From assembly GCA_944325665.1 (NCBI GenBank), contig CALVAY010000005.1, forward strand, positions 18,702 through 82,701: DNA of 64,000 nucleotides. Reading direction: 5' to 3'. Under the pieces are notes generated by a model that ran no database searches, had not been told where the DNA came from, and worked only from the letters and a program-made list of their open reading frames with translations. This document shows, one piece after another, positions 1-64,000 of the stretch. The DNA is from Candidatus Gastranaerophilales bacterium. Its GTDB lineage: Bacteria > Cyanobacteriota > Vampirovibrionia > Gastranaerophilales > Gastranaerophilaceae. Within the stretch, counting starts at the first letter, position 1. Each line of letters starts with the position of its first letter. Made by a program: the position numbers and the translations under genes.

Positions 1-2117
1 TTATCAAGCGCAAATGCAATTTTTGTGTTTAAAAGTTCGTCTTGAAGTCTAAATAAATCAATTTTATCTTTCAAAAACCCTACCCCAAAGCGAACAGTAA
101 TGTCTTTGAGGCACTGCATTTCATCACAAAGCAAAGGTGGCCCCGCAGGAATAGAGCGAGAAGGGCATTTGGGATTGGAAATTATTCCCACAGACCTTAA
201 AAGAGCGATTCTTAATTCGTTTTTGTAAATTTCATACTCATTTAAACCCTCTGTTAAAACCCCCGTATTTTGAGCAAAAACAAAGTTCATCATAGGATAA
301 GAATTTGTCTTAAGCTCATAAGGTCTTTTTGCGGGCTGATTTTCATAAAGAGAATAATTCGGGTCGCACTTTCTTTTAACAATACCCAAGCTGTCCTGTG
401 CATAAGTTTCAAAAATAGGCTCATCAAGGCAAAAGACCGCTTGCAGCTTGTGATTTTTCTTTTTATTTTTAATTTTTGCCCTGAACTCAAAAAATTCACT
501 GTAATTATTTAAAATTACGTCTAATTCAAGATTTTTATAATAAATTCTTAAAGTTGATTGTATATCACCCATTTCAACAATTTTTGTTTTATAGGGTTTA
601 ATAATTTCAGGCAGGGAATTTGGTGCAAAGTTGTAGCTGTCGCCCGAATCTTTTGTATCTGTAATTTTTAAGAAATCTTTATAAACTTTTGAGGTTTTTT
701 TGTCTAAAACCTCAATTTTGCCGTCTTTTACGGTTAATTTTAAATTTTTATTCTCAATGGAATTTTCTTTTACACAAGTTGCGCAAACAGCTTTTTTAGG
801 TTCAAAACACCCAAAAGACAAGGCTTTTTGTTCATCAACTTCAACTAATTGCTCCCAAAGTGTCAAAATATCTTCCGTAATCGGGACTTGATTTATATTA
901 TAAAGCTTTGAGTCGCTAAAACCCTTATGTTTAGAGATAATTTGAGCATTTTTAAACTTATGTTCGCTTATAATCCTTGCAACTTTTGACCCTTTAAAAT
1001 CAGACATATTAAAAATGCCTATATAGCAAGGTTTTTTGGTGTTTTTGTGGAAATCTCTTACAATTCTTTTTTCAAGTCCGGATAAAATTTCATCAACTTT
1101 TTCAAAACGCATATCTACGTTTTTGCTTACTTTATCCGTTGAACATCCGCAAATAGAGTCATGTGCGTGGTTTTTAATAAGTGTTTGGTAAGCAAAATCA
1201 ATATTTGGGGCATAATTAAGCCCTAAAAATACATTTAAAGGCTCAATTATCCTTGAAATTTTGTGCATAAGCTTAGTGTTTTGTATTTTCTGAGGAATTC
1301 TTGCGCTGTAAACGCCGCCTAAGATATTATTTGACGAATTATCCAATAAATCGCCGTTAAGCTCTTGAACCCCCTCAAAGTTTGCACTTTTAAAGAACTC
1401 AAAAGGATTTTTTAACTCTATTTCATATTTTTTTAGATATTTATTAATTTCTTTTATTTTTTCCTTTGAATTTTTAATAACTGCCAAATGATCCCCGCCC
1501 AAAGGCAAATAAATTACATCAGAGGATTTTTTTTCAAGGTTATCTAAAAATTTTTCAAGGTCTAAGGCAAGTTCTTTAATATTTTTATCTTGGTGCAAAA
1601 TGTCAATAAAATAACCTTCGGTAAGCCTTATTGTGTTTATTTTTCTTACCTTTATTTCGCTGTTTGTGTCTGCTCCCCTCCAGATAATTGCATTTTTAAT
1701 GTTAAATTTATCAAGAACGTCAAAAACACCTCTGGAGTGGCCGAAAATGTCGGGAAGATAGCCTGTAAAGTCGCTGCAACCCAGTTTTAAAGAATGTTTT
1801 AACCCTATTTCCAAGTTTTTTATAAAACATCTTAAATTAACCATAAAAGCATCGGCAGAAACAAAGAAAGGGCCTACAAACAGCCTTTTTTCTTTGATTA
1901 GCTTTTCAATTAACGGAAGTTTTTCTTCTCTGAATTTTAAGTAATCCAAAATCGCGCTTGTTTGCCCGTCAAAGTAAAAGCTTGGCGCACGGTCGTTTTC
2001 AAGCTCATCTAAAACCTCATCAAACACTTCTAAAAGTCTTAAATTAAACTCTTCTTTTTCCCTGTACCACTCTCTGTCCCAATGAGTTTGCAGATAGGCA
2101 ATTACACGTTTTTTCAT
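1..2117 (-). CDS. Glycoside hydrolase family 38 (alpha-mannosidase / mannosylglycerate hydrolase-like); partial, the C-terminus runs off the window
   Basis: Absent from the ORF track because the frame stays open to position 1. Own translation from the ATG (complement of 2115-2117) reads MKKRVIAYLQTHWDREWYREKEEF. An internal NHAHDSICGCS lies at about 1141-1173. Both are GH38 N-domain signatures. Confidence 0.8.
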   Translation of the reverse strand, partial: MKKRVIAYLQTHWDREWYREKEEFNLRLLEVFDEVLDELENDRAPSFYFDGQTSAILDYLKFREEKLPLIEKLIKEKRLFVGPFFVSADAFMVNLRCFIKNLEIGLKHSLKLGCSDFTGYLPDIFGHSRGVFDVLDKFNIKNAIIWRGADTNSEIKVRKINTIRLTEGYFIDILHQDKNIKELALDLEKFLDNLEKKSSDVIYLPLGGDHLAVIKNSKEKIKEINKYLKKYEIELKNPFEFFKSANFEGVQELNGDLLDNSSNNILGGVYSARIPQKIQNTKLMHKISRIIEPLNVFLGLNYAPNIDFAYQTLIKNHAHDSICGCSTDKVSKNVDMRFEKVDEILSGLEKRIVRDFHKNTKKPCYIGIFNMSDFKGSKVARIISEHKFKNAQIISKHKGFSDSKLYNINQVPITEDILTLWEQLVEVDEQKALSFGCFEPKKAVCATCVKENSIENKNLKLTVKDGKIEVLDKKTSKVYKDFLKITDTKDSGDSYNFAPNSLPEIIKPYKTKIVEMGDIQSTLRIYYKNLELDVILNNYSEFFEFRAKIKNKKKNHKLQAVFCLDEPIFETYAQDSLGIVKRKCDPNYSLYENQPAKRPYELKTNSYPMMNFVFAQNTGVLTEGLNEYEIYKNELRIALLRSVGIISNPKCPSRSIPAGPPLLCDEMQCLKDITVRFGVGFLKDKIDLFRLQDELLNTKIAFALD

Positions 2118-2231
2118 ATAACTATTATACTTGTTGTACAACAAAACTTTTTCCATTTTTTAGATGAACTTTTAATCTTAAAAATGTTGTAGTATTTACT
2201 TACTTCCCCACTAGTCAAGAAATTGGTTGAT

Positions 2232-2492
2232 ATGAGTAAGAAAATTTTAAATTCCCTAAAAAAAGAAATTGTCGAGTGTCAAAAAAGATTAAAAGAACTC
2301 GAGCCTGCGATAGGTAAAAATACTGAATTAGAAACAATTTACAATAAAACATTAATTAAAAAAGCTGTTTTGACAAAGAAATATAATAATCTTTGCCACA
2401 AGCCGACTCTTAAAGATAAAATCAAAAAATTACTCAGAGTTCACTCTAAAAAGAAATTAATTTGCGATTATTTTAAAACAAGCGAAGTTTAA
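2232..2492 (+). CDS. Hypothetical small coiled-coil protein
   Basis: ORF track 2223..2492, with an internal ATG at 2232 (MSKKILNSLKKE). Lys-rich with no recognisable domain. Its stop overlaps the fliI stop (TTAA at 2489-2492). Confidence 0.3.
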   Translation: MSKKILNSLKKEIVECQKRLKELEPAIGKNTELETIYNKTLIKKAVLTKKYNNLCHKPTLKDKIKKLLRVHSKKKLICDYFKTSEV

Positions 2493-3835
2493 ATTTCTAC
2501 GTTTCGCATCATATCTTTTAGTGTGCTTATTGTGGTTTCCATACTTACGGTATCAGATACTTTTTGTTGTAAAAAGGCGTTGATTTGAGGCATAAGCTCA
2601 ATTGCAATATCCAGTTTCGGGTTTGAGCCTGCCTGATACATACCAACTTCGATTAAGTCTTTGTTTTCACGATACATCGCAAGCAAGCGACGCATTTTTT
2701 GCGCTGCTTCCTGATGTTCTTTATCCGTAATTTCGGTAAATAACCTTGAAATTGAACCCAGAGGGTCAATAGCGGGATAATGGTTCATCTCGGCAACCTT
2801 ACGAGATAGGAAAATGTGTCCGTCAACAATACCTCTTACAGTATCTACAACAGGGTCTGTAATGTCATCCCCTTCCATAAGTACTGTGTAAAGTGCCGTT
2901 ATTGAGCCTTTTTCAGAGTTACCCGTTCTTTCTAACGCTCTTTGCAGCCAAGAAAATATTGAAGGCGGATAACCTTTCATGGTAGGCGGTTCGCCGATTG
3001 AAAGACCAACTTCACGCCCTGCCATTGCACAACGTGTTACTGTATCTGTCATTAAAAATACTTTTTTGCCTTGATCTCTAAAATATTCGCACACGGTCGT
3101 TGCCGCAAGTAGAGCTTTTTGTCTGATTAGAGGAGGTTGGTCGCCTGTCGAGCAGACGATAACCGAGCGTTTCATACCTTCAGGACCAAGAGAATTTTCA
3201 ATAAACTCTTTTACTTCACGTCCACGTTCTCCAATTAGCGCCATAACGTTTATGTCAGCTTCCGAGTTCCTTGCTATCATACCAAGCATCGTGGATTTTC
3301 CGACCCCTGAACCTGCAAAAAGCCCCATACGCTGTCCTTGACCCATTGTAAGAAGCGAATCAATAACCCTTATGCCAGTTGAAATTGAGTTTTTAATAAT
3401 AGGACGATGAAAGGCGTCAGGTATTGTGCCGTTAATGTTCATATATTTTGCGTTTGTAAGGTCTAGGGGACGCCCGTCAAGAGGTTCTCCCAAGGGGTTT
3501 ATAAGTCTGCCCAATAGAAAATCGCCCACAGGCAGCATAATAGGCCCGCCTGTTGTTTCAACAAGACTTCCCTGCCCGATACCTTCTCCGTCATACAAAA
3601 GTAAAAGCTGTGCCGTATCACCTTTAAAAGCAACAACTTCGGCGGCTTTTTTTTCACCAGTGTAGGTTTGAATGTAGCATAAATCGCCAATTTTAAGGCC
3701 GGGCAGTTTAACCTCAACAGTTAAGCCCAAAAGCTTTGATACAGCACCTTTAAAACCATAGAGCTGAGTTTTTTCAAGCGCATTTAGGGCTTGTGTTTTA
3801 AGATTATGTATTTTTAACTCTAAACTTTCATCCAT
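2489..3835 (-). CDS. fliI: Flagellar/type III secretion ATPase FliI
   Basis: 448 aa. Walker A is GSGVGKST. The F1/T3SS-ATPase core includes LMTDTVTRCAMAGREVGLSIGEPP, and the N-terminal beta-barrel region is typical of FliI/InvC. Confidence 0.85.
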   Translation of the reverse strand: MDESLELKIHNLKTQALNALEKTQLYGFKGAVSKLLGLTVEVKLPGLKIGDLCYIQTYTGEKKAAEVVAFKGDTAQLLLLYDGEGIGQGSLVETTGGPIMLPVGDFLLGRLINPLGEPLDGRPLDLTNAKYMNINGTIPDAFHRPIIKNSISTGIRVIDSLLTMGQGQRMGLFAGSGVGKSTMLGMIARNSEADINVMALIGERGREVKEFIENSLGPEGMKRSVIVCSTGDQPPLIRQKALLAATTVCEYFRDQGKKVFLMTDTVTRCAMAGREVGLSIGEPPTMKGYPPSIFSWLQRALERTGNSEKGSITALYTVLMEGDDITDPVVDTVRGIVDGHIFLSRKVAEMNHYPAIDPLGSISRLFTEITDKEHQEAAQKMRRLLAMYRENKDLIEVGMYQAGSNPKLDIAIELMPQINAFLQQKVSDTVSMETTISTLKDMMRNVEI

Positions 3836-3956
3836 TAAATTAAATTATAACATATTTTTTAAAAGATGATTGCGTGTAAAAATTACCATTAATCTTTTGA
3901 TAAAATCCCAAAAAGTTCCCACGGCGCCGTTTTATAAGGGTTTAGCGGATTATGAA

Positions 3957-3982
3957 ATAAAAAAAATGGGGCGAAAAGCCCC
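3957..3982 (-). terminator. Intrinsic-terminator-like hairpin (minus strand) upstream of fliI
   Basis: On the minus strand, GGGGC-TTTTC-GCCCC is followed by A+T8. No annotated minus-strand gene lies upstream of it. Confidence 0.35.
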
Positions 3983-4206
3983 AAACTGTCTGGAATTAAG
4001 AATAGCTGGAAGTATGAAAAAGATTAATTATATATAACAATACATGACATAAGTTAACAATTAGACATGTGGGTAATTTATTGAGGCATGCTTTATAAAA
4101 AATAAGTGTACATTAGACAATATTGAGTATTAATATTTTATAAAGGTGTCAAAAATATGCCCAAAACCCTTGATATACCTGAAAATAAAAAAATATAAAA
4201 TAGGGG

Positions 4207-4235
4207 TTGACAAATGAATTTTTTAGGTACATAAT
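4207..4235 (+). promoter_or_regulatory. Sigma70-like promoter for the 4304 ORF
   Basis: TTGACA (4207-4212), a 17-nt spacer, then CATAAT (4230-4235). Confidence 0.5.
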
Positions 4236-4303
4236 GTGAATATAAAGATAAAGTGTTCCACAAACACTAAAAAACAAAAAATAAGAGGTTAAAGAAAAGA
4301 GAA

Positions 4304-4567
4304 ATGTTAGCTATAAATGCAATAAGAAACGTAAATAATACACTAAATAATAGAAGAACCGTAAACTTCGGTTACAGAAGCAACGAATTGGTTAAATCTT
4401 CTCCAATTAATTCTGATATGGTTCAAGGCGGTATCGGCGGATTGTTTACAGGTTTCGTCGGAACATTAAAAACTTCTCCGATGTTCAATTTCAACAATAC
4501 CGTTAAAGAAAGAACACAAAGTATTAACGAAGGTTTAAACGAAACAAAATTAAATCTCATTGCGTAA
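4304..4567 (+). CDS. Hypothetical small protein
   Basis: 87-aa ORF bracketed by a consensus-like promoter and a strong terminator. Contains the Gly-rich segment GGIGGLFTGFVG. Confidence 0.4.
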   Translation: MLAINAIRNVNNTLNNRRTVNFGYRSNELVKSSPINSDMVQGGIGGLFTGFVGTLKTSPMFNFNNTVKERTQSINEGLNETKLNLIA

Positions 4568-4627
4568 ATGAGTATATAAGCATTATCAACACCTAACAAC
4601 ACAATCCCGAAGCATAACAACACACAG

Positions 4628-4655
4628 CCCTGCAATTGCAGGGTTTTTATTTTAT
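4628..4655 (+). terminator. Rho-independent terminator
   Basis: Perfect palindrome CCCTGCAATTGCAGGG followed by TTTTTATTTTATTT. Confidence 0.7.
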
Positions 4656-4790
4656 TTATTTCTTGAAATTCCACGCTGACTTGATAATTTATCCTTGACA
4701 AAGAAAATTTTTTTGAGAATATAAAAATTAGTTGAATTAATTTTATTTTTTTAATAGAATTAAATTGTTAAGTAAAGAAAAGGAGCTGTA

Positions 4791-5426
4791 ATGCAAAACA
4801 ATAATCTGCCTAAAGATATGGGAAAGAAAATTGCTGATGCATTAAAGCATGAAGACATGAGCGAAGAAAAATTTGATGCACTTGATTTAGAATCAACTGA
4901 TAACTTAGAAAGTTCAATTGATTATAATGAAACAAATGAATCACTTGACGACTCAACATTCGATTTAGATATGGATGAGCCATTACATCAAGATAAATTT
5001 GAAGAACATGAAGAAGAATATACTCCTGTTTTCTCTGTTGATGTTGATGAAATCGACAAAGCTCCGGATTTTAAACTTTCTTTAGATTCTGATGATGATG
5101 ACGCAGCTGAAGAATTTGAAATGCCTAACAACATCAATGTCTTAAAAAGATTGATTAACCAACTTCCGACAGGCGTTCCAAGACAGACAGGTGCTCAAAT
5201 TATCCGTCAAACAATCGAAGCTTTGGGTATTCCTATGAAAAGCGTTTTGCAAGATGCTCAAAGAGTTAGAGATTGCTTAAACAGCTCAATTAAAGATTGC
5301 AGCTACACAATTCAAGAATATAAAACAAATATTCGTAATCTTGAAAAACAAAGTCAAAACTACCAAAAACAACTTGGTAAGTTAAACGACATAATCGGTC
5401 TTTTCGTTTATAACGAAAAAAAATAA
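4791..5426 (+). CDS. Hypothetical acidic protein
   Basis: 211 aa. The RBS AAGGAG precedes the ATG. The N-terminal half is D/E-rich and the C-terminus is coiled-coil. No family recognised. Confidence 0.55.
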   Translation: MQNNNLPKDMGKKIADALKHEDMSEEKFDALDLESTDNLESSIDYNETNESLDDSTFDLDMDEPLHQDKFEEHEEEYTPVFSVDVDEIDKAPDFKLSLDSDDDDAAEEFEMPNNINVLKRLINQLPTGVPRQTGAQIIRQTIEALGIPMKSVLQDAQRVRDCLNSSIKDCSYTIQEYKTNIRNLEKQSQNYQKQLGKLNDIIGLFVYNEKK

Positions 5427-5433
5427 GTCTTAT

Positions 5434-5509
5434 GCCCCCATCGTCTAGAGGCCTAGGACAACACCCTTTCACGGTGTAGACAGGGATTCGAATTCCCTTG
5501 GGGGTACCA
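5434..5509 (+). tRNA. tRNA-Glu (anticodon UUC), CCA encoded
   Basis: Cloverleaf read by eye. Acceptor stem is GCCCCCA/TGGGGGT. The anticodon arm is ACACC-CTTTCAC-GGTGT. The T arm is AGGGA-TTCGAAT-TCCCT. It ends with discriminator A plus CCA. Confidence 0.9.
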
Positions 5510-5822
5510 AATAAAACTAATTAGCGGCATATAGCCGCTTTTTTAATGGGAATTCGAATCCTAAGTAAATTCTTACGTTCCCTCACACAAGGTTCGTGAA
5601 GTTCCCATGTGTGTACCAAATAAAACTAATTAGCGGCATATAGCCGCTTTTTTAATGTGAATTCGAATCCTAAGTAAATTCTTACGTTCCCTCACACAAG
5701 GTTCGTGAAGTTCCCATGGGGGTACCAAATAAAACTAATCAGCGGCACATAGCCGCTTTTTTAATGGGAATTCGAATCCTAAGTAAATTCTTACGTTCCC
5801 TCACACAAGGTTCGTGAAGTTC
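5506..5822 (+). repeat. Tandem repeat, 109-bp unit x 2.9, derived from the tRNA-Glu 3' end plus its terminator
   Basis: Units start at 5506, 5615 and 5724. Each carries the terminator hairpin AGCGGC-atata-GCCGCT+T6. A roughly 74-nt segment follows with a TTCGAAT T-loop-like box, ending ..TTCCCATGGGGGTACCA (the tRNA ends TTCCCTTGGGGGTACCA). Confidence 0.9.
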
Positions 5823-5836
5823 TTATCAGAGTATAA

Positions 5837-6508
5837 TTAGATATTAGTAGTATTTTCTAATATACACTTAATCGCATCAATATCTTTTTGATAATTATAT
5901 CCCTTTTGTCTGTTTTTAAGTATTTTTCTTTGTTTTTTACAGTTTTTATACAATTTATTGCAGCCGCACCAGCATCTTTCATACCCTTTCTTTTGTTTTT
6001 CAATGCTTTCTTGCAAAGTGTTTAAAAAATTGTAAACAGCTTTTATATCTGCTAAGTCATACTTTTCCATATAATACTTTGCAATCCCCATTGCACCATG
6101 TTCTGCTTCGCCAAACGGCCAAACTTTATGTTTTTCAAAGTATGAATTTTGCGCTAAATACCCTATCAATAACTTATTTACATAATCAATAAGTCTGTAA
6201 TTAGGTGCAAGAACCCTTGCTATTTCAATAGGACGGCCCACACAAAGTGTTCCGTCCTCGTTAATATGTTCATTTTCGTCTTTTTTTATACGGTTTTCAA
6301 TTTCAAAAGCTACTATCATTTCTTTTGGGTAATCTTTTGGAATTAAAAGTCTTATTGCGTATTGGTCTTCAATTTTTTCGTTTAAAATTACCGTTGAAAA
6401 GCCGATGTATCCTTCAATTATGTCATATTCGCCGTAACTTTTATGCACTAAATAAGGATGTTCTTTTCTCAGATATTTAAATTCAACTTCTATATCAAAA
6501 GACTTCAT
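5837..6508 (-). CDS. Stand-alone E2 (ubiquitin-conjugating-like) protein of a CBASS operon, with a C-terminal SEC-C-like Cys motif
   Basis: 223 aa. HINEDGTLCVG resembles the UBC active-site signature H-x-N-x3-G-x-x-C. The C-terminus has CWCGCNKLYKNCKK. A strong RBS (GGAGGAATAATG) precedes the start. It overlaps the CD-NTase gene by 14 nt. Confidence 0.6.
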   Translation of the reverse strand: MKSFDIEVEFKYLRKEHPYLVHKSYGEYDIIEGYIGFSTVILNEKIEDQYAIRLLIPKDYPKEMIVAFEIENRIKKDENEHINEDGTLCVGRPIEIARVLAPNYRLIDYVNKLLIGYLAQNSYFEKHKVWPFGEAEHGAMGIAKYYMEKYDLADIKAVYNFLNTLQESIEKQKKGYERCWCGCNKLYKNCKKQRKILKNRQKGYNYQKDIDAIKCILENTTNI

Positions 6509-7628
6509 TATTCCTCCAAGGTTTAATCGGGTCGCTCATTTCAATTTTTTTCTTGGGTGCAATAATAACTCTGTCTTGATATTTAATTTTATTTATCTTA
6601 TATGCCGTTTCAAGAGTTTCTGAAATATTTACGCCTTCTTTTAGCAGTTCTTCAAAAAGATTATTTAACGATTTAAGCCAAGAAAAGAAAACCTGAGCCT
6701 TTCTTGGTGTTTCTTGCCATTTGTCGGCAAAGTTTTCTTCTTTTATTGTAGGGTTTTCAACAAAATAAACCCCGTTTTTTGTTTCTATATAGTTGTGCAT
6801 ATTGGCACAAATATTTTTTAGAGCATCAAATAAGTTGTCTTCCCCATTGTATGCTTTGGTTGCAAGAGTAGTTATGATAATTGAAATTGGTTTGTCATCA
6901 TCATTGCCCCAGTTAATATCCCTGTGGTGTTTTAGCAAACTGATTGCTTTTTGCAGCACGGTTTTTCTTTTATAAAGAGGAAAATCGTCAACGGACTCAT
7001 TTGCTGCAAGCAAAGTTCTTTGGTTTTTCATCATTTTTTGACGCATTTCATTTTTAAACCAAGTAATGTACCCTTGCGGGTTACTTTTTAACCAATCATT
7101 GCTTATAATTTTGTAATCTTTGTGTTCCTTGTCGGTTATACATATAGCTTGATTTATTGAGCCTGCTAAATATTTTAGCTCATTGTAATTGTTAAGACTA
7201 ACGGGTATTGCCGGTAAAATATCCATATGAAATTTGCTGCTGTCAGCATATTTTAAAGTCCAGCATCTTCTGCCGCCGTCCTTGGGGTCAAGCAATTTGG
7301 AGTATGTTCCGTTTTCTTTTAATCTTTCGCCAATTAAATTTTTAAGTTCTTCTTGGCTAAAATCATCGCAAGTGCCTTCCAAAAGACAAACTAAATCAAC
7401 ATCATATTCACAACCGCTTTGTGGTTTTATGGCAGTACCGAACGCAAAAGAGCCTTGTGCATAAATTTTAGGATTGTATTTTTTTAATTTTGAGTTTTCT
7501 CCGGCAAGCCATTCTCCTAGCGCATCATAACTTCTTTTGGCGTCTTCATATTTGCTCTCGGGTACTGAGATGTCCGTGTAAATTTCTTGTAATTTTTTTT
7601 CTATGTTTACTACATTTTCCCTAATCAT
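6495..7628 (-). CDS. cGAS/DncV-like nucleotidyltransferase (CD-NTase, SMODS family)
   Basis: 377 aa. It has the Pol-beta NTase catalytic pattern: QGSFAFGT (G-S), EYDVDLV (DxD) and a later HMDILP. The RBS GAGGAG precedes the start. It sits between the effector and E2 genes. Confidence 0.75.
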   Translation of the reverse strand: MIRENVVNIEKKLQEIYTDISVPESKYEDAKRSYDALGEWLAGENSKLKKYNPKIYAQGSFAFGTAIKPQSGCEYDVDLVCLLEGTCDDFSQEELKNLIGERLKENGTYSKLLDPKDGGRRCWTLKYADSSKFHMDILPAIPVSLNNYNELKYLAGSINQAICITDKEHKDYKIISNDWLKSNPQGYITWFKNEMRQKMMKNQRTLLAANESVDDFPLYKRKTVLQKAISLLKHHRDINWGNDDDKPISIIITTLATKAYNGEDNLFDALKNICANMHNYIETKNGVYFVENPTIKEENFADKWQETPRKAQVFFSWLKSLNNLFEELLKEGVNISETLETAYKINKIKYQDRVIIAPKKKIEMSDPIKPWRNNEVF

Positions 7629-7630
7629 TT

Positions 7631-8815
7631 TTAATTCTCCTCTTTGTTGTTTATGGTGATAGCGTGTTTGTACTCTGTGCTTTTGTCGTTTAAATTATAA
7701 ATTTTCATTGGCATATCTGCTCTTGGCAAAATTAATCTTCCGAATTCAACATTTGCACTTACGGGCATTGCAGCAAAAACATTTAAAAATGTGCCCGGTT
7801 GGTAATTATTCTTAATTTCATCAAGAACTTTTCTTACATATTCTTTAAACGCACAAAGTTGATTTTTGGCTTTAATAATATTAGGATTTGGCTCTAAGGC
7901 TGAAATTGTCCATATGTCGCAGTCTTGACCCAATACTTTCTTTATGGAGTCATGATTTATCGAACCGCTTAAAGAAAGACTTAGTGCCGGTGTTTTCCTG
8001 TAAAATGTTTTAGGTTTATCTACAATAAAATTTGCCGCATCATAGTCTTTTTGCCACTTCCAATCTTCCTCTTGTGAAACTCTGTTGGGTTGAAAAACCT
8101 CCGCCTTAATAACATCACCAATTAAATACCCTAAATAAATTAAAAGCGGTTGACAAGCCATAGCAAAAATACTTAAATGCTTAATTGTGTTATCATCCAA
8201 ATAAGGTTTAACTTTGGTTCTAAACTGATCATTTAGGTTTTTTACTTCAATGTCCCAATAAAAATTATTTTCATCATTATTATCGCTCCAAGGTGTTTCT
8301 ATATTCAGCCTGATAATATCTCCGTCAGGGTATTTTTCAGGCAAAAGAGTATTAGCTATATTTTCTTCGTTTAAATGAACAGCTCGTTTGCCTATTTTAG
8401 TAGAATATATTAAAATTTTTGATTTCTTATCGGGTTTAATGTTTGTAACAATCCTTATTCTGTCCTCGTGTTCTTTTTTCATTTTACGAAGCACATCAAC
8501 TGTATAAATATCAACCAAAGCCTTGTCTATAATGTCATGATGATGTTCCTTGCAAAGAAGCATAAGATTTGAAACATCTTTAGCTAACTTTGGCGATAGA
8601 ATTTTATCACCCCTTGGCCCATCTTCGCTTGCCGCAATAATGTGTGCAATGTTTGAAGTGTTTACTTTTGTACTGGTAAGCCCTTCTTGCCAAAGCTCTT
8701 TGTTACATCCTTTAAATTCGCATCTTCCTCCTGATTTTGACCACAGTTCAAAAACTTTGTGCTGCTCAATCTTTGCCCTTTCGGGCTTTTTCTTCTCTTT
8801 TTCATTTTTTGGCAT
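7631..8815 (-). CDS. cap5: Cap5-like CBASS effector: N-terminal HNH endonuclease plus a C-terminal SAVED-like sensor domain
   Basis: HNH region: CEFKGC..NIAHIIAASEDGPRGD..NLMLLCKEHHHDIID. The C-terminal domain of about 260 aa is of SAVED size. I prefer the ATG at 8815 (MPKNEKEKKK), preceded by GGAGGA, over the track start at 8884. The SAVED assignment rests on architecture and context, not on a motif. Confidence 0.65.
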   Translation of the reverse strand: MPKNEKEKKKPERAKIEQHKVFELWSKSGGRCEFKGCNKELWQEGLTSTKVNTSNIAHIIAASEDGPRGDKILSPKLAKDVSNLMLLCKEHHHDIIDKALVDIYTVDVLRKMKKEHEDRIRIVTNIKPDKKSKILIYSTKIGKRAVHLNEENIANTLLPEKYPDGDIIRLNIETPWSDNNDENNFYWDIEVKNLNDQFRTKVKPYLDDNTIKHLSIFAMACQPLLIYLGYLIGDVIKAEVFQPNRVSQEEDWKWQKDYDAANFIVDKPKTFYRKTPALSLSLSGSINHDSIKKVLGQDCDIWTISALEPNPNIIKAKNQLCAFKEYVRKVLDEIKNNYQPGTFLNVFAAMPVSANVEFGRLILPRADMPMKIYNLNDKSTEYKHAITINNKEEN

Positions 8816-8915
8816 AAAATATCCTCCAACTCCTGTAATTTTTTGTAAAATAGAGCCGGCATGCCTTGACAACGTGGCAAACAATAAAGTATGCTATTGG
8901 TAACGTTTTTTTTGT

Positions 8916-8935
8916 GTCGGCAAGAAATTGCCGAC
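8916..8935. promoter_or_regulatory. Perfect 8-bp inverted repeat (candidate operator or 5' leader hairpin) between the CBASS operon and the divergent wHTH gene
   Basis: GTCGGCAA-gaaa-TTGCCGAC, located just downstream of the putative CBASS promoter. Confidence 0.4.
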
Positions 8936-8953
8936 TCTATTTTTAATATACCT

Positions 8954-8983
8954 ATAATAACCTGTGAATATGGCATGCGTCAA
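8954..8983 (-). promoter_or_regulatory. Putative sigma70-like promoter of the CBASS operon
   Basis: On the minus strand: TTGACG (8983-8978), an 18-nt spacer, then TATTAT (8959-8954). Confidence 0.35.
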
Positions 8984-9061
8984 CTAAAATTTTTAAGTAT
9001 TTTTTAAATTTCAAGCTATTATTGTGTTTTTGAGATGAGAATAAAAAAAATTAAAAATCTG

Positions 9062-9090
9062 TTGTTAAAAAATTTAGTTTCTGATAATAT
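9062..9090 (+). promoter_or_regulatory. Putative promoter of the 9117 gene
   Basis: TTGTTA (9062-9067), a 17-nt spacer, then TAATAT (9085-9090). Confidence 0.4.
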
Positions 9091-9116
9091 AATTTTGTCC
9101 TTAAAAGGAATGGTTT

Positions 9117-9734
9117 ATGCAAAGTCAAAAGTATAATTCCCTGTTGAAATTAGTCGCAAATGATGGCGGCCATATAAAAATTAATAGAAAACTTGTCGCA
9201 AAATACGGTATAGAGGTCGCCTGTGTTTACAGCGAATTGTTAAATATGCAGATTAACTCAAAAAAGAATCGTGAAAACTTTCTTTTTTTGGATGGCGATT
9301 GTTTTTCACTGAATACGGAAAAATTGTCAGACGAACTTGGCATTTCACCGCATAAACAAAGAGTCATACTTCAAACCCTGCAAGAAGAAGGGCTTATCCA
9401 AGTTTATTATGGTTCTGGTAAAAACAGATTAATTAAAGTTAACGACGATATAGATGTTTTGTACGAAGTTTTAAACCCGTCTGAAGACATTGATGAACTT
9501 TACTTTGAAAATTTATTCTATGACATAAATGTGCTTAAAAACGCTATTCTTAAGAGTTTAAAGCAGCTTTACAGAAAAGAAGAAAAAAGAATCTTCGAAG
9601 ATAAATTTTTTAATTATATTAAAAAATACAACAAAAAAGAAGACGATGAAAAGCTTCAAATAAAGCTCTTCGAGTGCCTTTTAGAAGATAACAGCGTGCA
9701 AAAGGAAATTGCAAAGGAAAAAATAACTACTTAA
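9117..9734 (+). CDS. Winged-helix DNA-binding protein (DnaD / replisome-organizer-like N-terminal domain); possible mobile-element remnant or regulator
   Basis: 205 aa. The segment LSDELGISPHKQRVILQTLQEEGLIQVYYG is an HTH-plus-wing pattern. The gene is divergent from the CBASS operon. Confidence 0.45.
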   Translation: MQSQKYNSLLKLVANDGGHIKINRKLVAKYGIEVACVYSELLNMQINSKKNRENFLFLDGDCFSLNTEKLSDELGISPHKQRVILQTLQEEGLIQVYYGSGKNRLIKVNDDIDVLYEVLNPSEDIDELYFENLFYDINVLKNAILKSLKQLYRKEEKRIFEDKFFNYIKKYNKKEDDEKLQIKLFECLLEDNSVQKEIAKEKITT

Positions 9735-9754
9735 ACCTTTGTTAATTGCGAATG

Positions 9755-10045
9755 CTACTGAACAATTTCTATTCCAATCTTTTGCTCATCTGCGCTTGGG
9801 GCAAGTTTTTTGTACTTGTATAGGGGAACTTTGGGGTTTAAATTTTTTCTTTGAGAAATTTTTTGGTCAAAACTTCTTTTTTCTTGCACATAAAGCTGTT
9901 GGACAAATGTTTCGCTATTTTGAATTTCCGATTGCATCTCGTCATAAGGTGCATTAAGCGAAAGTTTTTCTTGTGCGTATGTAGCACAAATACAAAAATG
10001 CATACCAAAAAATACAGCCAAAACAAAGCCCACAGTTCTTTTCAT
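9755..10045 (-). CDS. Small secreted hypothetical protein
   Basis: 96 aa with signal peptide MKRTVGFVLAVFFGMHFCICATYA. Confidence 0.4.
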   Translation of the reverse strand: MKRTVGFVLAVFFGMHFCICATYAQEKLSLNAPYDEMQSEIQNSETFVQQLYVQEKRSFDQKISQRKNLNPKVPLYKYKKLAPSADEQKIGIEIVQ

Positions 10046-10142
10046 AATAAAATATCTTTCTTCACTACCTTCTAATAATATAAATCCCCGTAATTAAAAT
10101 TAATCACAGGGATTTATAAAATTGTTTACTAAAGTTAACAAA

Positions 10143-10562
10143 TTAGTAGCCGATTGCTTTTAATTGTGAATCGTAGATTTTGTTAATGTTAGCTTTTCTT
10201 GTGTTAAGAGCGTCTAATTGTCTTTGAGCTGCTCTTGTTTTAATAGTTTTTTGAACTTGTGTTAAAGAAGAATCTTTGTTAATGTCTTTGATTTCTTTTT
10301 CTTTTTGTTTGATTTGAACTTCAACAGGTTTTAGTTGTTCTTTTCTTTTTTGCTCAATAGCGTCTTTTTTCGCTTTTTTGTTTGCATCCGCTTGTTTTTT
10401 AGCTTGTGCTTTTTGGTTTGCAACATCTTGTTTTGCAGCGTTTTTAATAGCGTTTATGTCGCTTTTAACCGCATTTTTAAAAGCTGTTCCAAATTCGCTT
10501 GCAGCATAAACCGAACTTACGCTAATGCATAGAGCAAGGGCTAATCCTAAGTATTTTTTCAT
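10143..10562 (-). CDS. Secreted Lys-rich coiled-coil protein
   Basis: The start is moved to the ATG at 10562 (MKKYLGLALALCISVSSVYA), 8 nt after AGGAG. Low-complexity K/A/Q-rich sequence. Confidence 0.55.
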   Translation of the reverse strand: MKKYLGLALALCISVSSVYAASEFGTAFKNAVKSDINAIKNAAKQDVANQKAQAKKQADANKKAKKDAIEQKRKEQLKPVEVQIKQKEKEIKDINKDSSLTQVQKTIKTRAAQRQLDALNTRKANINKIYDSQLKAIGY

Positions 10563-10872
10563 AACTAACACTCCTATTAAAATAGTCCTTTCATGTTAGC
10601 ACTATTTTATAGAGTTGTAAATAAACCCCAACTTTTAAAGTTGAGGTTTAATTTGTTTTTTTATCCCCTGCTTATGTTCTAAAATAGGGCTTTTTGCCCC
10701 ATCTAAATTTTCAGACGTTATCTAAATAAATAAAAACATAAATTATAAGCTGATTTCACATCCTTGTAATTTATTTACATTTCTTAATGCCTCTTTTTAC
10801 CCTTAAAAGCTTTGTTGCAATTATCATCTTAGAGTGATAAAATTTTCTTAAATACATTTAAAGGTTGGTTTA

Positions 10873-11634
10873 ATGGTAATAAAAAAGCCCGAAAGTGCCT
10901 CTGAAAGAATAATTTTGGCACTGGATGTCGATACTATTGAAGAAGCACGTGAGCTTGTTGTCCAATTAAAAGATTATGTAGGCTATTTTAAAGTTGGTTT
11001 GCAGCTTTATAGCGCCTGTGGTTATGAAGCTGTTAAAATGATTCATCAAATGGGTGCAAAAGTCTTTTTTGACGGTAAATTTCACGACATACCAAACACT
11101 GTTGCCCATGCTTGCGCTAATCTTGTTAAGCATGATGTTGACTTTTTTGACCTGCACATTAAAGGCGGCTCTAAAATGCTTTCAACCACTTGCAGGTATT
11201 GTAGAGAAGTTGCGAAAAAATATGATAAACCAACACCTACAATACTTGGTGTTACTTTGCTTTCAAGCTTTGGTCAAAAAACACTTAACCAAGAATTAAA
11301 TGTAAATATGAATATAGACGAATACGTATCAAAGCTTGCAAAAGTCGCTCTTGAAGCAAAGCTTGACGGTGTTGTAGCCTCAGCTTCAGAGGCCGGTGCT
11401 ATAAGAAGAGTTTGCGGCGATGATTTTATTATAGTTTGTCCCGCAATTCGTCCTACTTGGTCTGTTGTGGATGATCAGGTTCGTGTTGTAACCCCGACAG
11501 ACGCAATTGAAGCGGGTATTGACTATATGGTAGTCGGTCGCCCGATAATTTCCGCAAAAGACAAAATCGAAGCTGTAACTTTGATTATTGACGAAATTGA
11601 AGAAGCTAAAGAAGTAATTAAAGAAAGAATTTAA
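10873..11634 (+). CDS. pyrF: Orotidine 5'-phosphate decarboxylase
   Basis: ILALDV..., DGKFHDIPNTV and VVGRPI motifs. Confidence 0.85.
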   Translation: MVIKKPESASERIILALDVDTIEEARELVVQLKDYVGYFKVGLQLYSACGYEAVKMIHQMGAKVFFDGKFHDIPNTVAHACANLVKHDVDFFDLHIKGGSKMLSTTCRYCREVAKKYDKPTPTILGVTLLSSFGQKTLNQELNVNMNIDEYVSKLAKVALEAKLDGVVASASEAGAIRRVCGDDFIIVCPAIRPTWSVVDDQVRVVTPTDAIEAGIDYMVVGRPIISAKDKIEAVTLIIDEIEEAKEVIKERI

Positions 11635-11635
11635 T

Positions 11636-12772
11636 ATGAAAGTAAATTTCGGTGTTCCAAAAGAGCTAAAAGAAGGCGAAGCAAGGGTTGCTCTCACTCC
11701 CGATGCTGTCGGCATGCTGGTTCAAGACGGTTTATCTGTTGCAATTGAAAGCGGTGCAGGTGTTTTAAGCGGTTTTGAAGATATAGACTATGAAAAAGCC
11801 GGTGCTAAAATAATTGACTCGGCCGAAGAGCTTTGGAAAATTTCAAATATAATCGTTAAGGTTAAAGAACCTCAAAAATGCGAGTACAAGTACTTTAGAG
11901 AAGATTTGGTTATTTTTTCCTATCTTCACCTTGCAGTTGAAAAAGAGCTTACAGACGAGCTTTTAAGAAAAAAAGTTTGTGCTATACCGACTGAAGCAGT
12001 TCAAACAAAAACGGGTGAATTGCCTCTGCTTCGCCCTATGAGCGAAATTGCAGGCAGAATGAGTGTTCAATTGGGTGCAAGATTTCTGGAAAAACAAAGC
12101 GGCGGAAGAGGTCTGCTTTTAGGCGGCGTCCCCGGTGTTGAGGCTGCAAAAGTTGTTATATTAGGTGGCGGTGTAGTCGGTTCAAACGCTGCTCAAATTG
12201 CACTTGGCATGGGCGCGGATGTTTGCGTTTTGGATATTAATTCAAAAACCTTATCCCATCTTGATATGACGTTTAAAGGTCAGGTAAAAACCTGCTATTC
12301 TAACCCTGTTACAATTGCAAAGCAGCTAAAAGATGCAGATTTGCTTATAACTTCAGTGTTAATTCCTTCAACAAAAGCACCGAAGTTAGTTACGGCAGAT
12401 GTTGTAAAAACAATGAAAAAAGGTGCTGTAATTATTGATATAGCTATTGATCAAGGCGGTAACGTCGAAACAATAGATAGAGTTACAACTCTTGACAATC
12501 CGCTGTTTGAAAAATATGGTGTAATGCACTGTGCAGTGCCCAATATCCCCTCTTATGTACCGCAAACAGCTTCTTACGCTTACTCTTACGCTATATTGCC
12601 CTATATAAAATGTCTTGGCGAAAGAGGAACTTTTGTGGCACTGAAGGAAAACGACGAATTAAGCCGTGGTGTTTCAACTTTCCGCGGAAACGTTACAAAC
12701 GAAGCCTTGGCCGAGTTTTTAGGCTACGAGCACACTGAAATATCTCTTCTTGTAGGTTTTAAGGTCAAATGA
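11636..12772 (+). CDS. ald: Alanine dehydrogenase
   Basis: N-terminus GVPKELKEGEARVALTP. Rossmann motif VILGGGVVGSNAA. Confidence 0.85.
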   Translation: MKVNFGVPKELKEGEARVALTPDAVGMLVQDGLSVAIESGAGVLSGFEDIDYEKAGAKIIDSAEELWKISNIIVKVKEPQKCEYKYFREDLVIFSYLHLAVEKELTDELLRKKVCAIPTEAVQTKTGELPLLRPMSEIAGRMSVQLGARFLEKQSGGRGLLLGGVPGVEAAKVVILGGGVVGSNAAQIALGMGADVCVLDINSKTLSHLDMTFKGQVKTCYSNPVTIAKQLKDADLLITSVLIPSTKAPKLVTADVVKTMKKGAVIIDIAIDQGGNVETIDRVTTLDNPLFEKYGVMHCAVPNIPSYVPQTASYAYSYAILPYIKCLGERGTFVALKENDELSRGVSTFRGNVTNEALAEFLGYEHTEISLLVGFKVK

Positions 12773-13878
12773 TAAAAGACGCAAAAAGAATAGTTTTTAA
12801 ATTTGGAACAAATATTTTAAGAAATGACAATGGCGAAATTTCCCTTAGCCGCTTATATTCTTTCATTGAGGACATTGCAAATTTAAGAAAACAAGGAAAA
12901 GAAGTTTTAATTGTAACCTCTGGCGCAGTCGGCTTAGGTGCAAAAAAATTAAACGTTGATACAAGCCAAAGTACGGTTTTAAAACAAGCTGCGGCATCTG
13001 TCGGACAGCAAATTTTAATGTCAATTTGGCAGGACGGCTTTGCAAAATATTCTGTTAGCGTGGCACAAATTCTTCTTGTAGAAGAAGATTTTGCCAACAG
13101 AAAAAAATATTTGAGCCTGAGAAATACTCTATCTAAGCTTTTAGAGCTTGGAATTATACCTATTATCAACCAAAATGACGCCGTTTCGCCTTCCGAATTA
13201 GAGCATGTTTGTTTTTCGGACAATGACAAGCTTTCATCTCTTGTTGCATCAAAGCTTGACGCTGACCTTTTGGTTATGGTTTCAGACATTGACGGTCTTT
13301 ACGATAAAAACCCGAAAGAACACGCTGACGCAAAGAAAATTGATGTTGTTGAAAAAGTTACTCCAAAAATTGAAAAATTGGCGTCAGGTGCTTCAGCAGG
13401 CGGCAGAGGGGGCATGGTAACAAAACTTATGGCGGCAAAAGTTGTTACGTCCTCGGGTCTTTATGCCTTGATAGTGAACGGTAAAAAGCCGAATATTTTA
13501 TCTAAAATTTTCAAAGAAAAAAATGTGGGTACAATTTTTATGCCCACAAAAAACCTTTCGCACAAAAAACGCTGGATTGCTTATGCAACAAACATCATGG
13601 GCGAAATTACGGTTAACTCGGGCGCAAAAACTGCTCTTGTTGATAAGCAAAAATCACTTCTTGCAGTTGGTATTACAGAGGTGAAGGGCAACTTTAAGGC
13701 AGGGGATATCGTAAGCATTTTTGATGAGGACGGCCTGGAATTTGCCCGCGCAATGGTAAATTATAATTCTGACGAGTGCCGAAAAATTAAAGGCGCTCAC
13801 AGCGATGAAATTGAAAAAATCTTAGGTTATAAGCTTGATGATGATGTTATCATCAAAGATAATTTAGTTATTTTATAG
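12769..13878 (+). CDS. proB: Glutamate 5-kinase (with PUA domain)
   Basis: Amino-acid kinase fold (IVFKFGTN, VTSGAVGLG) plus a C-terminal PUA-like domain. 4-nt overlap with ald. Confidence 0.9.
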   Translation: MIKDAKRIVFKFGTNILRNDNGEISLSRLYSFIEDIANLRKQGKEVLIVTSGAVGLGAKKLNVDTSQSTVLKQAAASVGQQILMSIWQDGFAKYSVSVAQILLVEEDFANRKKYLSLRNTLSKLLELGIIPIINQNDAVSPSELEHVCFSDNDKLSSLVASKLDADLLVMVSDIDGLYDKNPKEHADAKKIDVVEKVTPKIEKLASGASAGGRGGMVTKLMAAKVVTSSGLYALIVNGKKPNILSKIFKEKNVGTIFMPTKNLSHKKRWIAYATNIMGEITVNSGAKTALVDKQKSLLAVGITEVKGNFKAGDIVSIFDEDGLEFARAMVNYNSDECRKIKGAHSDEIEKILGYKLDDDVIIKDNLVIL

Positions 13879-13886
13879 GGAAAATT

Positions 13887-15134
13887 ATGAATACAAAAGA
13901 ACTTGCAAAATCGGCAAAAGAGGCCTCGCTTGCACTTTTAGGGGCAGATAGCGAACTAAAAAACACAGCTTTAGAGGCTATAAGAAAAAATATCGAAGAG
14001 AAAAAAGAAGAAATTTTTGAAGCAAACAAACAAGATTTACAAGAGGCTAAAAGCCTTGTGGATAGCGGAGAAATAAGTTCTTCTACTTATGCAAGATTAA
14101 AGCTTGACGAAAATAAAATGAGAGATATGCTCAAGGGAATTCAAGATGTAATAAGCCTTGAAGACCCCGCCAACAAGGTACTTTGGACAAAAGAACTTGA
14201 CGAGGGCTTAATTTTAAAGAAAATTACCTGTCCAATCGGCGTTATTGGGGTAATTTTTGAAGCACGTCCTGACGTTATTTCTCAAATTGCTTCTCTTGCA
14301 ATCAAATCAGGTAATGCAGTAATTTTAAAAGGCGGTAAAGAATCTAACCATACAAACGCTAAAATTGCTCAAATTATCAATGATGCGCTTTCAAGCGTTC
14401 AAAATTTCCCGAAAAACGTTATAAATTTAGTGTTTTCAAGGGACGATATTAAAGAGCTTTTGAATTTGGATGAATATATTGACCTTATTATTCCAAGGGG
14501 TTCAAATAAGCTTGTAAAATATATCCAAGAAAACACGAAAATCCCTGTTTTAGGGCATGCTTCGGGCATTTGTCATATTTTTGTGGATGAGAGTGCAAAG
14601 CCAAATTTGGTAAATGATGTGTGTGTTGACGCAAAAATTCAATACCCTTCCGCTTGTAACGCTGTTGAGACGATTTTGGTGCATAAAAATTATAAAGAAT
14701 TAGACTCACTAAAAGAGGCTTTGGTTAATTCAGGCGTTAAGATAGTTGAAAATCCCGACACTTTTTCAAAAGAATATGGTGATAAAATCGTATCCCTAAA
14801 GGTTGTAGATAGCCTTGAAGAGGCAATTTTGCACATAAATAAATTCGGCTCGGGTCATACGGATTCAATTTTAACAGAGGATAAAAATAATGCCGAAAAA
14901 TTTATGAATTATGTTGACTCGGCAGGCGTTTATCACAATACTTCCACAAGGTTTTCGGACGGTTTCAGATACGGTTTCGGTGCTGAAGTCGGCATTTCAA
15001 CAAACAAAACTCACGCAAGAGGCCCTGTGGGCTTAGACGGACTTACAATCTATAAATACAAGCTTTTTGGGCAATATCAAACCGTTGCACCTTATGCAAA
15101 CGGCGAAAAAACTTTTAAACATAAGTTTGTATAA
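13887..15134 (+). CDS. proA: Gamma-glutamyl phosphate reductase
   Basis: 415-aa aldehyde dehydrogenase-type sequence (IIPRGS, GHTDSILTED), immediately downstream of proB. Confidence 0.9.
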   Translation: MNTKELAKSAKEASLALLGADSELKNTALEAIRKNIEEKKEEIFEANKQDLQEAKSLVDSGEISSSTYARLKLDENKMRDMLKGIQDVISLEDPANKVLWTKELDEGLILKKITCPIGVIGVIFEARPDVISQIASLAIKSGNAVILKGGKESNHTNAKIAQIINDALSSVQNFPKNVINLVFSRDDIKELLNLDEYIDLIIPRGSNKLVKYIQENTKIPVLGHASGICHIFVDESAKPNLVNDVCVDAKIQYPSACNAVETILVHKNYKELDSLKEALVNSGVKIVENPDTFSKEYGDKIVSLKVVDSLEEAILHINKFGSGHTDSILTEDKNNAEKFMNYVDSAGVYHNTSTRFSDGFRYGFGAEVGISTNKTHARGPVGLDGLTIYKYKLFGQYQTVAPYANGEKTFKHKFV

Positions 15135-15187
15135 TTTTTTTTTGGTATAATAAAACAATCACAACCATAAAAAGGCAAATTTGCCCT

Positions 15188-16096
15188 ATGCATGAGATTA
15201 TAGAGAAAATAAATAAACTTAAAAAAGAGAAAAAAGCTGTCATTTTGGCACATTGCTATCAAAATGTTGAGATAGATAACGTTGCCGACTATGTCGGTGA
15301 TTCTTTGGGCTTGTCAAGAATTGCCGCAAAAACCGACGCTGAAATAATCGTTTTTGCAGGGGTATATTTTATGGCAGAAACGGCAAAAATATTGTCCCCC
15401 AATAAAAAAGTTCTTTTGCCTAATATGAACTCAGGCTGCCAAATGGCGCAGATGATTGACGCAAAACGCATGAAGGAATTTAAGGAAAAACACCCGAATA
15501 TTCCTGTTGTTTGTTATGTTAATTCTACCGCAGAAGTTAAAGCTCAAGCCGATGTTTGCTGCACAAGCTCAAATGCTGTTGATATAGTTCGCTCGCTCGG
15601 CGTTAAAAAAGTTTTATTTGCGCCTGATTGCTATTTAGGCTCTTGGGTTGCAAAAAAATTGCCAGACGTAGAAGTCATATCCTACAACGGTTTTTGCCCG
15701 ACTCACTTAAGACTTTTGCCCGATGATGTCAAAAAAATGAGAATTTTATATCCTAACGCTGCAACTTTAATGCACCCTGAGTGTCATCAGGAAGTCGTTA
15801 AATTGGCAGACTTTGTCGGCTCAACCACAGAGATTATGCAGTATTGCGAAAAAAGCAAAAAAGACACTTTCTTAATAGGTACTGAAAAGGGCGTTGTAGA
15901 TAGGCTTTCAAGAGATTTCCCCGAAAAGAAATTTATTCTTATTTCAGAAAAATTGACTTGCCATAATATGAAATACAACACCCTTGAAGATATTTTGCAT
16001 GTCTTAGAAACGGGTGAAAACGAAGTTTTCGTAGAAGAAAACCTCAGAAAGCTTGCCTTTGGCGCAATTGAAAGAATGGTTGCTCTTAAGGTCTAG
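15188..16096 (+). CDS. nadA: Quinolinate synthase
   Basis: 302 aa with VILAHCYQ, the YFMAETAKIL pattern and conserved Cys residues. Confidence 0.9.
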   Translation: MHEIIEKINKLKKEKKAVILAHCYQNVEIDNVADYVGDSLGLSRIAAKTDAEIIVFAGVYFMAETAKILSPNKKVLLPNMNSGCQMAQMIDAKRMKEFKEKHPNIPVVCYVNSTAEVKAQADVCCTSSNAVDIVRSLGVKKVLFAPDCYLGSWVAKKLPDVEVISYNGFCPTHLRLLPDDVKKMRILYPNAATLMHPECHQEVVKLADFVGSTTEIMQYCEKSKKDTFLIGTEKGVVDRLSRDFPEKKFILISEKLTCHNMKYNTLEDILHVLETGENEVFVEENLRKLAFGAIERMVALKV

Positions 16097-16415
16097 TTTC
16101 TTTGTTTTCAAGGTATTTTGCCCAATTTTCATCCATATTTTGGAAAAAATTGTGGGCGTCAAGCACGTCATCATAGCTTATCGGCTCATATTTTGAATTT
16201 TGCTTTTGTGTCTTAAAACAGGAATTAAGCTCTTCAAGCCCAAGCCCTAAAAAGGCCATGCCAAAGCACCTTTTGCACCTTTCGCACTTTATTTGGACAA
16301 CTAAAAGCCCTCTTTCATCCCTCATAATCTTTATCGAATCTTTGTCAAATTCGCCACAACACTTGTGGCAGTGCATATTCAGTAACATTTTTTCTATTGC
16401 TGATGTATCTTTCAT
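16086..16415 (-). CDS. Hypothetical zinc-ribbon protein
   Basis: CHKCCG...CERCKRC (4 Cys). Overlaps the nadA 3' end by 11 nt. Confidence 0.45.
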   Translation of the reverse strand: MKDTSAIEKMLLNMHCHKCCGEFDKDSIKIMRDERGLLVVQIKCERCKRCFGMAFLGLGLEELNSCFKTQKQNSKYEPISYDDVLDAHNFFQNMDENWAKYLENKETRP

Positions 16416-16529
16416 AACTCCCCTTTATTAATTTTTATTACAATTACTCTTCAAAACATAAAGTTTGCTCTAAAATCTGTCGATACCAAAAACACAAGGA
16501 ACAAGGTTGTTTAGAAAGCGAGGCTATTG

Positions 16530-16685
16530 ATGTTTGAAGCATTCGGTTTGATATTTTTTGCGGCAGTTGTGTATCTTTTCCTTGTGGTTGTACCTTCTGT
16601 TGTTGAAAGTTTATCCGACGAAGAATTTAGATGTGCATATTTTAGGCACTTGTCCGAAAAACATGTAAATTCTTTCGGCAGATAG
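16530..16685 (+). CDS. Unlisted small ORF (51 aa): single-TM hydrophobic peptide
   Basis: Own translation: MFEAFGLIFFAAVVYLFLVVVPSVVESLSDEEFRCAYFRHLSEKHVNSFGR. The RBS GAGG lies 6 nt before the ATG. An intrinsic terminator follows 20 nt after the stop. Confidence 0.35.
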   Translation: MFEAFGLIFFAAVVYLFLVVVPSVVESLSDEEFRCAYFRHLSEKHVNSFGR

Positions 16686-16703
16686 TAAAAAGACTTATTT
16701 TCC

Positions 16704-16737
16704 AAAGTACGCTTGTGTTAGCAGGCGTACTTTTTTG
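16704..16737 (+). terminator. Rho-independent terminator
   Basis: Stem GTACGCTTG / CAGGCGTAC with a 6-nt loop, then TTTTTTG. Confidence 0.65.
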
Positions 16738-16820
16738 TTTGTAAATTAAGACAATCTATTTAGCCGATTTGTTCCAAAACGCTTGAAAAAATAGCCCGAA
16801 AGGGTAATAATATTTATGTT

Positions 16821-17552
16821 ATGAAGAGTTTAAAATTATTTGTTTTATCTTTTATAATGTGTTTTTCACCCTTTTGTCTTGCGCAGGATAGCATAAGTGA
16901 GCAAGGTGAAATTCAACAATTTGTTTTCTCAATTGACGATGCAGCTGAGGTTGTTGAGCAACCGCAGGAAGAAAAACAGGAAAAAGAATTTTTAGAGGGC
17001 TATATTGAAGTTAAGGATGAGCAAGAAATTAAACTCGAAGAACCTGAAGACATTTTGCTTGAAACGGATTTCAGCCCTACTTATCGGGTAAATGAGATTA
17101 AAAAAGTTTCAACATATTCAAAAAGCCTTGAATTACCCTCCGGCTCAGATACGCTTTTTGGCAATGATAAATTCGGTATTTCATCAAATTCTTATCAATA
17201 TAACGACGGGAATACGCTTAATAAAAACGTCCGTCAAGAGCTTGGCGCAACGGTTCGAAATAAATATTTCAGCTTAACGGGCGGGCTTGAAACGACTTAT
17301 GATACAACAAATATTAACCCTGCTTCAAGAGGTGCTTTCTTTACTCCGAAAGTATTTTTGGGGGATAAGGCTTCTTTGTCCTTTAAAAACAAAATCAGCG
17401 GTCAAAATATGGAAAAGTATGAACCTACTTTGGGCATTGACTACGCACCTTTTAAAAACAGCAGCATTTGGTTCGGCGCGGGTGCAACGATTAGAAATAA
17501 CGTAATGCAGTCGCAGTCTTTGAACTTAAAAACCAATTTTTATATATTTTAG
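16821..17552 (+). CDS. Secreted protein, possible outer-membrane beta-barrel
   Basis: Has a signal peptide and a C-terminal ...NFYIF ending in Phe, which resembles the OMP beta-signal. Confidence 0.45.
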   Translation: MKSLKLFVLSFIMCFSPFCLAQDSISEQGEIQQFVFSIDDAAEVVEQPQEEKQEKEFLEGYIEVKDEQEIKLEEPEDILLETDFSPTYRVNEIKKVSTYSKSLELPSGSDTLFGNDKFGISSNSYQYNDGNTLNKNVRQELGATVRNKYFSLTGGLETTYDTTNINPASRGAFFTPKVFLGDKASLSFKNKISGQNMEKYEPTLGIDYAPFKNSSIWFGAGATIRNNVMQSQSLNLKTNFYIF

Positions 17553-17561
17553 AAGGAGAAT

Positions 17562-18668
17562 ATGAGAAGAGTTTTTTTAATTTTTTTAGCTTTGTTGATT
17601 AGTCTAAATGCAGCTTTTGCGGTGGATTTTGACAATACAAACCTAAGAAAAAAAATTTCTCAAATGTTAATTGTGGGCTTTAACGGCACAAAACTCACAA
17701 AAGACAGCGTTTTATACGATGACATTGTTAACGAGAGAATTTCAGGCGTTATAATTTTTTCAAATAATCCAAATGACCCGAAAGATATTAAAAACGTTCA
17801 AAATCCAAAACAGTTGAAAAAATTAATCTCGGACATAAATGCATTGTCTAAGGTTAAATTATTCATATCAATTGACCAAGAGGGCGGAAATATTTCCCGT
17901 TTGCCCTCATCAAGAGGTTTCAAGGTTAAAACTCCGACCCACAAGGAATTAGGCGATTCTCAAGATGAGATGAACACTTATCTTGCATCAAAAAAAATCG
18001 CTCAAACACTCAGTGAATTAGGGTTTAATATGAACTTTGCCCCCTGTGTGGATTTGTCGCTTAATCCTAATTCTACAATAATTGCAAAGTTAGGACGCTC
18101 TTTTTCGGATAATCCTCAAACGGTTATAAAGCACGCAAATGCTTATATTTTGGCACATAATCAATATAATATTATGACAGTTTTAAAACATTTCCCCGGA
18201 CACGGCTCGGCTGCCTCGGATACTCATAAAGGTTTTGCGGATTCAAGCGAATTGTGGCAAGATGTTGAACTTGAGCCTTATCAAGCACTTATTTCAAGCG
18301 GTCTTGCTCAAAATATAATGGTTTCGCACATCTATAACAAAAAATTTGATGATAAATATCCCGCAAGCCTTTCAAGTAAAACGGTTAATGACCTTTTAAA
18401 AAAGAAATTGGGCTTTTCGGGGCTAATAATAATCGATGATTTGCAAATGGGTGCTATTGCCGATAATTTTACATTTGAAGAAGCCGTTGTGTCTGCAATT
18501 AATGCGGGCTGCGACATTATAATTTTGGGGAATAATTTAAGCTATGATAAAAACTTGGCTCAAAAGTTCAATGATGTTGTTTTTAATGCCGTTAAAGACG
18601 GAAAAATAAGCCCCAAAAGGATAGATGAGGCTTATTTAAAGATTATGAAAAGAAAACAAAATCTTTAG
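17562..18668 (+). CDS. Glycoside hydrolase family 3 (beta-N-acetylhexosaminidase, NagZ-like), secreted
   Basis: KHFPGHG motif, GH3 N-domain pattern and a signal peptide. Confidence 0.8.
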   Translation: MRRVFLIFLALLISLNAAFAVDFDNTNLRKKISQMLIVGFNGTKLTKDSVLYDDIVNERISGVIIFSNNPNDPKDIKNVQNPKQLKKLISDINALSKVKLFISIDQEGGNISRLPSSRGFKVKTPTHKELGDSQDEMNTYLASKKIAQTLSELGFNMNFAPCVDLSLNPNSTIIAKLGRSFSDNPQTVIKHANAYILAHNQYNIMTVLKHFPGHGSAASDTHKGFADSSELWQDVELEPYQALISSGLAQNIMVSHIYNKKFDDKYPASLSSKTVNDLLKKKLGFSGLIIIDDLQMGAIADNFTFEEAVVSAINAGCDIIILGNNLSYDKNLAQKFNDVVFNAVKDGKISPKRIDEAYLKIMKRKQNL

Positions 18669-18904
18669 TTTTCTTTGTTTTCAACAACATCGGGACTTAA
18701 AGACCAAAGTATTGCTGCAAGCCAGCCTAAGAAAGTCCACCCTAAAAAGATTGTAATCAAAGTAATTGCAAGCATTTGATTATGTTTTCTTGCCGCTGCT
18801 ATAATAACGGGAAGAAAATAAAGTGCAAGTGCTATAAAACCGCCTATTGCCAAGCCAAAAAGCATAAACATAAGCATAGTGCCAAAAATTGCTTCAATAC
18901 CCAT
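18665..18904 (-). CDS. Small membrane protein of the superinfection-immunity (Imm-like) family
   Basis: YFLPVIIAAARKHNQMLAITLITIFLGWTFLGWLAAILWSL matches my recollection of the family pattern YFLPxIIAxxRxHxNxxAI..N..LGWTxxGWxxALxWA. Confidence 0.55.
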   Translation of the reverse strand: MGIEAIFGTMLMFMLFGLAIGGFIALALYFLPVIIAAARKHNQMLAITLITIFLGWTFLGWLAAILWSLSPDVVENKEN

Positions 18905-18912
18905 TTAAACTC

Positions 18913-20247
18913 CTATTCGTTTTCTTGTGAATTTGCGACGCTTACTTGTCTTTTGATTTTTAATTTCACGATTCTTGCACCGTCGGTTTCTAAAACTCTA
19001 AAGTCAAAATCACCGATTGTAACAGTGTCGTTTTCTTTTGCCAAATGACCCAGATACTTAACCACCAAACCGCCGATTGTATCTACATCATCATCGTCAA
19101 ATTTAATGTCGAAATACTCGCTGAATTCGTCAACTCTCATCATTGCGTTTGCGACGTATTCGTTTTCATAAATTTCTCTGATGTCTGCTTCTTCTTCGTC
19201 AAATTCGTCCTGCACTTCGCCAAAGATTTCTTCTAAAACGTCCTCAAGTGTGATTAAACCTGAAACACCGCCGAATTCATCCATAACGATTGCCATTTGG
19301 GTTTTCTTTTCTTTAAATTCAAGAACCATATTGTCCATAGTCATTGTTTCAGGAACTAAAATCGGTTCTCTTAAAATTTCTTTTAAGTTAATTTCTCTTC
19401 CTTCAACAATTAAAGGGTAGATGTCTTTAACGTGCAATATACCTATAATATGGTCTAAATCTTCATTATATACGGGATAGCGTGTATATTGGTTTTCAAT
19501 AATTAATTTGTTTAAATCATCTATGCTAATATCAATCGGAACGCCTACAACGTCAGGACGGGGAACCATAACCTGTTTTGCAAGAATATCGGAGAATTTA
19601 AACACATTTTGCAAAATCTCTTTTTCGGTGTCGTTTAAAACCCCTTCCTTGTGGGATTCGTTGATAATCATATCAAGCTCTTCAACAGAGTGAACAATAT
19701 GCGCACTGTGTGCCGGCGGGATTTTAATTAATGACAAAAGCCAGTTTCCAAGCCCGTTTAAAAGGAAAATAAAGGGTGTAAAAATCTTTGTTATAGCGTA
19801 CATCGGACGTGCAACAAAAAGAGTTGTACGCTCCGGAAATTGCAGAGCAATTGACTTTGGCATTAATTCGCCCACAACAACATGCAAAAATGTAATTAGC
19901 GAAAAGGCTATTGTAACTGCAAGAGAGTGGGTCGCAAGACCTCTGTAAGCTTCGGGTAAAAAGTGGAAAATAGGTTCAACTATTCTTACAATGGTTGCTT
20001 CACCTACCCAACCTAAACCGATACTTGAAATCGTAATACCTAATTGCACTGCGGCAATTGTCTTATCAAGGTGTTCTATTCCGCCTAAAGCAATTTTGGC
20101 GTCTGTGTTGCCTTCATTTGTAAGTTGTGAAATTCTTGTTTTCCTGATACTTACAAATGCAAACTCGCTTGCTACAAAAAATCCGTTTGAAAATAACAAA
20201 AAAGCTACTACTAGCAAATTAAATATCAAACTCTGGTCTGTATCCAT
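18913..20247 (-). CDS. CNNM/DUF21-CBS-CorC_HlyC family transporter-associated protein (TlyC/CorC-like)
   Basis: 444 aa with four N-terminal TM helices, a CBS pair and a C-terminal CorC_HlyC-like domain. Confidence 0.85.
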   Translation of the reverse strand: MDTDQSLIFNLLVVAFLLFSNGFFVASEFAFVSIRKTRISQLTNEGNTDAKIALGGIEHLDKTIAAVQLGITISSIGLGWVGEATIVRIVEPIFHFLPEAYRGLATHSLAVTIAFSLITFLHVVVGELMPKSIALQFPERTTLFVARPMYAITKIFTPFIFLLNGLGNWLLSLIKIPPAHSAHIVHSVEELDMIINESHKEGVLNDTEKEILQNVFKFSDILAKQVMVPRPDVVGVPIDISIDDLNKLIIENQYTRYPVYNEDLDHIIGILHVKDIYPLIVEGREINLKEILREPILVPETMTMDNMVLEFKEKKTQMAIVMDEFGGVSGLITLEDVLEEIFGEVQDEFDEEEADIREIYENEYVANAMMRVDEFSEYFDIKFDDDDVDTIGGLVVKYLGHLAKENDTVTIGDFDFRVLETDGARIVKLKIKRQVSVANSQENE

Positions 20248-20324
20248 TTTTTCTCCCTAAAGTGTTAGTGATATTATACCTTAAAACAGCTTTTTTTCAA
20301 GTCCGCTAAATAGCCTATCCTGCC

Positions 20325-22001
20325 TTATTTTGCACTTTGTGAGCCAATTTTGAGCATTGTATTTAAATAATTTGTTAAAAGTTTCGGAACAAGCGGCGAG
20401 TGGATTGAAGAAAAGTCGATGATAAATTCATTTATTCCTAAATTTAAGTAATACGGTATTTTATCAAAATTTTGTATAATTTCTTCTTCAAACATATGCA
20501 TTTTGCAGAAACCGTCCACCATAATCGGGAAAGTTCTTTCAATTAGGGGATCTGTCATACACCAGTGTCCGATATGACAAGGTGCAGAGCAGGAAAGCCT
20601 TGAAACAACTGCACTGTCGCAGTTAAGAGGGCATAAACCGATGCTTTCAACTCTTTTTGCCCCGCCTATAAACATTTTTTTGTTTGAAATTAATCTTTTT
20701 GTCTTTTTAATGCAAGAGACAATATTTTCGCTGTCCCCAAGCGTTGAAAAATCTATTGCTTTAATCGGGTGAAGATTTGATAAACACTTAATTGAATAAC
20801 TGTTTAAAAGGTTAATTCCGCCCCCAATCTCAATTTGCGTTTCGCTTAGTTGAGAGTCGTTTATAATCGCCCAGAGCATGCCGATATTATTTACAACAAT
20901 TGTTGCAGGCTTTAAATCTTCAAGGGCAAGAGTTCTTATAAGTTCGTAAACTCTGTCAAAATCACGCTCGATAAGTATTCTTGGAGTTGAAAGATTTAAC
21001 TTAATTTTATGCTTTTTGCAAAAATCTTTTACAACTCTGACAAGGTCGTCAAAGCTTTTTGAATATAAGTCAACAGTTGAGGCAACTTCTCCGTATTCTA
21101 TTGAATTAATCGGGTTAAAGCCGAGTTTTTCAATGAATTTTTCAAGCTCTTTTAACTGCTCTAAGCTTGCAATTCTTAAATTCATCTTAGGCAGCTTAAG
21201 TGTTTTGTAGTCAAAATCAACCTTGAGCCTTGTCCCTTTTAGTTTCCACTCGTATTTGTGGATATTGTTTGCAAATTTAAAATCGCCCCCTTGAGCGCTT
21301 TGAATTTCTTTTGAAAAATGGTTAGTTCGATAAAAACTCTTTCTTACATGCACAAAGGGCAGTTTTTGCTCTTTGAACATTTTTGGTTTTGCTAAAATCT
21401 TTTCAATCAGCTTAATAGCGTTTAAAATTTCTTCGCTGCTGTTAAATTTCCCTTTGATAACAACTCCTGACACCGCTTTTGATTTGATTATGTCATCTGC
21501 AAAGTAAGGAAGGTTATCTGTGTCGATTGCAAGCGGGATTTTTGCATATTTTTTAATTTTTTCAATATTTTTAAGATAAATTTCTTCGGTAATAATAAGC
21601 CTGTCAATTTTATGGAACATTTCCATAAATTCAATACCGCAAAGGTTATGGATGTCAAAATAGGAATCGATAATTACCTTAAAAGGTAAATCCATGGTTT
21701 TAATTATTTCTAAAATTCCGTAAGAATTTACGAAAATGCCGTCTATTTTTGTTGTGTGCAAAAATTCTATGAATTTTTTTGTTTTTGAAACTTCTTCCTC
21801 ATCAATCGAGTGTTTAAAGTTTACATATATTTTTGCGTTGGCATTATGTGCAGCTTTTATGTATTCGTTTACGTATTCAAAATTATCATTGTTTATAAAA
21901 CGATGATGATAAACGTAAAATTCTCTGCAATTTGTCTTTTGGCAAAATTCCGTAATACTCTCAGGAGTTTTGACAGGCGACACCACAAAAATTTCTTTCA
22001 T
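20325..22001 (-). CDS. Hypothetical protein; two tandem peptidase-U32-like / TIM-barrel-like halves with a C-terminal Cys cluster (tentative)
   Basis: 558 aa. Only weak resemblance to the U32 family layout. Contains the Cys-rich LCPLNCDSAVVSRLSCSAPCHIGHWC. Confidence 0.3.
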   Translation of the reverse strand: MKEIFVVSPVKTPESITEFCQKTNCREFYVYHHRFINNDNFEYVNEYIKAAHNANAKIYVNFKHSIDEEEVSKTKKFIEFLHTTKIDGIFVNSYGILEIIKTMDLPFKVIIDSYFDIHNLCGIEFMEMFHKIDRLIITEEIYLKNIEKIKKYAKIPLAIDTDNLPYFADDIIKSKAVSGVVIKGKFNSSEEILNAIKLIEKILAKPKMFKEQKLPFVHVRKSFYRTNHFSKEIQSAQGGDFKFANNIHKYEWKLKGTRLKVDFDYKTLKLPKMNLRIASLEQLKELEKFIEKLGFNPINSIEYGEVASTVDLYSKSFDDLVRVVKDFCKKHKIKLNLSTPRILIERDFDRVYELIRTLALEDLKPATIVVNNIGMLWAIINDSQLSETQIEIGGGINLLNSYSIKCLSNLHPIKAIDFSTLGDSENIVSCIKKTKRLISNKKMFIGGAKRVESIGLCPLNCDSAVVSRLSCSAPCHIGHWCMTDPLIERTFPIMVDGFCKMHMFEEEIIQNFDKIPYYLNLGINEFIIDFSSIHSPLVPKLLTNYLNTMLKIGSQSAK

Positions 22002-22038
22002 TCCTAAATAATAGGCTTTTAGTTAGATTTAGTCAAGC

Positions 22039-22812
22039 TTATGGGTTAATTCTGATAACTCCCTTAACATTTTTGTCTATGTTTAAACTTTCAAAAAGAC
22101 TGTGTCTTAATTCATCGGGAGAATTTGCACTGTAAAATCTTCCTGAAGTTGTAAGTGCAGTGCATTTCAGTTGATTTTGCGCCTCGGGGTCAAAAATATC
22201 AAAAGCGATAACATCAATCATAATATCATTTCTTGTTCGCATTAGTTCAATAGCGTACGTACAAGGGCTTTCATCGCAGTTTTCGCCCCCGTCGGTCAAA
22301 AGAATTATGTGTTTTTTACCGCTAACTCCTGCAAAATCCGAGTTTATGGCTTGTTTTAGCGAGTAAGTAATCGGCGTCCAGCCCACAGCCGAAGTTTTAT
22401 AAAGCGAGGCTAAAATATCCTGCGAGTTATTTTGTCCCAAAGGTACTGCAAGTTTTGACGCCATGCAGCCGTCAAGATAAGTAAAACCGCCTCGATGTCC
22501 GTAAATCCTTAGTCCTGTTTGAACATTTTGAGGTATTTGAGGCAAAATGGAAGTTAAAGTGTCAATCGCCACCTGTAATTTTGTCTTATCTCCCATTTTT
22601 TCATTCATCGAATTAGAAAAATCAACAATGAATAAAACCTTAGACAAAGGGGTAAAGTTTTTCGGTTTAACTTGAGTGTTTAAATTTGGGTTTACCTCAT
22701 AAACGTTATATTTGAAATCATTTTGAGCAGAATTTGACCTTTGTATGTTTACAAAAAATATTAAAATTACTAAAATAAAAATAAATTTTTTCATAGAGTT
22801 ATTATACATCAA
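22039..22812 (-). CDS. Secreted von Willebrand factor A (VWA) domain protein
   Basis: Signal peptide. MIDAS motif DFSNSM. LLTDGGEN. Confidence 0.75.
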   Translation of the reverse strand: MMYNNSMKKFIFILVILIFFVNIQRSNSAQNDFKYNVYEVNPNLNTQVKPKNFTPLSKVLFIVDFSNSMNEKMGDKTKLQVAIDTLTSILPQIPQNVQTGLRIYGHRGGFTYLDGCMASKLAVPLGQNNSQDILASLYKTSAVGWTPITYSLKQAINSDFAGVSGKKHIILLTDGGENCDESPCTYAIELMRTRNDIMIDVIAFDIFDPEAQNQLKCTALTTSGRFYSANSPDELRHSLFESLNIDKNVKGVIRINP

Positions 22813-22826
22813 GAAATGAGGTAAAA

Positions 22827-23468
22827 GTGGACAATCAAGAATATTTTTTCCATATCATGGATACAAGAAAGACTATAAGAAAATATGAAGATTTTATACC
22901 CCCCATTGAGGATATTAAAAGAATAATAAATTCGGCAAGACTTGCAACAAGTGCTATTAATGCTCAAAACTGGAAATTTATTGCAATTTACAATAAAGAC
23001 GTAAAGCAAAAAATGGCACAAGGTGTGCTTGATACTTATGAAAAGATTTTATCCAACCTTAGTGATGATGAGCTAAAACAAAATGTTGAAAGATACAAAG
23101 GACATTCTACGTTTTTTCAAAATGCTCCTGTCGTAATTGCTTGTATCATGACAAAAGCACCCTCTTTCTTGGACGGGGTGCTTGAGTCCTCTGGTTTTGA
23201 GTGTGCGAAAATTAAACTAATGCGTCCCGATTCTCAGCTTTTGAGCATGGGCGGTGCTGTTGAGAACATGTCTTTAGCAGCGCACGCATTAGGTTTGGGC
23301 AGCTGTTGGATGGTTGCACCAATCATTGCCCAAGATATATTTAGAGAGATTTTACAGTTAGATAAGGATGATAAGATAGTGTCATTATTGACGATTGGGA
23401 AGCCTTGCGTTAGTGATAATCGAGCTGTTAAAAAACCTCTTGAAGATGTGATGACAGTTATAGAATAG
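22827..23468 (+). CDS. Nitroreductase family protein
   Basis: RKTIRKY, NAQNWKFI and the typical family length. Confidence 0.8.
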   Translation: MDNQEYFFHIMDTRKTIRKYEDFIPPIEDIKRIINSARLATSAINAQNWKFIAIYNKDVKQKMAQGVLDTYEKILSNLSDDELKQNVERYKGHSTFFQNAPVVIACIMTKAPSFLDGVLESSGFECAKIKLMRPDSQLLSMGGAVENMSLAAHALGLGSCWMVAPIIAQDIFREILQLDKDDKIVSLLTIGKPCVSDNRAVKKPLEDVMTVIE

Positions 23469-23572
23469 AAAAAGACAGTTTAGAATTTAAGAGACGAGAA
23501 TTTTGCGAGATTGTAAATCAACAACTCGCAAAATCCTAACTCTTTTAATCAACACCTAAATTTTCTTGATAA

Positions 23573-23776
23573 CTACATTAAACCTAACATTTTTTTGTAC
23601 CAGCTGAACGTTTCAAGTTCAAGCCCGTTAAAGGTAGTTTTTAAGCATTGTTTTTTGAGGTAGTGTTGAAATTCATCGTTAAATTTCGACTTAATTGTCG
23701 GTTTGACCTTAAGTTTTTCTACCAGAGTTGACATCATTTTGCCTCCCATTTTTTTTAACGCACACATATCTAACAA
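23573..23776 (-). CDS. Hypothetical small protein
   Basis: ORF only. Confidence 0.25.
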   Translation of the reverse strand: MLDMCALKKMGGKMMSTLVEKLKVKPTIKSKFNDEFQHYLKKQCLKTTFNGLELETFSWYKKMLGLM

Positions 23777-23878
23777 CCTTGAGTATATTATATCACAGTT
23801 TACAAAATTTGTAAGCCCTTTTTATTAGCCATGTGGCTAATATTCAAGCTATTTTTGAAATTTTTTTGTAAATTTTTG

Positions 23879-24613
23879 TTAAACAAATGTTGCTTTTTTG
23901 TATATATCTTTTATGTCATTTGCTAAGCTTGTAGCACAATGCTTTTCATCACCTGTTTGCAGGTATCCGTATTTTTCTGCAATTCTTTCCTTAAGCGGAG
24001 TTAAGCTGAAATTGAAAAATAATTTCGGGTATAAGCTGACCCCTTGGGAAAATAAAAAAGAGTTATGCCCTGTAAAAATATCTTTATATTTTTGTCTGTA
24101 AAACCTGTGAGCAAGGACGTTTAAGCCCATGCAGTTCAGTTCTTCCTGAATTGAGTTTTCGCTGTCTTTGTCTTTTCCATGCCCGCATTCGTGTAAAATT
24201 GCTTCTGAAATTGCAAGAACATCCGCAAATGAGCAGTTGTTTTTGTAATTAGAGTTAATCATAATAAGGCTTTTGCCGTTTTTTTCGTCCCAGTGCAGGC
24301 ATGCGTGAACTTTTGGGTTTGAAAAATCAGCGTATAAGACTTCGGTATTTGAACTTTTAATCCAGTCAACCGCCTCTTTGCCGCTGTTAAAGGGGAGTTT
24401 TATCCCTAAGTTTTGCATGTAAATTAAATCATTTGGTAAAAATTCTACCCTTGAAAGCTCATCCAACGCCTTATTTATAGTAGAAATTTGCACGCTGTCA
24501 GGTTTTTCGGGAGTTGCCCACACAGGGGTAGCACCGCTTGAACCCTCGGTGTTTTGAGGCTTTTTTCTCCTTATAAAATAAGGCGAATTTAGAAAAATTT
24601 TATTAATTTCCAT
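23879..24613 (-). CDS. Hypothetical protein with an HExxH motif (possible metallopeptidase)
   Basis: ILHECGHGKD. No other recognisable domain. Confidence 0.45.
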   Translation of the reverse strand: MEINKIFLNSPYFIRRKKPQNTEGSSGATPVWATPEKPDSVQISTINKALDELSRVEFLPNDLIYMQNLGIKLPFNSGKEAVDWIKSSNTEVLYADFSNPKVHACLHWDEKNGKSLIMINSNYKNNCSFADVLAISEAILHECGHGKDKDSENSIQEELNCMGLNVLAHRFYRQKYKDIFTGHNSFLFSQGVSLYPKLFFNFSLTPLKERIAEKYGYLQTGDEKHCATSLANDIKDIYKKATFV

Positions 24614-24670
24614 AATATCCTATACACCTAAAACCCCTGAAAAATATTTTTTTATAGTATAATACATTCT

Positions 24671-25951
24671 ATGATTAAAAGGTATTCAAGAGAAGAAATT
24701 TCTTCCATTTGGGAATTGGAAAATAAATTTGCAACCTATCTAAAGGTTGAATTAGCAGTCTGCAAAGCATATAACAAGCTTGGCGTTATACCCGATGAAG
24801 CTCTGTCGCACATTTTAAAAACGGCAGATTTTAATGTCGAGAGAATTGATGAAATTGAGCAAACAGTACGCCACGACGTTATTGCTTTTTTGACAAATGT
24901 AAATGAAAACATAGGGGAAAAATATTCCTCTTATATGCACATGGGGCTTACAAGCTCTGATGTTATAGACACTGCTTTTGCTCTTCAGATAAAAGAGAGT
25001 TCAAAAATTATAAATGAAGATTTGGATGTTCTTTTAAATTCTATTAAAGAACTTGCCCAAAAACACAAAAATACAGTGTGCTTGGGGCGCTCTCACGGAA
25101 TTGGAGCAGAGGTTATAACCTTTGGTTTTAAACTTTTAAACTGGTATGATATGCTTCAAAGGGCAAAAGAAAGATTTAACTACGCTCTTGATGATGTTTT
25201 ATGCGGTCAGATTTCAGGCCCTGTGGGTACATATTCAAATGTTAATCCTAAAGTAGAAGAAATTACTTGTGAACTTTTAGGGCTAAAACCTGCGAAAATT
25301 TCCACACAAGTAATTGCAAGGGACAGACACAGTGCCTACATTAGTGCAATAGCTCACATTGCAAGCGCTATTGAAACTTTTTCAATCGAGATTAGACACT
25401 TGCAGCGTTGGGAAGTTTGCGAGGTTGAAGAAGGCTTTAGCTCAGGGCAAAAGGGGTCAAGTGCCATGCCGCACAAGAAAAACCCGATTGCAACAGAGAA
25501 CCTCTCGGGTCTTGCAAGAGTTTTAAGGTCAAATTCTATTGCTGCAATGGAAAATATTGCCCTTTGGCATGAAAGAGATATTTCTCACTCAAGCGTAGAG
25601 AGAATTATTTTCCCTGATTCGACAATTTTAATTGATTACATGCTAAACAGGTTTAATAACGTTGTGAACAATCTTGTTGTTAAGCCTCAAAATATGATTA
25701 AAAATATTAACAAATACGGCGGAATAATTTTCTCGCAAGCTTGTCTTTTAAAGCTTTGTCAAAAAATGACAAGAGAAGAAGCTTATAAAATTGTTCAAAA
25801 AGAGGCTCTTGATGCGTTTAACCTTCAAGATGCGGGAAATTTTAAAGAGAATATGAAAAAACATTTATCTCAAGAAGAGATTGAAGAATGTTTTTGCGAA
25901 GAAAAATATTTAGAAAATATTTCCTTGATATACAAGCGTTTTGGGCTATAA
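24671..25951 (+). CDS. purB: Adenylosuccinate lyase
   Basis: Fumarate-lyase signature GSSAMPHKKNP. The N-terminus RYSREEISSIW is typical of PurB. Confidence 0.9.
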   Translation: MIKRYSREEISSIWELENKFATYLKVELAVCKAYNKLGVIPDEALSHILKTADFNVERIDEIEQTVRHDVIAFLTNVNENIGEKYSSYMHMGLTSSDVIDTAFALQIKESSKIINEDLDVLLNSIKELAQKHKNTVCLGRSHGIGAEVITFGFKLLNWYDMLQRAKERFNYALDDVLCGQISGPVGTYSNVNPKVEEITCELLGLKPAKISTQVIARDRHSAYISAIAHIASAIETFSIEIRHLQRWEVCEVEEGFSSGQKGSSAMPHKKNPIATENLSGLARVLRSNSIAAMENIALWHERDISHSSVERIIFPDSTILIDYMLNRFNNVVNNLVVKPQNMIKNINKYGGIIFSQACLLKLCQKMTREEAYKIVQKEALDAFNLQDAGNFKENMKKHLSQEEIEECFCEEKYLENISLIYKRFGL

Positions 25952-26019
25952 AAAAAATTTTTTTAAAAAAAATGAACAAATTGTTTTTACATTCGTTATT
26001 AAAATGTAGGAGCAAAAAA

Positions 26020-26316
26020 ATGGAAAATAACAAAATCGACTTCAATCAAAAAAAACAGGAACAATATGAACTAAAAAGAGTGTCCGAGCTTATTGGTGAA
26101 GTAAGACCTTATTTTCTTAATCAAATTCAGAAGAAAAAGGCAGCTAAAACAAGGGCAAAAGCTATGGTGGCAGCAGTTTTCGTTTTGTTTTTGGGTTTTT
26201 TCTCCACAGTTGCAAATTACGAGTATGATATAGTAAACTCAATTGTTTATCACGATTTATCCGCACAGGATATGGGTTTTCCCACTGATGAATACGGGTT
26301 TATTATGGTAGAGTGA
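26020..26316 (+). CDS. Single-pass membrane protein translationally coupled to the ECF sigma gene (possible anti-sigma or accessory factor)
   Basis: ATG at 26020 follows AGGAG. The track start at 25888 lies inside purB. One TM segment (AMVAAVFVLFLGFF). The stop overlaps the sigma gene ATG. Confidence 0.4.
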   Translation: MENNKIDFNQKKQEQYELKRVSELIGEVRPYFLNQIQKKKAAKTRAKAMVAAVFVLFLGFFSTVANYEYDIVNSIVYHDLSAQDMGFPTDEYGFIMVE

Positions 26317-26807
26317 TGAACTTCAACGAACTAATCGAACAAAACAAGCAAAATGTCAGAAGGATTATAAAACTTATAACAAAAGAACAAAATGAAGATT
26401 TGGAACAAGAAGTTTATATAAAAGTCTGGCAGAATAAAGATAAATACGAAGAGAAGGGTAAAATTACAGGTTGGATAGGCACAATAGCCAAGAACCTCTC
26501 AAAGGACTACCTAAAATCTTCCTATGTCAAAAAAAGAGGTGAATTTGACGAAGATGGCATCTCTCAAATACAAGATAAAAAGGCAACACCCGAGCTGAAA
26601 TTAATACAAAACGAAAGGCAAAAAAGAATAATAGAGGCGATTGAAAGCCTGAAACCAAAGTATAAAGAAGTAATTATGCTTTTTGAAATCCAAAATGTTC
26701 CCTATGAACAAATTGCAAAGCAGCTTAAATGCCCGGTGGGAACAGTAAAATCAAGATTATATAATGCAAAAAAAGAGCTCTCGATAATGTTAAAAGATTT
26801 AATTTAG
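26313..26807 (+). CDS. ECF-type RNA polymerase sigma factor
   Basis: 164 aa with sigma70 region 2 (EDLEQEVYIKVW) and the region 4 HTH (YEQIAKQLKCPVGTVKSRLYNAKKEL). Confidence 0.8.
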   Translation: MMNFNELIEQNKQNVRRIIKLITKEQNEDLEQEVYIKVWQNKDKYEEKGKITGWIGTIAKNLSKDYLKSSYVKKRGEFDEDGISQIQDKKATPELKLIQNERQKRIIEAIESLKPKYKEVIMLFEIQNVPYEQIAKQLKCPVGTVKSRLYNAKKELSIMLKDLI

Positions 26808-26820
26808 AAAGGACTTTTTT

Positions 26821-27396
26821 ATGAAAAAAACAATAATTCTGGCATCAACTTTGGCAGTAGTATTTATGGCAAACACAGCATTTGCTGCACCCTGTCCGAT
26901 AAGTGAAGATAAACCTTGTCCTTCTCCTTGCGCTAAGATGGAGCAAAAATGCAAAAAACCTCCAATGTCTCCTGAAATGAAGGCTAAAATGGAGCAAAGA
27001 AAGGCTGAATTTGACAAAAAGCTAAACTTAACTGATGAACAAAAAGAAAAAATTGAAAAAATCAGACAAGACGGCAGAGAAAAAATGAAGCCCGTAATGG
27101 AAGAAATAAAAGTTAAGAAAGAACAAATAAGAGCAATTCGTGAAAACGGAAAATTAACTCAAGCTGAAGCTAAGGCAAAAATCGATGCTATTCATAAAGA
27201 CTTAAAAGAGCTAAAAGCTAAGGCTGCTGAAATCAGAAAACAAAACATGCAAGAGTTTGAAGCAGTTTTGACAGACAAACAAAAGAAAACTCTTGAAAAA
27301 ATGAAACAAGACGGCAGAAAAGAATTTGCAAAAAAACATAAAAAAGGTCATAGACCAATGCACAGACCACACAGTACAACCCCAATGGATAAATAA
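26821..27396 (+). CDS. Periplasmic Spy/CpxP-like (LTXXQ motif) protein
   Basis: Signal peptide, then LTDEQKEKIEKI and LTDKQKKTLEKM repeats. Confidence 0.55.
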   Translation: MKKTIILASTLAVVFMANTAFAAPCPISEDKPCPSPCAKMEQKCKKPPMSPEMKAKMEQRKAEFDKKLNLTDEQKEKIEKIRQDGREKMKPVMEEIKVKKEQIRAIRENGKLTQAEAKAKIDAIHKDLKELKAKAAEIRKQNMQEFEAVLTDKQKKTLEKMKQDGRKEFAKKHKKGHRPMHRPHSTTPMDK

Positions 27397-27417
27397 TTAA
27401 TTCACTACAACCGATTT

Positions 27418-27451
27418 AATTGCCTCGTTTTTTGCGGGGCAATTCTTTTTT
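27418..27451 (+). terminator. Rho-independent terminator
   Basis: AATTGCCTCG / CGGGGCAATT stem followed by CTTTTTT. Confidence 0.6.
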
Positions 27452-27513
27452 CTTGCCAATTAATTTGTAAATTGTATAATGATAATTATCTAGATATTAT
27501 TTTGGAGTTGAGT

Positions 27514-28602
27514 ATGAAAAAAGCACTTATAACAGGTATTACAGGTCAAGACGGAAGCTATTTGGCAGAGTTACTTTTGGATAAAGGTTATGAAGTTCAC
27601 GGGATGAAACGTCGTGCTTCATCTTTTAATACACAAAGAATTGACCACCTTTATCAGGATATTCATAATCCAAACCTAAGATTTAAACTTCATTACGGCG
27701 ATTTAACCGATTCAACAAACTTAATCAGATTAATTCAAGAAATTCAGCCGGATGAAATATATAACCTTGCAGCACAATCTCACGTTAAAGTTTCTTTTGA
27801 TGAGCCCGAGTACACCGCAAACTCTGACGGTATAGGAACTTTAAGGTTATTGGAAGCAATCAGACTTTTAGGCTTAGGTGATAAAACAAAATTTTACCAA
27901 GCTTCAACTTCAGAATTATTCGGTAAAGTTCAAGAAACACCGCAAAAGGAAACAACTCCTTTTTACCCACGTTCACCTTATGCTTGTGCAAAATTATACG
28001 CATATTGGATTACCGTAAACTACCGTGAAAGTTATAATTTATTTGCTTGTAACGGTATTTTATTCAACCACGAAGGCCCACGCAGAGGCGAAACTTTCGT
28101 TACAAGAAAAATTACCCGTGCCGCTGTTAGAATTGCACTTGGCATGGAAGAAAAATTATACCTTGGAAACCTTGATTCTAAACGTGATTGGGGTCATGCA
28201 AAAGATTACGTTGAAGGTATGTGGAGAATCTTGCAACAAGATAAACCCGAAGACTTTGTTCTTGCAACAGGCGTAACAACTTCTATTCGTGATTTTTGTA
28301 ATATGACCTTTAATGAACTTGGCATTGACCTTGTTTGGGAAGGTAAAGGAGTTGACGAAAAAGGTATAGATAAGAAAACAGGCAAAGTTATAATTGAAGT
28401 TGACCCGAGATACTTTAGACCCGCAGAAGTTGACCTTCTTTTGGGTGATAGTGCAAAAGCTCGCCAAAAATTGGGCTGGACTCCTAAATATGACCTTAAA
28501 ACCATGGTTTCTGAAATGGTTGAAGAGGACATGAAGGAAGCTAAAAAAGAAAAAGTATTACGTGAAAAAGGATATGAGGTCTTAGTTCCTCAAGAGGCTT
28601 AA
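27514..28602 (+). CDS. gmd: GDP-mannose 4,6-dehydratase
   Basis: The start is moved to [22 protein letters not shown]. Has the SDR extended-family motifs and YACAKLY. Confidence 0.9.
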
Positions 28603-28604
28603 TT

Positions 28605-29219
28605 ATGAAAAAATTATTAGTGTTTTTGGCACTGTTTTGCTTTATGACACCTGCTTTTGCAGATCATAAAGTAGTGGTTCAGTGTTTAAACTCTTTTTCT
28701 TCGGATAATCCTTCTGCTTATTTTAAAGCAAAAGCTATTGAAGATATTGAGTTTGACAACGGTATAATTTTTGAAAAAAATACCGTAATTTCAGGCAAAG
28801 TTAAAGAAGTTGTTGACCCAAAGAGAGCAAAAAGAGATGCGTATTTTATCATCACACCTCTTAGCTATACAACACCCAGCGAAAATATGACAAGAAAAAT
28901 CAACCAAACGGGCTGGGAAGCTAAAGTTGTCGGCTATAAGCCCTTTGATGCCAAAGAAACCGCAAAAAGCGGCGCGGTTAGCGTTGCAAACTTCTTTGTA
29001 CAAGGTTTTTCAACAGCATATTATTTCACAAAAGGCTTTATTCACCCAAATGAAGAGGACGGAAGGTTAAAATCAGGAGCAAAATCCGCTTATGATAATT
29101 CCGTTTTATCTTACATACAAGAAGGTAATGCCCTTAAAGTTCAACAGGGAGATTTGCTTGAACTTGTGTTTTATCACTCTGATGTTCCCAAGTGGAAATT
29201 TTGGCAGAGAAATAAATAA
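28605..29219 (+). CDS. Secreted hypothetical protein
   Basis: Signal peptide MKKLLVFLALFCFMTPAFA. Confidence 0.5.
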   Translation: MKKLLVFLALFCFMTPAFADHKVVVQCLNSFSSDNPSAYFKAKAIEDIEFDNGIIFEKNTVISGKVKEVVDPKRAKRDAYFIITPLSYTTPSENMTRKINQTGWEAKVVGYKPFDAKETAKSGAVSVANFFVQGFSTAYYFTKGFIHPNEEDGRLKSGAKSAYDNSVLSYIQEGNALKVQQGDLLELVFYHSDVPKWKFWQRNK

Positions 29220-29249
29220 AATTAATCCCTCAAGTAAATTGAGGGATTT

Positions 29250-30053
29250 TTAATATCCTGTTTTTTCACAAATTTCATCAAAATATTTTATACTCTCAAT
29301 TAAAGCTTCTTTTTCAAAAATTTCAAAAGTAAATTGAGGATAAATGCAAATATCTTTTAGCGTTTGAATAACGGGCTCAAGCTGCATATTGCCGCGAAGT
29401 AAGGAAGAGTGAGAGTCCTCATCTTTGTAGTTGTTGTGCAAATGCATATGATGAAGCATAATGCCGTAGTTTTTAATCCACTCATCGGGAGTAATTTCCG
29501 AGTGAAGATTGCAATGTCCCAAATCAATTGTTGCCTTTAAGTTTGGCGAATTAATTGTGGCTACTATGCTTCTTATAAGCTCCCAATCAGGCTCATGAAC
29601 ATTTTCAATCGTCGCTGTTATCCCTTCTTTTTCAAAATAGGGAATAAATTCGTGGAAAAATTCAATGTTTCTTTTAAAGTACATTTGCCTGTATTCATTA
29701 TGCTTAAGCAAATTGTTAAAACATGTGTGAAAAACAACTGTTTTTGCATTGAATTCAAGAGCCAATTCCAAGCTTTGATAATATCTTTTCTCTGATACTT
29801 CACGAATTAAAGGGTCTTTTGCGGCAACATTTAAGTTAGAGAAGAACCCATGAAGAGTAACTTCGCCTTCAAAGTCCCTAAGTGCGGCTTTGTATTCTTT
29901 TTTTGTAATATCAAATAAATCTTCAATATCTTTCAATTTTCCAAAACGGCTGATTTCAATACCGCAATTAAGTTCATTGGCAATGTCCAACGCGCCTTTA
30001 AAATTGTGGTAATCTACCGTTGAGGATATAAATTTTTTGATTTGATTTTTCAT
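29250..30053 (-). CDS. Sugar phosphate isomerase/epimerase (xylose isomerase-like TIM barrel) family protein
   Basis: 267 aa with a pattern of His/Asp/Glu metal ligands (TVVFHT, IENVHE, IDLGHCNLH). Confidence 0.55.
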   Translation of the reverse strand: MKNQIKKFISSTVDYHNFKGALDIANELNCGIEISRFGKLKDIEDLFDITKKEYKAALRDFEGEVTLHGFFSNLNVAAKDPLIREVSEKRYYQSLELALEFNAKTVVFHTCFNNLLKHNEYRQMYFKRNIEFFHEFIPYFEKEGITATIENVHEPDWELIRSIVATINSPNLKATIDLGHCNLHSEITPDEWIKNYGIMLHHMHLHNNYKDEDSHSSLLRGNMQLEPVIQTLKDICIYPQFTFEIFEKEALIESIKYFDEICEKTGY

Positions 30054-30082
30054 ATAATAAAATTATAATTAAAAAATAAAAG

Positions 30083-30322
30083 ATGTATATAATTGAACTT
30101 ATAGCACAGGTAAGCACAAAATTTAAGAGCGGTGAATTTAGCTTTTCAAAGCTTTTTGAAAAAAAAATTCCCAAAGACGAAGTACAAAGCGAGCAAAAAT
30201 GTGAACATATTTTTGTTCCGATTGACTCTACCAAAAAAGTTTTAGCTTGCTCAAAGTGCGGTTATATCATTAAAGTTGACCCAAAAAAAATTAAAAAACC
30301 AAATCCGTTTTCAAAAGATTAA
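30083..30322 (+). CDS. Hypothetical small protein with a C-x-x-C pair
   Basis: ORF only. Contains ...LACSKCGYII. Confidence 0.3.
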   Translation: MYIIELIAQVSTKFKSGEFSFSKLFEKKIPKDEVQSEQKCEHIFVPIDSTKKVLACSKCGYIIKVDPKKIKKPNPFSKD

Positions 30323-30420
30323 TTTTTCCCCCAAAATAAGGCAAAAAAAATTAACAAATTGCCCGAGTTTATACTAAAATATATAATAATTACGGATAAG
30401 TATATTTAACAAGGTTCAAA

Positions 30421-31668
30421 TTGGATACGCAAAGAAGTTTATCTAACATCTTTGATGAGAAAAAAAGCAGTCAAATTTCCTCTGTTATCAAGGAATTTGA
30501 CGATAATTTCATGCCAAAAATTATCCAAGCTACACAAGAATGGTGGGAAAATGAATACGATTTTCGCGCTTTCTGTGTAAGTAATTACGAGCAAATTAAA
30601 GATAACAGATTTTTAAGAGGTGAAACTTTCTTTACAAGCCAAGTTCCCGACAGTATCTGTAACCCTGTTACAATAAGGCTTTCCGAAGAATTTGCAAGAA
30701 TATTTTTACACAATGCCTTTGGCTCAAATCGGGGTGAGTTTAGGCTTGTTGACTTATCCGAGCTTGAAATTAAAATCTTAAACGGTTTTTGCGACTTTGT
30801 TTATAAATCTTTTGCAGATTTACTTATCCCCTCAAAAGACTTAAATAAATTTGACCTTAAAAAGCACAAGGAAGTTGTAAACTTTATTATTGTTATAAAA
30901 GACAAAGATGAAAAAACATCGAAGATAGTTTTAACGCTGCCTTATGTAAGAATTAACAAAAAAGAATTTGAAAAAACAGAAAACTTTAGCGATGAATCTT
31001 TTAAAACCTTATCCGTAAATGTTGACATTGAAGCAGGAAGCTCAAAAATAACCTTAAGCGACCTTCAGAGTATGAGTTTAGGGGATATAATACTTCTTGA
31101 GAGCAGCAATGTTAACAAAATGAAAATCAAAACAGGTGAAGATATGATGGACTTTAAAGTTAATCCTGATCCTTCGCTTGTAATTGAGCTTGATGAAGAC
31201 GAACATGATATTGACAGAGAGGAGAATACAAATAAGAACATGTGGGATGATATTCAAATTGAGGTAAATGCTCAGTTCAAAAAAGTTAAGATGACTTTGG
31301 GAGAATTAAAACACATTTCAAAAGGTCTTGTTATTGATTTGGGTTCAATTTTTAACAATGAAATTTCTCTTCTTGTTGAAAATAAAACCGTTGCAAAGGG
31401 CGAGCTTGTAATAATCAATGATAAATATGCGGTAAAAATTAACAAAGTCATAAGCGATAATCAAGACGCTGCAAAAGGCCCTGCTCAAAAGCTTAAAGCT
31501 GCTGCACAAAATGCTCAAGCTCCTCAAGCTCAAAAAGCACCGGCTCAAAAAGCTCCAGCCCAAAAAGCCCCTGCTCCTCAAAAGCCTGCGGCGCAAAAAC
31601 CTGCCCCTCAAAAGCAAGAGGACTTAGAAGAGGACTTTGATTATTCGGATTTTGAAGAAGAAAAATAA
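30421..31668 (+). CDS. Flagellar switch protein of the FliM/FliN (SpoA-domain) family with a Pro/Ala/Gln/Lys repeat tail
   Basis: SpoA-like C-domain: MTLGELKHISKGLVIDLGS...LLVENKTVAKGELVIINDKYAVKI. The tail reads AQKAPAQKAPAQKAPAPQKPAAQKPAPQK. TTG start taken from the track. Confidence 0.6.
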   Translation: MDTQRSLSNIFDEKKSSQISSVIKEFDDNFMPKIIQATQEWWENEYDFRAFCVSNYEQIKDNRFLRGETFFTSQVPDSICNPVTIRLSEEFARIFLHNAFGSNRGEFRLVDLSELEIKILNGFCDFVYKSFADLLIPSKDLNKFDLKKHKEVVNFIIVIKDKDEKTSKIVLTLPYVRINKKEFEKTENFSDESFKTLSVNVDIEAGSSKITLSDLQSMSLGDIILLESSNVNKMKIKTGEDMMDFKVNPDPSLVIELDEDEHDIDREENTNKNMWDDIQIEVNAQFKKVKMTLGELKHISKGLVIDLGSIFNNEISLLVENKTVAKGELVIINDKYAVKINKVISDNQDAAKGPAQKLKAAAQNAQAPQAQKAPAQKAPAQKAPAPQKPAAQKPAPQKQEDLEEDFDYSDFEEEK

Positions 31669-31677
31669 AGGAAAATT

Positions 31678-32079
31678 ATGACAACTCATATAATAGCTTT
31701 CATTTTTTATACTCTTGCAATGCTTGGCGTTATTTTTGTCGCTTTTGCGGTGTATAAAAAGGTTGCTTTTAATCAAGGCGCACAGTCAAATTCAAAATTA
31801 AAAATAAATGACATGCTCCACATTAATCAGAGAAAATCTCTCTATGTCATACAATATGAAAACGAAAAATTTCTAATTGCCGCAGATATAGACAGAACAA
31901 CATTTCTGGCAAGATTAAATCAGAAAAATAATTCAAATTTTCAGCAGGAAGAACCATCTCAAATAAACGCTTGCGCTGATCCTGAACAAATGGTGCAAGA
32001 GTTAAGACAAGAAGGACTTAGCTCGAAAGCTGCAATGAGAAAAATTTTAAAAGAGTTAAATTCACAAAAAGAAAGATAA
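31678..32079 (+). CDS. fliO: FliO-like flagellar export protein
   Basis: Single N-terminal TM helix. Positioned directly upstream of fliP. LYVIQYENEKFLIA core. Confidence 0.5.
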   Translation: MTTHIIAFIFYTLAMLGVIFVAFAVYKKVAFNQGAQSNSKLKINDMLHINQRKSLYVIQYENEKFLIAADIDRTTFLARLNQKNNSNFQQEEPSQINACADPEQMVQELRQEGLSSKAAMRKILKELNSQKER

Positions 32080-32083
32080 TAAA

Positions 32084-32722
32084 ATGGATGTACTTTTGAA
32101 AGATATGAATCCCGTCATACAATTACTTGTGGTAATGACCCTGTTTTCGCTCTTGCCGCTTGTTTTTACCTGTATGACATCATTTTTAAGATTTACAATA
32201 GTTTTTTCAATGCTAAAAACAGCACTTGGTACACAAAGCGTTCCGCCCGCTATTGTTCTTATCGGTCTTTCAATGATTTTGACTTTTTATACAATGTCGC
32301 CCGTATTTGACCAAATGATTAAAGCGGGTCAGCCTGCTTATAAAAGCGGAAATCTTGTTTTGTGCATATCTGAAGGCTCAAAACCCTTGAAAGAATTTAT
32401 GCTCAAGCAGACAAGACAAAACGATTTGGCGTTTTTTGTTGAAAAAACAAGAAAAAATCCGCCCGCAACGCCTGAAGAGCTTACAATGTGGGAAGTTGCT
32501 CCTGCTTATATTATAAGCGAGCTTAAAACCGCCTTCGAAATAGGGTTTATAATTTTTATTCCCTTTATTGTCTTAGACCTTGTTGTGGCGAATATCCTTC
32601 TGGCACTAGGTATGTTTATGTTATCACCCACGATTATATCTCTGCCGTTTAAATTGCTGATATTTATCGCGGTTGACGGTTGGAGTTTGATTGTAAAAGG
32701 ACTTGTGGAGAGCTTTAACTAA
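32084..32722 (+). CDS. fliP: Flagellar export apparatus protein FliP
   Basis: TSFLRFTIVFSMLKTALGTQSVPP...LTFYTMSPVF is the canonical FliP core. Confidence 0.9.
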   Translation: MDVLLKDMNPVIQLLVVMTLFSLLPLVFTCMTSFLRFTIVFSMLKTALGTQSVPPAIVLIGLSMILTFYTMSPVFDQMIKAGQPAYKSGNLVLCISEGSKPLKEFMLKQTRQNDLAFFVEKTRKNPPATPEELTMWEVAPAYIISELKTAFEIGFIIFIPFIVLDLVVANILLALGMFMLSPTIISLPFKLLIFIAVDGWSLIVKGLVESFN

Positions 32723-33213
32723 TGGAAATAATGGTAGAATATCTTGCAAAAGGTTTTATGGTAATGCTTATGGTGTCTTTGCCATGCGTTTTGGTAGCTG
32801 CCGCAATCGGTCTTGTGGTCGGTATTTTGCAAGCCGTAACTCAGGTTCAAGAGCAAACAATTGCTGCTGCACCTAAAATTCTTGCAGTATTTTTGACAAT
32901 TATAATCCTTGGCATGTGGTACATTAAAATTCTTACGGAATTTGTCATTGAAGGTACGGTTATTGCCTTTAATGTCGTTCCTAAAAATGATGAATTTGTG
33001 CTTGATTCAAACTACTATAAACACACAAAACCCTTTAGCAATGAGATGTATGACAAAATTAACGAACCAAGTAAGGACTTGAAAGAAATAATGAAAAACC
33101 CGGGCAAACTGCCTTGGGTTGATAGTGCCGAAAAGAACATTTACGGCCCGACAAGAAGGGGTGCTAATCCTACACCTAACTTGATTGAAAGAAATAAAAT
33201 GATGGGGAGGTAA
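32722..33213 (+). CDS. fliQ: Flagellar export apparatus protein FliQ with a hydrophilic C-terminal extension of about 75 aa
   Basis: The first 85 aa or so match the FliQ pattern (GILQAVTQVQEQTIAAAPKILAVF). The remainder has no equivalent in the roughly 89-aa FliQ proteins I know. Confidence 0.8.
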   Translation: MEIMVEYLAKGFMVMLMVSLPCVLVAAAIGLVVGILQAVTQVQEQTIAAAPKILAVFLTIIILGMWYIKILTEFVIEGTVIAFNVVPKNDEFVLDSNYYKHTKPFSNEMYDKINEPSKDLKEIMKNPGKLPWVDSAEKNIYGPTRRGANPTPNLIERNKMMGR

Positions 33214-33216
33214 GAA

Positions 33217-33603
33217 ATGAAAAAGTTTTTTAGCATTTTATCGATTTTGCTTTTATCCGCTTCAGCTGCGTTTGCTTATGAAGTGGATGCCAACAGTGTT
33301 TTTGCAAGGACAGAATTTGTAGGTTTAAGACCTTATTCAAGATACACTCTTAACTGCCCTTCTATCGTTGAGAATGTTAACTATGGAGATAGGGCAAATT
33401 TAAGATTTTTCTTTATGGACAACGAACCGTTTGAACCAGGTAAAAGAGCGGGAAACGTCCTTGTAATAAGAACTTTTGACCCTTCAAGCTCAAGTTTTGA
33501 AGTATTTATGCAAGACGGCAATTCAATGGTTGTTAACTACAAAATTGACAATAAATATGAAAAAAACGGCGCTGTTGCGGGAAATTGCAGGATAGAACCT
33601 TAA
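33217..33603 (+). CDS. Secreted hypothetical protein embedded between fliQ and fliR
   Basis: Signal peptide MKKFFSILSILLLSASAAFA. Confidence 0.5.
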   Translation: MKKFFSILSILLLSASAAFAYEVDANSVFARTEFVGLRPYSRYTLNCPSIVENVNYGDRANLRFFFMDNEPFEPGKRAGNVLVIRTFDPSSSSFEVFMQDGNSMVVNYKIDNKYEKNGAVAGNCRIEP

Positions 33604-33611
33604 GTTAAGAT

Positions 33612-34391
33612 ATGGACCTATTTCTTGTACAATTTGCAAAACTTTTTCCCGAACTTAACCTTGCGTTAGGTGCGGGAATTATGGTGTTTTCAAGAATGCT
33701 TGGTCTTATGCAGTTTGCACCGATATTTAACAGAAAAGAAGTTCCCTCAATGGTGAGAATTTCAATTGCATTAATCGTTACGGTTATTGTAACTTTGCTT
33801 ATAAAACCTCAGCCAATACCTCCCAATACTTCAATTTTGCTTGGAATTCTTCTTAATTTTACATTTGGTGCAATCATGGGCTTTATTGCAAACTGTGTAC
33901 TTGCGGCAATTAGTGCGGGCGGGGATATGATAAATATGCAAATGGGTTTATCTTCTGCGATGGTATTAGACCCCACAACCCGTTCGCAAACCTCAATTTT
34001 GGGTAATTATTTTACAATTTTAGGGCTTATTATTTTTATCAGTGCAGGCGGTGCATACTGGCTTATTAACGCTTTTATAAGAAGTTTTGATATTTTTAAT
34101 ATGTACGGGAATATTATTCCCTTAGCTCAGGTTATTAACCCGCAATACCTTGTAAATATTACATCTAACGTATTATATTTTGGTATGCAGCTTGCAGCAC
34201 CTGTGCTTCTTGCAACTTTAGGGCAGGATATTATTTTGGGGATTATTTCAAAGACCGCTCCGCAAGTAAACGTGTTTCAGTTGAGCTTCCTGTTTAAACC
34301 GATTATGGGCGCTTTAATTTTAATTTGGATTTTACCTATGTTAATTAGCGTTATTACGGATTATATGACTTCATACGCAAGTATATTTTAG
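33612..34391 (+). CDS. fliR: Flagellar export apparatus protein FliR
   Basis: 259-aa polytopic protein with FliR-like motifs (VFSRMLGLMQFAPIF, QMGLSSA, APQVNVF). Confidence 0.85.
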   Translation: MDLFLVQFAKLFPELNLALGAGIMVFSRMLGLMQFAPIFNRKEVPSMVRISIALIVTVIVTLLIKPQPIPPNTSILLGILLNFTFGAIMGFIANCVLAAISAGGDMINMQMGLSSAMVLDPTTRSQTSILGNYFTILGLIIFISAGGAYWLINAFIRSFDIFNMYGNIIPLAQVINPQYLVNITSNVLYFGMQLAAPVLLATLGQDIILGIISKTAPQVNVFQLSFLFKPIMGALILIWILPMLISVITDYMTSYASIF

Positions 34392-34421
34392 TTTTTGGGT
34401 AATTGTTGCAGGGGATAGTGC

Positions 34422-34548
34422 ATTCGAGCTTCGCTCGGGCACGGTTTGTGCTCTGTGCCAAGCTCTTCGCTTGCCACATTCGCACTTCACACACCAAAGG
34501 CTCGCTCGCTCTCAAGCAGTGCAGTCGCACTAGCTTTCGAGCTTCGCT
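34422..34548 (+). repeat. 127-bp repeat, copy 1
   Basis: Differs from the copy at 34645-34771 by 5 transitions. Confidence 0.9.
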
Positions 34549-34644
34549 TAGTCCAGTGTCGCATAAGCCCACCACCTCATCGGTGCTGTGCATATGCTCA
34601 CATCCTTAAGGCTCGCTCGCTCTCATTGGACGCGTCGCGTCGCA

Positions 34645-34771
34645 ATTCGAGCTTCGCTCGGGTACGGTTCGTGCTTTGTGCCAAGCTCCCCGCTTGCCAC
34701 ATTCGCACTTCACACACCAAAGGCTCGCTCGCTCTCAAGCAGTGCAGTCGCACTAGCTTTCGAGCTTCGCT
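34645..34771 (+). repeat. 127-bp repeat, copy 2
   Basis: Offset of 223 nt from copy 1, which is not a multiple of 3. Confidence 0.9.
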
Positions 34772-34952
34772 CGACTTCGTATTCCGTAGTGCAAGGGTCT
34801 TGCTCAACGCAAGCCCCTATCGCACCGACTTCGTTCTCCGTAGTGCTCCATTCCGCCGGCTCAACGCCGCCGTCATTGGGAGCACCGACTTCGTATTCCG
34901 TAGTGCACGGGTCTTGCTCAACGCAAGCCCCTATCGCACCGACTTCGTATTT
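34772..34952 (+). repeat. Second tandem array (units 54/60/54 nt plus a partial), each starting CGACTTCGT
   Basis: Units start at 34772, 34826, 34886 and 34940. Units 1 and 3 are near-identical. Unit 2 keeps the flanks and the TCAAC loop but has a different stem. Confidence 0.85.
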
Positions 34953-35016
34953 AACCTCGGAAAATACATTAGTTTTTTCTCAAAAACCTATATTACAATC
35001 GCAAATGTAATATGTA

Positions 35017-35265
35017 ATGAGGTTTATCAAAATGTTTAAAATCGATTTAGCTAGAGGACAGTTTTTAATGCGTGTGATTAAATTGCAATTTCACAAAAAA
35101 ATTTATTCAATAAACATTAAAAAGCTTAACTCTGTTCTTGAAAAAATTGGCGCACACAAATTTTTTGATGAAAAAAGTCAAGACATAAAGGACTTTTTAT
35201 TCGGTCAAAAACTGCTCTACACCGAGTTTTTAGAATTTATAAGCGATGAAGTTACATCTTCTTAG
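35017..35265 (+). CDS. Hypothetical small protein (doubtful)
   Basis: ORF only. Overlaps the kdsA 3' end. Confidence 0.2.
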   Translation: MRFIKMFKIDLARGQFLMRVIKLQFHKKIYSINIKKLNSVLEKIGAHKFFDEKSQDIKDFLFGQKLLYTEFLEFISDEVTSS

Positions 35266-36070
35266 TAAGTTCAAACAAATCTTTTAAATTCTTGAATAAT
35301 TTGTGGGCATCATCAAGTGCAATCATGTTGTCCCCGTCGCATTTAGCACACTCGGGGCATGGGTGAATTTCAAAGAATAAAGCTCTTGCCCCTGCTGCAA
35401 CGGCACTTTTGGCGAGCATCGGGACAAATTTTCTCTCGCCTGATGATGACGAGCCGTGTCCGCCCGGCAGTTGCACACTGTGAGTTGCATCAAATACAAC
35501 AGGGTAGCCCAACTCTTGAATTATAGGGATTGAGCGCATATCTACAACTAAGTTATTGTAGCCAAAACTTGTACCTCTTTCGGTGATTAAAATCTTATCA
35601 TTGCCGCTGTCTATAACTTTTTTAGCGGCAGAGCCGATTTGATAAGGGGACAAAAACTGTCCTTTTTTAATGTTCACAATTTTTCCTGTTTTTGCTGCCG
35701 CAACAAGCATATCGGTTTGACGGCACAAAAAAGCGGGGATTTGCAAAACATCAGCCACGTCTGCAACTTCTGACGCTTGGCTTGGCTCGTGAAAATCGGT
35801 TACAACAGGCACATTAAATTCTTTTTTAACTTTGTCCAAAAGCTCAAGTCCGACTTTTAGCCCCGGGCCTCGATAAGAATTGATTGATGAGCGGTTTGCC
35901 TTGTCAAAGCTTGCTTTGAATACGTAGTTAATATTAAGCTCGGCGCAAATTTTCTTTAGAGTTTTTGCACACTCAAAAAGCATTTCTTCGTTTTCAATTA
36001 CGCAAGGGCCTGCAAAAATTGTAAGTTTGTTGCCGCCTATTTCAAAATTGTTAAGTTTTACAGTTTTCAT
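35252..36070 (-). CDS. kdsA: 3-deoxy-8-phosphooctulonate (KDO-8-P) synthase
   Basis: 272 aa with FKASFDKANRSS and DATHSVQLPGG motifs. Confidence 0.9.
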   Translation of the reverse strand: MKTVKLNNFEIGGNKLTIFAGPCVIENEEMLFECAKTLKKICAELNINYVFKASFDKANRSSINSYRGPGLKVGLELLDKVKKEFNVPVVTDFHEPSQASEVADVADVLQIPAFLCRQTDMLVAAAKTGKIVNIKKGQFLSPYQIGSAAKKVIDSGNDKILITERGTSFGYNNLVVDMRSIPIIQELGYPVVFDATHSVQLPGGHGSSSSGERKFVPMLAKSAVAAGARALFFEIHPCPECAKCDGDNMIALDDAHKLFKNLKDLFELTKKM

Positions 36071-36122
36071 AAATTTTATTATATAATATTCATAAAGATT
36101 AGGGAATAGAGGAAATTTTTAA

Positions 36123-37190
36123 ATGGCTGAAACTAAAGAAAAAGAATTGGATGAAATAAAGGCAGGGAAAGACAAAGCGCTTAAACTTGCATTAGATAAA
36201 ATTGAAAAAGATTTCGGAAAAGGTTCAATCATGCGCCTTGGCGACAGGGCAACTTTGAATGTGGAATATATTCCGACAGGTGCCCTAGCACTTGATATTG
36301 CTCTTGGCATAGGTGGTGTACCAAAAGGCAGAGTTATTGAAATTTACGGGCCTGAATCAAGCGGTAAAACAACTTTGGCACAGCATATTGTTGCAGAGGC
36401 TCAGAAAAAAGGCGGTATAGCAGCGTTTATAGATGCAGAGCATGCTCTTGACCCTGAATATGCAAGAAATTTAGGTGTTAATGTGGATGAGCTTTTAATA
36501 TCTCAGCCTGATACAGGTGAACAGGCTCTGGAAATTGCCGAAGAACTCGTGCGCTCGGGTGCGATTGACGTTATTGTCATCGACTCTGTTGCGGCTCTTG
36601 TACCTAAGGCAGAAATTGAAAAGGCGATGGATGAGCAGCAAATGGGTCTGCAAGCTCGTCTTATGTCAAAGGCTTTGAGGAAATTAACGGGTATTGTAGG
36701 TAAAACTAATACAACAGTAATTTTCATCAACCAATTAAGACAAAAAATCGGCATAATGTTTGGTAACCCTGAAACAACAACAGGCGGTAATGCCCTTAAA
36801 TATTATGCTTCAGTAAGACTTGACATAAGAAGAATTGATTCGGTTAAAAATAAAGAAGGTGAAGACATCGGTAACAGAGTTAAAGTTAAAGTTGTTAAAA
36901 ACAAAGTTGCTCCGCCGTTTAGAGTTGCCGAATTTGATATAATTTACGGAAAAGGTATTTGTGCAATCGGAAATATCTTAGATGTTGCCGTTAATATGGA
37001 TATTGTTAAAAAAGCAGGTGCTTGGTTTAGCTACAACGATGAGAAATTGGGTCAAGGCAGAGATAAATCGAAAGAATTTTTGGAAGCTAATCCCGATGTT
37101 TTAGCTGAAATTGAAACAAAAGTAAGAGAAAAGCTTGCAGCAGCTAAAAAGGCAAACCAAAAAACAGATGAGGACAAAAAGGAAGAATAG
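36123..37190 (+). CDS. recA: Recombinase RecA
   Basis: [10 protein letters not shown] Walker [11 protein letters not shown] and [14 protein letters not shown]. Confidence 0.95.
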
Positions 37191-38087
37191 ATGAAAGGCA
37201 TAATTCTTGCAGGTGGTGCAGGTTCAAGACTTTACCCTGCGTCATTACCAATATCGAAAATTTTACTTCCGGTTTATGATAAACCGATGATTTATTATCC
37301 TATAACTACGCTGCTTTTGGCAGGTATTAAGGATATTTTAATCATAACCAACCCGCTTGATAATCAAAATTTTGAAAAAGTTTTAGGAACAGGCGAGCAA
37401 ATCGGCGTTAAATTTTCTTACATGGTGCAAGAAGTCCCAAGAGGAATTGCGGACAGCTTTTTAATTGCAGAGAAATTTATTGATAACGAGCCTTGCGCTT
37501 TGGTTTTGGGAGATAATATTTTCCACGGCTTTGGTTTTTCTTCCATGCTAAAACGTGTAGGTCAAAAAACAACAGGCGCAACCGTTTTCGGCTATGCGGT
37601 AAATGACCCGCACCGCTTTGGGGTTGTTGAATTTGATGAAAATAACAGAGCAATATCTATTGAAGAAAAGCCTCAAAACCCACGCTCCAACTACGCTGTA
37701 ACAGGTTTGTATTTTTATGATAAACACGTTGTTGAATACGCAAAAACTCTTCAACCCTCAAAAAGAGGCGAGTTAGAGATTACGGATTTAAACAATATCT
37801 ACCTTAAAAAACAAGCGCTGGATGTGGAAATTTTGGGCAGAGGCTTTGCTTGGCTTGATACAGGAACTTTTGAAAGTCTTTTGCAGGCTGCAAACTTTAT
37901 TAAATCAATGGAAGTAAACACAGGCATGAAAATTGCCTGTATCGAAGAAGTAGCTTGGAGAATGGGCTACATCGACGAAGAGCGTTTACTTGAGCTTGGC
38001 AAGCAATATAATAATGATTACGGCGAATACATCAAAAAAATTGTTGAAACCGGTTCAAAAAAATTAAAGAGCAATGCAGTTGTTTAG
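37191..38087 (+). CDS. rfbA: Glucose-1-phosphate thymidylyltransferase
   Basis: MKGIILAGGAGSRLYP, LGDNIF and the EITDLN pattern. Confidence 0.9.
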   Translation: MKGIILAGGAGSRLYPASLPISKILLPVYDKPMIYYPITTLLLAGIKDILIITNPLDNQNFEKVLGTGEQIGVKFSYMVQEVPRGIADSFLIAEKFIDNEPCALVLGDNIFHGFGFSSMLKRVGQKTTGATVFGYAVNDPHRFGVVEFDENNRAISIEEKPQNPRSNYAVTGLYFYDKHVVEYAKTLQPSKRGELEITDLNNIYLKKQALDVEILGRGFAWLDTGTFESLLQAANFIKSMEVNTGMKIACIEEVAWRMGYIDEERLLELGKQYNNDYGEYIKKIVETGSKKLKSNAVV

Positions 38088-38372
38088 ATAATTTACCGTT
38101 TGCACTTTAATTTCGTACAAATATCTTACGAAATTAAGGAAGCATGCGCTTTTTGATGAGACAGTCAGACTTATTTCAAAACCGTCCGAGCAAAAAGGCT
38201 CATAGTCATATACAACGTAATTATTATATTTTGAACGCCATTCCTTTTTTTCGATTCGGCAGCGGTATTCAAGCGCTAAATCTTCCAGCCATGGCAAAAA
38301 TTCCTTGTTAACATCTCTAAATTCCATAAATACACATTCTTCACTTTGTGAACATCTTTTATCGACTAGCAT
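38064..38372 (-). CDS. Hypothetical protein
   Basis: ORF only. Overlaps the rfbA 3' end by 24 nt. Confidence 0.3.
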   Translation of the reverse strand: MLVDKRCSQSEECVFMEFRDVNKEFLPWLEDLALEYRCRIEKKEWRSKYNNYVVYDYEPFCSDGFEISLTVSSKSACFLNFVRYLYEIKVQTVNYLNNCIAL

Positions 38373-38486
38373 TGAACACTCCCTTGTCTTATGTCCTTTT
38401 CTTTTATAGTCTAGCCTCTTTAATGTTCAAAAAAAATAACCGAACAGGCAATTTAGGGATTAAACTTTTTATTAAGTAAATTATAA

Positions 38487-38867
38487 TTAAGCAAAATTTT
38501 TAAGTGTTGAAAAAGCAGCACGAATAATGGAGTATGAAAATATTTTTCTTAAGAAATTAAATTTCTTAAAGCCTTTGTATGCTTTATATGACCTGAGCAA
38601 GAAAAATAAGCTTATAATATCCGCTACAAAGAGAATATATTTTTTTATGTGCATTTGTTTAACTTTTATGATAATTGCCGCAATACGGTTAAATTTCCGT
38701 ATAAATTCTCTTGTAGTTTGAATAAGCGGTTTAATTTGAGCATTTACCTCGATTAGTTGCGAGTTAATCTGTGAAATTTTTTTATCGCACTTTAATATTG
38801 CAAAAGAGATTTGCACGAAAACGAAAATTTCAAGGATAATTGTAAAAATATATATGTATTGCTCCAT
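38487..38867 (-). CDS. Hypothetical membrane protein
   Basis: 126 aa with two hydrophobic segments. Confidence 0.4.
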   Translation of the reverse strand: MEQYIYIFTIILEIFVFVQISFAILKCDKKISQINSQLIEVNAQIKPLIQTTREFIRKFNRIAAIIIKVKQMHIKKYILFVADIISLFFLLRSYKAYKGFKKFNFLRKIFSYSIIRAAFSTLKNFA

Positions 38868-38924
38868 TTGTGTATTATAATTTATATAAAATAATTATTC
38901 CATACGCAGGGCGGGCGATTTTAT

Positions 38925-40319
38925 ATGAAATTCGAAAAAGCTTTAGAATACACAAATAAAATTTACAGATTCTTAAGACGACTTAACTCTGAAGGCACGT
39001 CTTTGCCGGGGAAATATTTAAGAAAATTTTATCCTAATTTTTTAAAAAAAGCTCAAACATACGTTTCTTCCTATAAATTTTCAGTAACGGGAACAAACGG
39101 AAAGACAACTACATCGGGCATTTTGGCACAAATTCTAAAAGAAGCGGGTAACAGCGTAATTCATAACGAACTTGGTGCGAATATGCCAAACGGTATAATG
39201 TGTGCAATTGCGCTTGGTTTGTATCAAAATTACAAAAAAAACTCGAAACTTGAGTGTGTAGATAATCTTGTTATAGAATCCGATGAGGCTTACCTTTCAC
39301 ACATTTTCCGCGAAATGGAGTTTGATTATCTGCTTGTTACAAACTTATTCAGGGATCAGCTGGACAGATACGGCGAGCTTGATATTACAAAGAAGAAAAT
39401 TCAAGAGGGTATTGCCCTAAATCCTTATTTAAAGCTGGTTTTGAATGCTGATGACCCGAGTTTGTATGACATAGATAAAAATATTCCTAATGATAAAATA
39501 GGTTATGCAAAAAGGCGTGAGAGCATTTATTTCGGGTTTGAAAGCGTTGAATTTTGCGATTTTGATGATAAATCAAACAGCCCGTCAGAGGTTATATACT
39601 GCCCTATTTGCAAAAGTCCGCTTAAATACTCAAAAAGATTTTATTCGCATTTAGGTATTTGGAGCTGTGATTGCAAAACAAAAAGGCCCGAGCTTGATGT
39701 AAGTGCAAGAGTTAAGGTCTTTAGAAATTATTCTATTTTGGATGTCAGCTACAAAAACAAAAATATCATGTACAAAGTGAACCTCTCAGGGCTTTATAAT
39801 GCCTATAATGCGCTTGGGGCAATAGCTTGTGCCTATACAACAGGAATTGACAGGAAAATTATTGCAAAAGCTCTTGAAAATTATCGTCCCGTATTTGGCA
39901 GAGCACAAAATGAAAACATAGACGGCAGAGAGGTTTCGATTTATTTAATCAAAAACCCGACAGGTGCGTGCGAAGTTTTAAGAGGGCTTAAAAATATTGA
40001 TGCAAATCTTATGATTGCAATTAACGATAAATACGCCGACGGAAGGGACGTTTCTTGGCTTTGGGATGTAGATTTTGAAATATTAAAAGATTTCAGGGGC
40101 AAAATTTTCATCTCAGGCAACAGGTGTGATGATATGGCGCTAAGGCTTAAATATGCAGGAGTGAGCCTTGGGAATATGGTAATTGATAAGGACGTTAAAA
40201 AGACTTTCGATTTTGCAACACAGAGTATGCAAAGGGGTGAAAAGCTCGTTGTTTTGCCTACATATACCGCACTTTTAGACTTAAATAAAATCTTAAAAAA
40301 CAAAGTAAGGCGTTTTTAG
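38925..40319 (+). CDS. murT: Mur-ligase-family protein, MurT-like (lipid II isoglutaminyl synthase subunit)
   Basis: FSVTGTNGKTTTSGIL P-loop. Internal Cys4 ribbon CPICKS...WSCDC. DUF1727-like C-terminal region. Confidence 0.6.
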   Translation: MKFEKALEYTNKIYRFLRRLNSEGTSLPGKYLRKFYPNFLKKAQTYVSSYKFSVTGTNGKTTTSGILAQILKEAGNSVIHNELGANMPNGIMCAIALGLYQNYKKNSKLECVDNLVIESDEAYLSHIFREMEFDYLLVTNLFRDQLDRYGELDITKKKIQEGIALNPYLKLVLNADDPSLYDIDKNIPNDKIGYAKRRESIYFGFESVEFCDFDDKSNSPSEVIYCPICKSPLKYSKRFYSHLGIWSCDCKTKRPELDVSARVKVFRNYSILDVSYKNKNIMYKVNLSGLYNAYNALGAIACAYTTGIDRKIIAKALENYRPVFGRAQNENIDGREVSIYLIKNPTGACEVLRGLKNIDANLMIAINDKYADGRDVSWLWDVDFEILKDFRGKIFISGNRCDDMALRLKYAGVSLGNMVIDKDVKKTFDFATQSMQRGEKLVVLPTYTALLDLNKILKNKVRRF

Positions 40320-41764
40320 ATTTTCCCTAAAATTTTAAGTTCAAATTCAGGCGCAACCTCTTCAAGGCAAATTACAGGGACGTCAGTGTAAATTTGTGAA
40401 ATTAAAATAAATAAAAGCTGCCTTAAGTGCTGCGGTGCAACAAGAACCGCCTTTTGCTCGCTAAAGATTTGCTTTAATTCTTTTTTAAATTTGGAAAACT
40501 TTGTTCCGTCTATTTTAACCACGCCGCCTTCTTCGTCCTCGCTGTGGTTTTCAAGCGCTCTTATTACGCTTTCGCTTATTTGATAACCGAAAATTCTCTT
40601 GTCTTCATCCGCAAGCGAATAGCAGATTTTTCGAGAAAGCGCAACTCTTAGTTTGTCCAACAAGTCGGTTTTTGTTGATTCGTCCGAAAAGTCATTTATT
40701 TTTTCAAAAATAAATACAACATCTTTGACGCTTACTCTTTCTCGAATTAAGCTGCAAAATATGTATTTAAGCTCGCTTACCGTAATAAAATCGCCCAAAA
40801 TTGAATCTATAAGGTAAGAATTTTGCTCGGAAACCAGCTCAATATAGCGGTTTATGTCGGCATAGTTGAATATTTCATTTACATGAGAAATTGAATAATG
40901 TTTTAGATACTCAACAATATACTCTGTTGCCTCAACCCCTTTTGTCCAGAAGTTTTCACACTGTTTTTTCTCAATCCAGACAATTTTTTTACCGCTTAAT
41001 TTGTCTTTTGTTCTTATTGAATTTTTTGGAAATTTATCCAAATTCAAGTCATCTTCAAAGAACATTAAATGCTCGGGATAAGCCTGTGCCTCAACGATTG
41101 GCACCGCATGAACCGAAATTGTAAAAACAAACTCATCAAGCTCGGGGTTTTCTACAAAACGAACCTTGGGGATAATGTATCCAAGCTCATTTGTCAACTC
41201 CTGTCTTGCTTTTATGGTTTGTGCAAGCAAATTGTTTTCATTTTGAATACTGTTTAAACAATATAACTCTTCGCTTAAATCAATGGAAAGCCTTTCTTCG
41301 CCGAGGTTTTGTACCATGTTAACGGGCGATAAAAGATTTTTAAGCTGTTTTTTTAAGTTGTTTAATCTGTCAATTTCGTGCGAAATTTCTTCGTTTAAAA
41401 AGGCGCGCTCGTCCTCTTTTGCACTTTCAAGAAATTTCTTTATTTCTTCGATTTTTTGGCGCTTTTCACGAATTTTCTTTTGAATGTTTAAGCACAATTC
41501 ATAAGGCTGCTCTTTAGAGTAGAGCATTTTTTCCATCTGAGTTTTAAAACCTGCAATGTCTTCAAACTCGGCTTCATCGTAGATATTTTCAACTTCACGA
41601 ACAAAAAGACAATTATAGACAATTTTTGTCCCGTTGTCCGATTCGTAAATTGAGTATAAATCCCAGCCTTCCTTTGACATTGAATTGAGGGTATTTTCAA
41701 GCAAAATAATTTCATCTGAAGGACAAACTTTTATGGAAAATTCCTGACGGGTAGGTTTAAACAT
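40316..41764 (-). CDS. Soluble protein with an FlhA-like cytoplasmic (FHIPEP C-terminal) domain, preceded by a small alpha/beta domain and a coiled coil; no TM domain
   Basis: ELGYIIPKVRFVENPELDEFVFTISVHAVPIVEA and SVKDVVFIFEKINDF...LLDKLRVALSRKI resemble the FlhA-C motifs (LG..P.VRIRDN..L....Y.I.I.G; SIRDL.TI.E.L.D). Confidence 0.5.
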   Translation of the reverse strand: MFKPTRQEFSIKVCPSDEIILLENTLNSMSKEGWDLYSIYESDNGTKIVYNCLFVREVENIYDEAEFEDIAGFKTQMEKMLYSKEQPYELCLNIQKKIREKRQKIEEIKKFLESAKEDERAFLNEEISHEIDRLNNLKKQLKNLLSPVNMVQNLGEERLSIDLSEELYCLNSIQNENNLLAQTIKARQELTNELGYIIPKVRFVENPELDEFVFTISVHAVPIVEAQAYPEHLMFFEDDLNLDKFPKNSIRTKDKLSGKKIVWIEKKQCENFWTKGVEATEYIVEYLKHYSISHVNEIFNYADINRYIELVSEQNSYLIDSILGDFITVSELKYIFCSLIRERVSVKDVVFIFEKINDFSDESTKTDLLDKLRVALSRKICYSLADEDKRIFGYQISESVIRALENHSEDEEGGVVKIDGTKFSKFKKELKQIFSEQKAVLVAPQHLRQLLFILISQIYTDVPVICLEEVAPEFELKILGKI

Positions 41765-41808
41765 ATCCTTATTTTATCATATTTTATTAAAAAATTCATA
41801 AAAAATTA

Positions 41809-42070
41809 AAAGCCACGCCCTGCCTATCGTCGCCTAAAATACAAAAATCCGACTAAAATACCTCCAATTCAAAGTTTCACACCCGTTAACTTCAACTTAG
41901 TGCTGCTATGTTTCCATCCTGACACGGTTCGCTGCATAATCGCCGCAAAACTTTGTATCATCAACAATATTTTAGTTTTCAATTTGCACCCTAAACGCCT
42001 CATAGCAGGCTTTGCACCCGACATAAGCTTTCGGTCGAGGGCTTGCAACACCCCGTGAAGCGTGGCTCTA
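41809..42070 (-). ncRNA. ffs: Signal recognition particle RNA, long (Alu-domain-containing) form
   Basis: The minus-strand sequence GAACCGUGUCAGGAUGGAAACAUAGCAGCACUAAGU matches the universally conserved SRP domain IV. Compare B. subtilis GAACCAUGUCAGGUCCGGAAGGAAGCAGCAUUAAGU, including the GNRA loop. The terminal helix pairs AGCCACG (41811-41817) with CGTGGCT (42061-42067), followed by a U-tract. Confidence 0.85.
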
Positions 42071-42201
42071 AAATAATAACATAAATAAGTGTAGTTTTTC
42101 CATTATTAAATATTATTACAAATGGTATATAAAAAAAATATACATGCCGTTTTTTTGTATAAAAACCGTTTATAATATAAATAGAGAATAATGGGAAGGT
42201 T

Positions 42202-42546
42202 ATGAGAGTTCTAAGTACAGAAGCGACAACACCTAACGGTAACAAATACAAAATAACTCGTCTGGGAAGAATAATCGGTGCGGGTTCATTCTCTGCTTGG
42301 GGTCTGGCTCAATCAGTTAAAAATTTTCAAACTGATGAATATGCAAAGAGATTAGCAGACAGTGCAAAAAATGCAGGTAAATACGGCTTGCACAATTTCC
42401 CGAAATTGAGAAAAGGCGTGTTTGTTGCCTCAAGTGCTGCGATAGTTGGTTTTTGCGGTTTTATTGCAGGCGGTCTGGTTGACTTTGTGATAAACCGAAA
42501 TTCAAAGAAAAAAGCTGACGAAACAAAATTAAATACTAAAGCATAA
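42202..42546 (+). CDS. Hypothetical membrane protein
   Basis: RBS GGGAAGG. C-terminal glycine-zipper-like TM segment (AAIVGFCGFIAGGLV). Confidence 0.45.
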   Translation: MRVLSTEATTPNGNKYKITRLGRIIGAGSFSAWGLAQSVKNFQTDEYAKRLADSAKNAGKYGLHNFPKLRKGVFVASSAAIVGFCGFIAGGLVDFVINRNSKKKADETKLNTKA

Positions 42547-42622
42547 ATCGCCCGACTTATCTAAAGTGTGGGCGATACTTTTGTCTAATGAAATACTTTA
42601 AAAATTTCTTTATCATTGTTGT

Positions 42623-42832
42623 ATGGAGAAATTTAAAGTTCGACATATAGTAAATTGCGATAATAAAAAAAAGGCTCTTAAATATTTGATAGGATATTTA
42701 AAAGAGCTTAAAATGCACTTTAATTTGGAAGATGGGGATATTATAAGCATACTTGGCAGCACATATTTTGAAATTCACAAACAAAATGTTTTCCAAAAAT
42801 GTTCAAATGTGATAAAATCTCTTTTGCACTAA
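42623..42832 (+). CDS. Hypothetical small protein
   Basis: ORF only. Confidence 0.3.
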   Translation: MEKFKVRHIVNCDNKKKALKYLIGYLKELKMHFNLEDGDIISILGSTYFEIHKQNVFQKCSNVIKSLLH

Positions 42833-42847
42833 ATTTAAGAGAGAATT

Positions 42848-43486
42848 ATGATAGTTAAAAAATTACCGCTTGGCCCGATTGGAGCAAATACATATATTTT
42901 AGGCGATGAAACATCTAAAAAGGCAATTTTAATTGACTGTACGGGAGATTGTCTTGAAATAAAAAAAGCACTTGATAACGACAATCTGAATTTAGTTGCA
43001 ATCTTTTTGACACACGGGCATTTTGACCATGTTTTAGGTGTAAATGACATAAAGAAAATTTACCCTGATGTAAAAGTTTATATTAATAAAGAGGATGAAG
43101 TTCTCTGCCAAAACATTGCCGTTCAGTGTGCTCATTTTGGAATAAACTCTTGCGATGTGCCAAAAATTGACGAATACATTGATGAAAATTCAAAATTCGA
43201 CATTTCAGGCTTTGACATAAAAGCAATTTCAACTCCGGGACATTCAAAAGGTTCGCTTTGTTATTTAATAAACGGGGAGCTTTTCTCGGGTGATACATTA
43301 TTTTACACTGAAATTGGCCGCTGCGACTTATTCGGCGGAAGTTTCAGCGAAATTGAAAAAAGCATCAGAGGCAAACTCTTTGTTTTAGATGATAAAACAA
43401 TAGTCCACCCCGGGCATGGACAAGATACGTCAATAGCCTATGAAATCAAGCATAATGCTTATTTTGGGGAAAATTCAAGATATTAA
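42848..43486 (+). CDS. MBL-fold metallo-hydrolase (hydroxyacylglutathione hydrolase-like)
   Basis: THGHFDH motif and later TPGHS and HPGHG. Confidence 0.8.
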   Translation: MIVKKLPLGPIGANTYILGDETSKKAILIDCTGDCLEIKKALDNDNLNLVAIFLTHGHFDHVLGVNDIKKIYPDVKVYINKEDEVLCQNIAVQCAHFGINSCDVPKIDEYIDENSKFDISGFDIKAISTPGHSKGSLCYLINGELFSGDTLFYTEIGRCDLFGGSFSEIEKSIRGKLFVLDDKTIVHPGHGQDTSIAYEIKHNAYFGENSRY

Positions 43487-43531
43487 AAAAACTGTCGAAA
43501 CATCTAAATATAAGATATTTTAGGGGAAAAA

Positions 43532-43951
43532 ATGGAAATAACTTTTGAAGAATTATTAAACAAAGCAAAGGAAGTAAGCAAAAATTCTTATTCACCTTAT
43601 TCAAAATTTAAAGTCGGGGCTGCCGTTTTGTATGAAAGCAACAAAATATACTGCGGTGTCAACGTTGAAAACGTGAGTTACGGGATAACCCTGTGTGCCG
43701 AGAGAACTGCAATTTCGAGCGCTATTGCGCAAGGTGAAAAAACGAAAATCAAAGCTATTGCCGTTTATTCGCCTAATCAAAAAAACTGTCTGCCCTGTGG
43801 TGCTTGTCGTCAGTGGCTTGCGGAATTTGCACCCGATGACACCTCTAAACTAAGAGTTGTTTTGGAAGGCTGCAAAGGCGAAGCCGTGGATTGGGGATTG
43901 GATGAAATTTTCCCCGACAGCTTTAAATTTACTTACTGTGAGCCAAATTAG
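43532..43951 (+). CDS. cdd: Cytidine deaminase
   Basis: CAERTAI and PCGACRQ zinc-binding motifs. Confidence 0.9.
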   Translation: MEITFEELLNKAKEVSKNSYSPYSKFKVGAAVLYESNKIYCGVNVENVSYGITLCAERTAISSAIAQGEKTKIKAIAVYSPNQKNCLPCGACRQWLAEFAPDDTSKLRVVLEGCKGEAVDWGLDEIFPDSFKFTYCEPN

Positions 43952-44820
43952 AATTTTTCAACCGCAAGTAAGGCTGCACCAATCATTCCTGCATAGTTAC
44001 CCGATGTCGCATGTAAGATTTTTGTCGGCAAGGTAACAATTTCGTCGTTTACGATTTTTTCCATGTACTCTACATCGCAAAAATTGCCCATTGAGCCTGA
44101 AAGTATTATACAGTCGGGGTCAAAAATATCCGCAAGTCCGATAAGCCCTGCTATAATGTAGTTTTGCCATACATTAAACACTTTTAGCATTAGGCTGTCG
44201 CCCTTATCAACCCCTTTAATTATGTCATAGGTAGTTATATCTTTGTTTTTGGTGTGTTCGATACCTGTAATTCTAAGCCCGTTGCCGGATGCGTAAATTT
44301 CAAAGCAATCATAAGCATCACAAGTACATTGGCGATTTTTTTCCATAGACATTTTAAAGTGCATTTCGCCTGCTACACCGGATTTGCCCTTTAAAAGCTT
44401 TCCGTCCACGATTATACCGCCGCCTACACCCGTTCCCAAGGTTAAAGTAATTGAGTTGTCCATATGTCTTGCAGAACCTATTTTGTACTCTGCCCAAGCG
44501 GCACAATTTGCATCGTTTTCAACAAAAACGGGTTTTTTGGATAATTTTTCAAATTCTGTTTTAGGGTAACCCATAGGCAGATTTGCAGTTGAACAAATTA
44601 CCCTTGTATTTTCTTTGTTTACGCCGCCCGCGGTTGAAATTGCAATCATATCAACGTTTTTTTCGTGTTTTGCAATTATTTCTTTTAATTTTTCCACAAT
44701 TTCTTCACAGGTTTTAGGAGTCGGAGTTTTCTCTATTTGCGAAATTATTTCGCCCTTTTTGTTAATTATGGCATTATAAATTTTTGTTCCGCCAATATCA
44801 AAACTTAAAACTTTTTTCAT
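43948..44820 (-). CDS. ROK family sugar kinase (likely N-acetylmannosamine kinase or glucokinase)
   Basis: FDIGGTK, LTLGTGVGGG and the ROK Cys motif. Coupled to nanE. Confidence 0.8.
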   Translation of the reverse strand: MKKVLSFDIGGTKIYNAIINKKGEIISQIEKTPTPKTCEEIVEKLKEIIAKHEKNVDMIAISTAGGVNKENTRVICSTANLPMGYPKTEFEKLSKKPVFVENDANCAAWAEYKIGSARHMDNSITLTLGTGVGGGIIVDGKLLKGKSGVAGEMHFKMSMEKNRQCTCDAYDCFEIYASGNGLRITGIEHTKNKDITTYDIIKGVDKGDSLMLKVFNVWQNYIIAGLIGLADIFDPDCIILSGSMGNFCDVEYMEKIVNDEIVTLPTKILHATSGNYAGMIGAALLAVEKF

Positions 44821-45500
44821 TTTATTTTCTCCACAAACCTTTTAACGATTAATTGCGGACGTGTAACCGCCGAACCTATTACAACACAAAATGCACCCGA
44901 ATTAAATGCCTCTTTGACATCCTCAGGTGTCCAAATTTTACCCTCGACTATGACAGGGGTATCAAAATCTTTGCTTAGGCGTCTTGTAAGCTCAAAGTCA
45001 GGTGTATCGGGTTTTGATTTTGTTTGCTGCGTATATCCGCTTAGCGTTGTTGAAACTATGTCTGCCCCAAGGTTTATAGCATTTTGTGCTTCTTCATAAG
45101 TTGCAATATCCGCCATGGCAAGTTTTCCTTGAGATTTAATGTATTTAATTAAATCCTCAAGTGTTTCGCCATTTGGGCGCTCTCTTTTTGTGCCGTCAAA
45201 GGCAACAATATCCGCACCTGCTTCGATAATTTTTTTCGCATCGCTGATGTTGGGTGTAATATAAACAACATCCAAGTAATTTTCGGGAATTTTATTCGGC
45301 TTTGTAATGCCGATTACAGGCAAATTCGGGAAAAGTTTTTTTGCGTTTTTTATGTCTCTTTCACCCGCAAGTCTTAACCCGCCTGCCCCGCCTGCCACAA
45401 CGCTTTTAATCATCGCTGTCATTGCTTCTTCTTGATACAGTGGCTCATCAGGCATGGCTTGAGAAGAAATTATAATTTTATTTTTCAAGTTTTGTAACAT
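44817..45500 (-). CDS. nanE: N-acetylmannosamine-6-phosphate 2-epimerase
   Basis: 227 aa with the SSQAMPDEPL, GITK and VIGSAVTRP pattern. Confidence 0.85.
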   Translation of the reverse strand: MLQNLKNKIIISSQAMPDEPLYQEEAMTAMIKSVVAGGAGGLRLAGERDIKNAKKLFPNLPVIGITKPNKIPENYLDVVYITPNISDAKKIIEAGADIVAFDGTKRERPNGETLEDLIKYIKSQGKLAMADIATYEEAQNAINLGADIVSTTLSGYTQQTKSKPDTPDFELTRRLSKDFDTPVIVEGKIWTPEDVKEAFNSGAFCVVIGSAVTRPQLIVKRFVEKIK

Positions 45501-45600
45501 ATTTGAAGTACCTCTTAGAAAAATTATACACCAAATTGACCATGATTTTTATTTTTGATTTATACTATTATACATACACAACAATAAAATAAGAGGAACT

Positions 45601-46893
45601 ATGACTAAACACACTATTGAAAGACAAGAAGGAAATCTTGTAAAAATTGACATCACAGTTGACGCTAAAGTTGCTAATGAAGCTTATTTAAGAACACTTA
45701 AAAGAATTGCTCAAAATATTAACATAGCAGGCTTTAGACGTGGAAAAGCCCCGAATAATGTTGTTGAAAAATACGTGGGCGTTGAAAGAATTAAAATTGA
45801 AGCTATGGAAAATCTTTTCCCGCAAGAGTTTGCACGTGTTGCACAAGAAGAAAATCTTGACCTTGCTACTCAACCGACTATTGAAAACTACGAATTTGAA
45901 GCAGGAAAAGACCTAACAATTCACGTTAGAGCAGAAGTTAAACCCGAGGTTAAACTTGCTCCTTACAAAGACGTTGAAGTTGAATATGAAGAGTTCAAAA
46001 ATGAACCCGATGCACTTGAAAAAGAACTTCAAATGCTTCAAGAAAGATTTGCAACACTTGAAGTTGTTGATAAAAAAGCAACAGATAAAGACCTTGTAGT
46101 TTTTGACTTTGAAGGCAGCGTTGACGGCGAATTAATCGAACATGGCGCAGGCAAAAACTACACTCTTGATTTAGCTCATTCAAACTTTATCCCCGGTTTT
46201 GCGGAAGGTCTTGTAGGCCACGGCGCAGGCGAAGAGTTTGTTATTGATGTTAAATTCCCTGAAAATTACCATGAGCCTAAGCTAAAAGGTGCTGATGCCA
46301 AGTTCAAAATTAACTTGCATGAAGTTAAAGAAAGAAAATTGCCCGAATTAAACGATGAACTTGCAAAAAAAGCTGGTAAATTTGAAACTTTAGATGCTCT
46401 TAAAGAAGATATTCAAAAATATCTTGAAGATGCTGCTAATTTTGAAAACGAAAAAAGAAAATCAGACGCAATTTTCAACAAAATCTACAATGACACACAA
46501 ATTGACATTCAAGATTCTATGATTGAGCGTGAAGTTGAAGCAGTTCGCGAAGAAACTAAACAAAACGCTATTCGCCAAGGTCAAGATTGGCAAAAAATCG
46601 TTGATGCTGAAGGTCAAGAATCAGTTCATGAAAAACTTCGTGAAGAAGCGGTTAAGAGAATTAAAAACTCTTTAATTATTGAAAAAATCACAAAAGATGA
46701 AAATATTAAAATCGAACAATCCGATATGTTAAGCCAAATTCAAGAATTGGCAAGAATGTACGGTGCTAATGCGACAACAGTGTTTGAAGAAATGAAGAAA
46801 AATCCTTCTTCTTTCGGCTTGTTGTCTCAACAAATTGCAACAAGAAAGGTTAATGACCTTCTTCTAAGTGCAAATAAATTCAAAACAAAATAG
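45601..46893 (+). CDS. tig: Trigger factor
   Basis: GFRRGKAP motif, FKBP-type middle domain and a position upstream of clpP-clpX. Confidence 0.9.
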
Positions 46894-46907
46894 TGAAAGG
46901 AAATTAT

Positions 46908-47498
46908 ATGAGTTTCGTACCTGTTGTAATAGAACAATCATCTCGCGGCGAAAGGTCTTTTGATATTTTCTCAAGACTTTTAAGAGAGAGAATTATATTT
47001 TTGGGAACACCCATTGATGATATGGTAGCTAACCTTGTTGTAGCTCAAATGTTGTTATTGGACAGCGAAAACCCCGAAAAAGATATTATGCTCTACATTA
47101 ACTCCCCCGGTGGGTCTGTTACCGCAGGTTTTGCTATATACGACACTATGCAGCACATAAGAGCGGATGTTTCTACAATCTGCTTAGGTCAAGCGGCTTC
47201 TATGGGTGCATTTTTACTTTCATCAGGTAAAAAAGGCAAACGTCTTGCGCTTCCTCACTCAAGAGTGCTAATTCACCAGCCTTTGGGTGGTGCTCAAGGT
47301 CAAGCAACCGACATCGAAATTCAGGCCAATGAAATTTTAAGAATTAAAAAATCTTTAAATAACATTTTGGCTGCAAACACAGGTCAACCTCTTAAGAAAA
47401 TTGAAAAAGATACTGACCGTGATTACATTATGACTCCTGAAGAAGCCGTTGAATACGGTATGATTGACAGAGTTATAACATTAGAAAACAATGCTTAA
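46908..47498 (+). CDS. clpP: ATP-dependent Clp protease proteolytic subunit
   Basis: The start is moved to the ATG at 46908 after [19 protein letters not shown] and the [11 protein letters not shown] catalytic Ser region. Confidence 0.95.
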
Positions 47499-47579
47499 TA
47501 AAAGGGTAGTATTGTTTTAAAAAAGGTGATAGGATGTCTTTATGATTTCCCTTTTACCAAATTAATTTGGAGAATTTAA

Positions 47580-48887
47580 ATGGCAAAAAATGATGAACCG
47601 AATTTAAAATGTTCTTTCTGCGGTAAAACGCAGGATCAGGTTAAAAAGCTTATAGCAGGGCCTGACGTTTGCATTTGCGACGAGTGTATCGAGCTTTGCA
47701 ACGAGATTTTAGATGAGGAATTATTTAACCTTAAGGGCGATGAAAAAACTCCCGAATCAGAACTTTTATACGAAGGCATTCCAAAGCCTCATGAGATAAA
47801 AGCGTACTTAGACGAGCATATTGTTGGTCAGGACGACGCGAAAAAAGTTCTCTCCGTTGCCGTTTATAACCACTACAAAAGAATTGCTCACAACATGGAA
47901 AATGAAAAATCCGATGTTGAAATTCAAAAGAGCAATATCTTGCTTGTAGGCCCGACAGGTTCAGGTAAAACACTTTTGGCTCAAACTTTAGCCAAACTTT
48001 TAAATGTACCTTTTGCGGTGGCTGACGCTACTACCTTAACAGAGGCAGGTTACGTCGGCGATGACGTTGAAAATATTTTATTAAGATTATACCAAAGTGC
48101 CGACTATAACGCTCAAAAGGCAGAACGCGGCATAATTTACATCGACGAAATAGACAAAATTGCAAGAAAGTCTGAAAACCCGTCTATCACTCGTGATGTA
48201 TCGGGCGAAGGTGTTCAACAGGCACTTTTGAAAATGATAGAAGGTACTGTTGCAAATGTTCCGCCTCAAGGTGGAAGAAAACATCCTCATCAAGAATTTA
48301 TACAAATCGATACTTCTAACATTCTTTTCATTGTTGGCGGTGCGTTTGTCGGTTTGGATAAGATTGTTGAGCGTCGTGCAGGCGATTCTTCAACTGTCGG
48401 TTTTGGTTCAAAACCTGTTTCGGCAGCTGAAAAAGAACTTCAAGCGGCAAAAATGCTTAAAAAACTTCAGCCTGATGACTTGTTAAAATTCGGCTTAATA
48501 CCTGAATTTATCGGTAGAATCCCTGTTTATACAGTTCTTGATCCTTTGGATGAAGAAACTTTGAAAATGATATTAACAAAACCCAAAAATGCCATTGTTA
48601 AGCAGTATCAGTGCTTAATGCAAATGGACGGCGTTGAGTTAAAATTTGACGATGAAGCAATTGACCTTATTGCAAAAGAAGCAATTAAGAGAAAAACAGG
48701 TGCACGTGCACTTCGCTCAATTGTGGAAGAAATTATGCTTGATGTTATGTATGAAGTCCCCTCTAACAGCGACATCAAGACATTTACCATAACTGCTGAT
48801 TTGGTAAGAAAAAAAAAGAACTTAGCGGAGCTAATCAAACTTCCGACGAAAAATAACGTTGAAAAGGTTGAAGAAGATATCGCTTAG
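47580..48887 (+). CDS. clpX: ATP-dependent Clp protease ATP-binding subunit ClpX
   Basis: N-terminal zinc finger CSFCGK...[21 protein letters not shown]. Confidence 0.95.
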
Positions 48888-48957
48888 ATGATGTAATTTT
48901 CTTGCCAGAAGTCAAATCAGACGATAAAATATTGCTATAACCGGTTTGGAGAATAAA

Positions 48958-50133
48958 ATGAAGAAGATTTTTAAGTTTTTTGCAGTTGTCATTTGTGCAT
49001 TAATGCTTAACGTGCCTGCAATGGCGGATACTTTTAATGACCTGCCAAGCACTCACTGGGCTTATGAAGCAGTTGAGTTTTTGTATGACAACGGTGTTGT
49101 TGTAGGTTACCCCGATGGCAGCTACAAGGCTGATAATAACGTTACAAGGGCAGAATTTTCATCAATGGTTGTAAGTGCCCTAAGACTAAGAGAAAAGACA
49201 ATTACATCTACAAGAAATTATAAAGACGTTGAAGACTGGTATTGGGCTTATAACGATATTCAGCTAGCGTCATTTTTTGATTTAATTGTTGGTACGCCTG
49301 ACGGCTATTTCCGCCCGCTTGACTCTGTTTCGCGTGTTGAAGTTTTGTCAGTTGTGCTAAACTCGCTTTCTACAAATGATATAACTCAAGACGAAGCTTA
49401 TGAAGTTTTATCAAAATACCCTGATGCAGATGAAGTTCCGCTATGGGGTCTTTTAATCACCGCAAAAGCTGTTCAAAACGGTTTGATGTATAATACTCCG
49501 GGCCATGAACATACTCTTGAACCAAACCGCCCTGCAACTCGCGGCGAGGTTGCAATGTTTATTTATAATATGATGAACCAAGTTGCAATTCGTCCGAGCG
49601 AAAAGCTTCAAGAAAAACAACGCCCGATAATTAAAGACGGTTACGTTGTTGAAAATGCTTATTTTGACGGAGACGAAATTGTTATTCCGGCAGGTACGAT
49701 TTTACCTTTGGGTGTTATGGAATGTATCAATGTTCAAAAAGCAAAAGTGGGCGATCCTTTCGTGGCACGTGCTTTGGTTAACTTTGTAAATAAAGACAGA
49801 CTTCTTTTAATCCCGATTGGTAAACAATTCAGCGGTAAAATAGTTAAGGTTGAAAAGCCTCTAAGATTTATAAGAAACGCATATATCGCTCTTCAAACCG
49901 AATACATCTTAGACAAAAACGGCAACGTCGAAGGTCCTGCTTTTGCTACTTTGGGACAAAAAATTGCCGATATGAGATTAATCAGAGGCTGTCCGCACTT
50001 AACAAAAGTTCGCTACTACGGTACAAGAACTCAAAAAATGTGGATACACAAATCTCAAAGAGTGGATTTCGTTCTACAAGAACCTTTAAGATTAAAAATT
50101 CTTGATAATTATTTCATTGAAAAAGATGAATAA
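48958..50133 (+). CDS. SLH (S-layer homology) domain-containing secreted protein
   Basis: Signal peptide. FNDLPSTHWAYEAVEFLYDNGVVVGYPDGSY plus two further SLH-like repeats. Confidence 0.75.
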   Translation: MKKIFKFFAVVICALMLNVPAMADTFNDLPSTHWAYEAVEFLYDNGVVVGYPDGSYKADNNVTRAEFSSMVVSALRLREKTITSTRNYKDVEDWYWAYNDIQLASFFDLIVGTPDGYFRPLDSVSRVEVLSVVLNSLSTNDITQDEAYEVLSKYPDADEVPLWGLLITAKAVQNGLMYNTPGHEHTLEPNRPATRGEVAMFIYNMMNQVAIRPSEKLQEKQRPIIKDGYVVENAYFDGDEIVIPAGTILPLGVMECINVQKAKVGDPFVARALVNFVNKDRLLLIPIGKQFSGKIVKVEKPLRFIRNAYIALQTEYILDKNGNVEGPAFATLGQKIADMRLIRGCPHLTKVRYYGTRTQKMWIHKSQRVDFVLQEPLRLKILDNYFIEKDE

Positions 50134-50163
50134 TTAAAAGAAGATTAATTTTTGTAATATTTT

Positions 50164-50218
50164 AAAAAATCCTTATTATTATATGAATATAAAGCGTTCG
50201 AGATAATAAGGATTTTTT
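50164..50218 (+). promoter_or_regulatory. Perfect 16-bp inverted repeat: terminator of the SLH gene and/or a hairpin occluding the clpB Shine-Dalgarno
   Basis: AAAAAATCCTTATTAT (50164-50179) pairs with ATAATAAGGATTTTTT (50203-50218). The only SD-like AAGGA of clpB lies in the 3' arm. The clpB ATG is at 50220. Confidence 0.45.
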
Positions 50219-50219
50219 T

Positions 50220-52808
50220 ATGTTCGATAATTTTACACAATCGGCTCAAATGGTCATATTTGAGGCACAAGAGTCGGCAAAGGCAAATAATAATTCTTTA
50301 ATTGAGCCTGCACATATATTGTTGGCGTTGGCTAATTCTCAAGAAAGCTCTGCCGCTCAATTAATGAGTGAATTAAAATTAAACACTACGTTATTTAAAG
50401 ACGACTTAAGAGCGATTATAAATAATCTTGCGAAAGTTTCTTCGCCAAGCGAAATATACTTTTCAAAAGAAAGCGCCAAGCTTTTTGAAGTTGCGGCAGA
50501 TGAGGCAAAAAGTCTTAAGGACAAATATGTTTCGCCTGAGCATTTACTTTTAGCTTTGGTGCAAACTGCTCAAAATACTGATTTAGAGCGAATTTTTAAT
50601 AAATTTTCAATTACAAAAGATAAAATTTTACTCTCGATGAAAAATATAAGGGGGGACAAAAAAGTGGATACTAAAAATGCTGATGAAGATTATAAAATAA
50701 TGGAAAAATTCTCTGTTGACCTAACACAACGTGCCAGAGAAGGTAAGCTCGACCCTGTAATAGGACGAGACGAAGAAGTAAGAAGAATTATTCAGGTTCT
50801 AAACCGCAGGACAAAAAACAACCCCGTGCTGATTGGTGAAGCCGGAGTCGGTAAAACCGCTATTGTTGAAGGTCTTGCACAAAGAATTATAAGGGGCGAT
50901 GTGCCTGAAGGTCTTAAAAATACAAAACTTGTGGCACTTGATATTGGTGCTCTTGTTGCAGGTGCAAAGTTCAGGGGCGAATTTGAAGAAAGACTTAAAA
51001 AAGTTATAACCGAGGTTGAAAAGTCTAACGGTCAAATTATTATGTTCATTGATGAACTTCACACTGTTGTAGGTGCAGGCGCCAGCGAGGGTTCAACCGA
51101 TGCCGGTAACCTTTTAAAACCTATGCTTGCACGTGGTCAGATAAGAACAATCGGTGCGACAACCGTTAATGAATACAGAAAATACATAGAAAAAGACCCT
51201 GCTCTTGAGCGTCGTTTTCAACCTGTTCTTGTGGATGAACCGACTGTGGAAGATACAATTTCAATCCTAAGAGGTTTAAAGGACAAATACGAAGTTCATC
51301 ACGGAGTCAGAATTAAAGACTCTGCCCTTGTTGCGGCAGCAGAGCTTTCTAACCGTTACATAACAGACAGGTTTTTGCCCGATAAGGCGATAGACCTTGT
51401 GGATGAAGCGGCTTCAAGCGTTAGAATTGAGATAGATTCAATGCCCGAAGAGCTTGATAAGCTTGAAAGACAAAAGTTACAGCTTCAAATTGAATTGCAA
51501 TCCTTAAAGTCTGACAATGATAATAAGGATGAGGATAAAATTAACGCTGTAAATAAGGCACTTGAAGAGATAAGCTCAAAAGCTGATGTTCTTAAAAAAC
51601 AATGGGAAGCCGAAAAGAGCAGCATTAAAGGCGAAGCGGGCATAAAAGCCGAAATAGAAAAAATTCGCCACGACATTGAAAATGCCGAACGTGATGCTGA
51701 CCTTGAAGTTGCCGCAAAATTAAAATACGGCAGATTGCCCGAACTTGAAAGACAGCTAAAGGAAGCAAAAAGCTCTGAAGGCAAGAAAAACACCCTTTTA
51801 AAAGAAGAAATCGACGATGAAGATATTGCAAATATTGTTGCAAAATGGACGGGAATACCTGTTGCAAAGCTTGTTGAGTCCGAAAGTAAGAAATTAATCG
51901 AGATGGAAAATTTAATCCATAAAAGAGTAGTCGGACAAAATGAAGCGGTAGAAGTCGTTGCAGACGCCATAAGAAGAGCCCGTTCAGGTTTAAAAGACCC
52001 TAAACGTCCGATTGGTACGTTTTTGTTCCTTGGCCCGACAGGTGTCGGTAAAACCGAACTTGCAAGAGCTTTGGCAGAATTTATGTTCCAAGACGAAGAT
52101 GCACTTATCAGAATTGATATGACAGAATATATGGAAAAACACTCTGTTTCAAGGCTTATAGGCGCACCTCCCGGATATGTCGGCTACGACGAAGGCGGTC
52201 AGTTGACAGAAAGGGTAAGAAGAAAACCTTATTCGGTTATTCTTTTTGATGAAGTCGAAAAGGCTCACCCTGATGTGTTTAACATCATGTTGCAAATTTT
52301 CGATGACGGTCGTTTGACAGATTCCAAGGGCAAAACCGTAGATTTCAAAAATACAATTATAATTATGACCTCAAATATTGGCTCGGATATTATTCTGGAC
52401 AAAGCCGTAAAAGGCTTGTTGTCCGAGGCTGAAAAAGAACAAACCAAAGAAGAAATAACTCAAAAGCTAAGAGAATACTTTAAGCCTGAATTTTTAAACA
52501 GGATTGATGAAACGGTGTTCTTTGACGCTTTAACTTTGGATAATTTAAAACATATTGTTGATATTCAAGTTCAATATTTGAAAAAATTGCTTGAAGAAAG
52601 GAAAATTGAAATTGAAATCACGGAAGACGCCAAGGAAAGACTTGCGCTAAACGGCTTTAACCCAATCTACGGTGCTCGTCCGCTAAAACGTGAAATTCGT
52701 CAAAGCATTGAAAATCCTCTTTCAAAAGCACTTTTGAAGGGCGAATTTAAAGAGGGTGATAAAATAAAAATCGATGAAAAAGACGAAAAAATCGTATTTT
52801 CCAAATAA
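50220..52808 (+). CDS. clpB: Chaperone/disaggregase ClpB
   Basis: 862 aa with two AAA+ modules ([15 protein letters not shown]; [15 protein letters not shown]) and the middle coiled-coil domain. Confidence 0.95.
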
Positions 52809-52810
52809 GA

Positions 52811-52843
52811 AATAACCGCCATTTTGGCGGTTATTTTAATTTT
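52811..52843. terminator. Bidirectional intrinsic terminator between clpB and recO
   Basis: AATAACCGCC-atttt-GGCGGTTATT, flanked by A- and T-runs. Confidence 0.6.
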
Positions 52844-53613
52844 TCTAATATTTTTAATGCTCGAGTAGGCTTTGAAGCACGGGAATCGATGTATTTTTTT
52901 AAAAGTCCGAAACATCTTTCGCAAAAGTTTTTATCCACAAGTGCGTCATAGTCTGTTTTTTCGCCTAATTGACAATTTTTTTGCGAAATTAAAAAGTCCC
53001 TTATTTTTTTATGAACTCTTATATAATTATCGCCGCTATATCTGCAAGTTGAACAAACAACGCCGCCCTGAGCGATTGAAAAATAGGCGTCTTCGGAAAT
53101 TTTGCACCCGCATTTAAGACAGGTTTCAAGCTCTGTACCGTAGCCGATTTGCTCCATAAACTTAAGCTGAAATCTGATTATGTTGAGCAGAATTTCAACT
53201 TCATTCTCTGCATTTGCAACCTGTTCTAAAATGTTATAAAAAAGCTCATAAATTGCCTTATTATTTTCGTTTTCCTCGTCCCCGTCCGTGCAGTAGGCAC
53301 TTATAATTTCGGTTAAATAAATTGAATAAGAAAGCTTGTCTAAGTTTGAGCGAAGCTTGTTAAAAGTGTTCAGTGCCTGCGCTTCGCAGATTGTATCGAA
53401 ATTTCTGCCCCCTCTTAGCATGATTTTATTTGCAACTAACATCTGCATTCTTGCGCCCAGCTTAGATTTCGGACGTTTAACACCTTTTGCGATACCCTTT
53501 ATCAGCCCGCGCTCACGGGAAAACATTACGACAATGTTGTCATAATCGCTTAGCGGGTAGGTTTTTATGTTTATGGCGTCAACCACAAAATTTTCTTTTA
53601 TATTTTTATTCAT
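52831..53613 (-). CDS. recO: DNA repair protein RecO
   Basis: 260 aa with an OB-fold N-terminus and a Cys4 zinc motif (CLKCGC...CSTC). Confidence 0.8.
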   Translation of the reverse strand: MNKNIKENFVVDAINIKTYPLSDYDNIVVMFSRERGLIKGIAKGVKRPKSKLGARMQMLVANKIMLRGGRNFDTICEAQALNTFNKLRSNLDKLSYSIYLTEIISAYCTDGDEENENNKAIYELFYNILEQVANAENEVEILLNIIRFQLKFMEQIGYGTELETCLKCGCKISEDAYFSIAQGGVVCSTCRYSGDNYIRVHKKIRDFLISQKNCQLGEKTDYDALVDKNFCERCFGLLKKYIDSRASKPTRALKILEKLK

Positions 53614-54910
53614 AGTTTTTTGTTAGTTGAGTTTTTATAAAATCCTCTCTTAAATCGTCTAAACTGTAATATTCACAGCGAATATCACAGTCTGAAAGAG
53701 TGTTTTGGAATAAATTTTTATAAAACTCCTTCTTGTCGTTTTCTTTTGTGAAAAGGTAAATCCTCTTAGGGCTTGAACACTCTAAAGCAGTTTTTATAAA
53801 GTCGGTTATTATTTCTTTTCCTTCTTCAAAAGACGGGTTAATTAAAATCCAAACTTCTGATTTAATAAAGGATTTAAGAGCCTTTTGCCAGTATATCGGA
53901 TTTTGAATATTTTTTGAAATTGGCGAATATAACTCGCAAAAAGACGCGCCATCACAGTTTGGACACTGAATTGCAAGAGTTTTTGTATCTTTTGGCTCAA
54001 CAATTACTTTATTTTCGCATTTAGGGCAAAAGAAGATATTAAACAGCCCAAAAAGAGGGATAAAGTTAATTGTTTTCTTGTTTGATGTATCTTCAGCCAA
54101 GTTTTTAATTGAAGGAATTTCAAAATTTATATCTTTGTCTTTTAAAAATTTTACTTGTTCTTGGCTTTGAGAGGTGCTCACAAGGGAAATTTCTTCTTTT
54201 GAATTTAAAAGACAGCTAAAAACTTTTTCTAAGTCGCCGACTTGCGTATTTACAAGGTTACTTAGCATACTAAGCTCTTGAAGAACATCATTTGTGCAAT
54301 TATCTTTTAATAAATCCGCATTGTATTTTTTAATTAGAGAAAAATCAATTTTATTATTGTCATCATAAAAGACCAAAGTACCCTGTGTTTGGGCTTTTGG
54401 AGTTTTATCTTCAGATGTTTGAACTGACGCCTGTGCTTTAAAAAATCCTGTGGGTAAATTAGGCTTTAAAGAAGGGTTTTGAACACCTATTGTTTGAGGT
54501 TTTACATAGGTTTGCGGGTTATTGTTTTCGCTAAAGCTTTTTTCAAAATTTTCCTGTTCTTTTTGTGCTTCCTTTTGCGCCATGTACTCTTCGTAAGCTT
54601 CCCCTTGAAGTTTTACGTTTTCAGGATTAATCTCAAGCGGGGGAACTTTTTGCTCACTATCTTCAGATTTTATTCCCAAAATTTCTTCTATTGTCGGACA
54701 TAAAATTTCTGCAATATCTTCAGGGATATTATTTTTTTTAACATATTCAAGGATTTGGTTTAATTCGGTTAAAAATTCAAACTTATGCCCCATATGAAAC
54801 TTTTCATGCAGTTTGTATGCACCGTCTTTTAAAAGTCGCATATCATCCTTTCTTAATGCAACTTCAAGACGTTTAATTGTCATTGATTCTGACTCAGGAA
54901 ATGGCGCCAT
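53606..54910 (-). CDS. Hypothetical protein with a C4 zinc ribbon, between pilT and recO
   Basis: 434 aa. CPKCENK...CPNCDG. No family recognised. Confidence 0.5.
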   Translation of the reverse strand: MAPFPESESMTIKRLEVALRKDDMRLLKDGAYKLHEKFHMGHKFEFLTELNQILEYVKKNNIPEDIAEILCPTIEEILGIKSEDSEQKVPPLEINPENVKLQGEAYEEYMAQKEAQKEQENFEKSFSENNNPQTYVKPQTIGVQNPSLKPNLPTGFFKAQASVQTSEDKTPKAQTQGTLVFYDDNNKIDFSLIKKYNADLLKDNCTNDVLQELSMLSNLVNTQVGDLEKVFSCLLNSKEEISLVSTSQSQEQVKFLKDKDINFEIPSIKNLAEDTSNKKTINFIPLFGLFNIFFCPKCENKVIVEPKDTKTLAIQCPNCDGASFCELYSPISKNIQNPIYWQKALKSFIKSEVWILINPSFEEGKEIITDFIKTALECSSPKRIYLFTKENDKKEFYKNLFQNTLSDCDIRCEYYSLDDLREDFIKTQLTKNYE

Positions 54911-54919
54911 ATTACTCTC

Positions 54920-56038
54920 CTAGATTATATCCCCGCCGGTCATATTTTTTGCACCGTGGTAAATTCCTCTAATCATTTGTTCAAGCTCGTTCTTGTTATC
55001 ACTGTACTCCAGAGCGATTTCTTGCTCGATTATTCCGTGTTTTAACAGTGTATAAAGAGATGAGTTCATTGTGGTTAAGTTTGGAAATTTACTTTTTTGC
55101 ATCAGTAAATATACATCTTCAAAATTGCCTTTCAAAAGGTAATCGGATATTGCGGGAGTTACGGTCATAATTTCCACGGCTGCCGCAAGACCGCCGCCTT
55201 TTCTTGGCATAAGTTTTTGTGAAATTGTTGCACGAAGAGTGTTTATAACCCTTTGCACGATAAGTGCAGAGGATTTATCTTCAAAAAATCCTAAAATTCT
55301 GTTTATTGTCTGAATACAAGAGTTGGTGTGCATTGTAGATAATACCAAATGCCCTGTTTCAGAAGCTTCAATGGCTGCTTCAAGTGTTTCCCTGTCTCTT
55401 ATCTCGCCGACTAATATAACGTCGGGGTCTTGTCTTAGGGCGTATTTAATACCTGAGGCGAAAGTTTCGGTATCAATACCTAAGCCCCTTTGTGTAATTA
55501 GTGATTTTCTGTCTGTGTATAAAAACTCAACAGGGTCTTCGATTGATATAATGTGTTTTTGCTGTTCTTTGTTAATTAAATCAAGCATTGCAGCCAAAGT
55601 AGTTGATTTACCTGAGCCCGTCGGTCCTGTAACAAGGACAATACCGTTGTTAAATTTTGTAAGTTCCGCTAAATAAGAGGGAAGCTGAAGCTCTTCAAGC
55701 GTTGGAATATTATATGGAATTACACGCATTGTTAACTTTGGCAAACCTAAGTCTTTGCAGTAATTAACCCTGTATCTGCAAAGGTTTTTAACCTCGTATG
55801 TGAAATCAATATTGTTTGATTTTCTTATGTTTTCCAACACATCTTTTTTTGCAATAGTCGTTAGAATATTTTCAAAATCTTCTTCACTCAGGGGTGCGCT
55901 TGCAGTTCTTATAATTCTTCCGTCTATTCTTAAGGAGGGTGCTTTTCCTTCTCTAAAGTGAACATCCGATGCGCCTGCTTTATGTGCTTTCGCTAAAAAT
56001 TCATTTAAGTTAAATTCGCTTGTCAAAATATCCCCCAA
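54920..56038 (-). CDS. pilT: Type IV pilus retraction ATPase PilT
   Basis: GPTGSGKSTTLAAM Walker A, the ISIEDPVE pattern, and a size typical of PilT/PilU. Confidence 0.85.
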   Translation of the reverse strand: MGDILTSEFNLNEFLAKAHKAGASDVHFREGKAPSLRIDGRIIRTASAPLSEEDFENILTTIAKKDVLENIRKSNNIDFTYEVKNLCRYRVNYCKDLGLPKLTMRVIPYNIPTLEELQLPSYLAELTKFNNGIVLVTGPTGSGKSTTLAAMLDLINKEQQKHIISIEDPVEFLYTDRKSLITQRGLGIDTETFASGIKYALRQDPDVILVGEIRDRETLEAAIEASETGHLVLSTMHTNSCIQTINRILGFFEDKSSALIVQRVINTLRATISQKLMPRKGGGLAAAVEIMTVTPAISDYLLKGNFEDVYLLMQKSKFPNLTTMNSSLYTLLKHGIIEQEIALEYSDNKNELEQMIRGIYHGAKNMTGGDII

Positions 56039-56240
56039 AATTCTCCTAGTAATATTCTATACACATTTACAATATAATACAATTCTAGCACATAACGCTT
56101 TTTTTGGCCTTGTGTAAAGCATATTTTTCCAATTTGTTAAGAAATGTTAATCTTCAAAAAACATGCATGCAATTTTTCAAGCCAAAAAGTTTTTATTATA
56201 GTGTAGGTTAGTTTAAATAATTATTGGAAGGAAGTTTACA

Positions 56241-56984
56241 ATGAGTGCAGTTACAGGTTTAACCGGCTATGCGGATTATTCTGCTCTAAATGGTATTGCA
56301 GGTTCATATAACGGGCTTGGCACAACCTATTCAACCCCAACATATGGTAATTATGGCTACTATGGCGGTTATTATTGGGGTATGGATGTTGATCAGGCAA
56401 AAGAAAATCTGCAAAATAACTATGATTTATCTACTTTACAACAGTCTTTTGGAAATAAACAAGGTGTTCAAAACCTTGATTGGTCTCAACTTTGTGCCAA
56501 TATTTCCACACTATTGCAACAAGGCAGAACAGATGATGCTATTGTTGAATACAAAAAATTAACAAAATCTATGTCTGAAGCTCAACAATATGAAGGCTAT
56601 AACGAAAGCCAAATCAAAGCTTTAGCACAAAAACTTTACGCTCAAACAACAGGTATCAATCTTGTTGATGACATCGATGCAAACGCATCAACAGCATTTA
56701 TTCAAGGTGTAAAAGCAGGTATTCCGATTTTCGGAACAATCTTTGCACAAGGCAACTCTAAAGAAGATATGATTTCTGAAGTAACAGGCGTAAGTCAATC
56801 TAAAGGTGCAGCAGTTGCTAAAGGTCTTGGCGCAATTGCAGCAGGTGCAGGTACAGGTGCAGCAGCAGGCGCAGCTCTTGGTCTATGCGGCGGTCCTTTT
56901 GCACCAATAACTTCAACAGCAGGTGCTATCGGCGGTGCTATCGTCGGCGGTGTTATCTCTATTGGTAAATTAATTTTCAGCTAA
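56241..56984 (+). CDS. Hypothetical protein with a Gly/Tyr-rich N-terminus and a glycine-zipper C-terminus
   Basis: 247 aa. C-terminus GLGAIAAGAGTGAAAGAALGLCGG...GGAIVGGVISIG. Confidence 0.5.
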   Translation: MSAVTGLTGYADYSALNGIAGSYNGLGTTYSTPTYGNYGYYGGYYWGMDVDQAKENLQNNYDLSTLQQSFGNKQGVQNLDWSQLCANISTLLQQGRTDDAIVEYKKLTKSMSEAQQYEGYNESQIKALAQKLYAQTTGINLVDDIDANASTAFIQGVKAGIPIFGTIFAQGNSKEDMISEVTGVSQSKGAAVAKGLGAIAAGAGTGAAAGAALGLCGGPFAPITSTAGAIGGAIVGGVISIGKLIFS

Positions 56985-57033
56985 TAAAAAAGTAAACTTC
57001 CTCATTCGTATAACAACCTATATTTAACAACAA

Positions 57034-57060
57034 AACCCTGCAACAGCAGGGTTTTCTTTT
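57034..57060. terminator. Bidirectional intrinsic terminator
   Basis: AACCCTGC-aaca-GCAGGGTT followed by TTCTTTT. Confidence 0.65.
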
Positions 57061-57062
57061 GG

Positions 57063-59108
57063 TTATTCTTCTTTTTTATCTCTGACTTCAAAAGTTATTT
57101 CCCATTCGTCGTTTTGTTGATTATCATCTTCTTCTTCGATTTTTTCATCCACAAATTCGGCGTCTTTTTGGGCTTTTATTTCATAATCGTTAATTGTTGC
57201 AACCTCAGGGGCAATATAAACTTTTTCTTGAGAATTTTGATTTATTTCAGCATCCGCTGCGGTTTTCGGAGTTTCTTTAGCTTGTGCGGCAACAATAACG
57301 GGCTCTTTATCTTCTTTGTTATCATCAATAATTGTTGCTTTAGCGTCAAGAGGTAGCCAGAAGCCAAAAGTTGAACCTTCGTTTAGTTTTGAGTGTACAA
57401 AGACTTTACCTTGGTGGTGTTTTTCAATGGCTATTTTTACCAAATGAAGTCCAAGGCCCGTGCCTTTAATTGTGTGAGTAGCGTTTTCAACCCTAAAGAA
57501 CCTGTCAAAAATCTTTTCCTGATACTCAGGGGCAATACCCATGCCCATATCTTCAATTGTTACTTCAAGGTATTTCGGGTCTTTTGCAATTTCTGCTCTG
57601 ATTTTCACCCTTGAATTTTCGGGCGAATACTTAATTGCATTTGTAATGAGGTTTGAAAGAACTCTTTCTATACTTTGTGTGTTGTATGCAATTTCAGGCA
57701 AGTCAGGCTCTTTTATAACCGAGAAAGTAATATTTTTTTCCTGTGCCAAAATTTTATGCTCTTCAAGAGAGGTTTCAATGGTTGTCATTATATTTTGTTT
57801 TGTTTTTTCAAGCTTGGCATCGTTTTGCAGTTTAGAAAAATCTAAAATGTCGTTAACCATTTTTTGAAGTCTTATAACCTCTTGGTTAATTGTTCCTATA
57901 AACTCTCTTTGCTCTTCAAAGTTAAAATCCTGTCCGTAGCTGTAAAGTGTTTCAGCGTAGCTTGTAAGAATAGTTACAGGGGTTCTAAGCTCGTGTGAAA
58001 CGTTTGAGATAAAGTCGTTTTTAAGTTTATCAACTTCTGCTTCTTTTGTTATGTCAATTAGAATAATAATGTAGCCTAAGTAATCGTGAACATTTGAATA
58101 CATAGGCGAAATGAGCGTTTTTGTAACTCTGTTGTCAATGTTTATATTAAACTCAAGCGGTTTTTTCTCCATTACATCTAAAGGCGTGTTTTTGAATATG
58201 GCGATTTTTTCCCTAAAACACATCTCTCCGTTTGTATCACAGTAGTTTTGAATTGATGTGTTTATAATATCAGAGGATGTAACAGAGAGAATTTTTTGTG
58301 CGGCAGGATTCAGCATTGACACTTTATCGTAGTTGTCGCACACAACAACACCGTTTGCGATACTCATCAAAACGGATTCGAGTTTATTTCTCTCAAGTGT
58401 CAATTGGTCAACATTTTGCTCTTCATAAGCGTGCAGTCTTTTTGACATATCGTTAAAGGCTGCAAAAAGCTCTTTAATTTCCCCTGATGCCTGTTTGTAG
58501 TCAAGCACCGTTCCAAATTTTCCGCTTGAAATTTCTTTTACACCGTGGTGCAAAAGGGTTAATTCTCTTGTTATAAGGAAGGTGTTAACTAAAATTACAA
58601 TCGTAAAAATTATCCACACAAGAGTAAACACTACAAGCATGGAGTTCTTTGTAGTTTTAGCTACAATGCTTGCCATATCCGCACTAAGACCTATTTCAAC
58701 AACACCTACAATTTTGCCTATGCTATCTGTCATAGGGGAGCTGATATTGATTTTTGTGTCTTGTGCGCGACGATTAAAATCATCTGCCGTTGTGTATATT
58801 ATCTTGCCTTTTTCGTCTCTAAAGGTGATAAAAGAAATATCTTTATTGCTTGTTAAAATTGAATTTGCGTGAGTCTTTAAAAGGTTGTAGCGGTATTCTT
58901 TTGCACTGTCTTTAGTCAGCTCATAGCTCTGTATAGCAAGTGTTTTGGTCAAAAGTTGTCCAAAGCTGCCGTAGCTGTCATATAATTTCTGCTGAATTTT
59001 GCTTATGGCAAAAACCGCAACTCCGACGATTAATACTGTCGAAATTAACAACCCCGTAATGATTAATTTATTTTGTGCAGTTAAGTCAAATTTTGCTTTC
59101 TTAATCAT
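57063..59108 (-). CDS. Sensor histidine kinase (TM-HAMP-PAS-HisKA-HATPase) with an acidic C-terminal tail
   Basis: SHELRTP H-box and the N/G boxes (NAIKYS, GTGLGL). No response regulator gene is adjacent. Confidence 0.85.
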   Translation of the reverse strand: MIKKAKFDLTAQNKLIITGLLISTVLIVGVAVFAISKIQQKLYDSYGSFGQLLTKTLAIQSYELTKDSAKEYRYNLLKTHANSILTSNKDISFITFRDEKGKIIYTTADDFNRRAQDTKINISSPMTDSIGKIVGVVEIGLSADMASIVAKTTKNSMLVVFTLVWIIFTIVILVNTFLITRELTLLHHGVKEISSGKFGTVLDYKQASGEIKELFAAFNDMSKRLHAYEEQNVDQLTLERNKLESVLMSIANGVVVCDNYDKVSMLNPAAQKILSVTSSDIINTSIQNYCDTNGEMCFREKIAIFKNTPLDVMEKKPLEFNINIDNRVTKTLISPMYSNVHDYLGYIIILIDITKEAEVDKLKNDFISNVSHELRTPVTILTSYAETLYSYGQDFNFEEQREFIGTINQEVIRLQKMVNDILDFSKLQNDAKLEKTKQNIMTTIETSLEEHKILAQEKNITFSVIKEPDLPEIAYNTQSIERVLSNLITNAIKYSPENSRVKIRAEIAKDPKYLEVTIEDMGMGIAPEYQEKIFDRFFRVENATHTIKGTGLGLHLVKIAIEKHHQGKVFVHSKLNEGSTFGFWLPLDAKATIIDDNKEDKEPVIVAAQAKETPKTAADAEINQNSQEKVYIAPEVATINDYEIKAQKDAEFVDEKIEEEDDNQQNDEWEITFEVRDKKEE

Positions 59109-59152
59109 ATCGGCAACATTATAACATAATAAAGTTATGATATAATCTTTTT

Positions 59153-59602
59153 ATGCAGAAAAAAATTATTTCAACAAATAAAAAAGCATATCATGACTTT
59201 CTGATTTTCGATAAATTCACGGCAGGACTTGTTTTAACCGGAACTGAGATTAAATCAATAAGAAAAGGTTCAATTAATTTAAAAGACAGTTTTGTAAAAA
59301 TCGAAGATATGGAAGCATTTTTGTATAACGCTCACATCGGTCTTTACGAGCAGGGTAATATCTTCAACCATGAGGAAAAAAGAGTAAGAAAACTGCTTTT
59401 GAATAAAAAAGAAATCCTAAAACTTTTAGGAAAAGTTAAACAGGAAAACTACACCATTGTTCCTTTGGAAATTTTCTTTACGGGCCGTTGGGCAAAAGTT
59501 GAAATTGCCCTTGCAAAAGGTAAAAAGCTTTATGATAAGAGAGAAAGCTTAAAGAAAAAAGACGTTGAAAAAAATATTGCAAAAGTTATAAAAAGAATCT
59601 AA
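59153..59602 (+). CDS. smpB: SsrA-binding protein
   Basis: NKKAYHDF..., GTEIKSIR and the C-terminal basic tail. Confidence 0.9.
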   Translation: MQKKIISTNKKAYHDFLIFDKFTAGLVLTGTEIKSIRKGSINLKDSFVKIEDMEAFLYNAHIGLYEQGNIFNHEEKRVRKLLLNKKEILKLLGKVKQENYTIVPLEIFFTGRWAKVEIALAKGKKLYDKRESLKKKDVEKNIAKVIKRI

Positions 59603-59610
59603 TTAAATAA

Positions 59611-59630
59611 GCCGCACTATTAAGTGCGGC
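59611..59630. terminator. Hairpin between smpB and the pilin-like gene (weak U-tract)
   Basis: GCCGCACT-atta-AGTGCGGC. Confidence 0.4.
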
Positions 59631-59655
59631 TTATAAGTTGATTTAATAAAATTAA

Positions 59656-60291
59656 TTAACCGGGTAAGGGTAAGCCTTCGCTGTCGTCTTCAGGTGTGCC
59701 TTCGATGCTGTCAATATCAACATCGGCATTAGGAATCATAGTTGAGCCTGAGTCTTCGCGGAAGCGAATTTGGAAGATGTCTGATAATATAACATCTGTC
59801 CAATCCGGGTTTGTTAGGTCTTCAGCATTTTCGTAAGTTGCCAAAGTGTAAGCTCCGTTTTCAAGGGTTGAAGGACCTTTGTCGCCGTTTACGTCAACAA
59901 TAAAAGAAACGCCTGTTTCATCAATATCAGTAACTTCGTATCTAAAGCCATCAGCTGTGTAGAAGCTGTAATTACTTGTGTCACCAGTAATTGTAACAGC
60001 AAATGCTGAGCCCGGTAAAAATGCTCCGCCACCCAAAGTACCTTCTTCTTTAACAACGTTCATGTTGTTAACTAAGGCTTGAACAAATAAATCTTCATCT
60101 CTGAAGGTATAGCCGTCTTGTACTTGAGTTAGCTGTACTGCTTGAGATAGAACAGAATAAGCTTTTTTAGCAGCTGTTCTGTATTCTTGTTGTTGCGTTT
60201 TAACGATTACAGAAGGAATAGTAAGTGCCGCAACTACACCAATAATAGCCAAGGTAATCAAAACCTCAGCAAGTGTAAAACCTTTTTTCAT
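59656..60291 (-). CDS. Type IV pilin / pseudopilin-like protein (prepilin N-terminal cleavage/methylation domain)
   Basis: MKKGFTLAEVLITLAIIGVVAAL is a class III signal peptide. Confidence 0.75.
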   Translation of the reverse strand: MKKGFTLAEVLITLAIIGVVAALTIPSVIVKTQQQEYRTAAKKAYSVLSQAVQLTQVQDGYTFRDEDLFVQALVNNMNVVKEEGTLGGGAFLPGSAFAVTITGDTSNYSFYTADGFRYEVTDIDETGVSFIVDVNGDKGPSTLENGAYTLATYENAEDLTNPDWTDVILSDIFQIRFREDSGSTMIPNADVDIDSIEGTPEDDSEGLPLPG

Positions 60292-60366
60292 TCTTACATT
60301 ACCTTTCTATGGTTATTCACCTTTATTTATATATAATGCCACCATTCGTGTATTTTTAACAATACA

Positions 60367-60513
60367 TTATTTGAATGAGTCTTTTTTAAAGCTTTCATTA
60401 GGTCTTGAGGAGTTAGATTCCACTATTTCGTAGTATTCATTTTTGTCAAAATTAATACCCCATTTTTTGGTATTAAGTTTAAGTTTTTTAACTTTTGGAT
60501 TTTTTTTGTCCAT
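60367..60513 (-). CDS. Unlisted small ORF (48 aa), basic
   Basis: Own translation: MDKKNPKVKKLKLNTKKWGINFDKNEYYEIVESNSSRPNESFKKDSFK. It starts 3 nt after the stop of the upstream gene. Confidence 0.25.
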   Translation of the reverse strand: MDKKNPKVKKLKLNTKKWGINFDKNEYYEIVESNSSRPNESFKKDSFK

Positions 60514-60516
60514 AAT

Positions 60517-62124
60517 CTACATCTCAAGTTCAAGTTTCATATCTATATTTGTTACTCTTACAAGGAGTTTGACGTTATCAATTTTAACAATAAAGAAAGT
60601 TTTCGTTTCTTGTTTTTCGGAGATTCTGTATTTTATCGTGTAGTCTGAAACATATTCTCTGAAGTGATATAAGAAAAATATTTCATTGCCGATAAAGCCA
60701 AACAAAGCCCTTTTGCCGTCTTGATCAATTACGCTAAAGCCTCTATTAGGTGCAATTTCGGCAGTTGAGAGAATTTCCGGTTCAACGTACGGCTCTTCTA
60801 TAATTTCTTCTTTATATTCTTCTTTTTTAGGTAAAACTTCTTCTTCATCTTGGGCTAACGCTGCAAATTCTTGGGCAAAGTTTTCCGTTTCTTCCTTGAT
60901 TTCTTCTTGCTCGAAAATATCTTCTTGAGATCTTTGCGAATTGTTTTTAAGTTCTTCAAGTTCAGATTTTAGCCTGTCTTGTCTTAGGTATCTGCCGGCA
61001 TTTTTAAGTCTTTGTTTTTTGCTTTTCCCGCTTATTGCCATAAGCATCAAAATGCCTATTATAGCGACAAGAGAGGCGCAAAACAGTATAAAGTTTTCGC
61101 GAATTACTTTGTAATAGGGCAAAATAGTGTTGATTATTTCGCTTAGCTGTTCTTCATCGCTTAACTTGTCTATGTCTTCTATTCTTTCAGGCTCATAGGT
61201 AATAGGGCCGTCGTCTTTGTAATTGTAGTCCGTGTTTCCGCTGGGGTCAATTTCATAGGCAGTAACGTCTATGCCTTGAGTTTTTTGCGGCTCTTGAGTT
61301 TGGTTTTTAAGTTCTTCTTCAGCCTTTTTTTGTGCTTCTAATTGCGCAAGTCTTTGAGCTTCAAGCTCTCTTTGCTTTTGCGCTTCTAATTGAGCCAACC
61401 TTTGTGCTTCAAGTTCTTTTTGCTTTTGAGCAAGTCTTTGTGCCTCTTCTTGAGCTTTTCTTTGAGCTTCAATTTGAGCGAGCCTTTGAGCTTCAAGCCT
61501 TTTTGCCTCTTGGGCTTTTCTTTGCGCTTCAAGTTGAGCTTTTTTCTTTGCTTCAGCCTGCGCTAAAAGCCTTGCTTGAGCTTCTTTTTCCTGCTGTTCT
61601 TTAAGTTTTTGTGCCCTTAGCTGCTCTTCTTTTATTTTTTGCTCTTGTCTTTGTTTGGCTAAAAGTGCTTCTTGATTTGATTGCCTGTTAATACTTCCGT
61701 CAATTTGAGCAAGTTTTTTAGTGTCAATAACAGGTGCGACCGCTCTTTGGCTTGTATTTAGCTGAGCTGTTATATTAACGGGTTTTGCTGTGTTAATTGT
61801 AATTTTCGTATAACCGTTGTTTAAATCTTGCCCTGCGTAAGGGAAAAGTTTAACCTCAACGTTTTTTATATCTCCCGTAGGGCTAACCGAGGGTACGGAG
61901 TGAAAAGTTTCGGGAAGGAGCAGATAGTAGCTCGTATTGGATTTTTTAATAACTTTAATCGGCTCTTGGTAAGGTTTTTGGGTATAGAGCTTAATATTGT
62001 AACTGTCAGTGCCTACCTTTGCGAAATCAACCTTTAACAAGCTGTTTTTAAAATCGCTTTCAATAGCTACACTGGAGGTTGCAAAGCACAATATCCCCGC
62101 TATAACCAAAAGAAATTTCTTCAT
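60517..62124 (-). CDS. Secreted/membrane protein with an AMIN-like N-domain, a long AQRLAQLEAQK-type coiled coil, a TM helix and a C-terminal domain
   Basis: Has a signal peptide. LLKVDFAKVGTDSYNIKLYTQ...YYLLLPET resembles an AMIN domain. Lies upstream of the pilin-like gene. Confidence 0.45.
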   Translation of the reverse strand: MKKFLLVIAGILCFATSSVAIESDFKNSLLKVDFAKVGTDSYNIKLYTQKPYQEPIKVIKKSNTSYYLLLPETFHSVPSVSPTGDIKNVEVKLFPYAGQDLNNGYTKITINTAKPVNITAQLNTSQRAVAPVIDTKKLAQIDGSINRQSNQEALLAKQRQEQKIKEEQLRAQKLKEQQEKEAQARLLAQAEAKKKAQLEAQRKAQEAKRLEAQRLAQIEAQRKAQEEAQRLAQKQKELEAQRLAQLEAQKQRELEAQRLAQLEAQKKAEEELKNQTQEPQKTQGIDVTAYEIDPSGNTDYNYKDDGPITYEPERIEDIDKLSDEEQLSEIINTILPYYKVIRENFILFCASLVAIIGILMLMAISGKSKKQRLKNAGRYLRQDRLKSELEELKNNSQRSQEDIFEQEEIKEETENFAQEFAALAQDEEEVLPKKEEYKEEIIEEPYVEPEILSTAEIAPNRGFSVIDQDGKRALFGFIGNEIFFLYHFREYVSDYTIKYRISEKQETKTFFIVKIDNVKLLVRVTNIDMKLELEM

Positions 62125-62243
62125 CCGATTTTTTATTCTCCTCCCGCTTCTATCAGACGGGATTTATAAAATTAATTTTATCGTATATAATTATACAAGA
62201 GATTATACTATGAATTAAAATTTGTGGCAAAAGGAAGGGCAAA

Positions 62244-63158
62244 ATGAGCGAGAAAAATGAAAAAGATTTTAAATCAGGCTTTGTCGCTATAATCGCTCGT
62301 CCAAATGTCGGAAAATCAACACTTTTAAATAAAATTATCGGGCAAAAAATTGCAATTACGACTCCTGTTGCACAAACCACAAGAAAAAATATTAAGGGAT
62401 TTTATACCGATTCAAATTCTCAAATAATTTTTATCGATACTCCGGGAATTCATAAACCCCTAAACAAGCTTGGTGAGGCACTTTGGGAGCAAACAAAATC
62501 TGTTTTGGATGATGTTGATTTAATTTTATTTCTGGTTGATGCCCAAGATGAGGCAGGGCGCGGGGATAAGTGGATTGTCGATAATTACTTAAAGGCGACT
62601 AAAACCCCTGTTCTTATTGTCTTAAACAAGGTTGATTTGATTAAAGACCTTGCAAAAAGAGAGCTTAACACCTATTCGTATAAAAAAATGTTTGAAATTT
62701 CGCCCGATACAATTAAAGTCAGTGCGAAAACAGGCAGAAATATTGATGATTTAATTAAAAAAATAAAAGAATATCTTCCCTTGGGCGATAAAATGTATGA
62801 CGAGGACGAAGTAACCGACCAGACTATGAGAGAAGTGGCTCAAGAGGTCATAAGGGAAAAAATAATTTTTTCTACAAAGGATGAAATTCCCCACCACTGT
62901 GCAGTTTTGATTGAAAATTATCAAGAATTGGAAAATATAGATAGAATCAGTGCAAAAATTATTGTTTCAAACGACAGTCAAAAGAAAATTTTAATCGGCA
63001 AAAACGGCTCTATGCTCAAAAAAATCGGTACAAGTGCAAGGCTTGAGCTTGAGAGGATGCTGGATAAAAAAGTTTTCTTGGAGCTTTTTGTTTCCGTTCA
63101 AAAAAATTGGCAAAAAGACCCGAACTTTATTAAAACCCTTGGTCTTGACGTAAAATAA
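62244..63158 (+). CDS. era: GTPase Era
   Basis: GRPNVGKST (G1), DTPG (G3), NKVD (G4) and a C-terminal KH domain. Confidence 0.9.
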   Translation: MSEKNEKDFKSGFVAIIARPNVGKSTLLNKIIGQKIAITTPVAQTTRKNIKGFYTDSNSQIIFIDTPGIHKPLNKLGEALWEQTKSVLDDVDLILFLVDAQDEAGRGDKWIVDNYLKATKTPVLIVLNKVDLIKDLAKRELNTYSYKKMFEISPDTIKVSAKTGRNIDDLIKKIKEYLPLGDKMYDEDEVTDQTMREVAQEVIREKIIFSTKDEIPHHCAVLIENYQELENIDRISAKIIVSNDSQKKILIGKNGSMLKKIGTSARLELERMLDKKVFLELFVSVQKNWQKDPNFIKTLGLDVK

Positions 63159-63230
63159 TTTTTTTAGGCAATTTTTTTAACTAAAAATACTTTATTAATA
63201 TATACGAAATATATATGCTAGAATAAAATC

Positions 63231-63395
63231 ATGGAAAAAGACAAAATTACATTTATTGAAGAAAAGAAAATTCAAAAAGAGCAGGAAAAAAAGGTGCATT
63301 TTGAAAAAAATATTGCATCTACTGACCCTATTAAATCAAGATTTGCTAAGTTTTGTCTTGACAAAAAACAAATTAAAGTCGATGATTTAATTTAA
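63231..63395 (+). CDS. Unlisted small ORF (54 aa)
   Basis: Own translation: MEKDKITFIEEKKIQKEQEKKVHFEKNIASTDPIKSRFAKFCLDKKQIKVDDLI. Its stop overlaps the next ATG (TAATG). Confidence 0.3.
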   Translation: MEKDKITFIEEKKIQKEQEKKVHFEKNIASTDPIKSRFAKFCLDKKQIKVDDLI

Positions 63396-63898
63396 TGTTA
63401 TATATTAAAAACAGTGTTTTTTTGTATCTTACGCCTCGCCAAAAGTCTCAGTTGGTGAGCTTTTTAAGGTCTTTTGTAAAAAAACATCCAAAGCTTTCAA
63501 AAGAAGAACTTTTGGATAAATTTATTGAAGAGGAAAATTATTATAACGAAGTGGGTTCTGCACATTTTGAGTTTGCACTTGAGAATTTTTCCAATGATGA
63601 ATTTTTATCGGACATTTTAAAATATTTTGATTTTGTGTTTTGGGAAATTAAGCAAAAAGAGGCCCAAAAGCCTTTAATAGAAAAGCAAAAAGCACATGCA
63701 AAAGAGCTTAGAAAAAAAGCGAACGATTTTAAAATGTCAAAATTAAAACCAACAAAAAAACAGCTGTGGTATTATGAAAAGGTAGCACATGCTCATAACG
63801 TTCCGATGAAACCGACTAAAGACGCCTCAAGGCTTGATTTAAGGGATTGGATTATGGAAATAATTGAGGGCAAGGGAGAAGATGAAGAAAACTCTTAA
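63395..63898 (+). CDS. Hypothetical protein
   Basis: 167-aa ORF. No family recognised. Confidence 0.45.
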   Translation: MLYIKNSVFLYLTPRQKSQLVSFLRSFVKKHPKLSKEELLDKFIEEENYYNEVGSAHFEFALENFSNDEFLSDILKYFDFVFWEIKQKEAQKPLIEKQKAHAKELRKKANDFKMSKLKPTKKQLWYYEKVAHAHNVPMKPTKDASRLDLRDWIMEIIEGKGEDEENS

Positions 63899-64000
63899 TA
63901 AAGTTGTTGAAATATTAAACGCTCAAAATATTGATGAGGCAAATGTTAAAGCAAGAATTATCCTAAGAGAAATTGCCAATATGACGGTAGAGGATATGCT
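63882..64000 (+). CDS. Partial CDS (N-terminus only); resembles the start of PrmC/HemK-type methyltransferases
   Basis: MKKTLNKVVEILNAQNIDEANVKARIILREIANMTVEDM.... Runs off the window. The assignment is weak. Confidence 0.3.
   Translation, partial: MKKTLNKVVEILNAQNIDEANVKARIILREIANMTVEDM

Follow-up and report, generated by a model that had tools for sequence, protein, structure and literature searches.

How far does a compact three-gene locus beside a tRNA-Glu gene represent a complete CBASS anti-phage system, and are these three genes the whole unit? The question arises for a Gastranaerophilales metagenome-assembled genome, from an uncultured gut Melainabacterium, in which we analyzed a stretch of 64,000 nucleotides (the window). 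The ORF listing of the window revealed the Cap5, CdnG and E2 genes as co-directional minus-strand genes, exactly where the preliminary description had placed them. Inspection of the sequence gave a spacing of 2 nt between the Cap5 stop codon and the ATG of the cyclase gene, an overlap of 14 nt between the cyclase and E2 ORFs and a GGAGG-type Shine-Dalgarno sequence 5' of each of the three ATGs, all as reported before. The motifs quoted at that time (NIAHIIAASEDGPRGD / LLCKEHHHD, QGSFAFGT, YDVDLV, HMDILP and HINEDGTLCVG) were all found in the translations. The operon is flanked by a winged-helix (wHTH) gene and tRNA-Glu. Since the profile E-values of the three genes span 1e-46 to 1e-134, the identity of the operon is far beyond chance. 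Among the Pfam and PADLOC families that had been suggested for comparison, SAVED, SMODS, E2 and Cap5-type models were matched.

Table 1. Features of the CBASS locus and its surroundings, with positions in the window.
Feature	Position	Strand	Basis
tRNA-Glu(UUC)	5434..5509	+	ARAGORN; Rfam tRNA 58 bits; context
109-bp tRNA-linked tandem repeat, 3.0 copies	5493..5822	+	TRF score 618, 95% matches; context, outside system
Bidirectional terminator-like hairpin	5741..5757	.	Terminator scan, both strands
Stand-alone E2 (UBC fold)	5837..6508	-	PADLOC, family profile, AF2, Foldseek
Clade-G CD-NTase (CdnG)	6495..7628	-	PADLOC, Pfam, PDB alignments
Cap5 effector	7631..8815	-	PADLOC, Pfam, NCBIfam, PDB matches
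Conserved structured 5' leader, ~130 nt	8816..8950	-	Five-module alignment, RNAalifold, MFE
Promoter-like site of Cap5-CdnG-E2 operon (TTGACG, 18 nt, TATTAT)	8954..8983	-	Consensus scan only, 10/12 matches
Promoter-like site of wHTH gene (TTAAAA, 17 nt, TATAAT)	9065..9093	+	Consensus match only
205-aa winged-helix DNA-binding protein	9117..9734	+	Conserved position, AF2, Foldseek

The first gene had been read as an HNH nuclease followed by SAVED, i.e., as the Cap5 architecture, and this was confirmed. Cap5 consists of 394 aa counted from the ATG, with an N-terminal HNH endonuclease (about residues 15-122) and a C-terminal SAVED sensor (about residues 131-390). It matches the full-length Cap5-type model of PADLOC (effector/endonuclease PDLC00739, 2.7e-134) and SAVED_HNH (2.5e-125), and the SAVED domain is recognized by Pfam (7.7e-40) and NCBIfam (4.6e-42). 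In the PDB sequence comparison, 7rwk was matched across residues 15-384 (4.3e-73), together with the solved Cap5 structures 7rwm and 8fm1. Pfam HNH_2 by itself stays sub-threshold (0.0033); the HNH motif AHI...DGPRGD...NL.LLC..HH is aligned with all three structures. A SAVED-bearing protein encoded directly upstream of the cyclase is the adjacent effector with cyclic-nucleotide sensor by which CBASS is recognized. A longer Cap5 ORF starting from TTG 8884 finds no support, because the profiles begin at about residue 12 when counted from the ATG, and 394 aa is the length given by gene callers in 7 assemblies.

The product of the middle gene comprises 377 aa and had been described as a CD-NTase with GS, DxD and a third Asp. 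It matches the PADLOC cyclase model (4.6e-116) and, in Pfam, SMODS (6e-12) and the DncV-like NTase (4.6e-8). The best three PDB matches are all CdnG, namely 9woo (VcCdnG, 2e-61), 8hsb (SmCdnG, 1.9e-28) and 7ljn (BdCdnG, 6e-9). The catalytic residues G59-S60, D76/D78 and D136 align with the NTase active site of the Vibrio cholerae and Serratia marcescens enzymes (9woo, 8hsb), in line with the earlier description, and the lid SNPQGY aligns with SNPEGY and SNPSGY of CdnG structures. The NCBIfam cGAS equivalog model remained under its cut-off (82 vs 150 bits). By its nearest PDB structures and the N/Y lid, the cyclase is placed in clade G. The N/Y lid and 3'2'-cGAMP as product were described for CdnG (PMC12804361). 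Because the closest characterized relatives make 3'2'-cGAMP and have the N/Y lid in common with the cyclase, its signal is predicted to be most likely 3'2'-cGAMP, extrapolated from VcCdnG and AsCdnG.

The third gene codes for a protein of 223 aa, for which a UBC-like active site had been proposed. This is strengthened by the match to the PADLOC E2 model PDLC00871 (5.1e-46); the PADLOC E1-E2 models score far under the stand-alone E2 models. The E2 family comprises 615 representatives at E<=1e-10, and its profile matches eukaryotic UBCs, with both His and Cys in register. In the PDB the profile finds UBE2W-like UBCs (4.5e-6) and the SecA SEC-C peptide (3.5e-5). The AF2 model (pLDDT 92.7) shows a UBC-superfamily fold, for which Foldseek returned UFC1, UEV and UBC at probability ~1. 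H81 and C89 form the active site HxN...C, align with that of UBCs and are, like H137, invariant in an alignment of 77 E2 sequences (A2). The C-terminal half consists of helices and a SEC-C-like zinc knuckle (C179, C181, C183/C190). No similarity to the E2 of S. marcescens (SmE2) was detectable by sequence, and the family profile against the PDB misses SmE2. Judged from its sequence, the E2 falls into a large subtype that is marked by a SEC-C zinc motif at the C-terminus and is separate from SmE2. In the 57 other ORFs of the window, the PADLOC scan gave 0 matches to E1, JAB and Cap models at 1e-5. The absence of E1 and JAB from the window and the stand-alone UBC-fold E2 both agree with the E2-only reading proposed before, and the classification of the three-gene operon as a type II-short (E2-only) CdnG–Cap5 CBASS is supported by these profile and motif matches.

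The C-terminus of the cyclase deserves closer attention. An extension of ~50 aa contains conserved hydrophobic-strand-Pro and IE(L/M) segments, which are also present in relatives. The tail RVIIAPKKKIEMSDPIKPWRNNEVF (sequence end ...DPIKPWRNNEVF) is predicted to be an E2-recognition module, and its motif is common to ~400-aa relatives and to E2 fusions. It ends with KPW-R-NNEVF, with an Arg in place after the conserved Trp, and has four more residues past KPW-x-x than in relatives. No Gly was found in the last 44 residues of the cyclase, i.e., the C-terminal glycine conserved in E2-CBASS is missing. In SmCdnG this residue, Gly406, is essential and the exchange G406R abolishes defence (PMC12948482, bioRxiv 10.1101/2022.05.25.493364). 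The residue following KPW is Arg in 13 of 28 related tails, and otherwise Gly (7), Ser, Lys or Met (2 each), Cys or Gln (1 each); in sister modules it is Arg, Ser or Cys. The KPW tail co-occurs with the SEC-C E2 subtype in unrelated phyla (L104, L106). P0197 and P0268 have the tail in cis with E2, as a fusion behind non-cyclase domains. Domains that bear a KPW-type tail and are fused to E2 are metallo-hydrolase-like or of other kinds. Because of this co-occurrence and the cis fusions, the KPW tail appears to be a portable partner of the SEC-C E2 subtype.

In S. marcescens, the C-terminal loop of SmE2 carries an isopeptide-acceptor Lys (K159) and a pH-sensing His (H152), and a C-terminal helix and three-stranded sheet of SmCdnG recruit the E2 (PMC12948482, bioRxiv 10.1101/2022.05.25.493364). 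Since the attachment residue of the cyclase is not glycine, the exact chemistry of the E2 at this tail is uncertain, and the Lys159/His152 steps of SmE2 may not apply because the E2 has a different C-terminal half. It is possible, though not the reading we favour, that the E2 of this same CBASS acts unlike SmE2. It would then conjugate or cleave the KPW tail at a non-glycine residue (Trp or the next), or serve as a non-covalent or negative regulator, to which the SEC-C zinc knuckle adds nucleic-acid or partner input. The variable residue after KPW would fit such a role, as would the invariant H137 and the SEC-C motif, both missing from SmE2 as described, and the non-cyclase proteins in which the tail is fused to E2. 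On the other hand, the UBC His/Cys dyad does not vary, the place of the tail and its β-strand-Pro pattern resemble the E2-recruiting motif of SmCdnG, and there is no direct sign of another chemistry.

In addition to the three genes, the locus contains a divergent gene for a wHTH protein. Every related operon, across three different genomic contexts, has a wHTH orthologue (54-73% identity) at the corresponding place, and the gene was not found in congeners without CBASS. The AF2 model (pLDDT 75) shows the wHTH at residues 24-108 and a helical C-terminal half. Foldseek matched RepA_N initiator N-domains, CodY and MarR, and Pfam gave a weak Rrf2 match (2e-4). The family is small (18 clusters), and all members examined are divergently paired with variable cargo (Cap5 operon, DUF8370 or small HNH) at a distance of 300-470 bp. 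Divergent pairing with variable cargo is typical of local regulators. From position, co-inheritance and fold, the protein is regarded as a conserved fourth gene and putative transcriptional regulator of the operon. We consider it unlikely that, in place of regulating the operon, the protein has a Rep-like or mobility function in a small mobile module whose cargo would be the CBASS genes. Its best fold matches are N-domains of RepA_N plasmid initiators (5kbj, 4pql, 4pt7), but with TM-scores of just 0.5-0.57, similar to those of the MarR and CodY regulators. A weak PHROG match to 'replication initiation protein' (8e-4) stands against 0 relatives in 72,556 plasmids and 0 in 50,697 phage records. 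Distant family members lie within integrase- and resolvase-bearing elements and the module has changed its genomic context; in the 3.9-kb insert, however, neither an iteron array resembling an origin nor an integrase or transposase is present, and the divergent pairing described above is found in all family members examined.

The putative local regulator and the operon are separated by a conserved intergenic region. The -35 GTTGAC of the operon promoter-like site is unchanged in five related modules, and the promoter-like site of the wHTH gene lies within a block of ~30 nt that is near-invariant across modules. The leader of the operon shows 76% identity with conserved blocks in the alignment of five modules, for which RNAalifold gave 26 pairs, of which 3 show changes on both sides. 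Its MFE is -32.6 kcal/mol (z = -3.39), and 0 of 200 shuffles were as stable. No Rfam family was matched by the leader. A long-range stem of 13-15 bp, AAAAUAGAGUCGGCA paired with UGCCGGCUCUAUUUU, is predicted to compete with a local hairpin at 8916-8935 (GTCGGCAA-N4-TTGCCGAC). Alternatively, the leader region may be an operator array for the wHTH protein. At the other end of the operon, the terminator-like hairpin nearest to the E2 stop codon is located inside the last tRNA-linked repeat unit and is likely the operon terminator. Because the wHTH gene and the leader go with the operon in three unrelated contexts, the unit consists of four genes and not three; the Cap5, CdnG and E2 genes of the preliminary description stand, and the divergent gene and the leader have to be added. 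A wider proposal, which we consider rather doubtful, sees in the '...ΦΦΦΦP-x-K...KPW-x' tail and the E2-SEC-C enzymes a distinct and widespread bacterial tag-and-conjugase pair that works without a C-terminal glycine and extends beyond CD-NTases. In this lineage the pair would have been joined with a dedicated new wHTH regulator family and a structured leader, both of which would act on other defence cargos too. If so, the operon would give access to a second form of ubiquitin-like control in bacterial immunity, one with a different mechanism.

The locus had also been assigned to an island that starts at the tRNA gene. According to ARAGORN, tRNA-Glu(UUC) is the sole tRNA in the window, and the tandem repeat forms the proximal boundary of the insert. 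Every 109-bp unit holds a copy of the tRNA 3' 17-mer; these copies are confined to the proximal repeat, and the 109-bp repeat is present in CBASS-free congeners too. The tRNA-linked repeats are a genus feature and not an integration scar. No integrase or recombinase was found between 5510 and 9755, the distal boundary carries no directly repeated copy of the tRNA 3' end, and there is no GC anomaly. A tRNA-targeting integrative island was rejected, as the locus lacks both integrase and att duplication and the repeats also occur in CBASS-free relatives; what remains of the earlier assignment is that the module abuts the tRNA-linked repeats.

Variable presence among related genomes was clearly observed: the module occurs in 5/5 same-species contigs spanning the site and is missing from 13 syntenic congeneric species. 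The four-gene unit was found in two further genomic contexts. This distribution argues for horizontal acquisition, and the unit is very probably a type II-short (E2-only) CBASS module of four genes that was acquired horizontally. At least 7 independent metagenome assemblies, from three studies, carry an identical cyclase. This identity, the fixation in the species, the intact ORFs with all catalytic motifs, the retained translational coupling and the promoter and leader conserved among diverged modules make it most improbable that the operon is decaying or silent, a relic without present defence function, as might be thought from the longer cyclase tail and from NCBIfam equivalog models that stay under their cut-offs.

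For the acquired CBASS module, the following mechanism can be proposed. Upon phage infection, CdnG would make a cyclic dinucleotide, most likely 3'2'-cGAMP. Binding of the nucleotide by the SAVED domain would lead to oligomerization of Cap5, and its HNH domain would degrade DNA indiscriminately, causing cell death before the release of phage progeny (abortive infection). The E2 would bind the '...IIAP-x-K...IKPW-R...' tail of the cyclase. By analogy with S. marcescens, it may trim the tail and capture it covalently on Cys89, by which the cyclase would be primed or activated. The wHTH protein probably acts on the conserved intergenic region and the leader, by which it would repress or tune the operon.

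As a CBASS the locus is routine, since CdnG-Cap5 and E2-CBASS have both been published. DefenseFinder or PADLOC would call it automatically. It documents CBASS in uncultured gut Melainabacteria (Gastranaerophilales), for which no CBASS literature was found, with a clean pattern of presence and absence. S. marcescens is the only biochemically characterized E2-CBASS and may not represent the larger E2-SEC-C/KPW-tail subtype without the 'essential' glycine. Current three-gene CBASS models omit the wHTH gene and the leader, and both could matter for heterologous reconstitution.

The cyclase clade is shared with the CdnG-Cap5 systems of V. cholerae, Asticcacaulis sp., Lactococcus lactis and Acinetobacter baumannii (PMC12804361, PMC8568899; cyclase structure 9woo). 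The HNH and SAVED layout of the effector is the same over the full length (7rwk, 7rwm, 7rws, 8fm1), and by analogy 3'2'-cGAMP and oligomerization-triggered DNA cleavage by Cap5 are likewise expected. In contrast to these systems, the effector comes first in the gene order, identity is just about 35-45% and the host is a Melainabacterium. The E2 and wHTH genes clearly belong to the unit here, whereas an E2 is not discussed in the cited V. cholerae papers. The S. marcescens E2-CBASS consists of SmCdnG-SmE2 and a 2TM-SAVED effector (Yan et al., bioRxiv 10.1101/2022.05.25.493364; PMC12948482; PDB 8hsb, 8yjy, 9kkb). Both systems are E2-only type II with a clade-G cyclase, a C-terminal extension past the NTase core and a UBC-fold E2 with His and Cys. 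They differ in the effector (Cap5 instead of 2TM-SAVED), in the E2 (223 aa with helical C-terminal half and SEC-C, whereas SmE2 has 162 aa and a Lys/His loop) and in Gly406, which has no counterpart in the cyclase described here. As in type II CBASS with Cap2 (E1-E2 fusion) and Cap3 (JAB), a UBC-fold enzyme would regulate the C-terminus of the CD-NTase in a ubiquitin-like manner (Ledvina 2023, Jenson 2023; PMC10097602). Unlike there, the window contains no E1 domain and no JAB isopeptidase. CapW/BrxR (wHTH-WYL) and CapH-CapP are reportedly CBASS-associated transcription factors. The 205-aa protein differs from them, as it has no WYL domain (no Pfam match, and an all-helical C-terminal half in the AF2 model), no XRE-type HTH and no partner protease, and it belongs to a small family of its own. 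Like them, it is a DNA-binding protein whose gene lies next to a defence operon and points away from it, and its family relatives adjoin different defence-like cargos.

The locus is a real and intact E2-only CdnG-Cap5 CBASS, which is probably functional. The preliminary description had proposed three tightly spaced minus-strand ORFs with ribosome-binding sites, and these were confirmed from the sequence, as were all of the motifs quoted for them. The genes for Cap5 and the cyclase are separated by 2 nt, those for the cyclase and the E2 overlap by 14 nt (sequence inspection), and GGAGG-type ribosome-binding sites precede all three starts. A cyclase-E2 fusion by frameshifting at the 14-nt overlap has no support; the corresponding junctions measure 1-4 nt in the sister modules, related four-gene units found elsewhere. 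The three-gene unit stands as described, but a fourth, divergent gene encoding a winged-helix (wHTH) protein had been overlooked. The four genes are called the module below.

Features of the CBASS module and its surroundings (window positions)
Feature	Position	Strand	Remarks
Cap5 ORF	7631-8815	minus	394 aa counted from ATG
Cyclase (CdnG) ORF	6495-7628	minus	377 aa
E2 ORF	5837-6508	minus	223 aa
wHTH gene	9117-9734	plus	205 aa; divergent from Cap5, 301 bp upstream
Leader	8816-8950	minus	~130 nt, conserved, from promoter-like site to Cap5 start; equivalents in L088, L089, L094, L096 (loci from other genomes)
tRNA-linked tandem repeat	5493-5822	plus	three 109-bp units between tRNA and E2 stop codon

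The first gene product matches the SAVED models of Pfam (7.7e-40) and NCBIfam (4.6e-42), and is covered over its full length by HNH-SAVED effector models of PADLOC (2.7e-134 and 2.5e-125). Its nearest solved structures are Cap5 proteins, namely 7rwk (4.3e-73), followed by 7rwm and 8fm1, and the HNH motif is aligned in all three. This agrees with the Cap5 architecture of HNH and SAVED domains assigned to it before. Cap5 alleles vary within the species. Those of three contigs (L005, L006 and L108) show 98% identity to the window gene, while the cyclase is 100% identical in the same comparison; L108 encodes a 396-aa form with a 4-nt overlap. The variation of Cap5 beside an invariant cyclase may reflect effector-specific diversification.

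The second gene had been read as a CD-NTase with GS, DxD and third Asp motifs. It matches SMODS and the DncV-like NTase of Pfam as well as the cyclase models of PADLOC (4.6e-116). Its top solved relatives all belong to clade G: V. cholerae CdnG 9woo (2e-61), S. marcescens CdnG 8hsb (1.9e-28) and BdCdnG 7ljn. The three active-site motifs and the SNPxGY lid all align with the solved CdnG enzymes. The V. cholerae enzyme (VcCdnG) synthesises 3'2'-cGAMP and has the N/Y lid, the configuration most often seen in clade G (PMC12804361). By analogy with VcCdnG, with which it shares this lid, we infer that the window cyclase would form 3'2'-cGAMP as well. The highest-scoring cyclase homologues (50-60% identity) are proteins of ~500 aa, in which an AGS-C domain replaces the C-terminal '...KPW-x' extension of the window cyclase (KPW tail). 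The one locus of this kind that was examined (L107, the contig carrying homologue P0014) is without an E2. Its operon consists, in this order, of a SAVED effector, a CD-NTase-AGS_C and a protein of 224 aa that matches Peptidase_C92 faintly; next to the operon are Mu-like transposition genes and a type I R-M system.

The third gene product had no match in Pfam or NCBIfam, a single-sequence PDB search gave noise only, and a word-index homologue search returned only 4 clusters. It was then identified by PADLOC, an exhaustive HMMER search and a family profile. The protein matches seven PADLOC models of stand-alone E2 (best 5.1e-46), and its family comprises 615 representatives at E<=1e-10 in the exhaustive search. 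H81, C89, H137, G141, C179 and C190 are invariant in an alignment of 77 sequences. The family profile matches eukaryotic UBC enzymes (4.5e-6) in an alignment that includes the HxN...C active site, and in a separate match the C-terminal CxCGSGK...C(H) corresponds to the SEC-C zinc peptide of SecA (3.5e-5). AF2 models the protein with confidence (pLDDT 92.7, pTM 0.87), and the closest folds to this model are UFC1, UEV and UBC domains. The earlier assignment as a UBC-like E2 is upheld by these matches.

A PADLOC scan of all other ORFs of the window gave no match to E1 or JAB models, in line with the partner-less layout noted before. The identities of Cap5, CD-NTase and E2 together with this absence therefore support the E2-only ('type II short') CBASS type with a Cap5 effector. 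The remainder of the window beyond the module is of housekeeping nature. Single PADLOC matches outside 5837-9734 (PDC-M37B 7.7e-39, DolB 6e-32, and IetA, mad8 and TRIP13 with ~1e-8 each) were considered as further defence systems, but are most likely cross-matches of AAA+ proteins (ClpB/ClpX-type) and nucleotide-sugar enzymes. What the locus offers beyond a routine defence call is a slight gain: the fourth gene and leader, an E2 subtype with SEC-C motif (E2-SEC-C) paired with a glycine-less KPW tail, and the Melainabacterial host.

The nearest related operons, with E2s of 56-60% identity, lie in two genomic settings other than that of the window, one marked by PDT/PGM/RNase HII and one by rhamnose biosynthesis. 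All of these operons carry a wHTH orthologue (54-73% identical) in the identical position, and the gene is missing from 13 congeneric species without CBASS. The AF2 model (pLDDT 75) consists of a winged helix and a helical C-terminal half. It matches, with modest TM-scores, MarR/CodY regulators but also RepA_N initiator N-domains, which would fit a rival Rep-like or mobility role; tblastn against plasmid and phage collections found no relatives. The family is small (18 clusters). Its distant members are paired divergently with other cargo genes 400-470 bp away (DUF8370, small HNH) and sit within defence-like or mobile regions. On balance, we lean slightly towards the 205-aa protein being the transcription factor of the module. 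At the distant loci L098-L103 (contigs carrying homologues P0130, P0135 and P0137) the partner gene encodes either a ~286-aa DUF8370 protein or an HNH protein of 106 aa, and the regions also contain genes for RT, DndB, STM3845, R-M, PLD-nuclease, integrase and resolvase. Possibly, DUF8370 is itself a defence gene, as yet uncharacterised and controlled by a similar type of regulator.

The intergenic region between Cap5 and the wHTH gene shows 76% identity over five modules, with an invariant -35 box. In the leader, a long-range stem of 13-15 bp with compensatory changes (covariation at 3 pairs) competes with a perfect local hairpin at 8916-8935, and the fold is more stable than 200 of 200 shuffles (z = -3.4). 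A half-site-like motif, G[T/C]CGGCA, occurs there in three copies. The leader may thus act either as an RNA switch with a regulatory role or, at the DNA level, as several operator half-sites. An Rfam search found no family for the leader or for the tRNA-linked repeat.

Judged by pyrF and the genes around it, the window belongs to the Gastranaerophilales (Melainabacteria), near 'Ca. Galligastranaerophilus'. An identical cyclase is found in at least 7 metagenome contigs. Comparison with related genomes, as the preliminary description had advised, revealed the module in all five same-species contigs spanning the site, and its absence from the 13 congeneric species, which are syntenic on both flanks. 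In the congeners, a slot of ~1.5 kb holds one or two secreted TonB_C-like genes where the module would be, rather than alternative defence cargo, so the site is not a defence hotspot. In one congener (L017, ~8570-8900) the slot after the tRNA repeats contains two ~170-bp repeat copies (GACCCTGCCCAGTAGGGACATTTTGCAC...) in place of the secreted-protein gene. Elsewhere, between window positions 3835 and 4304, some same-species contigs (loci L108, L109 and L113) carry a 380-aa TonB_C-like gene between a FliI-type ATPase gene and an 87-aa ORF, which is missing from the window, L001 and L004.

The insert spans ~5823-9754. It had been taken for an island starting at a tRNA gene, and tRNA-Glu(UUC), the sole tRNA of the window, indeed lies beside it at 5434-5509. 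However, the insert was found to have no integrase, no other gene for mobility, no distal att copy and no GC anomaly. The tRNA 3' end is repeated in each 109-bp unit, but a reading of the three units as att scars of serial integration was rejected, since CBASS-free congeners have these repeats too, with varying copy number, and a distal copy is absent. The repeats are a genus feature. Units of 93-109 bp were also seen downstream of tRNA-Glu in L009-L012, L014, L015 and L017. Every unit is made up of three elements. One is a hairpin of terminator type, and another is a small hairpin whose base changes compensate each other (GCAA/UUGC, GUAA/UUAC, GUCA/UGAC). The remaining one is a CCCUCA:UGGGGG stem that resembles the acceptor stem of tRNA-Glu and has ACCA at its end; no unit is called as a tRNA. 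Copy number varies between strains, with gaps of 193, 302 or 402-410 bp from the E2 to the next gene, and between species by 0-2 extra units. The repeat resembles the tyrT/rtT repeats of E. coli.

Cyclase relatives of ~400 aa share the terminal pattern of the window cyclase, a hydrophobic strand-P-x-K...IE(L/V)...KPW-x-x. In 28 tails the Trp is followed by R 13 times, by G 7 times and by another residue in the other 8; the sister modules have R, S or C at this position. KPW-tail cyclases of other phyla are partnered by the same E2-SEC-C subtype, and in two proteins with unrelated N-domains the same tail is fused directly to E2-SEC-C. This co-occurrence and the fusions clearly point to the tail as a partner element of this E2. 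The natural fusions, P0197 (660 aa) and P0268 (372 aa), have non-cyclase N-domains, which suggests that the pair is also used outside CBASS. P0197, whose N-terminal domain is metallo-hydrolase-like, had been considered a cyclase-E2 fusion; BLAST gave no cyclase similarity.

In S. marcescens, SmE2 trims the C-terminus of SmCdnG, Gly406 of SmCdnG is linked to Cys101 (thioester) and Lys159 (isopeptide) of SmE2, and G406R abolishes defence, the glycine being called highly conserved (PMC12948482; bioRxiv 10.1101/2022.05.25.493364). This attachment chemistry cannot be assumed for the window E2. Whereas Gly406 is essential in SmCdnG, the window cyclase, which ends in ...RVIIAPKKKIEMSDPIKPWRNNEVF, lacks glycine throughout the final 44 residues.

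Follow-up and report, generated by a model that had tools for sequence, protein, structure and literature searches.

What kind of element is the GC-rich tract that follows fliR in this genome? In the window, by which we mean the whole 64-kb stretch of DNA analysed, positions 34423-34948 have a GC content of 58%, compared with 36% in the genome. The island that the sequence-only reading had placed after fliR was borne out by a windowed profile: GC is 0.55-0.585 in 200-nt windows over 34400-34900 and 0.27-0.41 in the flanks, and the tract, hereafter the array, is the strongest GC island of the window, with a peak of 0.61 (150-nt window). The locus had been taken for a structured RNA or element. 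Our analyses retain its non-coding nature, its nested repeats, its covariation and its lack of a known family, and depart from that reading on the fixed architecture of a discrete RNA and on the assignment to the plus strand. We put at roughly 55% the probability that the locus is a lineage-specific, non-coding mosaic array of units made of a box and an imperfect GC-rich hairpin, with a presumed role in cis.

The array is composed of tandem modules in which short conserved boxes (J, B and yb) separate hairpins with differing stems that still pair, and the nested tandem repeats reported for this GC-rich locus are indeed present. The 127-nt repeat (34422-34548 and 34645-34771, offset 223 nt) is 96% identical between its two copies, and all five differences are transitions, as had been noted. 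J boxes (TTCGAGCTTCGCT) begin at the four positions given earlier, 34423, 34536, 34646 and 34759. B boxes (AAGGCTCGCTCGCTCTCA) begin at 34497 and 34608, again as given, and at 34720, the earlier value of 34719 being off by one; three matches to this box were obtained in 0 of 100 shuffles. The yb box (CGACTTCGTNNTCCGTAGTGC) is found at 34772, 34826 and 34886, with a truncated form (CGACTTCGT) at 34940, in agreement with the four unit starts listed for the second repeat family except that the last is truncated. Box searches detected no further copy of B, J or yb elsewhere in the window. All three boxes contain or resemble CTTCG/CGCT motifs, and CTTCG is present at every unit boundary.

All modules are given here on the plus strand. 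The leader (34392-34422), a 31-nt spacer from the fliR stop codon to the first box (TTTTTGGGTAATTGTTGCAGGGGATAGTGCA), is kept in all haplotypes. J box 1 (34423-34435), whose minus strand (AGCGAAGCTCGAA) contains the GCGAAGC mini-hairpin motif, is followed by the 61-nt X1 segment (34436-34496; core hairpin TGTG-c-CAAGC-TCTTC-GCTTG-c-CACA), B box 1 (34497-34514), the H1 hairpin (34515-34535; AGCAGTGC-AGTC-GCACTaGCT) and J box 2 (34536-34548). The 59-nt X2 segment (34549-34607) carries the long imperfect hairpin GCATA.GC.CA.CACC-TCATC-GGTG.TG.GC.TATGC and precedes B box 2 (34608-34625), the H2 hairpin (34626-34645; TTGGACGC-GTC-GCGTCgCAA) and J box 3 (34646-34658). The X1' segment (34659-34719), with 5 transitions relative to X1 and the loop TCCCC, leads to B box 3 (34720-34737), the second copy of the H1 hairpin (34738-34758) and J box 4 (34759-34771). 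Three Y units follow: unit 1 (34772-34825, 54 nt), with the yb box CGACTTCGTATTCCGTAGTGC and then the Y1 hairpin GGGtCTTGC-TCAAC-GCAAGcCCC enclosed by GTGC/GCAC; unit 2 (34826-34885, 60 nt), with a yb box and then the Y2 hairpin GTGCTCC...CGcCGGC-TCAAC-GCCGcCG...GGGAGCAC; and unit 3 (34886-34939, 54 nt), a Y1' variant. The terminal half-box CGACTTCGT (34940-34948) forms the 3' edge of the array, which was placed where the sequence becomes homologous to the upstream region of ORF77 in a sister clade.

This upstream region, the trailer (34949-35031, plus strand), is AT-rich, has a GAGG ribosome-binding site and is kept in sister clade B; it therefore lies outside the insertion. ORF77 (35032-35265, plus strand, 77 aa), a small gene of unknown function, is convergent with kdsA, with a 14-nt overlap. 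The layout described previously, fliR, array and convergent kdsA, thus holds insofar as the array lies 3' of fliR, but the conserved plus-strand ORF77 intervenes before kdsA. ORF77 had no match in PADLOC, Pfam or NCBIfam, and a word search returned no homologues beyond the species. A homologue occupies the equivalent site in the array-less sister clade B, and with this and the missing family match we rejected ORF77 as a dedicated partner protein.

The array is absent from two sister clades, one in which fliR and kdsA overlap and the other with a 14-nt homologous spacer; in some sister FliR clades, a SIS gene lies 5 nt after fliR. The nadA-ORF77 spacer of clade B consists of TAG, 14 nt and TTTAACCTCGG. 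The insertion sits exactly at a synteny breakpoint, and comparison of the clades shows that the array was inserted where its relatives have a 14-nt spacer or no spacer. The leader bears a weak likeness to the end of nadA in L069 (GTTGAGTGCAGGGTGTAG), and GTTGCAGGGGATAG within it may be a remnant of the nadA 3' end.

Module maps of ~15 metagenome assemblies revealed at least nine arrangements, with spacer lengths from 245 to 892 nt. The flanks of these assemblies are nearly the same, with 0-13 changes in 780 nt and 0-13 in 1039 nt (at most ~1.7%). The window reads Ld-J-X1-B-H1-J-X2-B-H2-J-X1'-B-H1-J-yb-Y1-yb-Y2-yb-Y1-Tr, L001 reads Ld-J-X1-B-H2-J-X1-B-H1-J-Tr, and L006 and L008 read Ld-J-X1-B-H2-J-yb-Y1-yb-Y2-Tr. 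At the extremes, L068 (Ld-J-yb-Y2-Tr) retains a single hairpin unit and the largest arrays exceed 15 modules; the number of Y units ranges from 0 to 3, and additional modules (Z0, Z1 and X3) occur in L003, L004 and L010+L066. Across B, X1 joins either H1 or H2, and the module after J may be X1, X2, yb or Tr; as X1 and J have alternative neighbours at the boxes, the boxes are the crossover points. Several haplotypes recur in independent samples (window/L002, L006/L008 and L001/L007), L001 and L007 differing by point mismatches only, and L005 displays CGCT slippage in box B. Collapse of the 127-nt repeat during short-read assembly could account for some of the length variants, a candidate being L009, with identical flanks and an exact loss of 223 nt, and several contigs break inside the array.

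Taken together, the maps show an array that grows, shrinks and reshuffles at its boxes, by recombination or replication slippage. The discrete structured RNA of fixed architecture proposed earlier is not upheld, since module number and order vary between near-identical strains and neither sister clade has the element; judged from these comparisons, the array is instead a lineage-specific, recombinationally unstable mosaic. It is also the fastest-changing stretch of an otherwise near-clonal 12-kb region, and could therefore serve as a strain-typing (VNTR-like) marker for this uncultured gut lineage. In practice, short-read assemblies break at the array and gene callers set spurious ORFs of 130-210 aa on it.

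Despite this instability, hairpin pairing appears constrained. H1 and H2 share an architecture of 5 bp, a bulge and 3 bp, with both sides changed in 6 of the 8 pairs, and reading of the sequence confirmed the identical architecture with differing stems that had been reported for them; the hairpins with a TCAAC loop in the 54/60-nt units likewise agree with the earlier description. Among paralogous units of one lineage, 86% of cells are paired, compared with 61% after shuffling and 26-40% with a slid pairing partner, and changes on both sides in 8 of 10 pairs (matched by 0 of 500 shuffles) support the covariation that had been claimed, which is nearly all Watson-Crick. What is kept across the hairpins is the pairing, a pyrimidine-pyrimidine mismatch or bulge, and a TCNNC loop (GNNGA on the minus strand). 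The covariance model also matched an AT-rich copy in L003 outside its training set, AAATG-t-CAAAC-TCATC-GTTTG-c-CATTT, which has an equal architecture. In a census of SNPs, the variable sites were loops, bulges or mismatch positions, and the apical stems of X1, X2, H1, H2 and Y2 contained none. Maintenance of palindromes at the DNA level is a possible source of this covariation.

The assignment to a plus-strand RNA was not upheld. The whole array folds better than its shuffles on either strand. The core stems are almost purely Watson-Crick, with few G-U pairs, and are therefore strand-neutral; the five substitutions between the 127-nt copies leave the MFE unchanged on either strand; and the minus strand folds better with both parameter sets, the whole-array z-scores against shuffles being -4.2 (plus) and -6.5 (minus) for RNA and -4.3 (plus) and -9.2 (minus) with DNA parameters. 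Strand asymmetry is also evident in TTCG, which occurs 16 times on the plus strand and 0 times on the minus strand, in the minus-strand hairpin loops, all of which begin with G and end with A, and in the GC-stem TCNNC hairpins of the 64 kb, of which there are six, all in the array and in one orientation; the covariance model found no further copies outside the array in the window. An argument from replication strand was dropped, as the GC skew of the window is only +0.03, too weak for leading or lagging assignment.

How might such an array act? Our best guess is that it would act in cis, as a structured element within the 3' region common to two convergent transcription units, and not as a discrete trans-acting RNA gene. 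Each unit combines a short box (J, B or yb) with a GC-rich imperfect hairpin whose stem sequence is free and whose pairing is kept. The hairpins would matter in single-stranded form, more probably on the minus strand, either in kdsA read-through RNA, of which this is the sense strand, or as ssDNA of that strand. Where the fli operon and the kdsA/ORF77 units converge, a stack of stable hairpins would protect RNA 3' ends or insulate both units, as proposed for REP/BIME and spacer-STAR, and horizontally moving DNA is the probable origin of the module family. The cis-RNA role is purely one that we infer. Because sister clades manage with a fliR-kdsA overlap and L068 with one unit, any function must be dispensable or dosage-tolerant.

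Among the alternatives, the one that survives best, unlikely as we judge it, is that small ssDNA hairpin elements, mobile or targeted by a recombinase, are clustered here, in the manner of REP/RAYT, the IS200/IS605-derived PATEs or the NIME dRS3; an enzyme whose gene lies elsewhere or on a phage would read hairpin and box and insert or exchange 50-110-nt cassettes at the CTTCG boxes. Several features favour this reading: the imperfect palindromes have a fixed mismatch or bulge and a uniform orientation, CTTCG marks each unit boundary, GTAG stands directly 5' of three Y hairpins (not of the X or H hairpins), GCGAAGC-type mini-hairpins occur in every J box, the minus-strand ssDNA fold reaches z = -9.2, and the insertion falls exactly at a synteny breakpoint. 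Against it, the ~55 ORFs screened in the window and the ±6 kb flanks yielded no transposase, integrase, RAYT or RT, and apart from the boxes themselves the array has neither terminal inverted repeats nor target duplications. Neither box searches nor the covariance model recovered a second copy in 64 kb. Of 29 matches to box B in GTDB genomes, 28 were due to chance (for instance in GC-rich MAGs and in a gene of H. pylori); the sole true match among species representatives is one contig at the same fliR-kdsA locus, a single-locus result that rests on the 64-kb window and one fragmented representative MAG.

The external evidence for mobility is a single relative. A run of 29 bases in one module recurs exactly in an unrelated viral contig of 32% GC from a different organism, adjoining a tRNA-Leu, and the contig also has a Y2-like hairpin with one compensatory change; this identity hints that the modules may be mobile, but it is the only external relative found. 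The wider context of this relative (L096), approached via its SLH protein, led to relatives that are at best 60-70% identical and differ in context. Patterns of yb, B, J-yb and the degenerate hairpin gave zero or chance matches in IMG/VR, the yb pattern gave three chance matches in JGI metagenomes (contigs of 57-69% GC), and blastn in distant mode with the array and Z modules had no match among phages and plasmids, so that the array is not recognizable there as a fragment of a known mobile element. A more specific version, which we regard as improbable, is that the array is the footprint of an undescribed hairpin-cassette system, with one chromosomal landing site and an ssDNA enzyme, perhaps carried by a phage, that is specific for box and hairpin. 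If this were true, GC-rich cassettes of 50-110 nt would be inserted, excised and shuffled at CTTCG boxes in a miniature, non-coding, integron- or NIME-like manner, and the single orientation, the minus-strand G...A loops, the GCGAAGC mini-hairpins and the viral 29-nt identity would be signatures of its substrate.

A discrete structured non-coding RNA, in which, for example, GNNGA (GNRA-like) loops titrate an RNA-binding protein and the number of hairpins tunes the dose, is likewise an improbable explanation. The GC-rich island within an AT-rich genome, the covarying stems with conserved loops, the avoidance of stems by SNPs, the G and A that bound every minus-strand loop and the minus-strand RNA fold (z = -6.5) are all compatible with it. 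However, the Rfam covariance-model search of the array returned nothing at gathering thresholds or at E<=10, and with the L003 variant returned only chance hairpin matches in the AT-rich module. No promoter-like site was found in the array or on either side, and no canonical intrinsic terminator (U tract) in or beside it; the G-U pairs are too few to indicate a strand, and the architecture varies within the species in addition to the absence from both sister clades.

No better placed is the view that the array is a functionless minisatellite at a rearrangement junction, where template switching, slippage and GC-biased gene conversion make and homogenise palindromic units and the hairpins cause instability rather than being selected. 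Such an origin would fit the position at a synteny breakpoint, the extreme variation in copy number (down to one unit), the symmetrical Watson-Crick pairing, the CGCT slippage in boxes and the narrow, species-level distribution. It does not readily account for loop class, mismatch position and orientation being kept across units that have no common stem sequence, for the extension of this conservation to the AT-rich copy and to the copy with a compensatory change in another organism, for apical stems that strain SNPs avoid, or for a strong strand asymmetry, which is not expected from neutral duplex-level processes.

That the locus is a repetitive or decayed coding gene, or a foreign GC-rich DNA fragment, is close to refuted: plus-strand open frames of 197 and 140 aa exist, gene callers place ORFs of 132-210 aa on it in some haplotypes, and the Y units (54 and 60 nt) are multiples of 3, but the X units (110, 112 and 113 nt) are not and break the frame, no ORF is common to all haplotypes and five have no called ORF in the array, ORFs in the array have no Pfam match, as befits the non-coding nature claimed for the locus, there is no phage or plasmid BLAST match, and the JGI metagenome matches are chance ones in GC-rich contigs.

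The earlier failure to match the locus with an RNA family, CRISPR, attC or known transposon end was also borne out (Rfam for the RNA families), and further mechanisms were considered and rejected. CRISPR arrays have identical direct repeats of 23-47 nt, unique non-palindromic spacers and a cas operon or leader; here the 'spacers' recur within and between arrays and form hairpins, and no cas domain was detected among the screened ORFs of the window, which likewise yielded no transposase, integrase or RT domain. An integron attC site or CALIN calls for R''(RYYYAAC)/R'(GTTRRRY) pairing at the base of the folded site, L boxes, extrahelical bases and a nearby integrase, whereas GCTCAAC, which fits RYYYAAC, occurs once per unit in the loop, with no inverted pair at the stem base and no integrase. 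In type III toxin-antitoxin (ToxI-like) arrays, near-identical tandem repeats of 34-45 nt lie directly upstream of a ToxN-family toxin gene; the units here are heterogeneous (54-113 nt), and ORF77 has no family match and is array-less in the sister clade. A CsrA-type sponge was discarded with GGA present in just one loop variant (GGGGA). Box B contains CGCTCTCA and the X1 minus-strand loop is GAAGA, but the likeness to a λ-type nut site (boxA/boxB) was judged a coincidence, as the other loops misfit and the site is at the ends of operons. A DGR template/variable repeat would show adenine-specific changes, whereas the 127-nt copies differ at five positions by C/T transitions that run both ways.

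Among known systems, the array resembles bacterial intergenic mosaic repeats (STAR, NIME) more than a conserved RNA gene. The literature searched contained no intergenic repeat family for Melainabacteria, and a search on Gastranaerophilales returned only microbiome and phylogeny papers. REP sequences are imperfect, GC-rich palindromes 20-40 nt long, polar by virtue of an internal mismatch and preceded by a conserved GTAG-type tetranucleotide; in BIMEs they form mosaics with other short motifs between convergent genes of enterobacteria and pseudomonads. A role in the stabilisation of mRNA 3' ends has been proposed for them, and their ssDNA hairpins are recognised by RAYT transposases. The palindromes of the array are similarly GC-rich and imperfect, with a fixed mismatch. 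However, REPs are dispersed in hundreds of copies and alternate within BIMEs, whereas the array hairpins have one orientation and a single site in 64 kb, a 5' GTAG is confined to the Y hairpins, and the window ORFs scanned gave no RAYT (Y1_Tnp) match. Pneumococcal BOX elements, with a modular A-B(n)-C structure and more than 100 dispersed copies, are comparable in being intergenic and modular, with a variable number of internal modules and a stable predicted structure, but there is no sequence similarity, and BOX modules are conserved in sequence rather than covarying. The GC clusters of yeast mitochondria are also short GC-rich palindromic modules in AT-rich intergenic DNA, recombinogenic and strain-variable; they are organellar, dispersed and of another size class, and no relationship is implied.

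At the level of motifs, d(GCGAAGC)-type DNA mini-hairpins are found at ssDNA priming or promoter sites, namely the phage G4 ori, ssiA and N4 vRNAP promoters (PMC13037366). The minus strand of each J box, (T)CGAGC-GAA-GCTCG(A), contains GCGAAGC, and the yb boxes have ACGAAGT; the motif in the J boxes may merely add hairpin stability. NIMEs are similar in organisation, with short conserved boxes flanking a limited repertoire of 50-150-bp variable segments, in syntenic arrays that differ between strains in number and length, and their boxes are thought to be recombination substrates at which a phage integrates (PMC1797815). They differ in that dRS3 is a 20-bp inverted repeat (ATTCCC-N8-GGGAAT, with 0 matches here at one mismatch allowed) and the boxes of the array are direct repeats, and in that a genome contains hundreds of NIMEs, whose RS segments are not defined by hairpins.

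Judged by analogy of architecture, the closest counterpart is the Staphylococcus spacer-STAR repeat, which combines conserved motifs with an 8-bp covarying stem and is present in 0-7 strain-variable copies in the vigR 3' UTR, slipped-strand mispairing having been proposed for the change in copy number (PMC3532100; bioRxiv 10.1101/2023.05.16.541063). The S. aureus STAR consists of tandem units of ~50-60 nt, each a conserved GC-rich box and a variable 'spacer' with a covarying stem-loop, and lies at intergenic or 3' UTR sites of a low-GC genome, with unit numbers that vary between strains; the Y units, of 54/60 nt with a 21-nt box and a covarying hairpin, have the same composition. The two are not related in sequence: the motif TGTTGNGGCCC is absent from the array, and a search for T(N)TGTTGNGGCCC(N) allowing 1 mismatch hit only recA, by chance, at 36587. 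They also differ in phylum, the array being melainabacterial, in distribution, ~100 STAR units being spread over many loci and the array family being found at one locus per genome, and in composition, the array mixing at least three reassorting unit types (X of 110-113 nt, Y of 54/60 nt and Z). As a clear natural example of repeats of the 'conserved box plus free-sequence hairpin' kind that arose independently of STAR, NIME and REP, the array bears on why such architectures recur, through selection on single-stranded structure or as a by-product of recombination.

The GC-rich repeat array occupies 34423-34948, between fliR, which ends at 34391, and kdsA (35252-36070, minus strand), which is followed by recA. 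Its G + C content is 58%, compared with 36% for the window; pyrimidines make up 60% of its plus strand, whose GC skew is -0.20. The source of the window is a gut melainabacterium, and its FliR and that of Candidatus Galligastranaerophilus intestinavium belong to one 90% cluster and differ at 28 of 259 residues. Between the array and kdsA lies ORF77 (35032-35265, plus strand, 77 aa), which is convergent with kdsA and overlaps its stop by 14 nt. A homologue (…FLF.Q..LYTEFLE.ISD…) is found at the same position in a sister clade; ORF77 received no family assignment, and a word-based protein search returned no relatives beyond the species.

Parsed into a leader (Ld), boxes (J, B, yb), hairpins (X, H, Y) and a trailer (Tr), the array reads Ld / J X1 B H1 / J X2 B H2 / J X1' B H1 / J / yb-Y1 / yb-Y2 / yb-Y1' / CGACTTCGT / Tr, with the conserved boxes J (TTCGAGCTTCGCT), B (AAGGCTCGCTCGCTCTCA, 18 nt) and yb (CGACTTCGTWYTCCGTAGTGC). 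Two hairpin plans are observed: the six X/Y hairpins share a TCNNC loop, a C-G closing pair, 4-5 bp, a pyrimidine-pyrimidine 1x1 mismatch and 2-5 further pairs, and H1 and H2 share 5 bp, a one-base bulge and 3 bp. The boxes were recovered in 0 of 100 shuffles, and the repeats are far above chance. The GC-rich repeat array described in the sequence-only reading is confirmed as a whole, and every repeat was found where it had been placed, apart from one off-by-one position (34720, not 34719).

The array varies extensively within the species. In about 15 independent metagenome assemblies, chosen as contigs encoding exactly the same FliR, ORF77 or KdsA, the fliR-ORF77 spacer measures 245, 356, 361, 362, 417, 473, 640, 844 or 892 nt, and parsing these spacers yielded at least nine module arrangements. 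Depending on the strain, the hairpin that B connects to X1 is H1 or H2; the element after J may be X1, X2, yb or the trailer; and an array contains 0 to 3 Y units, whose order is not fixed. Extra modules (Z0, Z1, X3) occur on the fliR-proximal side in L003, L004 and L010+L066, and the array of L068 consists of Ld-J-yb-Y2-Tr only. The flanking genes differ at no more than 13 of 780 nt and 13 of 1039 nt, an identical haplotype was found again in independent samples, and, as box B is only 18 nt long, junctions of the X1-B-H2 type do not derive from k-mer collapse. Several contigs terminate within the array, and the arrangement of L009, a simple loss of a 223-nt interval, could be an assembly artefact. 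L003 combines an identical right flank with six differences in fliR, which places a recombination breakpoint in or near the array. In L068 (approximately 160-250 of the spacer), 47 nt of the trailer are directly duplicated (ATTTAACCTCGGAAAATACATTAGTTTTTTCTCAAAAACCTATATTAC, twice), reflecting either instability slightly beyond the GC-rich array or an assembly artefact. Module Z0, present in some strains only (L003/L004/L010, 6790-6900), contains an extended AT-rich inverted repeat (CTGTTTTCTTTCTTTTT ... AAAAAGAAAGAAAATGAAC), immediately downstream of fliR, that could be a terminator; its Rfam matches were of the chance, miRNA-like kind only.

Outside the species, the array was not present at the compared loci of three clades. 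A convergent SIS gene begins 5 nt past fliR in the G. intestinavium clade (L040, 2580-2586), fliR and kdsA overlap by 4 nt in a third clade (L076, 2777-2780), and the closest KdsA relatives (L069, 4049-4143) have the gene order nadA-ORF77-kdsA, with trailer-homologous sequence (TTTAACCTCGG...TACATTAGTTTTTT) starting 14 nt after the nadA stop. The array is thus an insertion where synteny is broken, with its 3' edge at 34948/34949. Among close Gastranaerophilales clades, synteny breaks at the 3' end of fliR, and in the window proB-proA-nadA are located at 12769-16096, 18 kb upstream.

Among 185,579 GTDB species representatives, box B was found on one true contig, which represents the same locus and is broken inside the array, and the pattern scans of JGI metagenomes and most of those of IMG/VR gave no matches or chance matches. 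One viral contig (L096, IMGVR_UViG_3300045988_174211, 32% GC; 1.6 kb of its 48 kb was read) carries a single hairpin-module unit of about 150 nt (1030-1200), flanked by a small gene that reads as RHH-like in translation and by tRNA-Leu(GAG). This unit shares 29 identical bases with module Z1 (CTTTTCCGCCTGTGCAATCAAAGATTGCT), includes a GCTTCAC box, and contains a Y2-like hairpin (GCCGAC-TCAAC-GTCGCCGT) that matches at 17 of 19 bases, with one compensatory G-C to A-T change and the C-C mismatch kept. As the SLH proteins of L096 and the window, which need not be orthologues, are only 26% identical, the L096 organism appears to be different from that of the window. The module family is thus not restricted entirely to the window locus and may move horizontally.

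Over the ten distinct X/Y hairpin variants of all strains, 86% of cells were paired, compared with 61% in shuffles and 26-40% when the partner was slid, and both sides had changed in 8 of the 10 pairs. A covariance model of these hairpins found no further above-chance match in the 64-kb window, and detected an untrained, AT-rich copy of the same plan in L003 (AAATG-t-CAAAC-TCATC-GTTTG-c-CATTT). GC-stem TCNNC hairpins number six in the window, all within the array and in a single orientation; sister-species loci totalling 133 kb contained none. When every copy is counted, 20 of the 187 unpaired positions are variable, compared with 7 of the 136 in stems, and several of those 7 reflect module junctions, not true substitutions. 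These observations demonstrate that hairpin structure is kept while hairpin sequence changes. Because the substitutions are located at the loop NN, the bulge base and the mismatch position, with none in the apical stems of X1 (15 copies), X2, H1, H2 and Y2, this small sample suggests that the pairing is under selection.

The core stems are nearly all Watson-Crick and give no strand information. Of the five substitutions that separate X1 from X1', two affect the apical loop; the other three affect a small plus-strand hairpin (GGGCAC/GTGCTC), one in its loop and two in G-C pairs that would become G-U. The last two had been taken to be tolerable only in a plus-strand RNA. The changes themselves are as described, but the unit MFE is unaffected on either strand (plus, -43.8 to -43.9; minus, -54.4 to -55.3), the minus-strand model accommodating them via G-U pairs of its own, and the minus strand folds better: z = -6.5 versus -4.2 for whole-array RNA, and z = -9.2 (-130 kcal/mol) versus -4.3 (-96.7 kcal/mol) for DNA. 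In the X and Y hairpins and in the J box, the minus-strand loops have G as their first base and A as their last (GAA, GAAGA, GGGGA, GATGA, GTTGA), and TTCG is confined to the plus strand, where there are 16 instances. The minus strand of each J box is (T)CGAGC-GAA-GCTCG(A), which contains GCGAAGC, an extraordinarily stable DNA mini-hairpin (PMC13037366). There are contrary observations, such as the T-G that the X3 and L096 hairpins have on the plus strand. The minus strand is therefore probably the acting one, and the plus-strand-only inference of the sequence-only reading is not upheld.

Other features were noted elsewhere in the window. A tRNA-Glu (5434-5509) is followed by three copies, 95% identical, of a 109-nt tandem repeat (whole feature 5434-5822), each unit comprising a duplicate of the 3' end of the tRNA (TTCCCATGGGGGTACCA), a hairpin that resembles a terminator (GCGGCATATAGCCGC + T6) and a tRNA-like segment (GGGAATTCGAATCC); the feature has the appearance of a hot spot of integration at which att sites or tRNA ends were duplicated serially. 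Directly adjoining it is a CBASS-type defence pair (5837-8884, minus strand) with a SMODS/DncV-like cyclase (6495-7628), a SAVED-domain effector (7631-8884) and, beside them, an unannotated 223-aa ORF (5837-6508). Tandem repeats of period 48, 60 and 84 (TTGAGCTTCAAG-type; 61328-61543) lie within a minus-strand ORF (60517-62124, 535 aa) that had no Pfam match and probably encodes a repetitive coiled-coil protein. A full-length, large-type bacterial SRP RNA (Rfam RF01854, 75.7 bits) is located at 41813-42065 on the minus strand.

Taken together, our comparative analyses show that the array is a non-coding, lineage-specific mosaic in which the short conserved boxes are the sites where units are reassorted, duplicated and lost. 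By analogy with the proposals for STAR and NIME arrays, slipped-strand mispairing and recombination, unequal or homologous, would use the boxes as substrates. The hairpins would work single-stranded. The most economical role would be that of stable hairpins, stacked in the 3' region common to the convergent fli and kdsA/ORF77 units, that act in cis and may provide 3'-end protection or insulation. The lack of any terminator or promoter signature for the array, the spacer-free sister clades and the highly variable unit count weigh against a strong functional claim. An ssDNA hairpin cassette or mobile element system, with which the minus-strand DNA folding and the L096 unit are compatible, is unlikely; no transposase, integrase, reverse transcriptase or Cas protein was found among the ~55 window ORFs screened. 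The novel structured RNA initially proposed is upheld only in part: the hairpins keep their structure and the Rfam search recommended with it gave no match even at E<=10, but the modules vary between strains and the array is absent from the sister clades, and a discrete multi-hairpin RNA is quite improbable. Equally doubtful is a functionless minisatellite. Coding or foreign DNA can practically be dismissed. The non-coding claim of the sequence-only reading is upheld by X-type unit lengths of 110, 112 or 113 nt and by gene callers that report ORFs of 132-210 aa, without Pfam match, on some haplotypes and no ORF on others.

The array is genuine and odd-looking, and is not known to have been described from this phylum. 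There are clear precedents for how it behaves, and a new mechanism is not demonstrated. The attC and CRISPR assignments were rejected: GCTCAAC lies in the array hairpin loop rather than at the stem base, and the array 'spacers' differ from CRISPR spacers in being repeated and palindromic. The nearest architecture is that of S. aureus spacer-STAR, in which a conserved GC-rich motif alternates with a spacer carrying an 8-bp covarying stem, in 0-7 strain-variable copies in a 3' UTR of a low-GC genome (PMC3532100; bioRxiv 10.1101/2023.05.16.541063). NIME arrays likewise have boxes around a limited segment repertoire and are strain-variable (PMC1797815), and REP/BIME share the polar imperfect palindrome. 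Neither the STAR motif nor the dRS3 of NIME is in the array, and the window showed neither the dispersal nor the RAYT of REP/BIME. Because it works like the STAR, NIME and REP families, yet belongs to none of them, we file the array under intergenic mosaic/tandem hairpin repeats.
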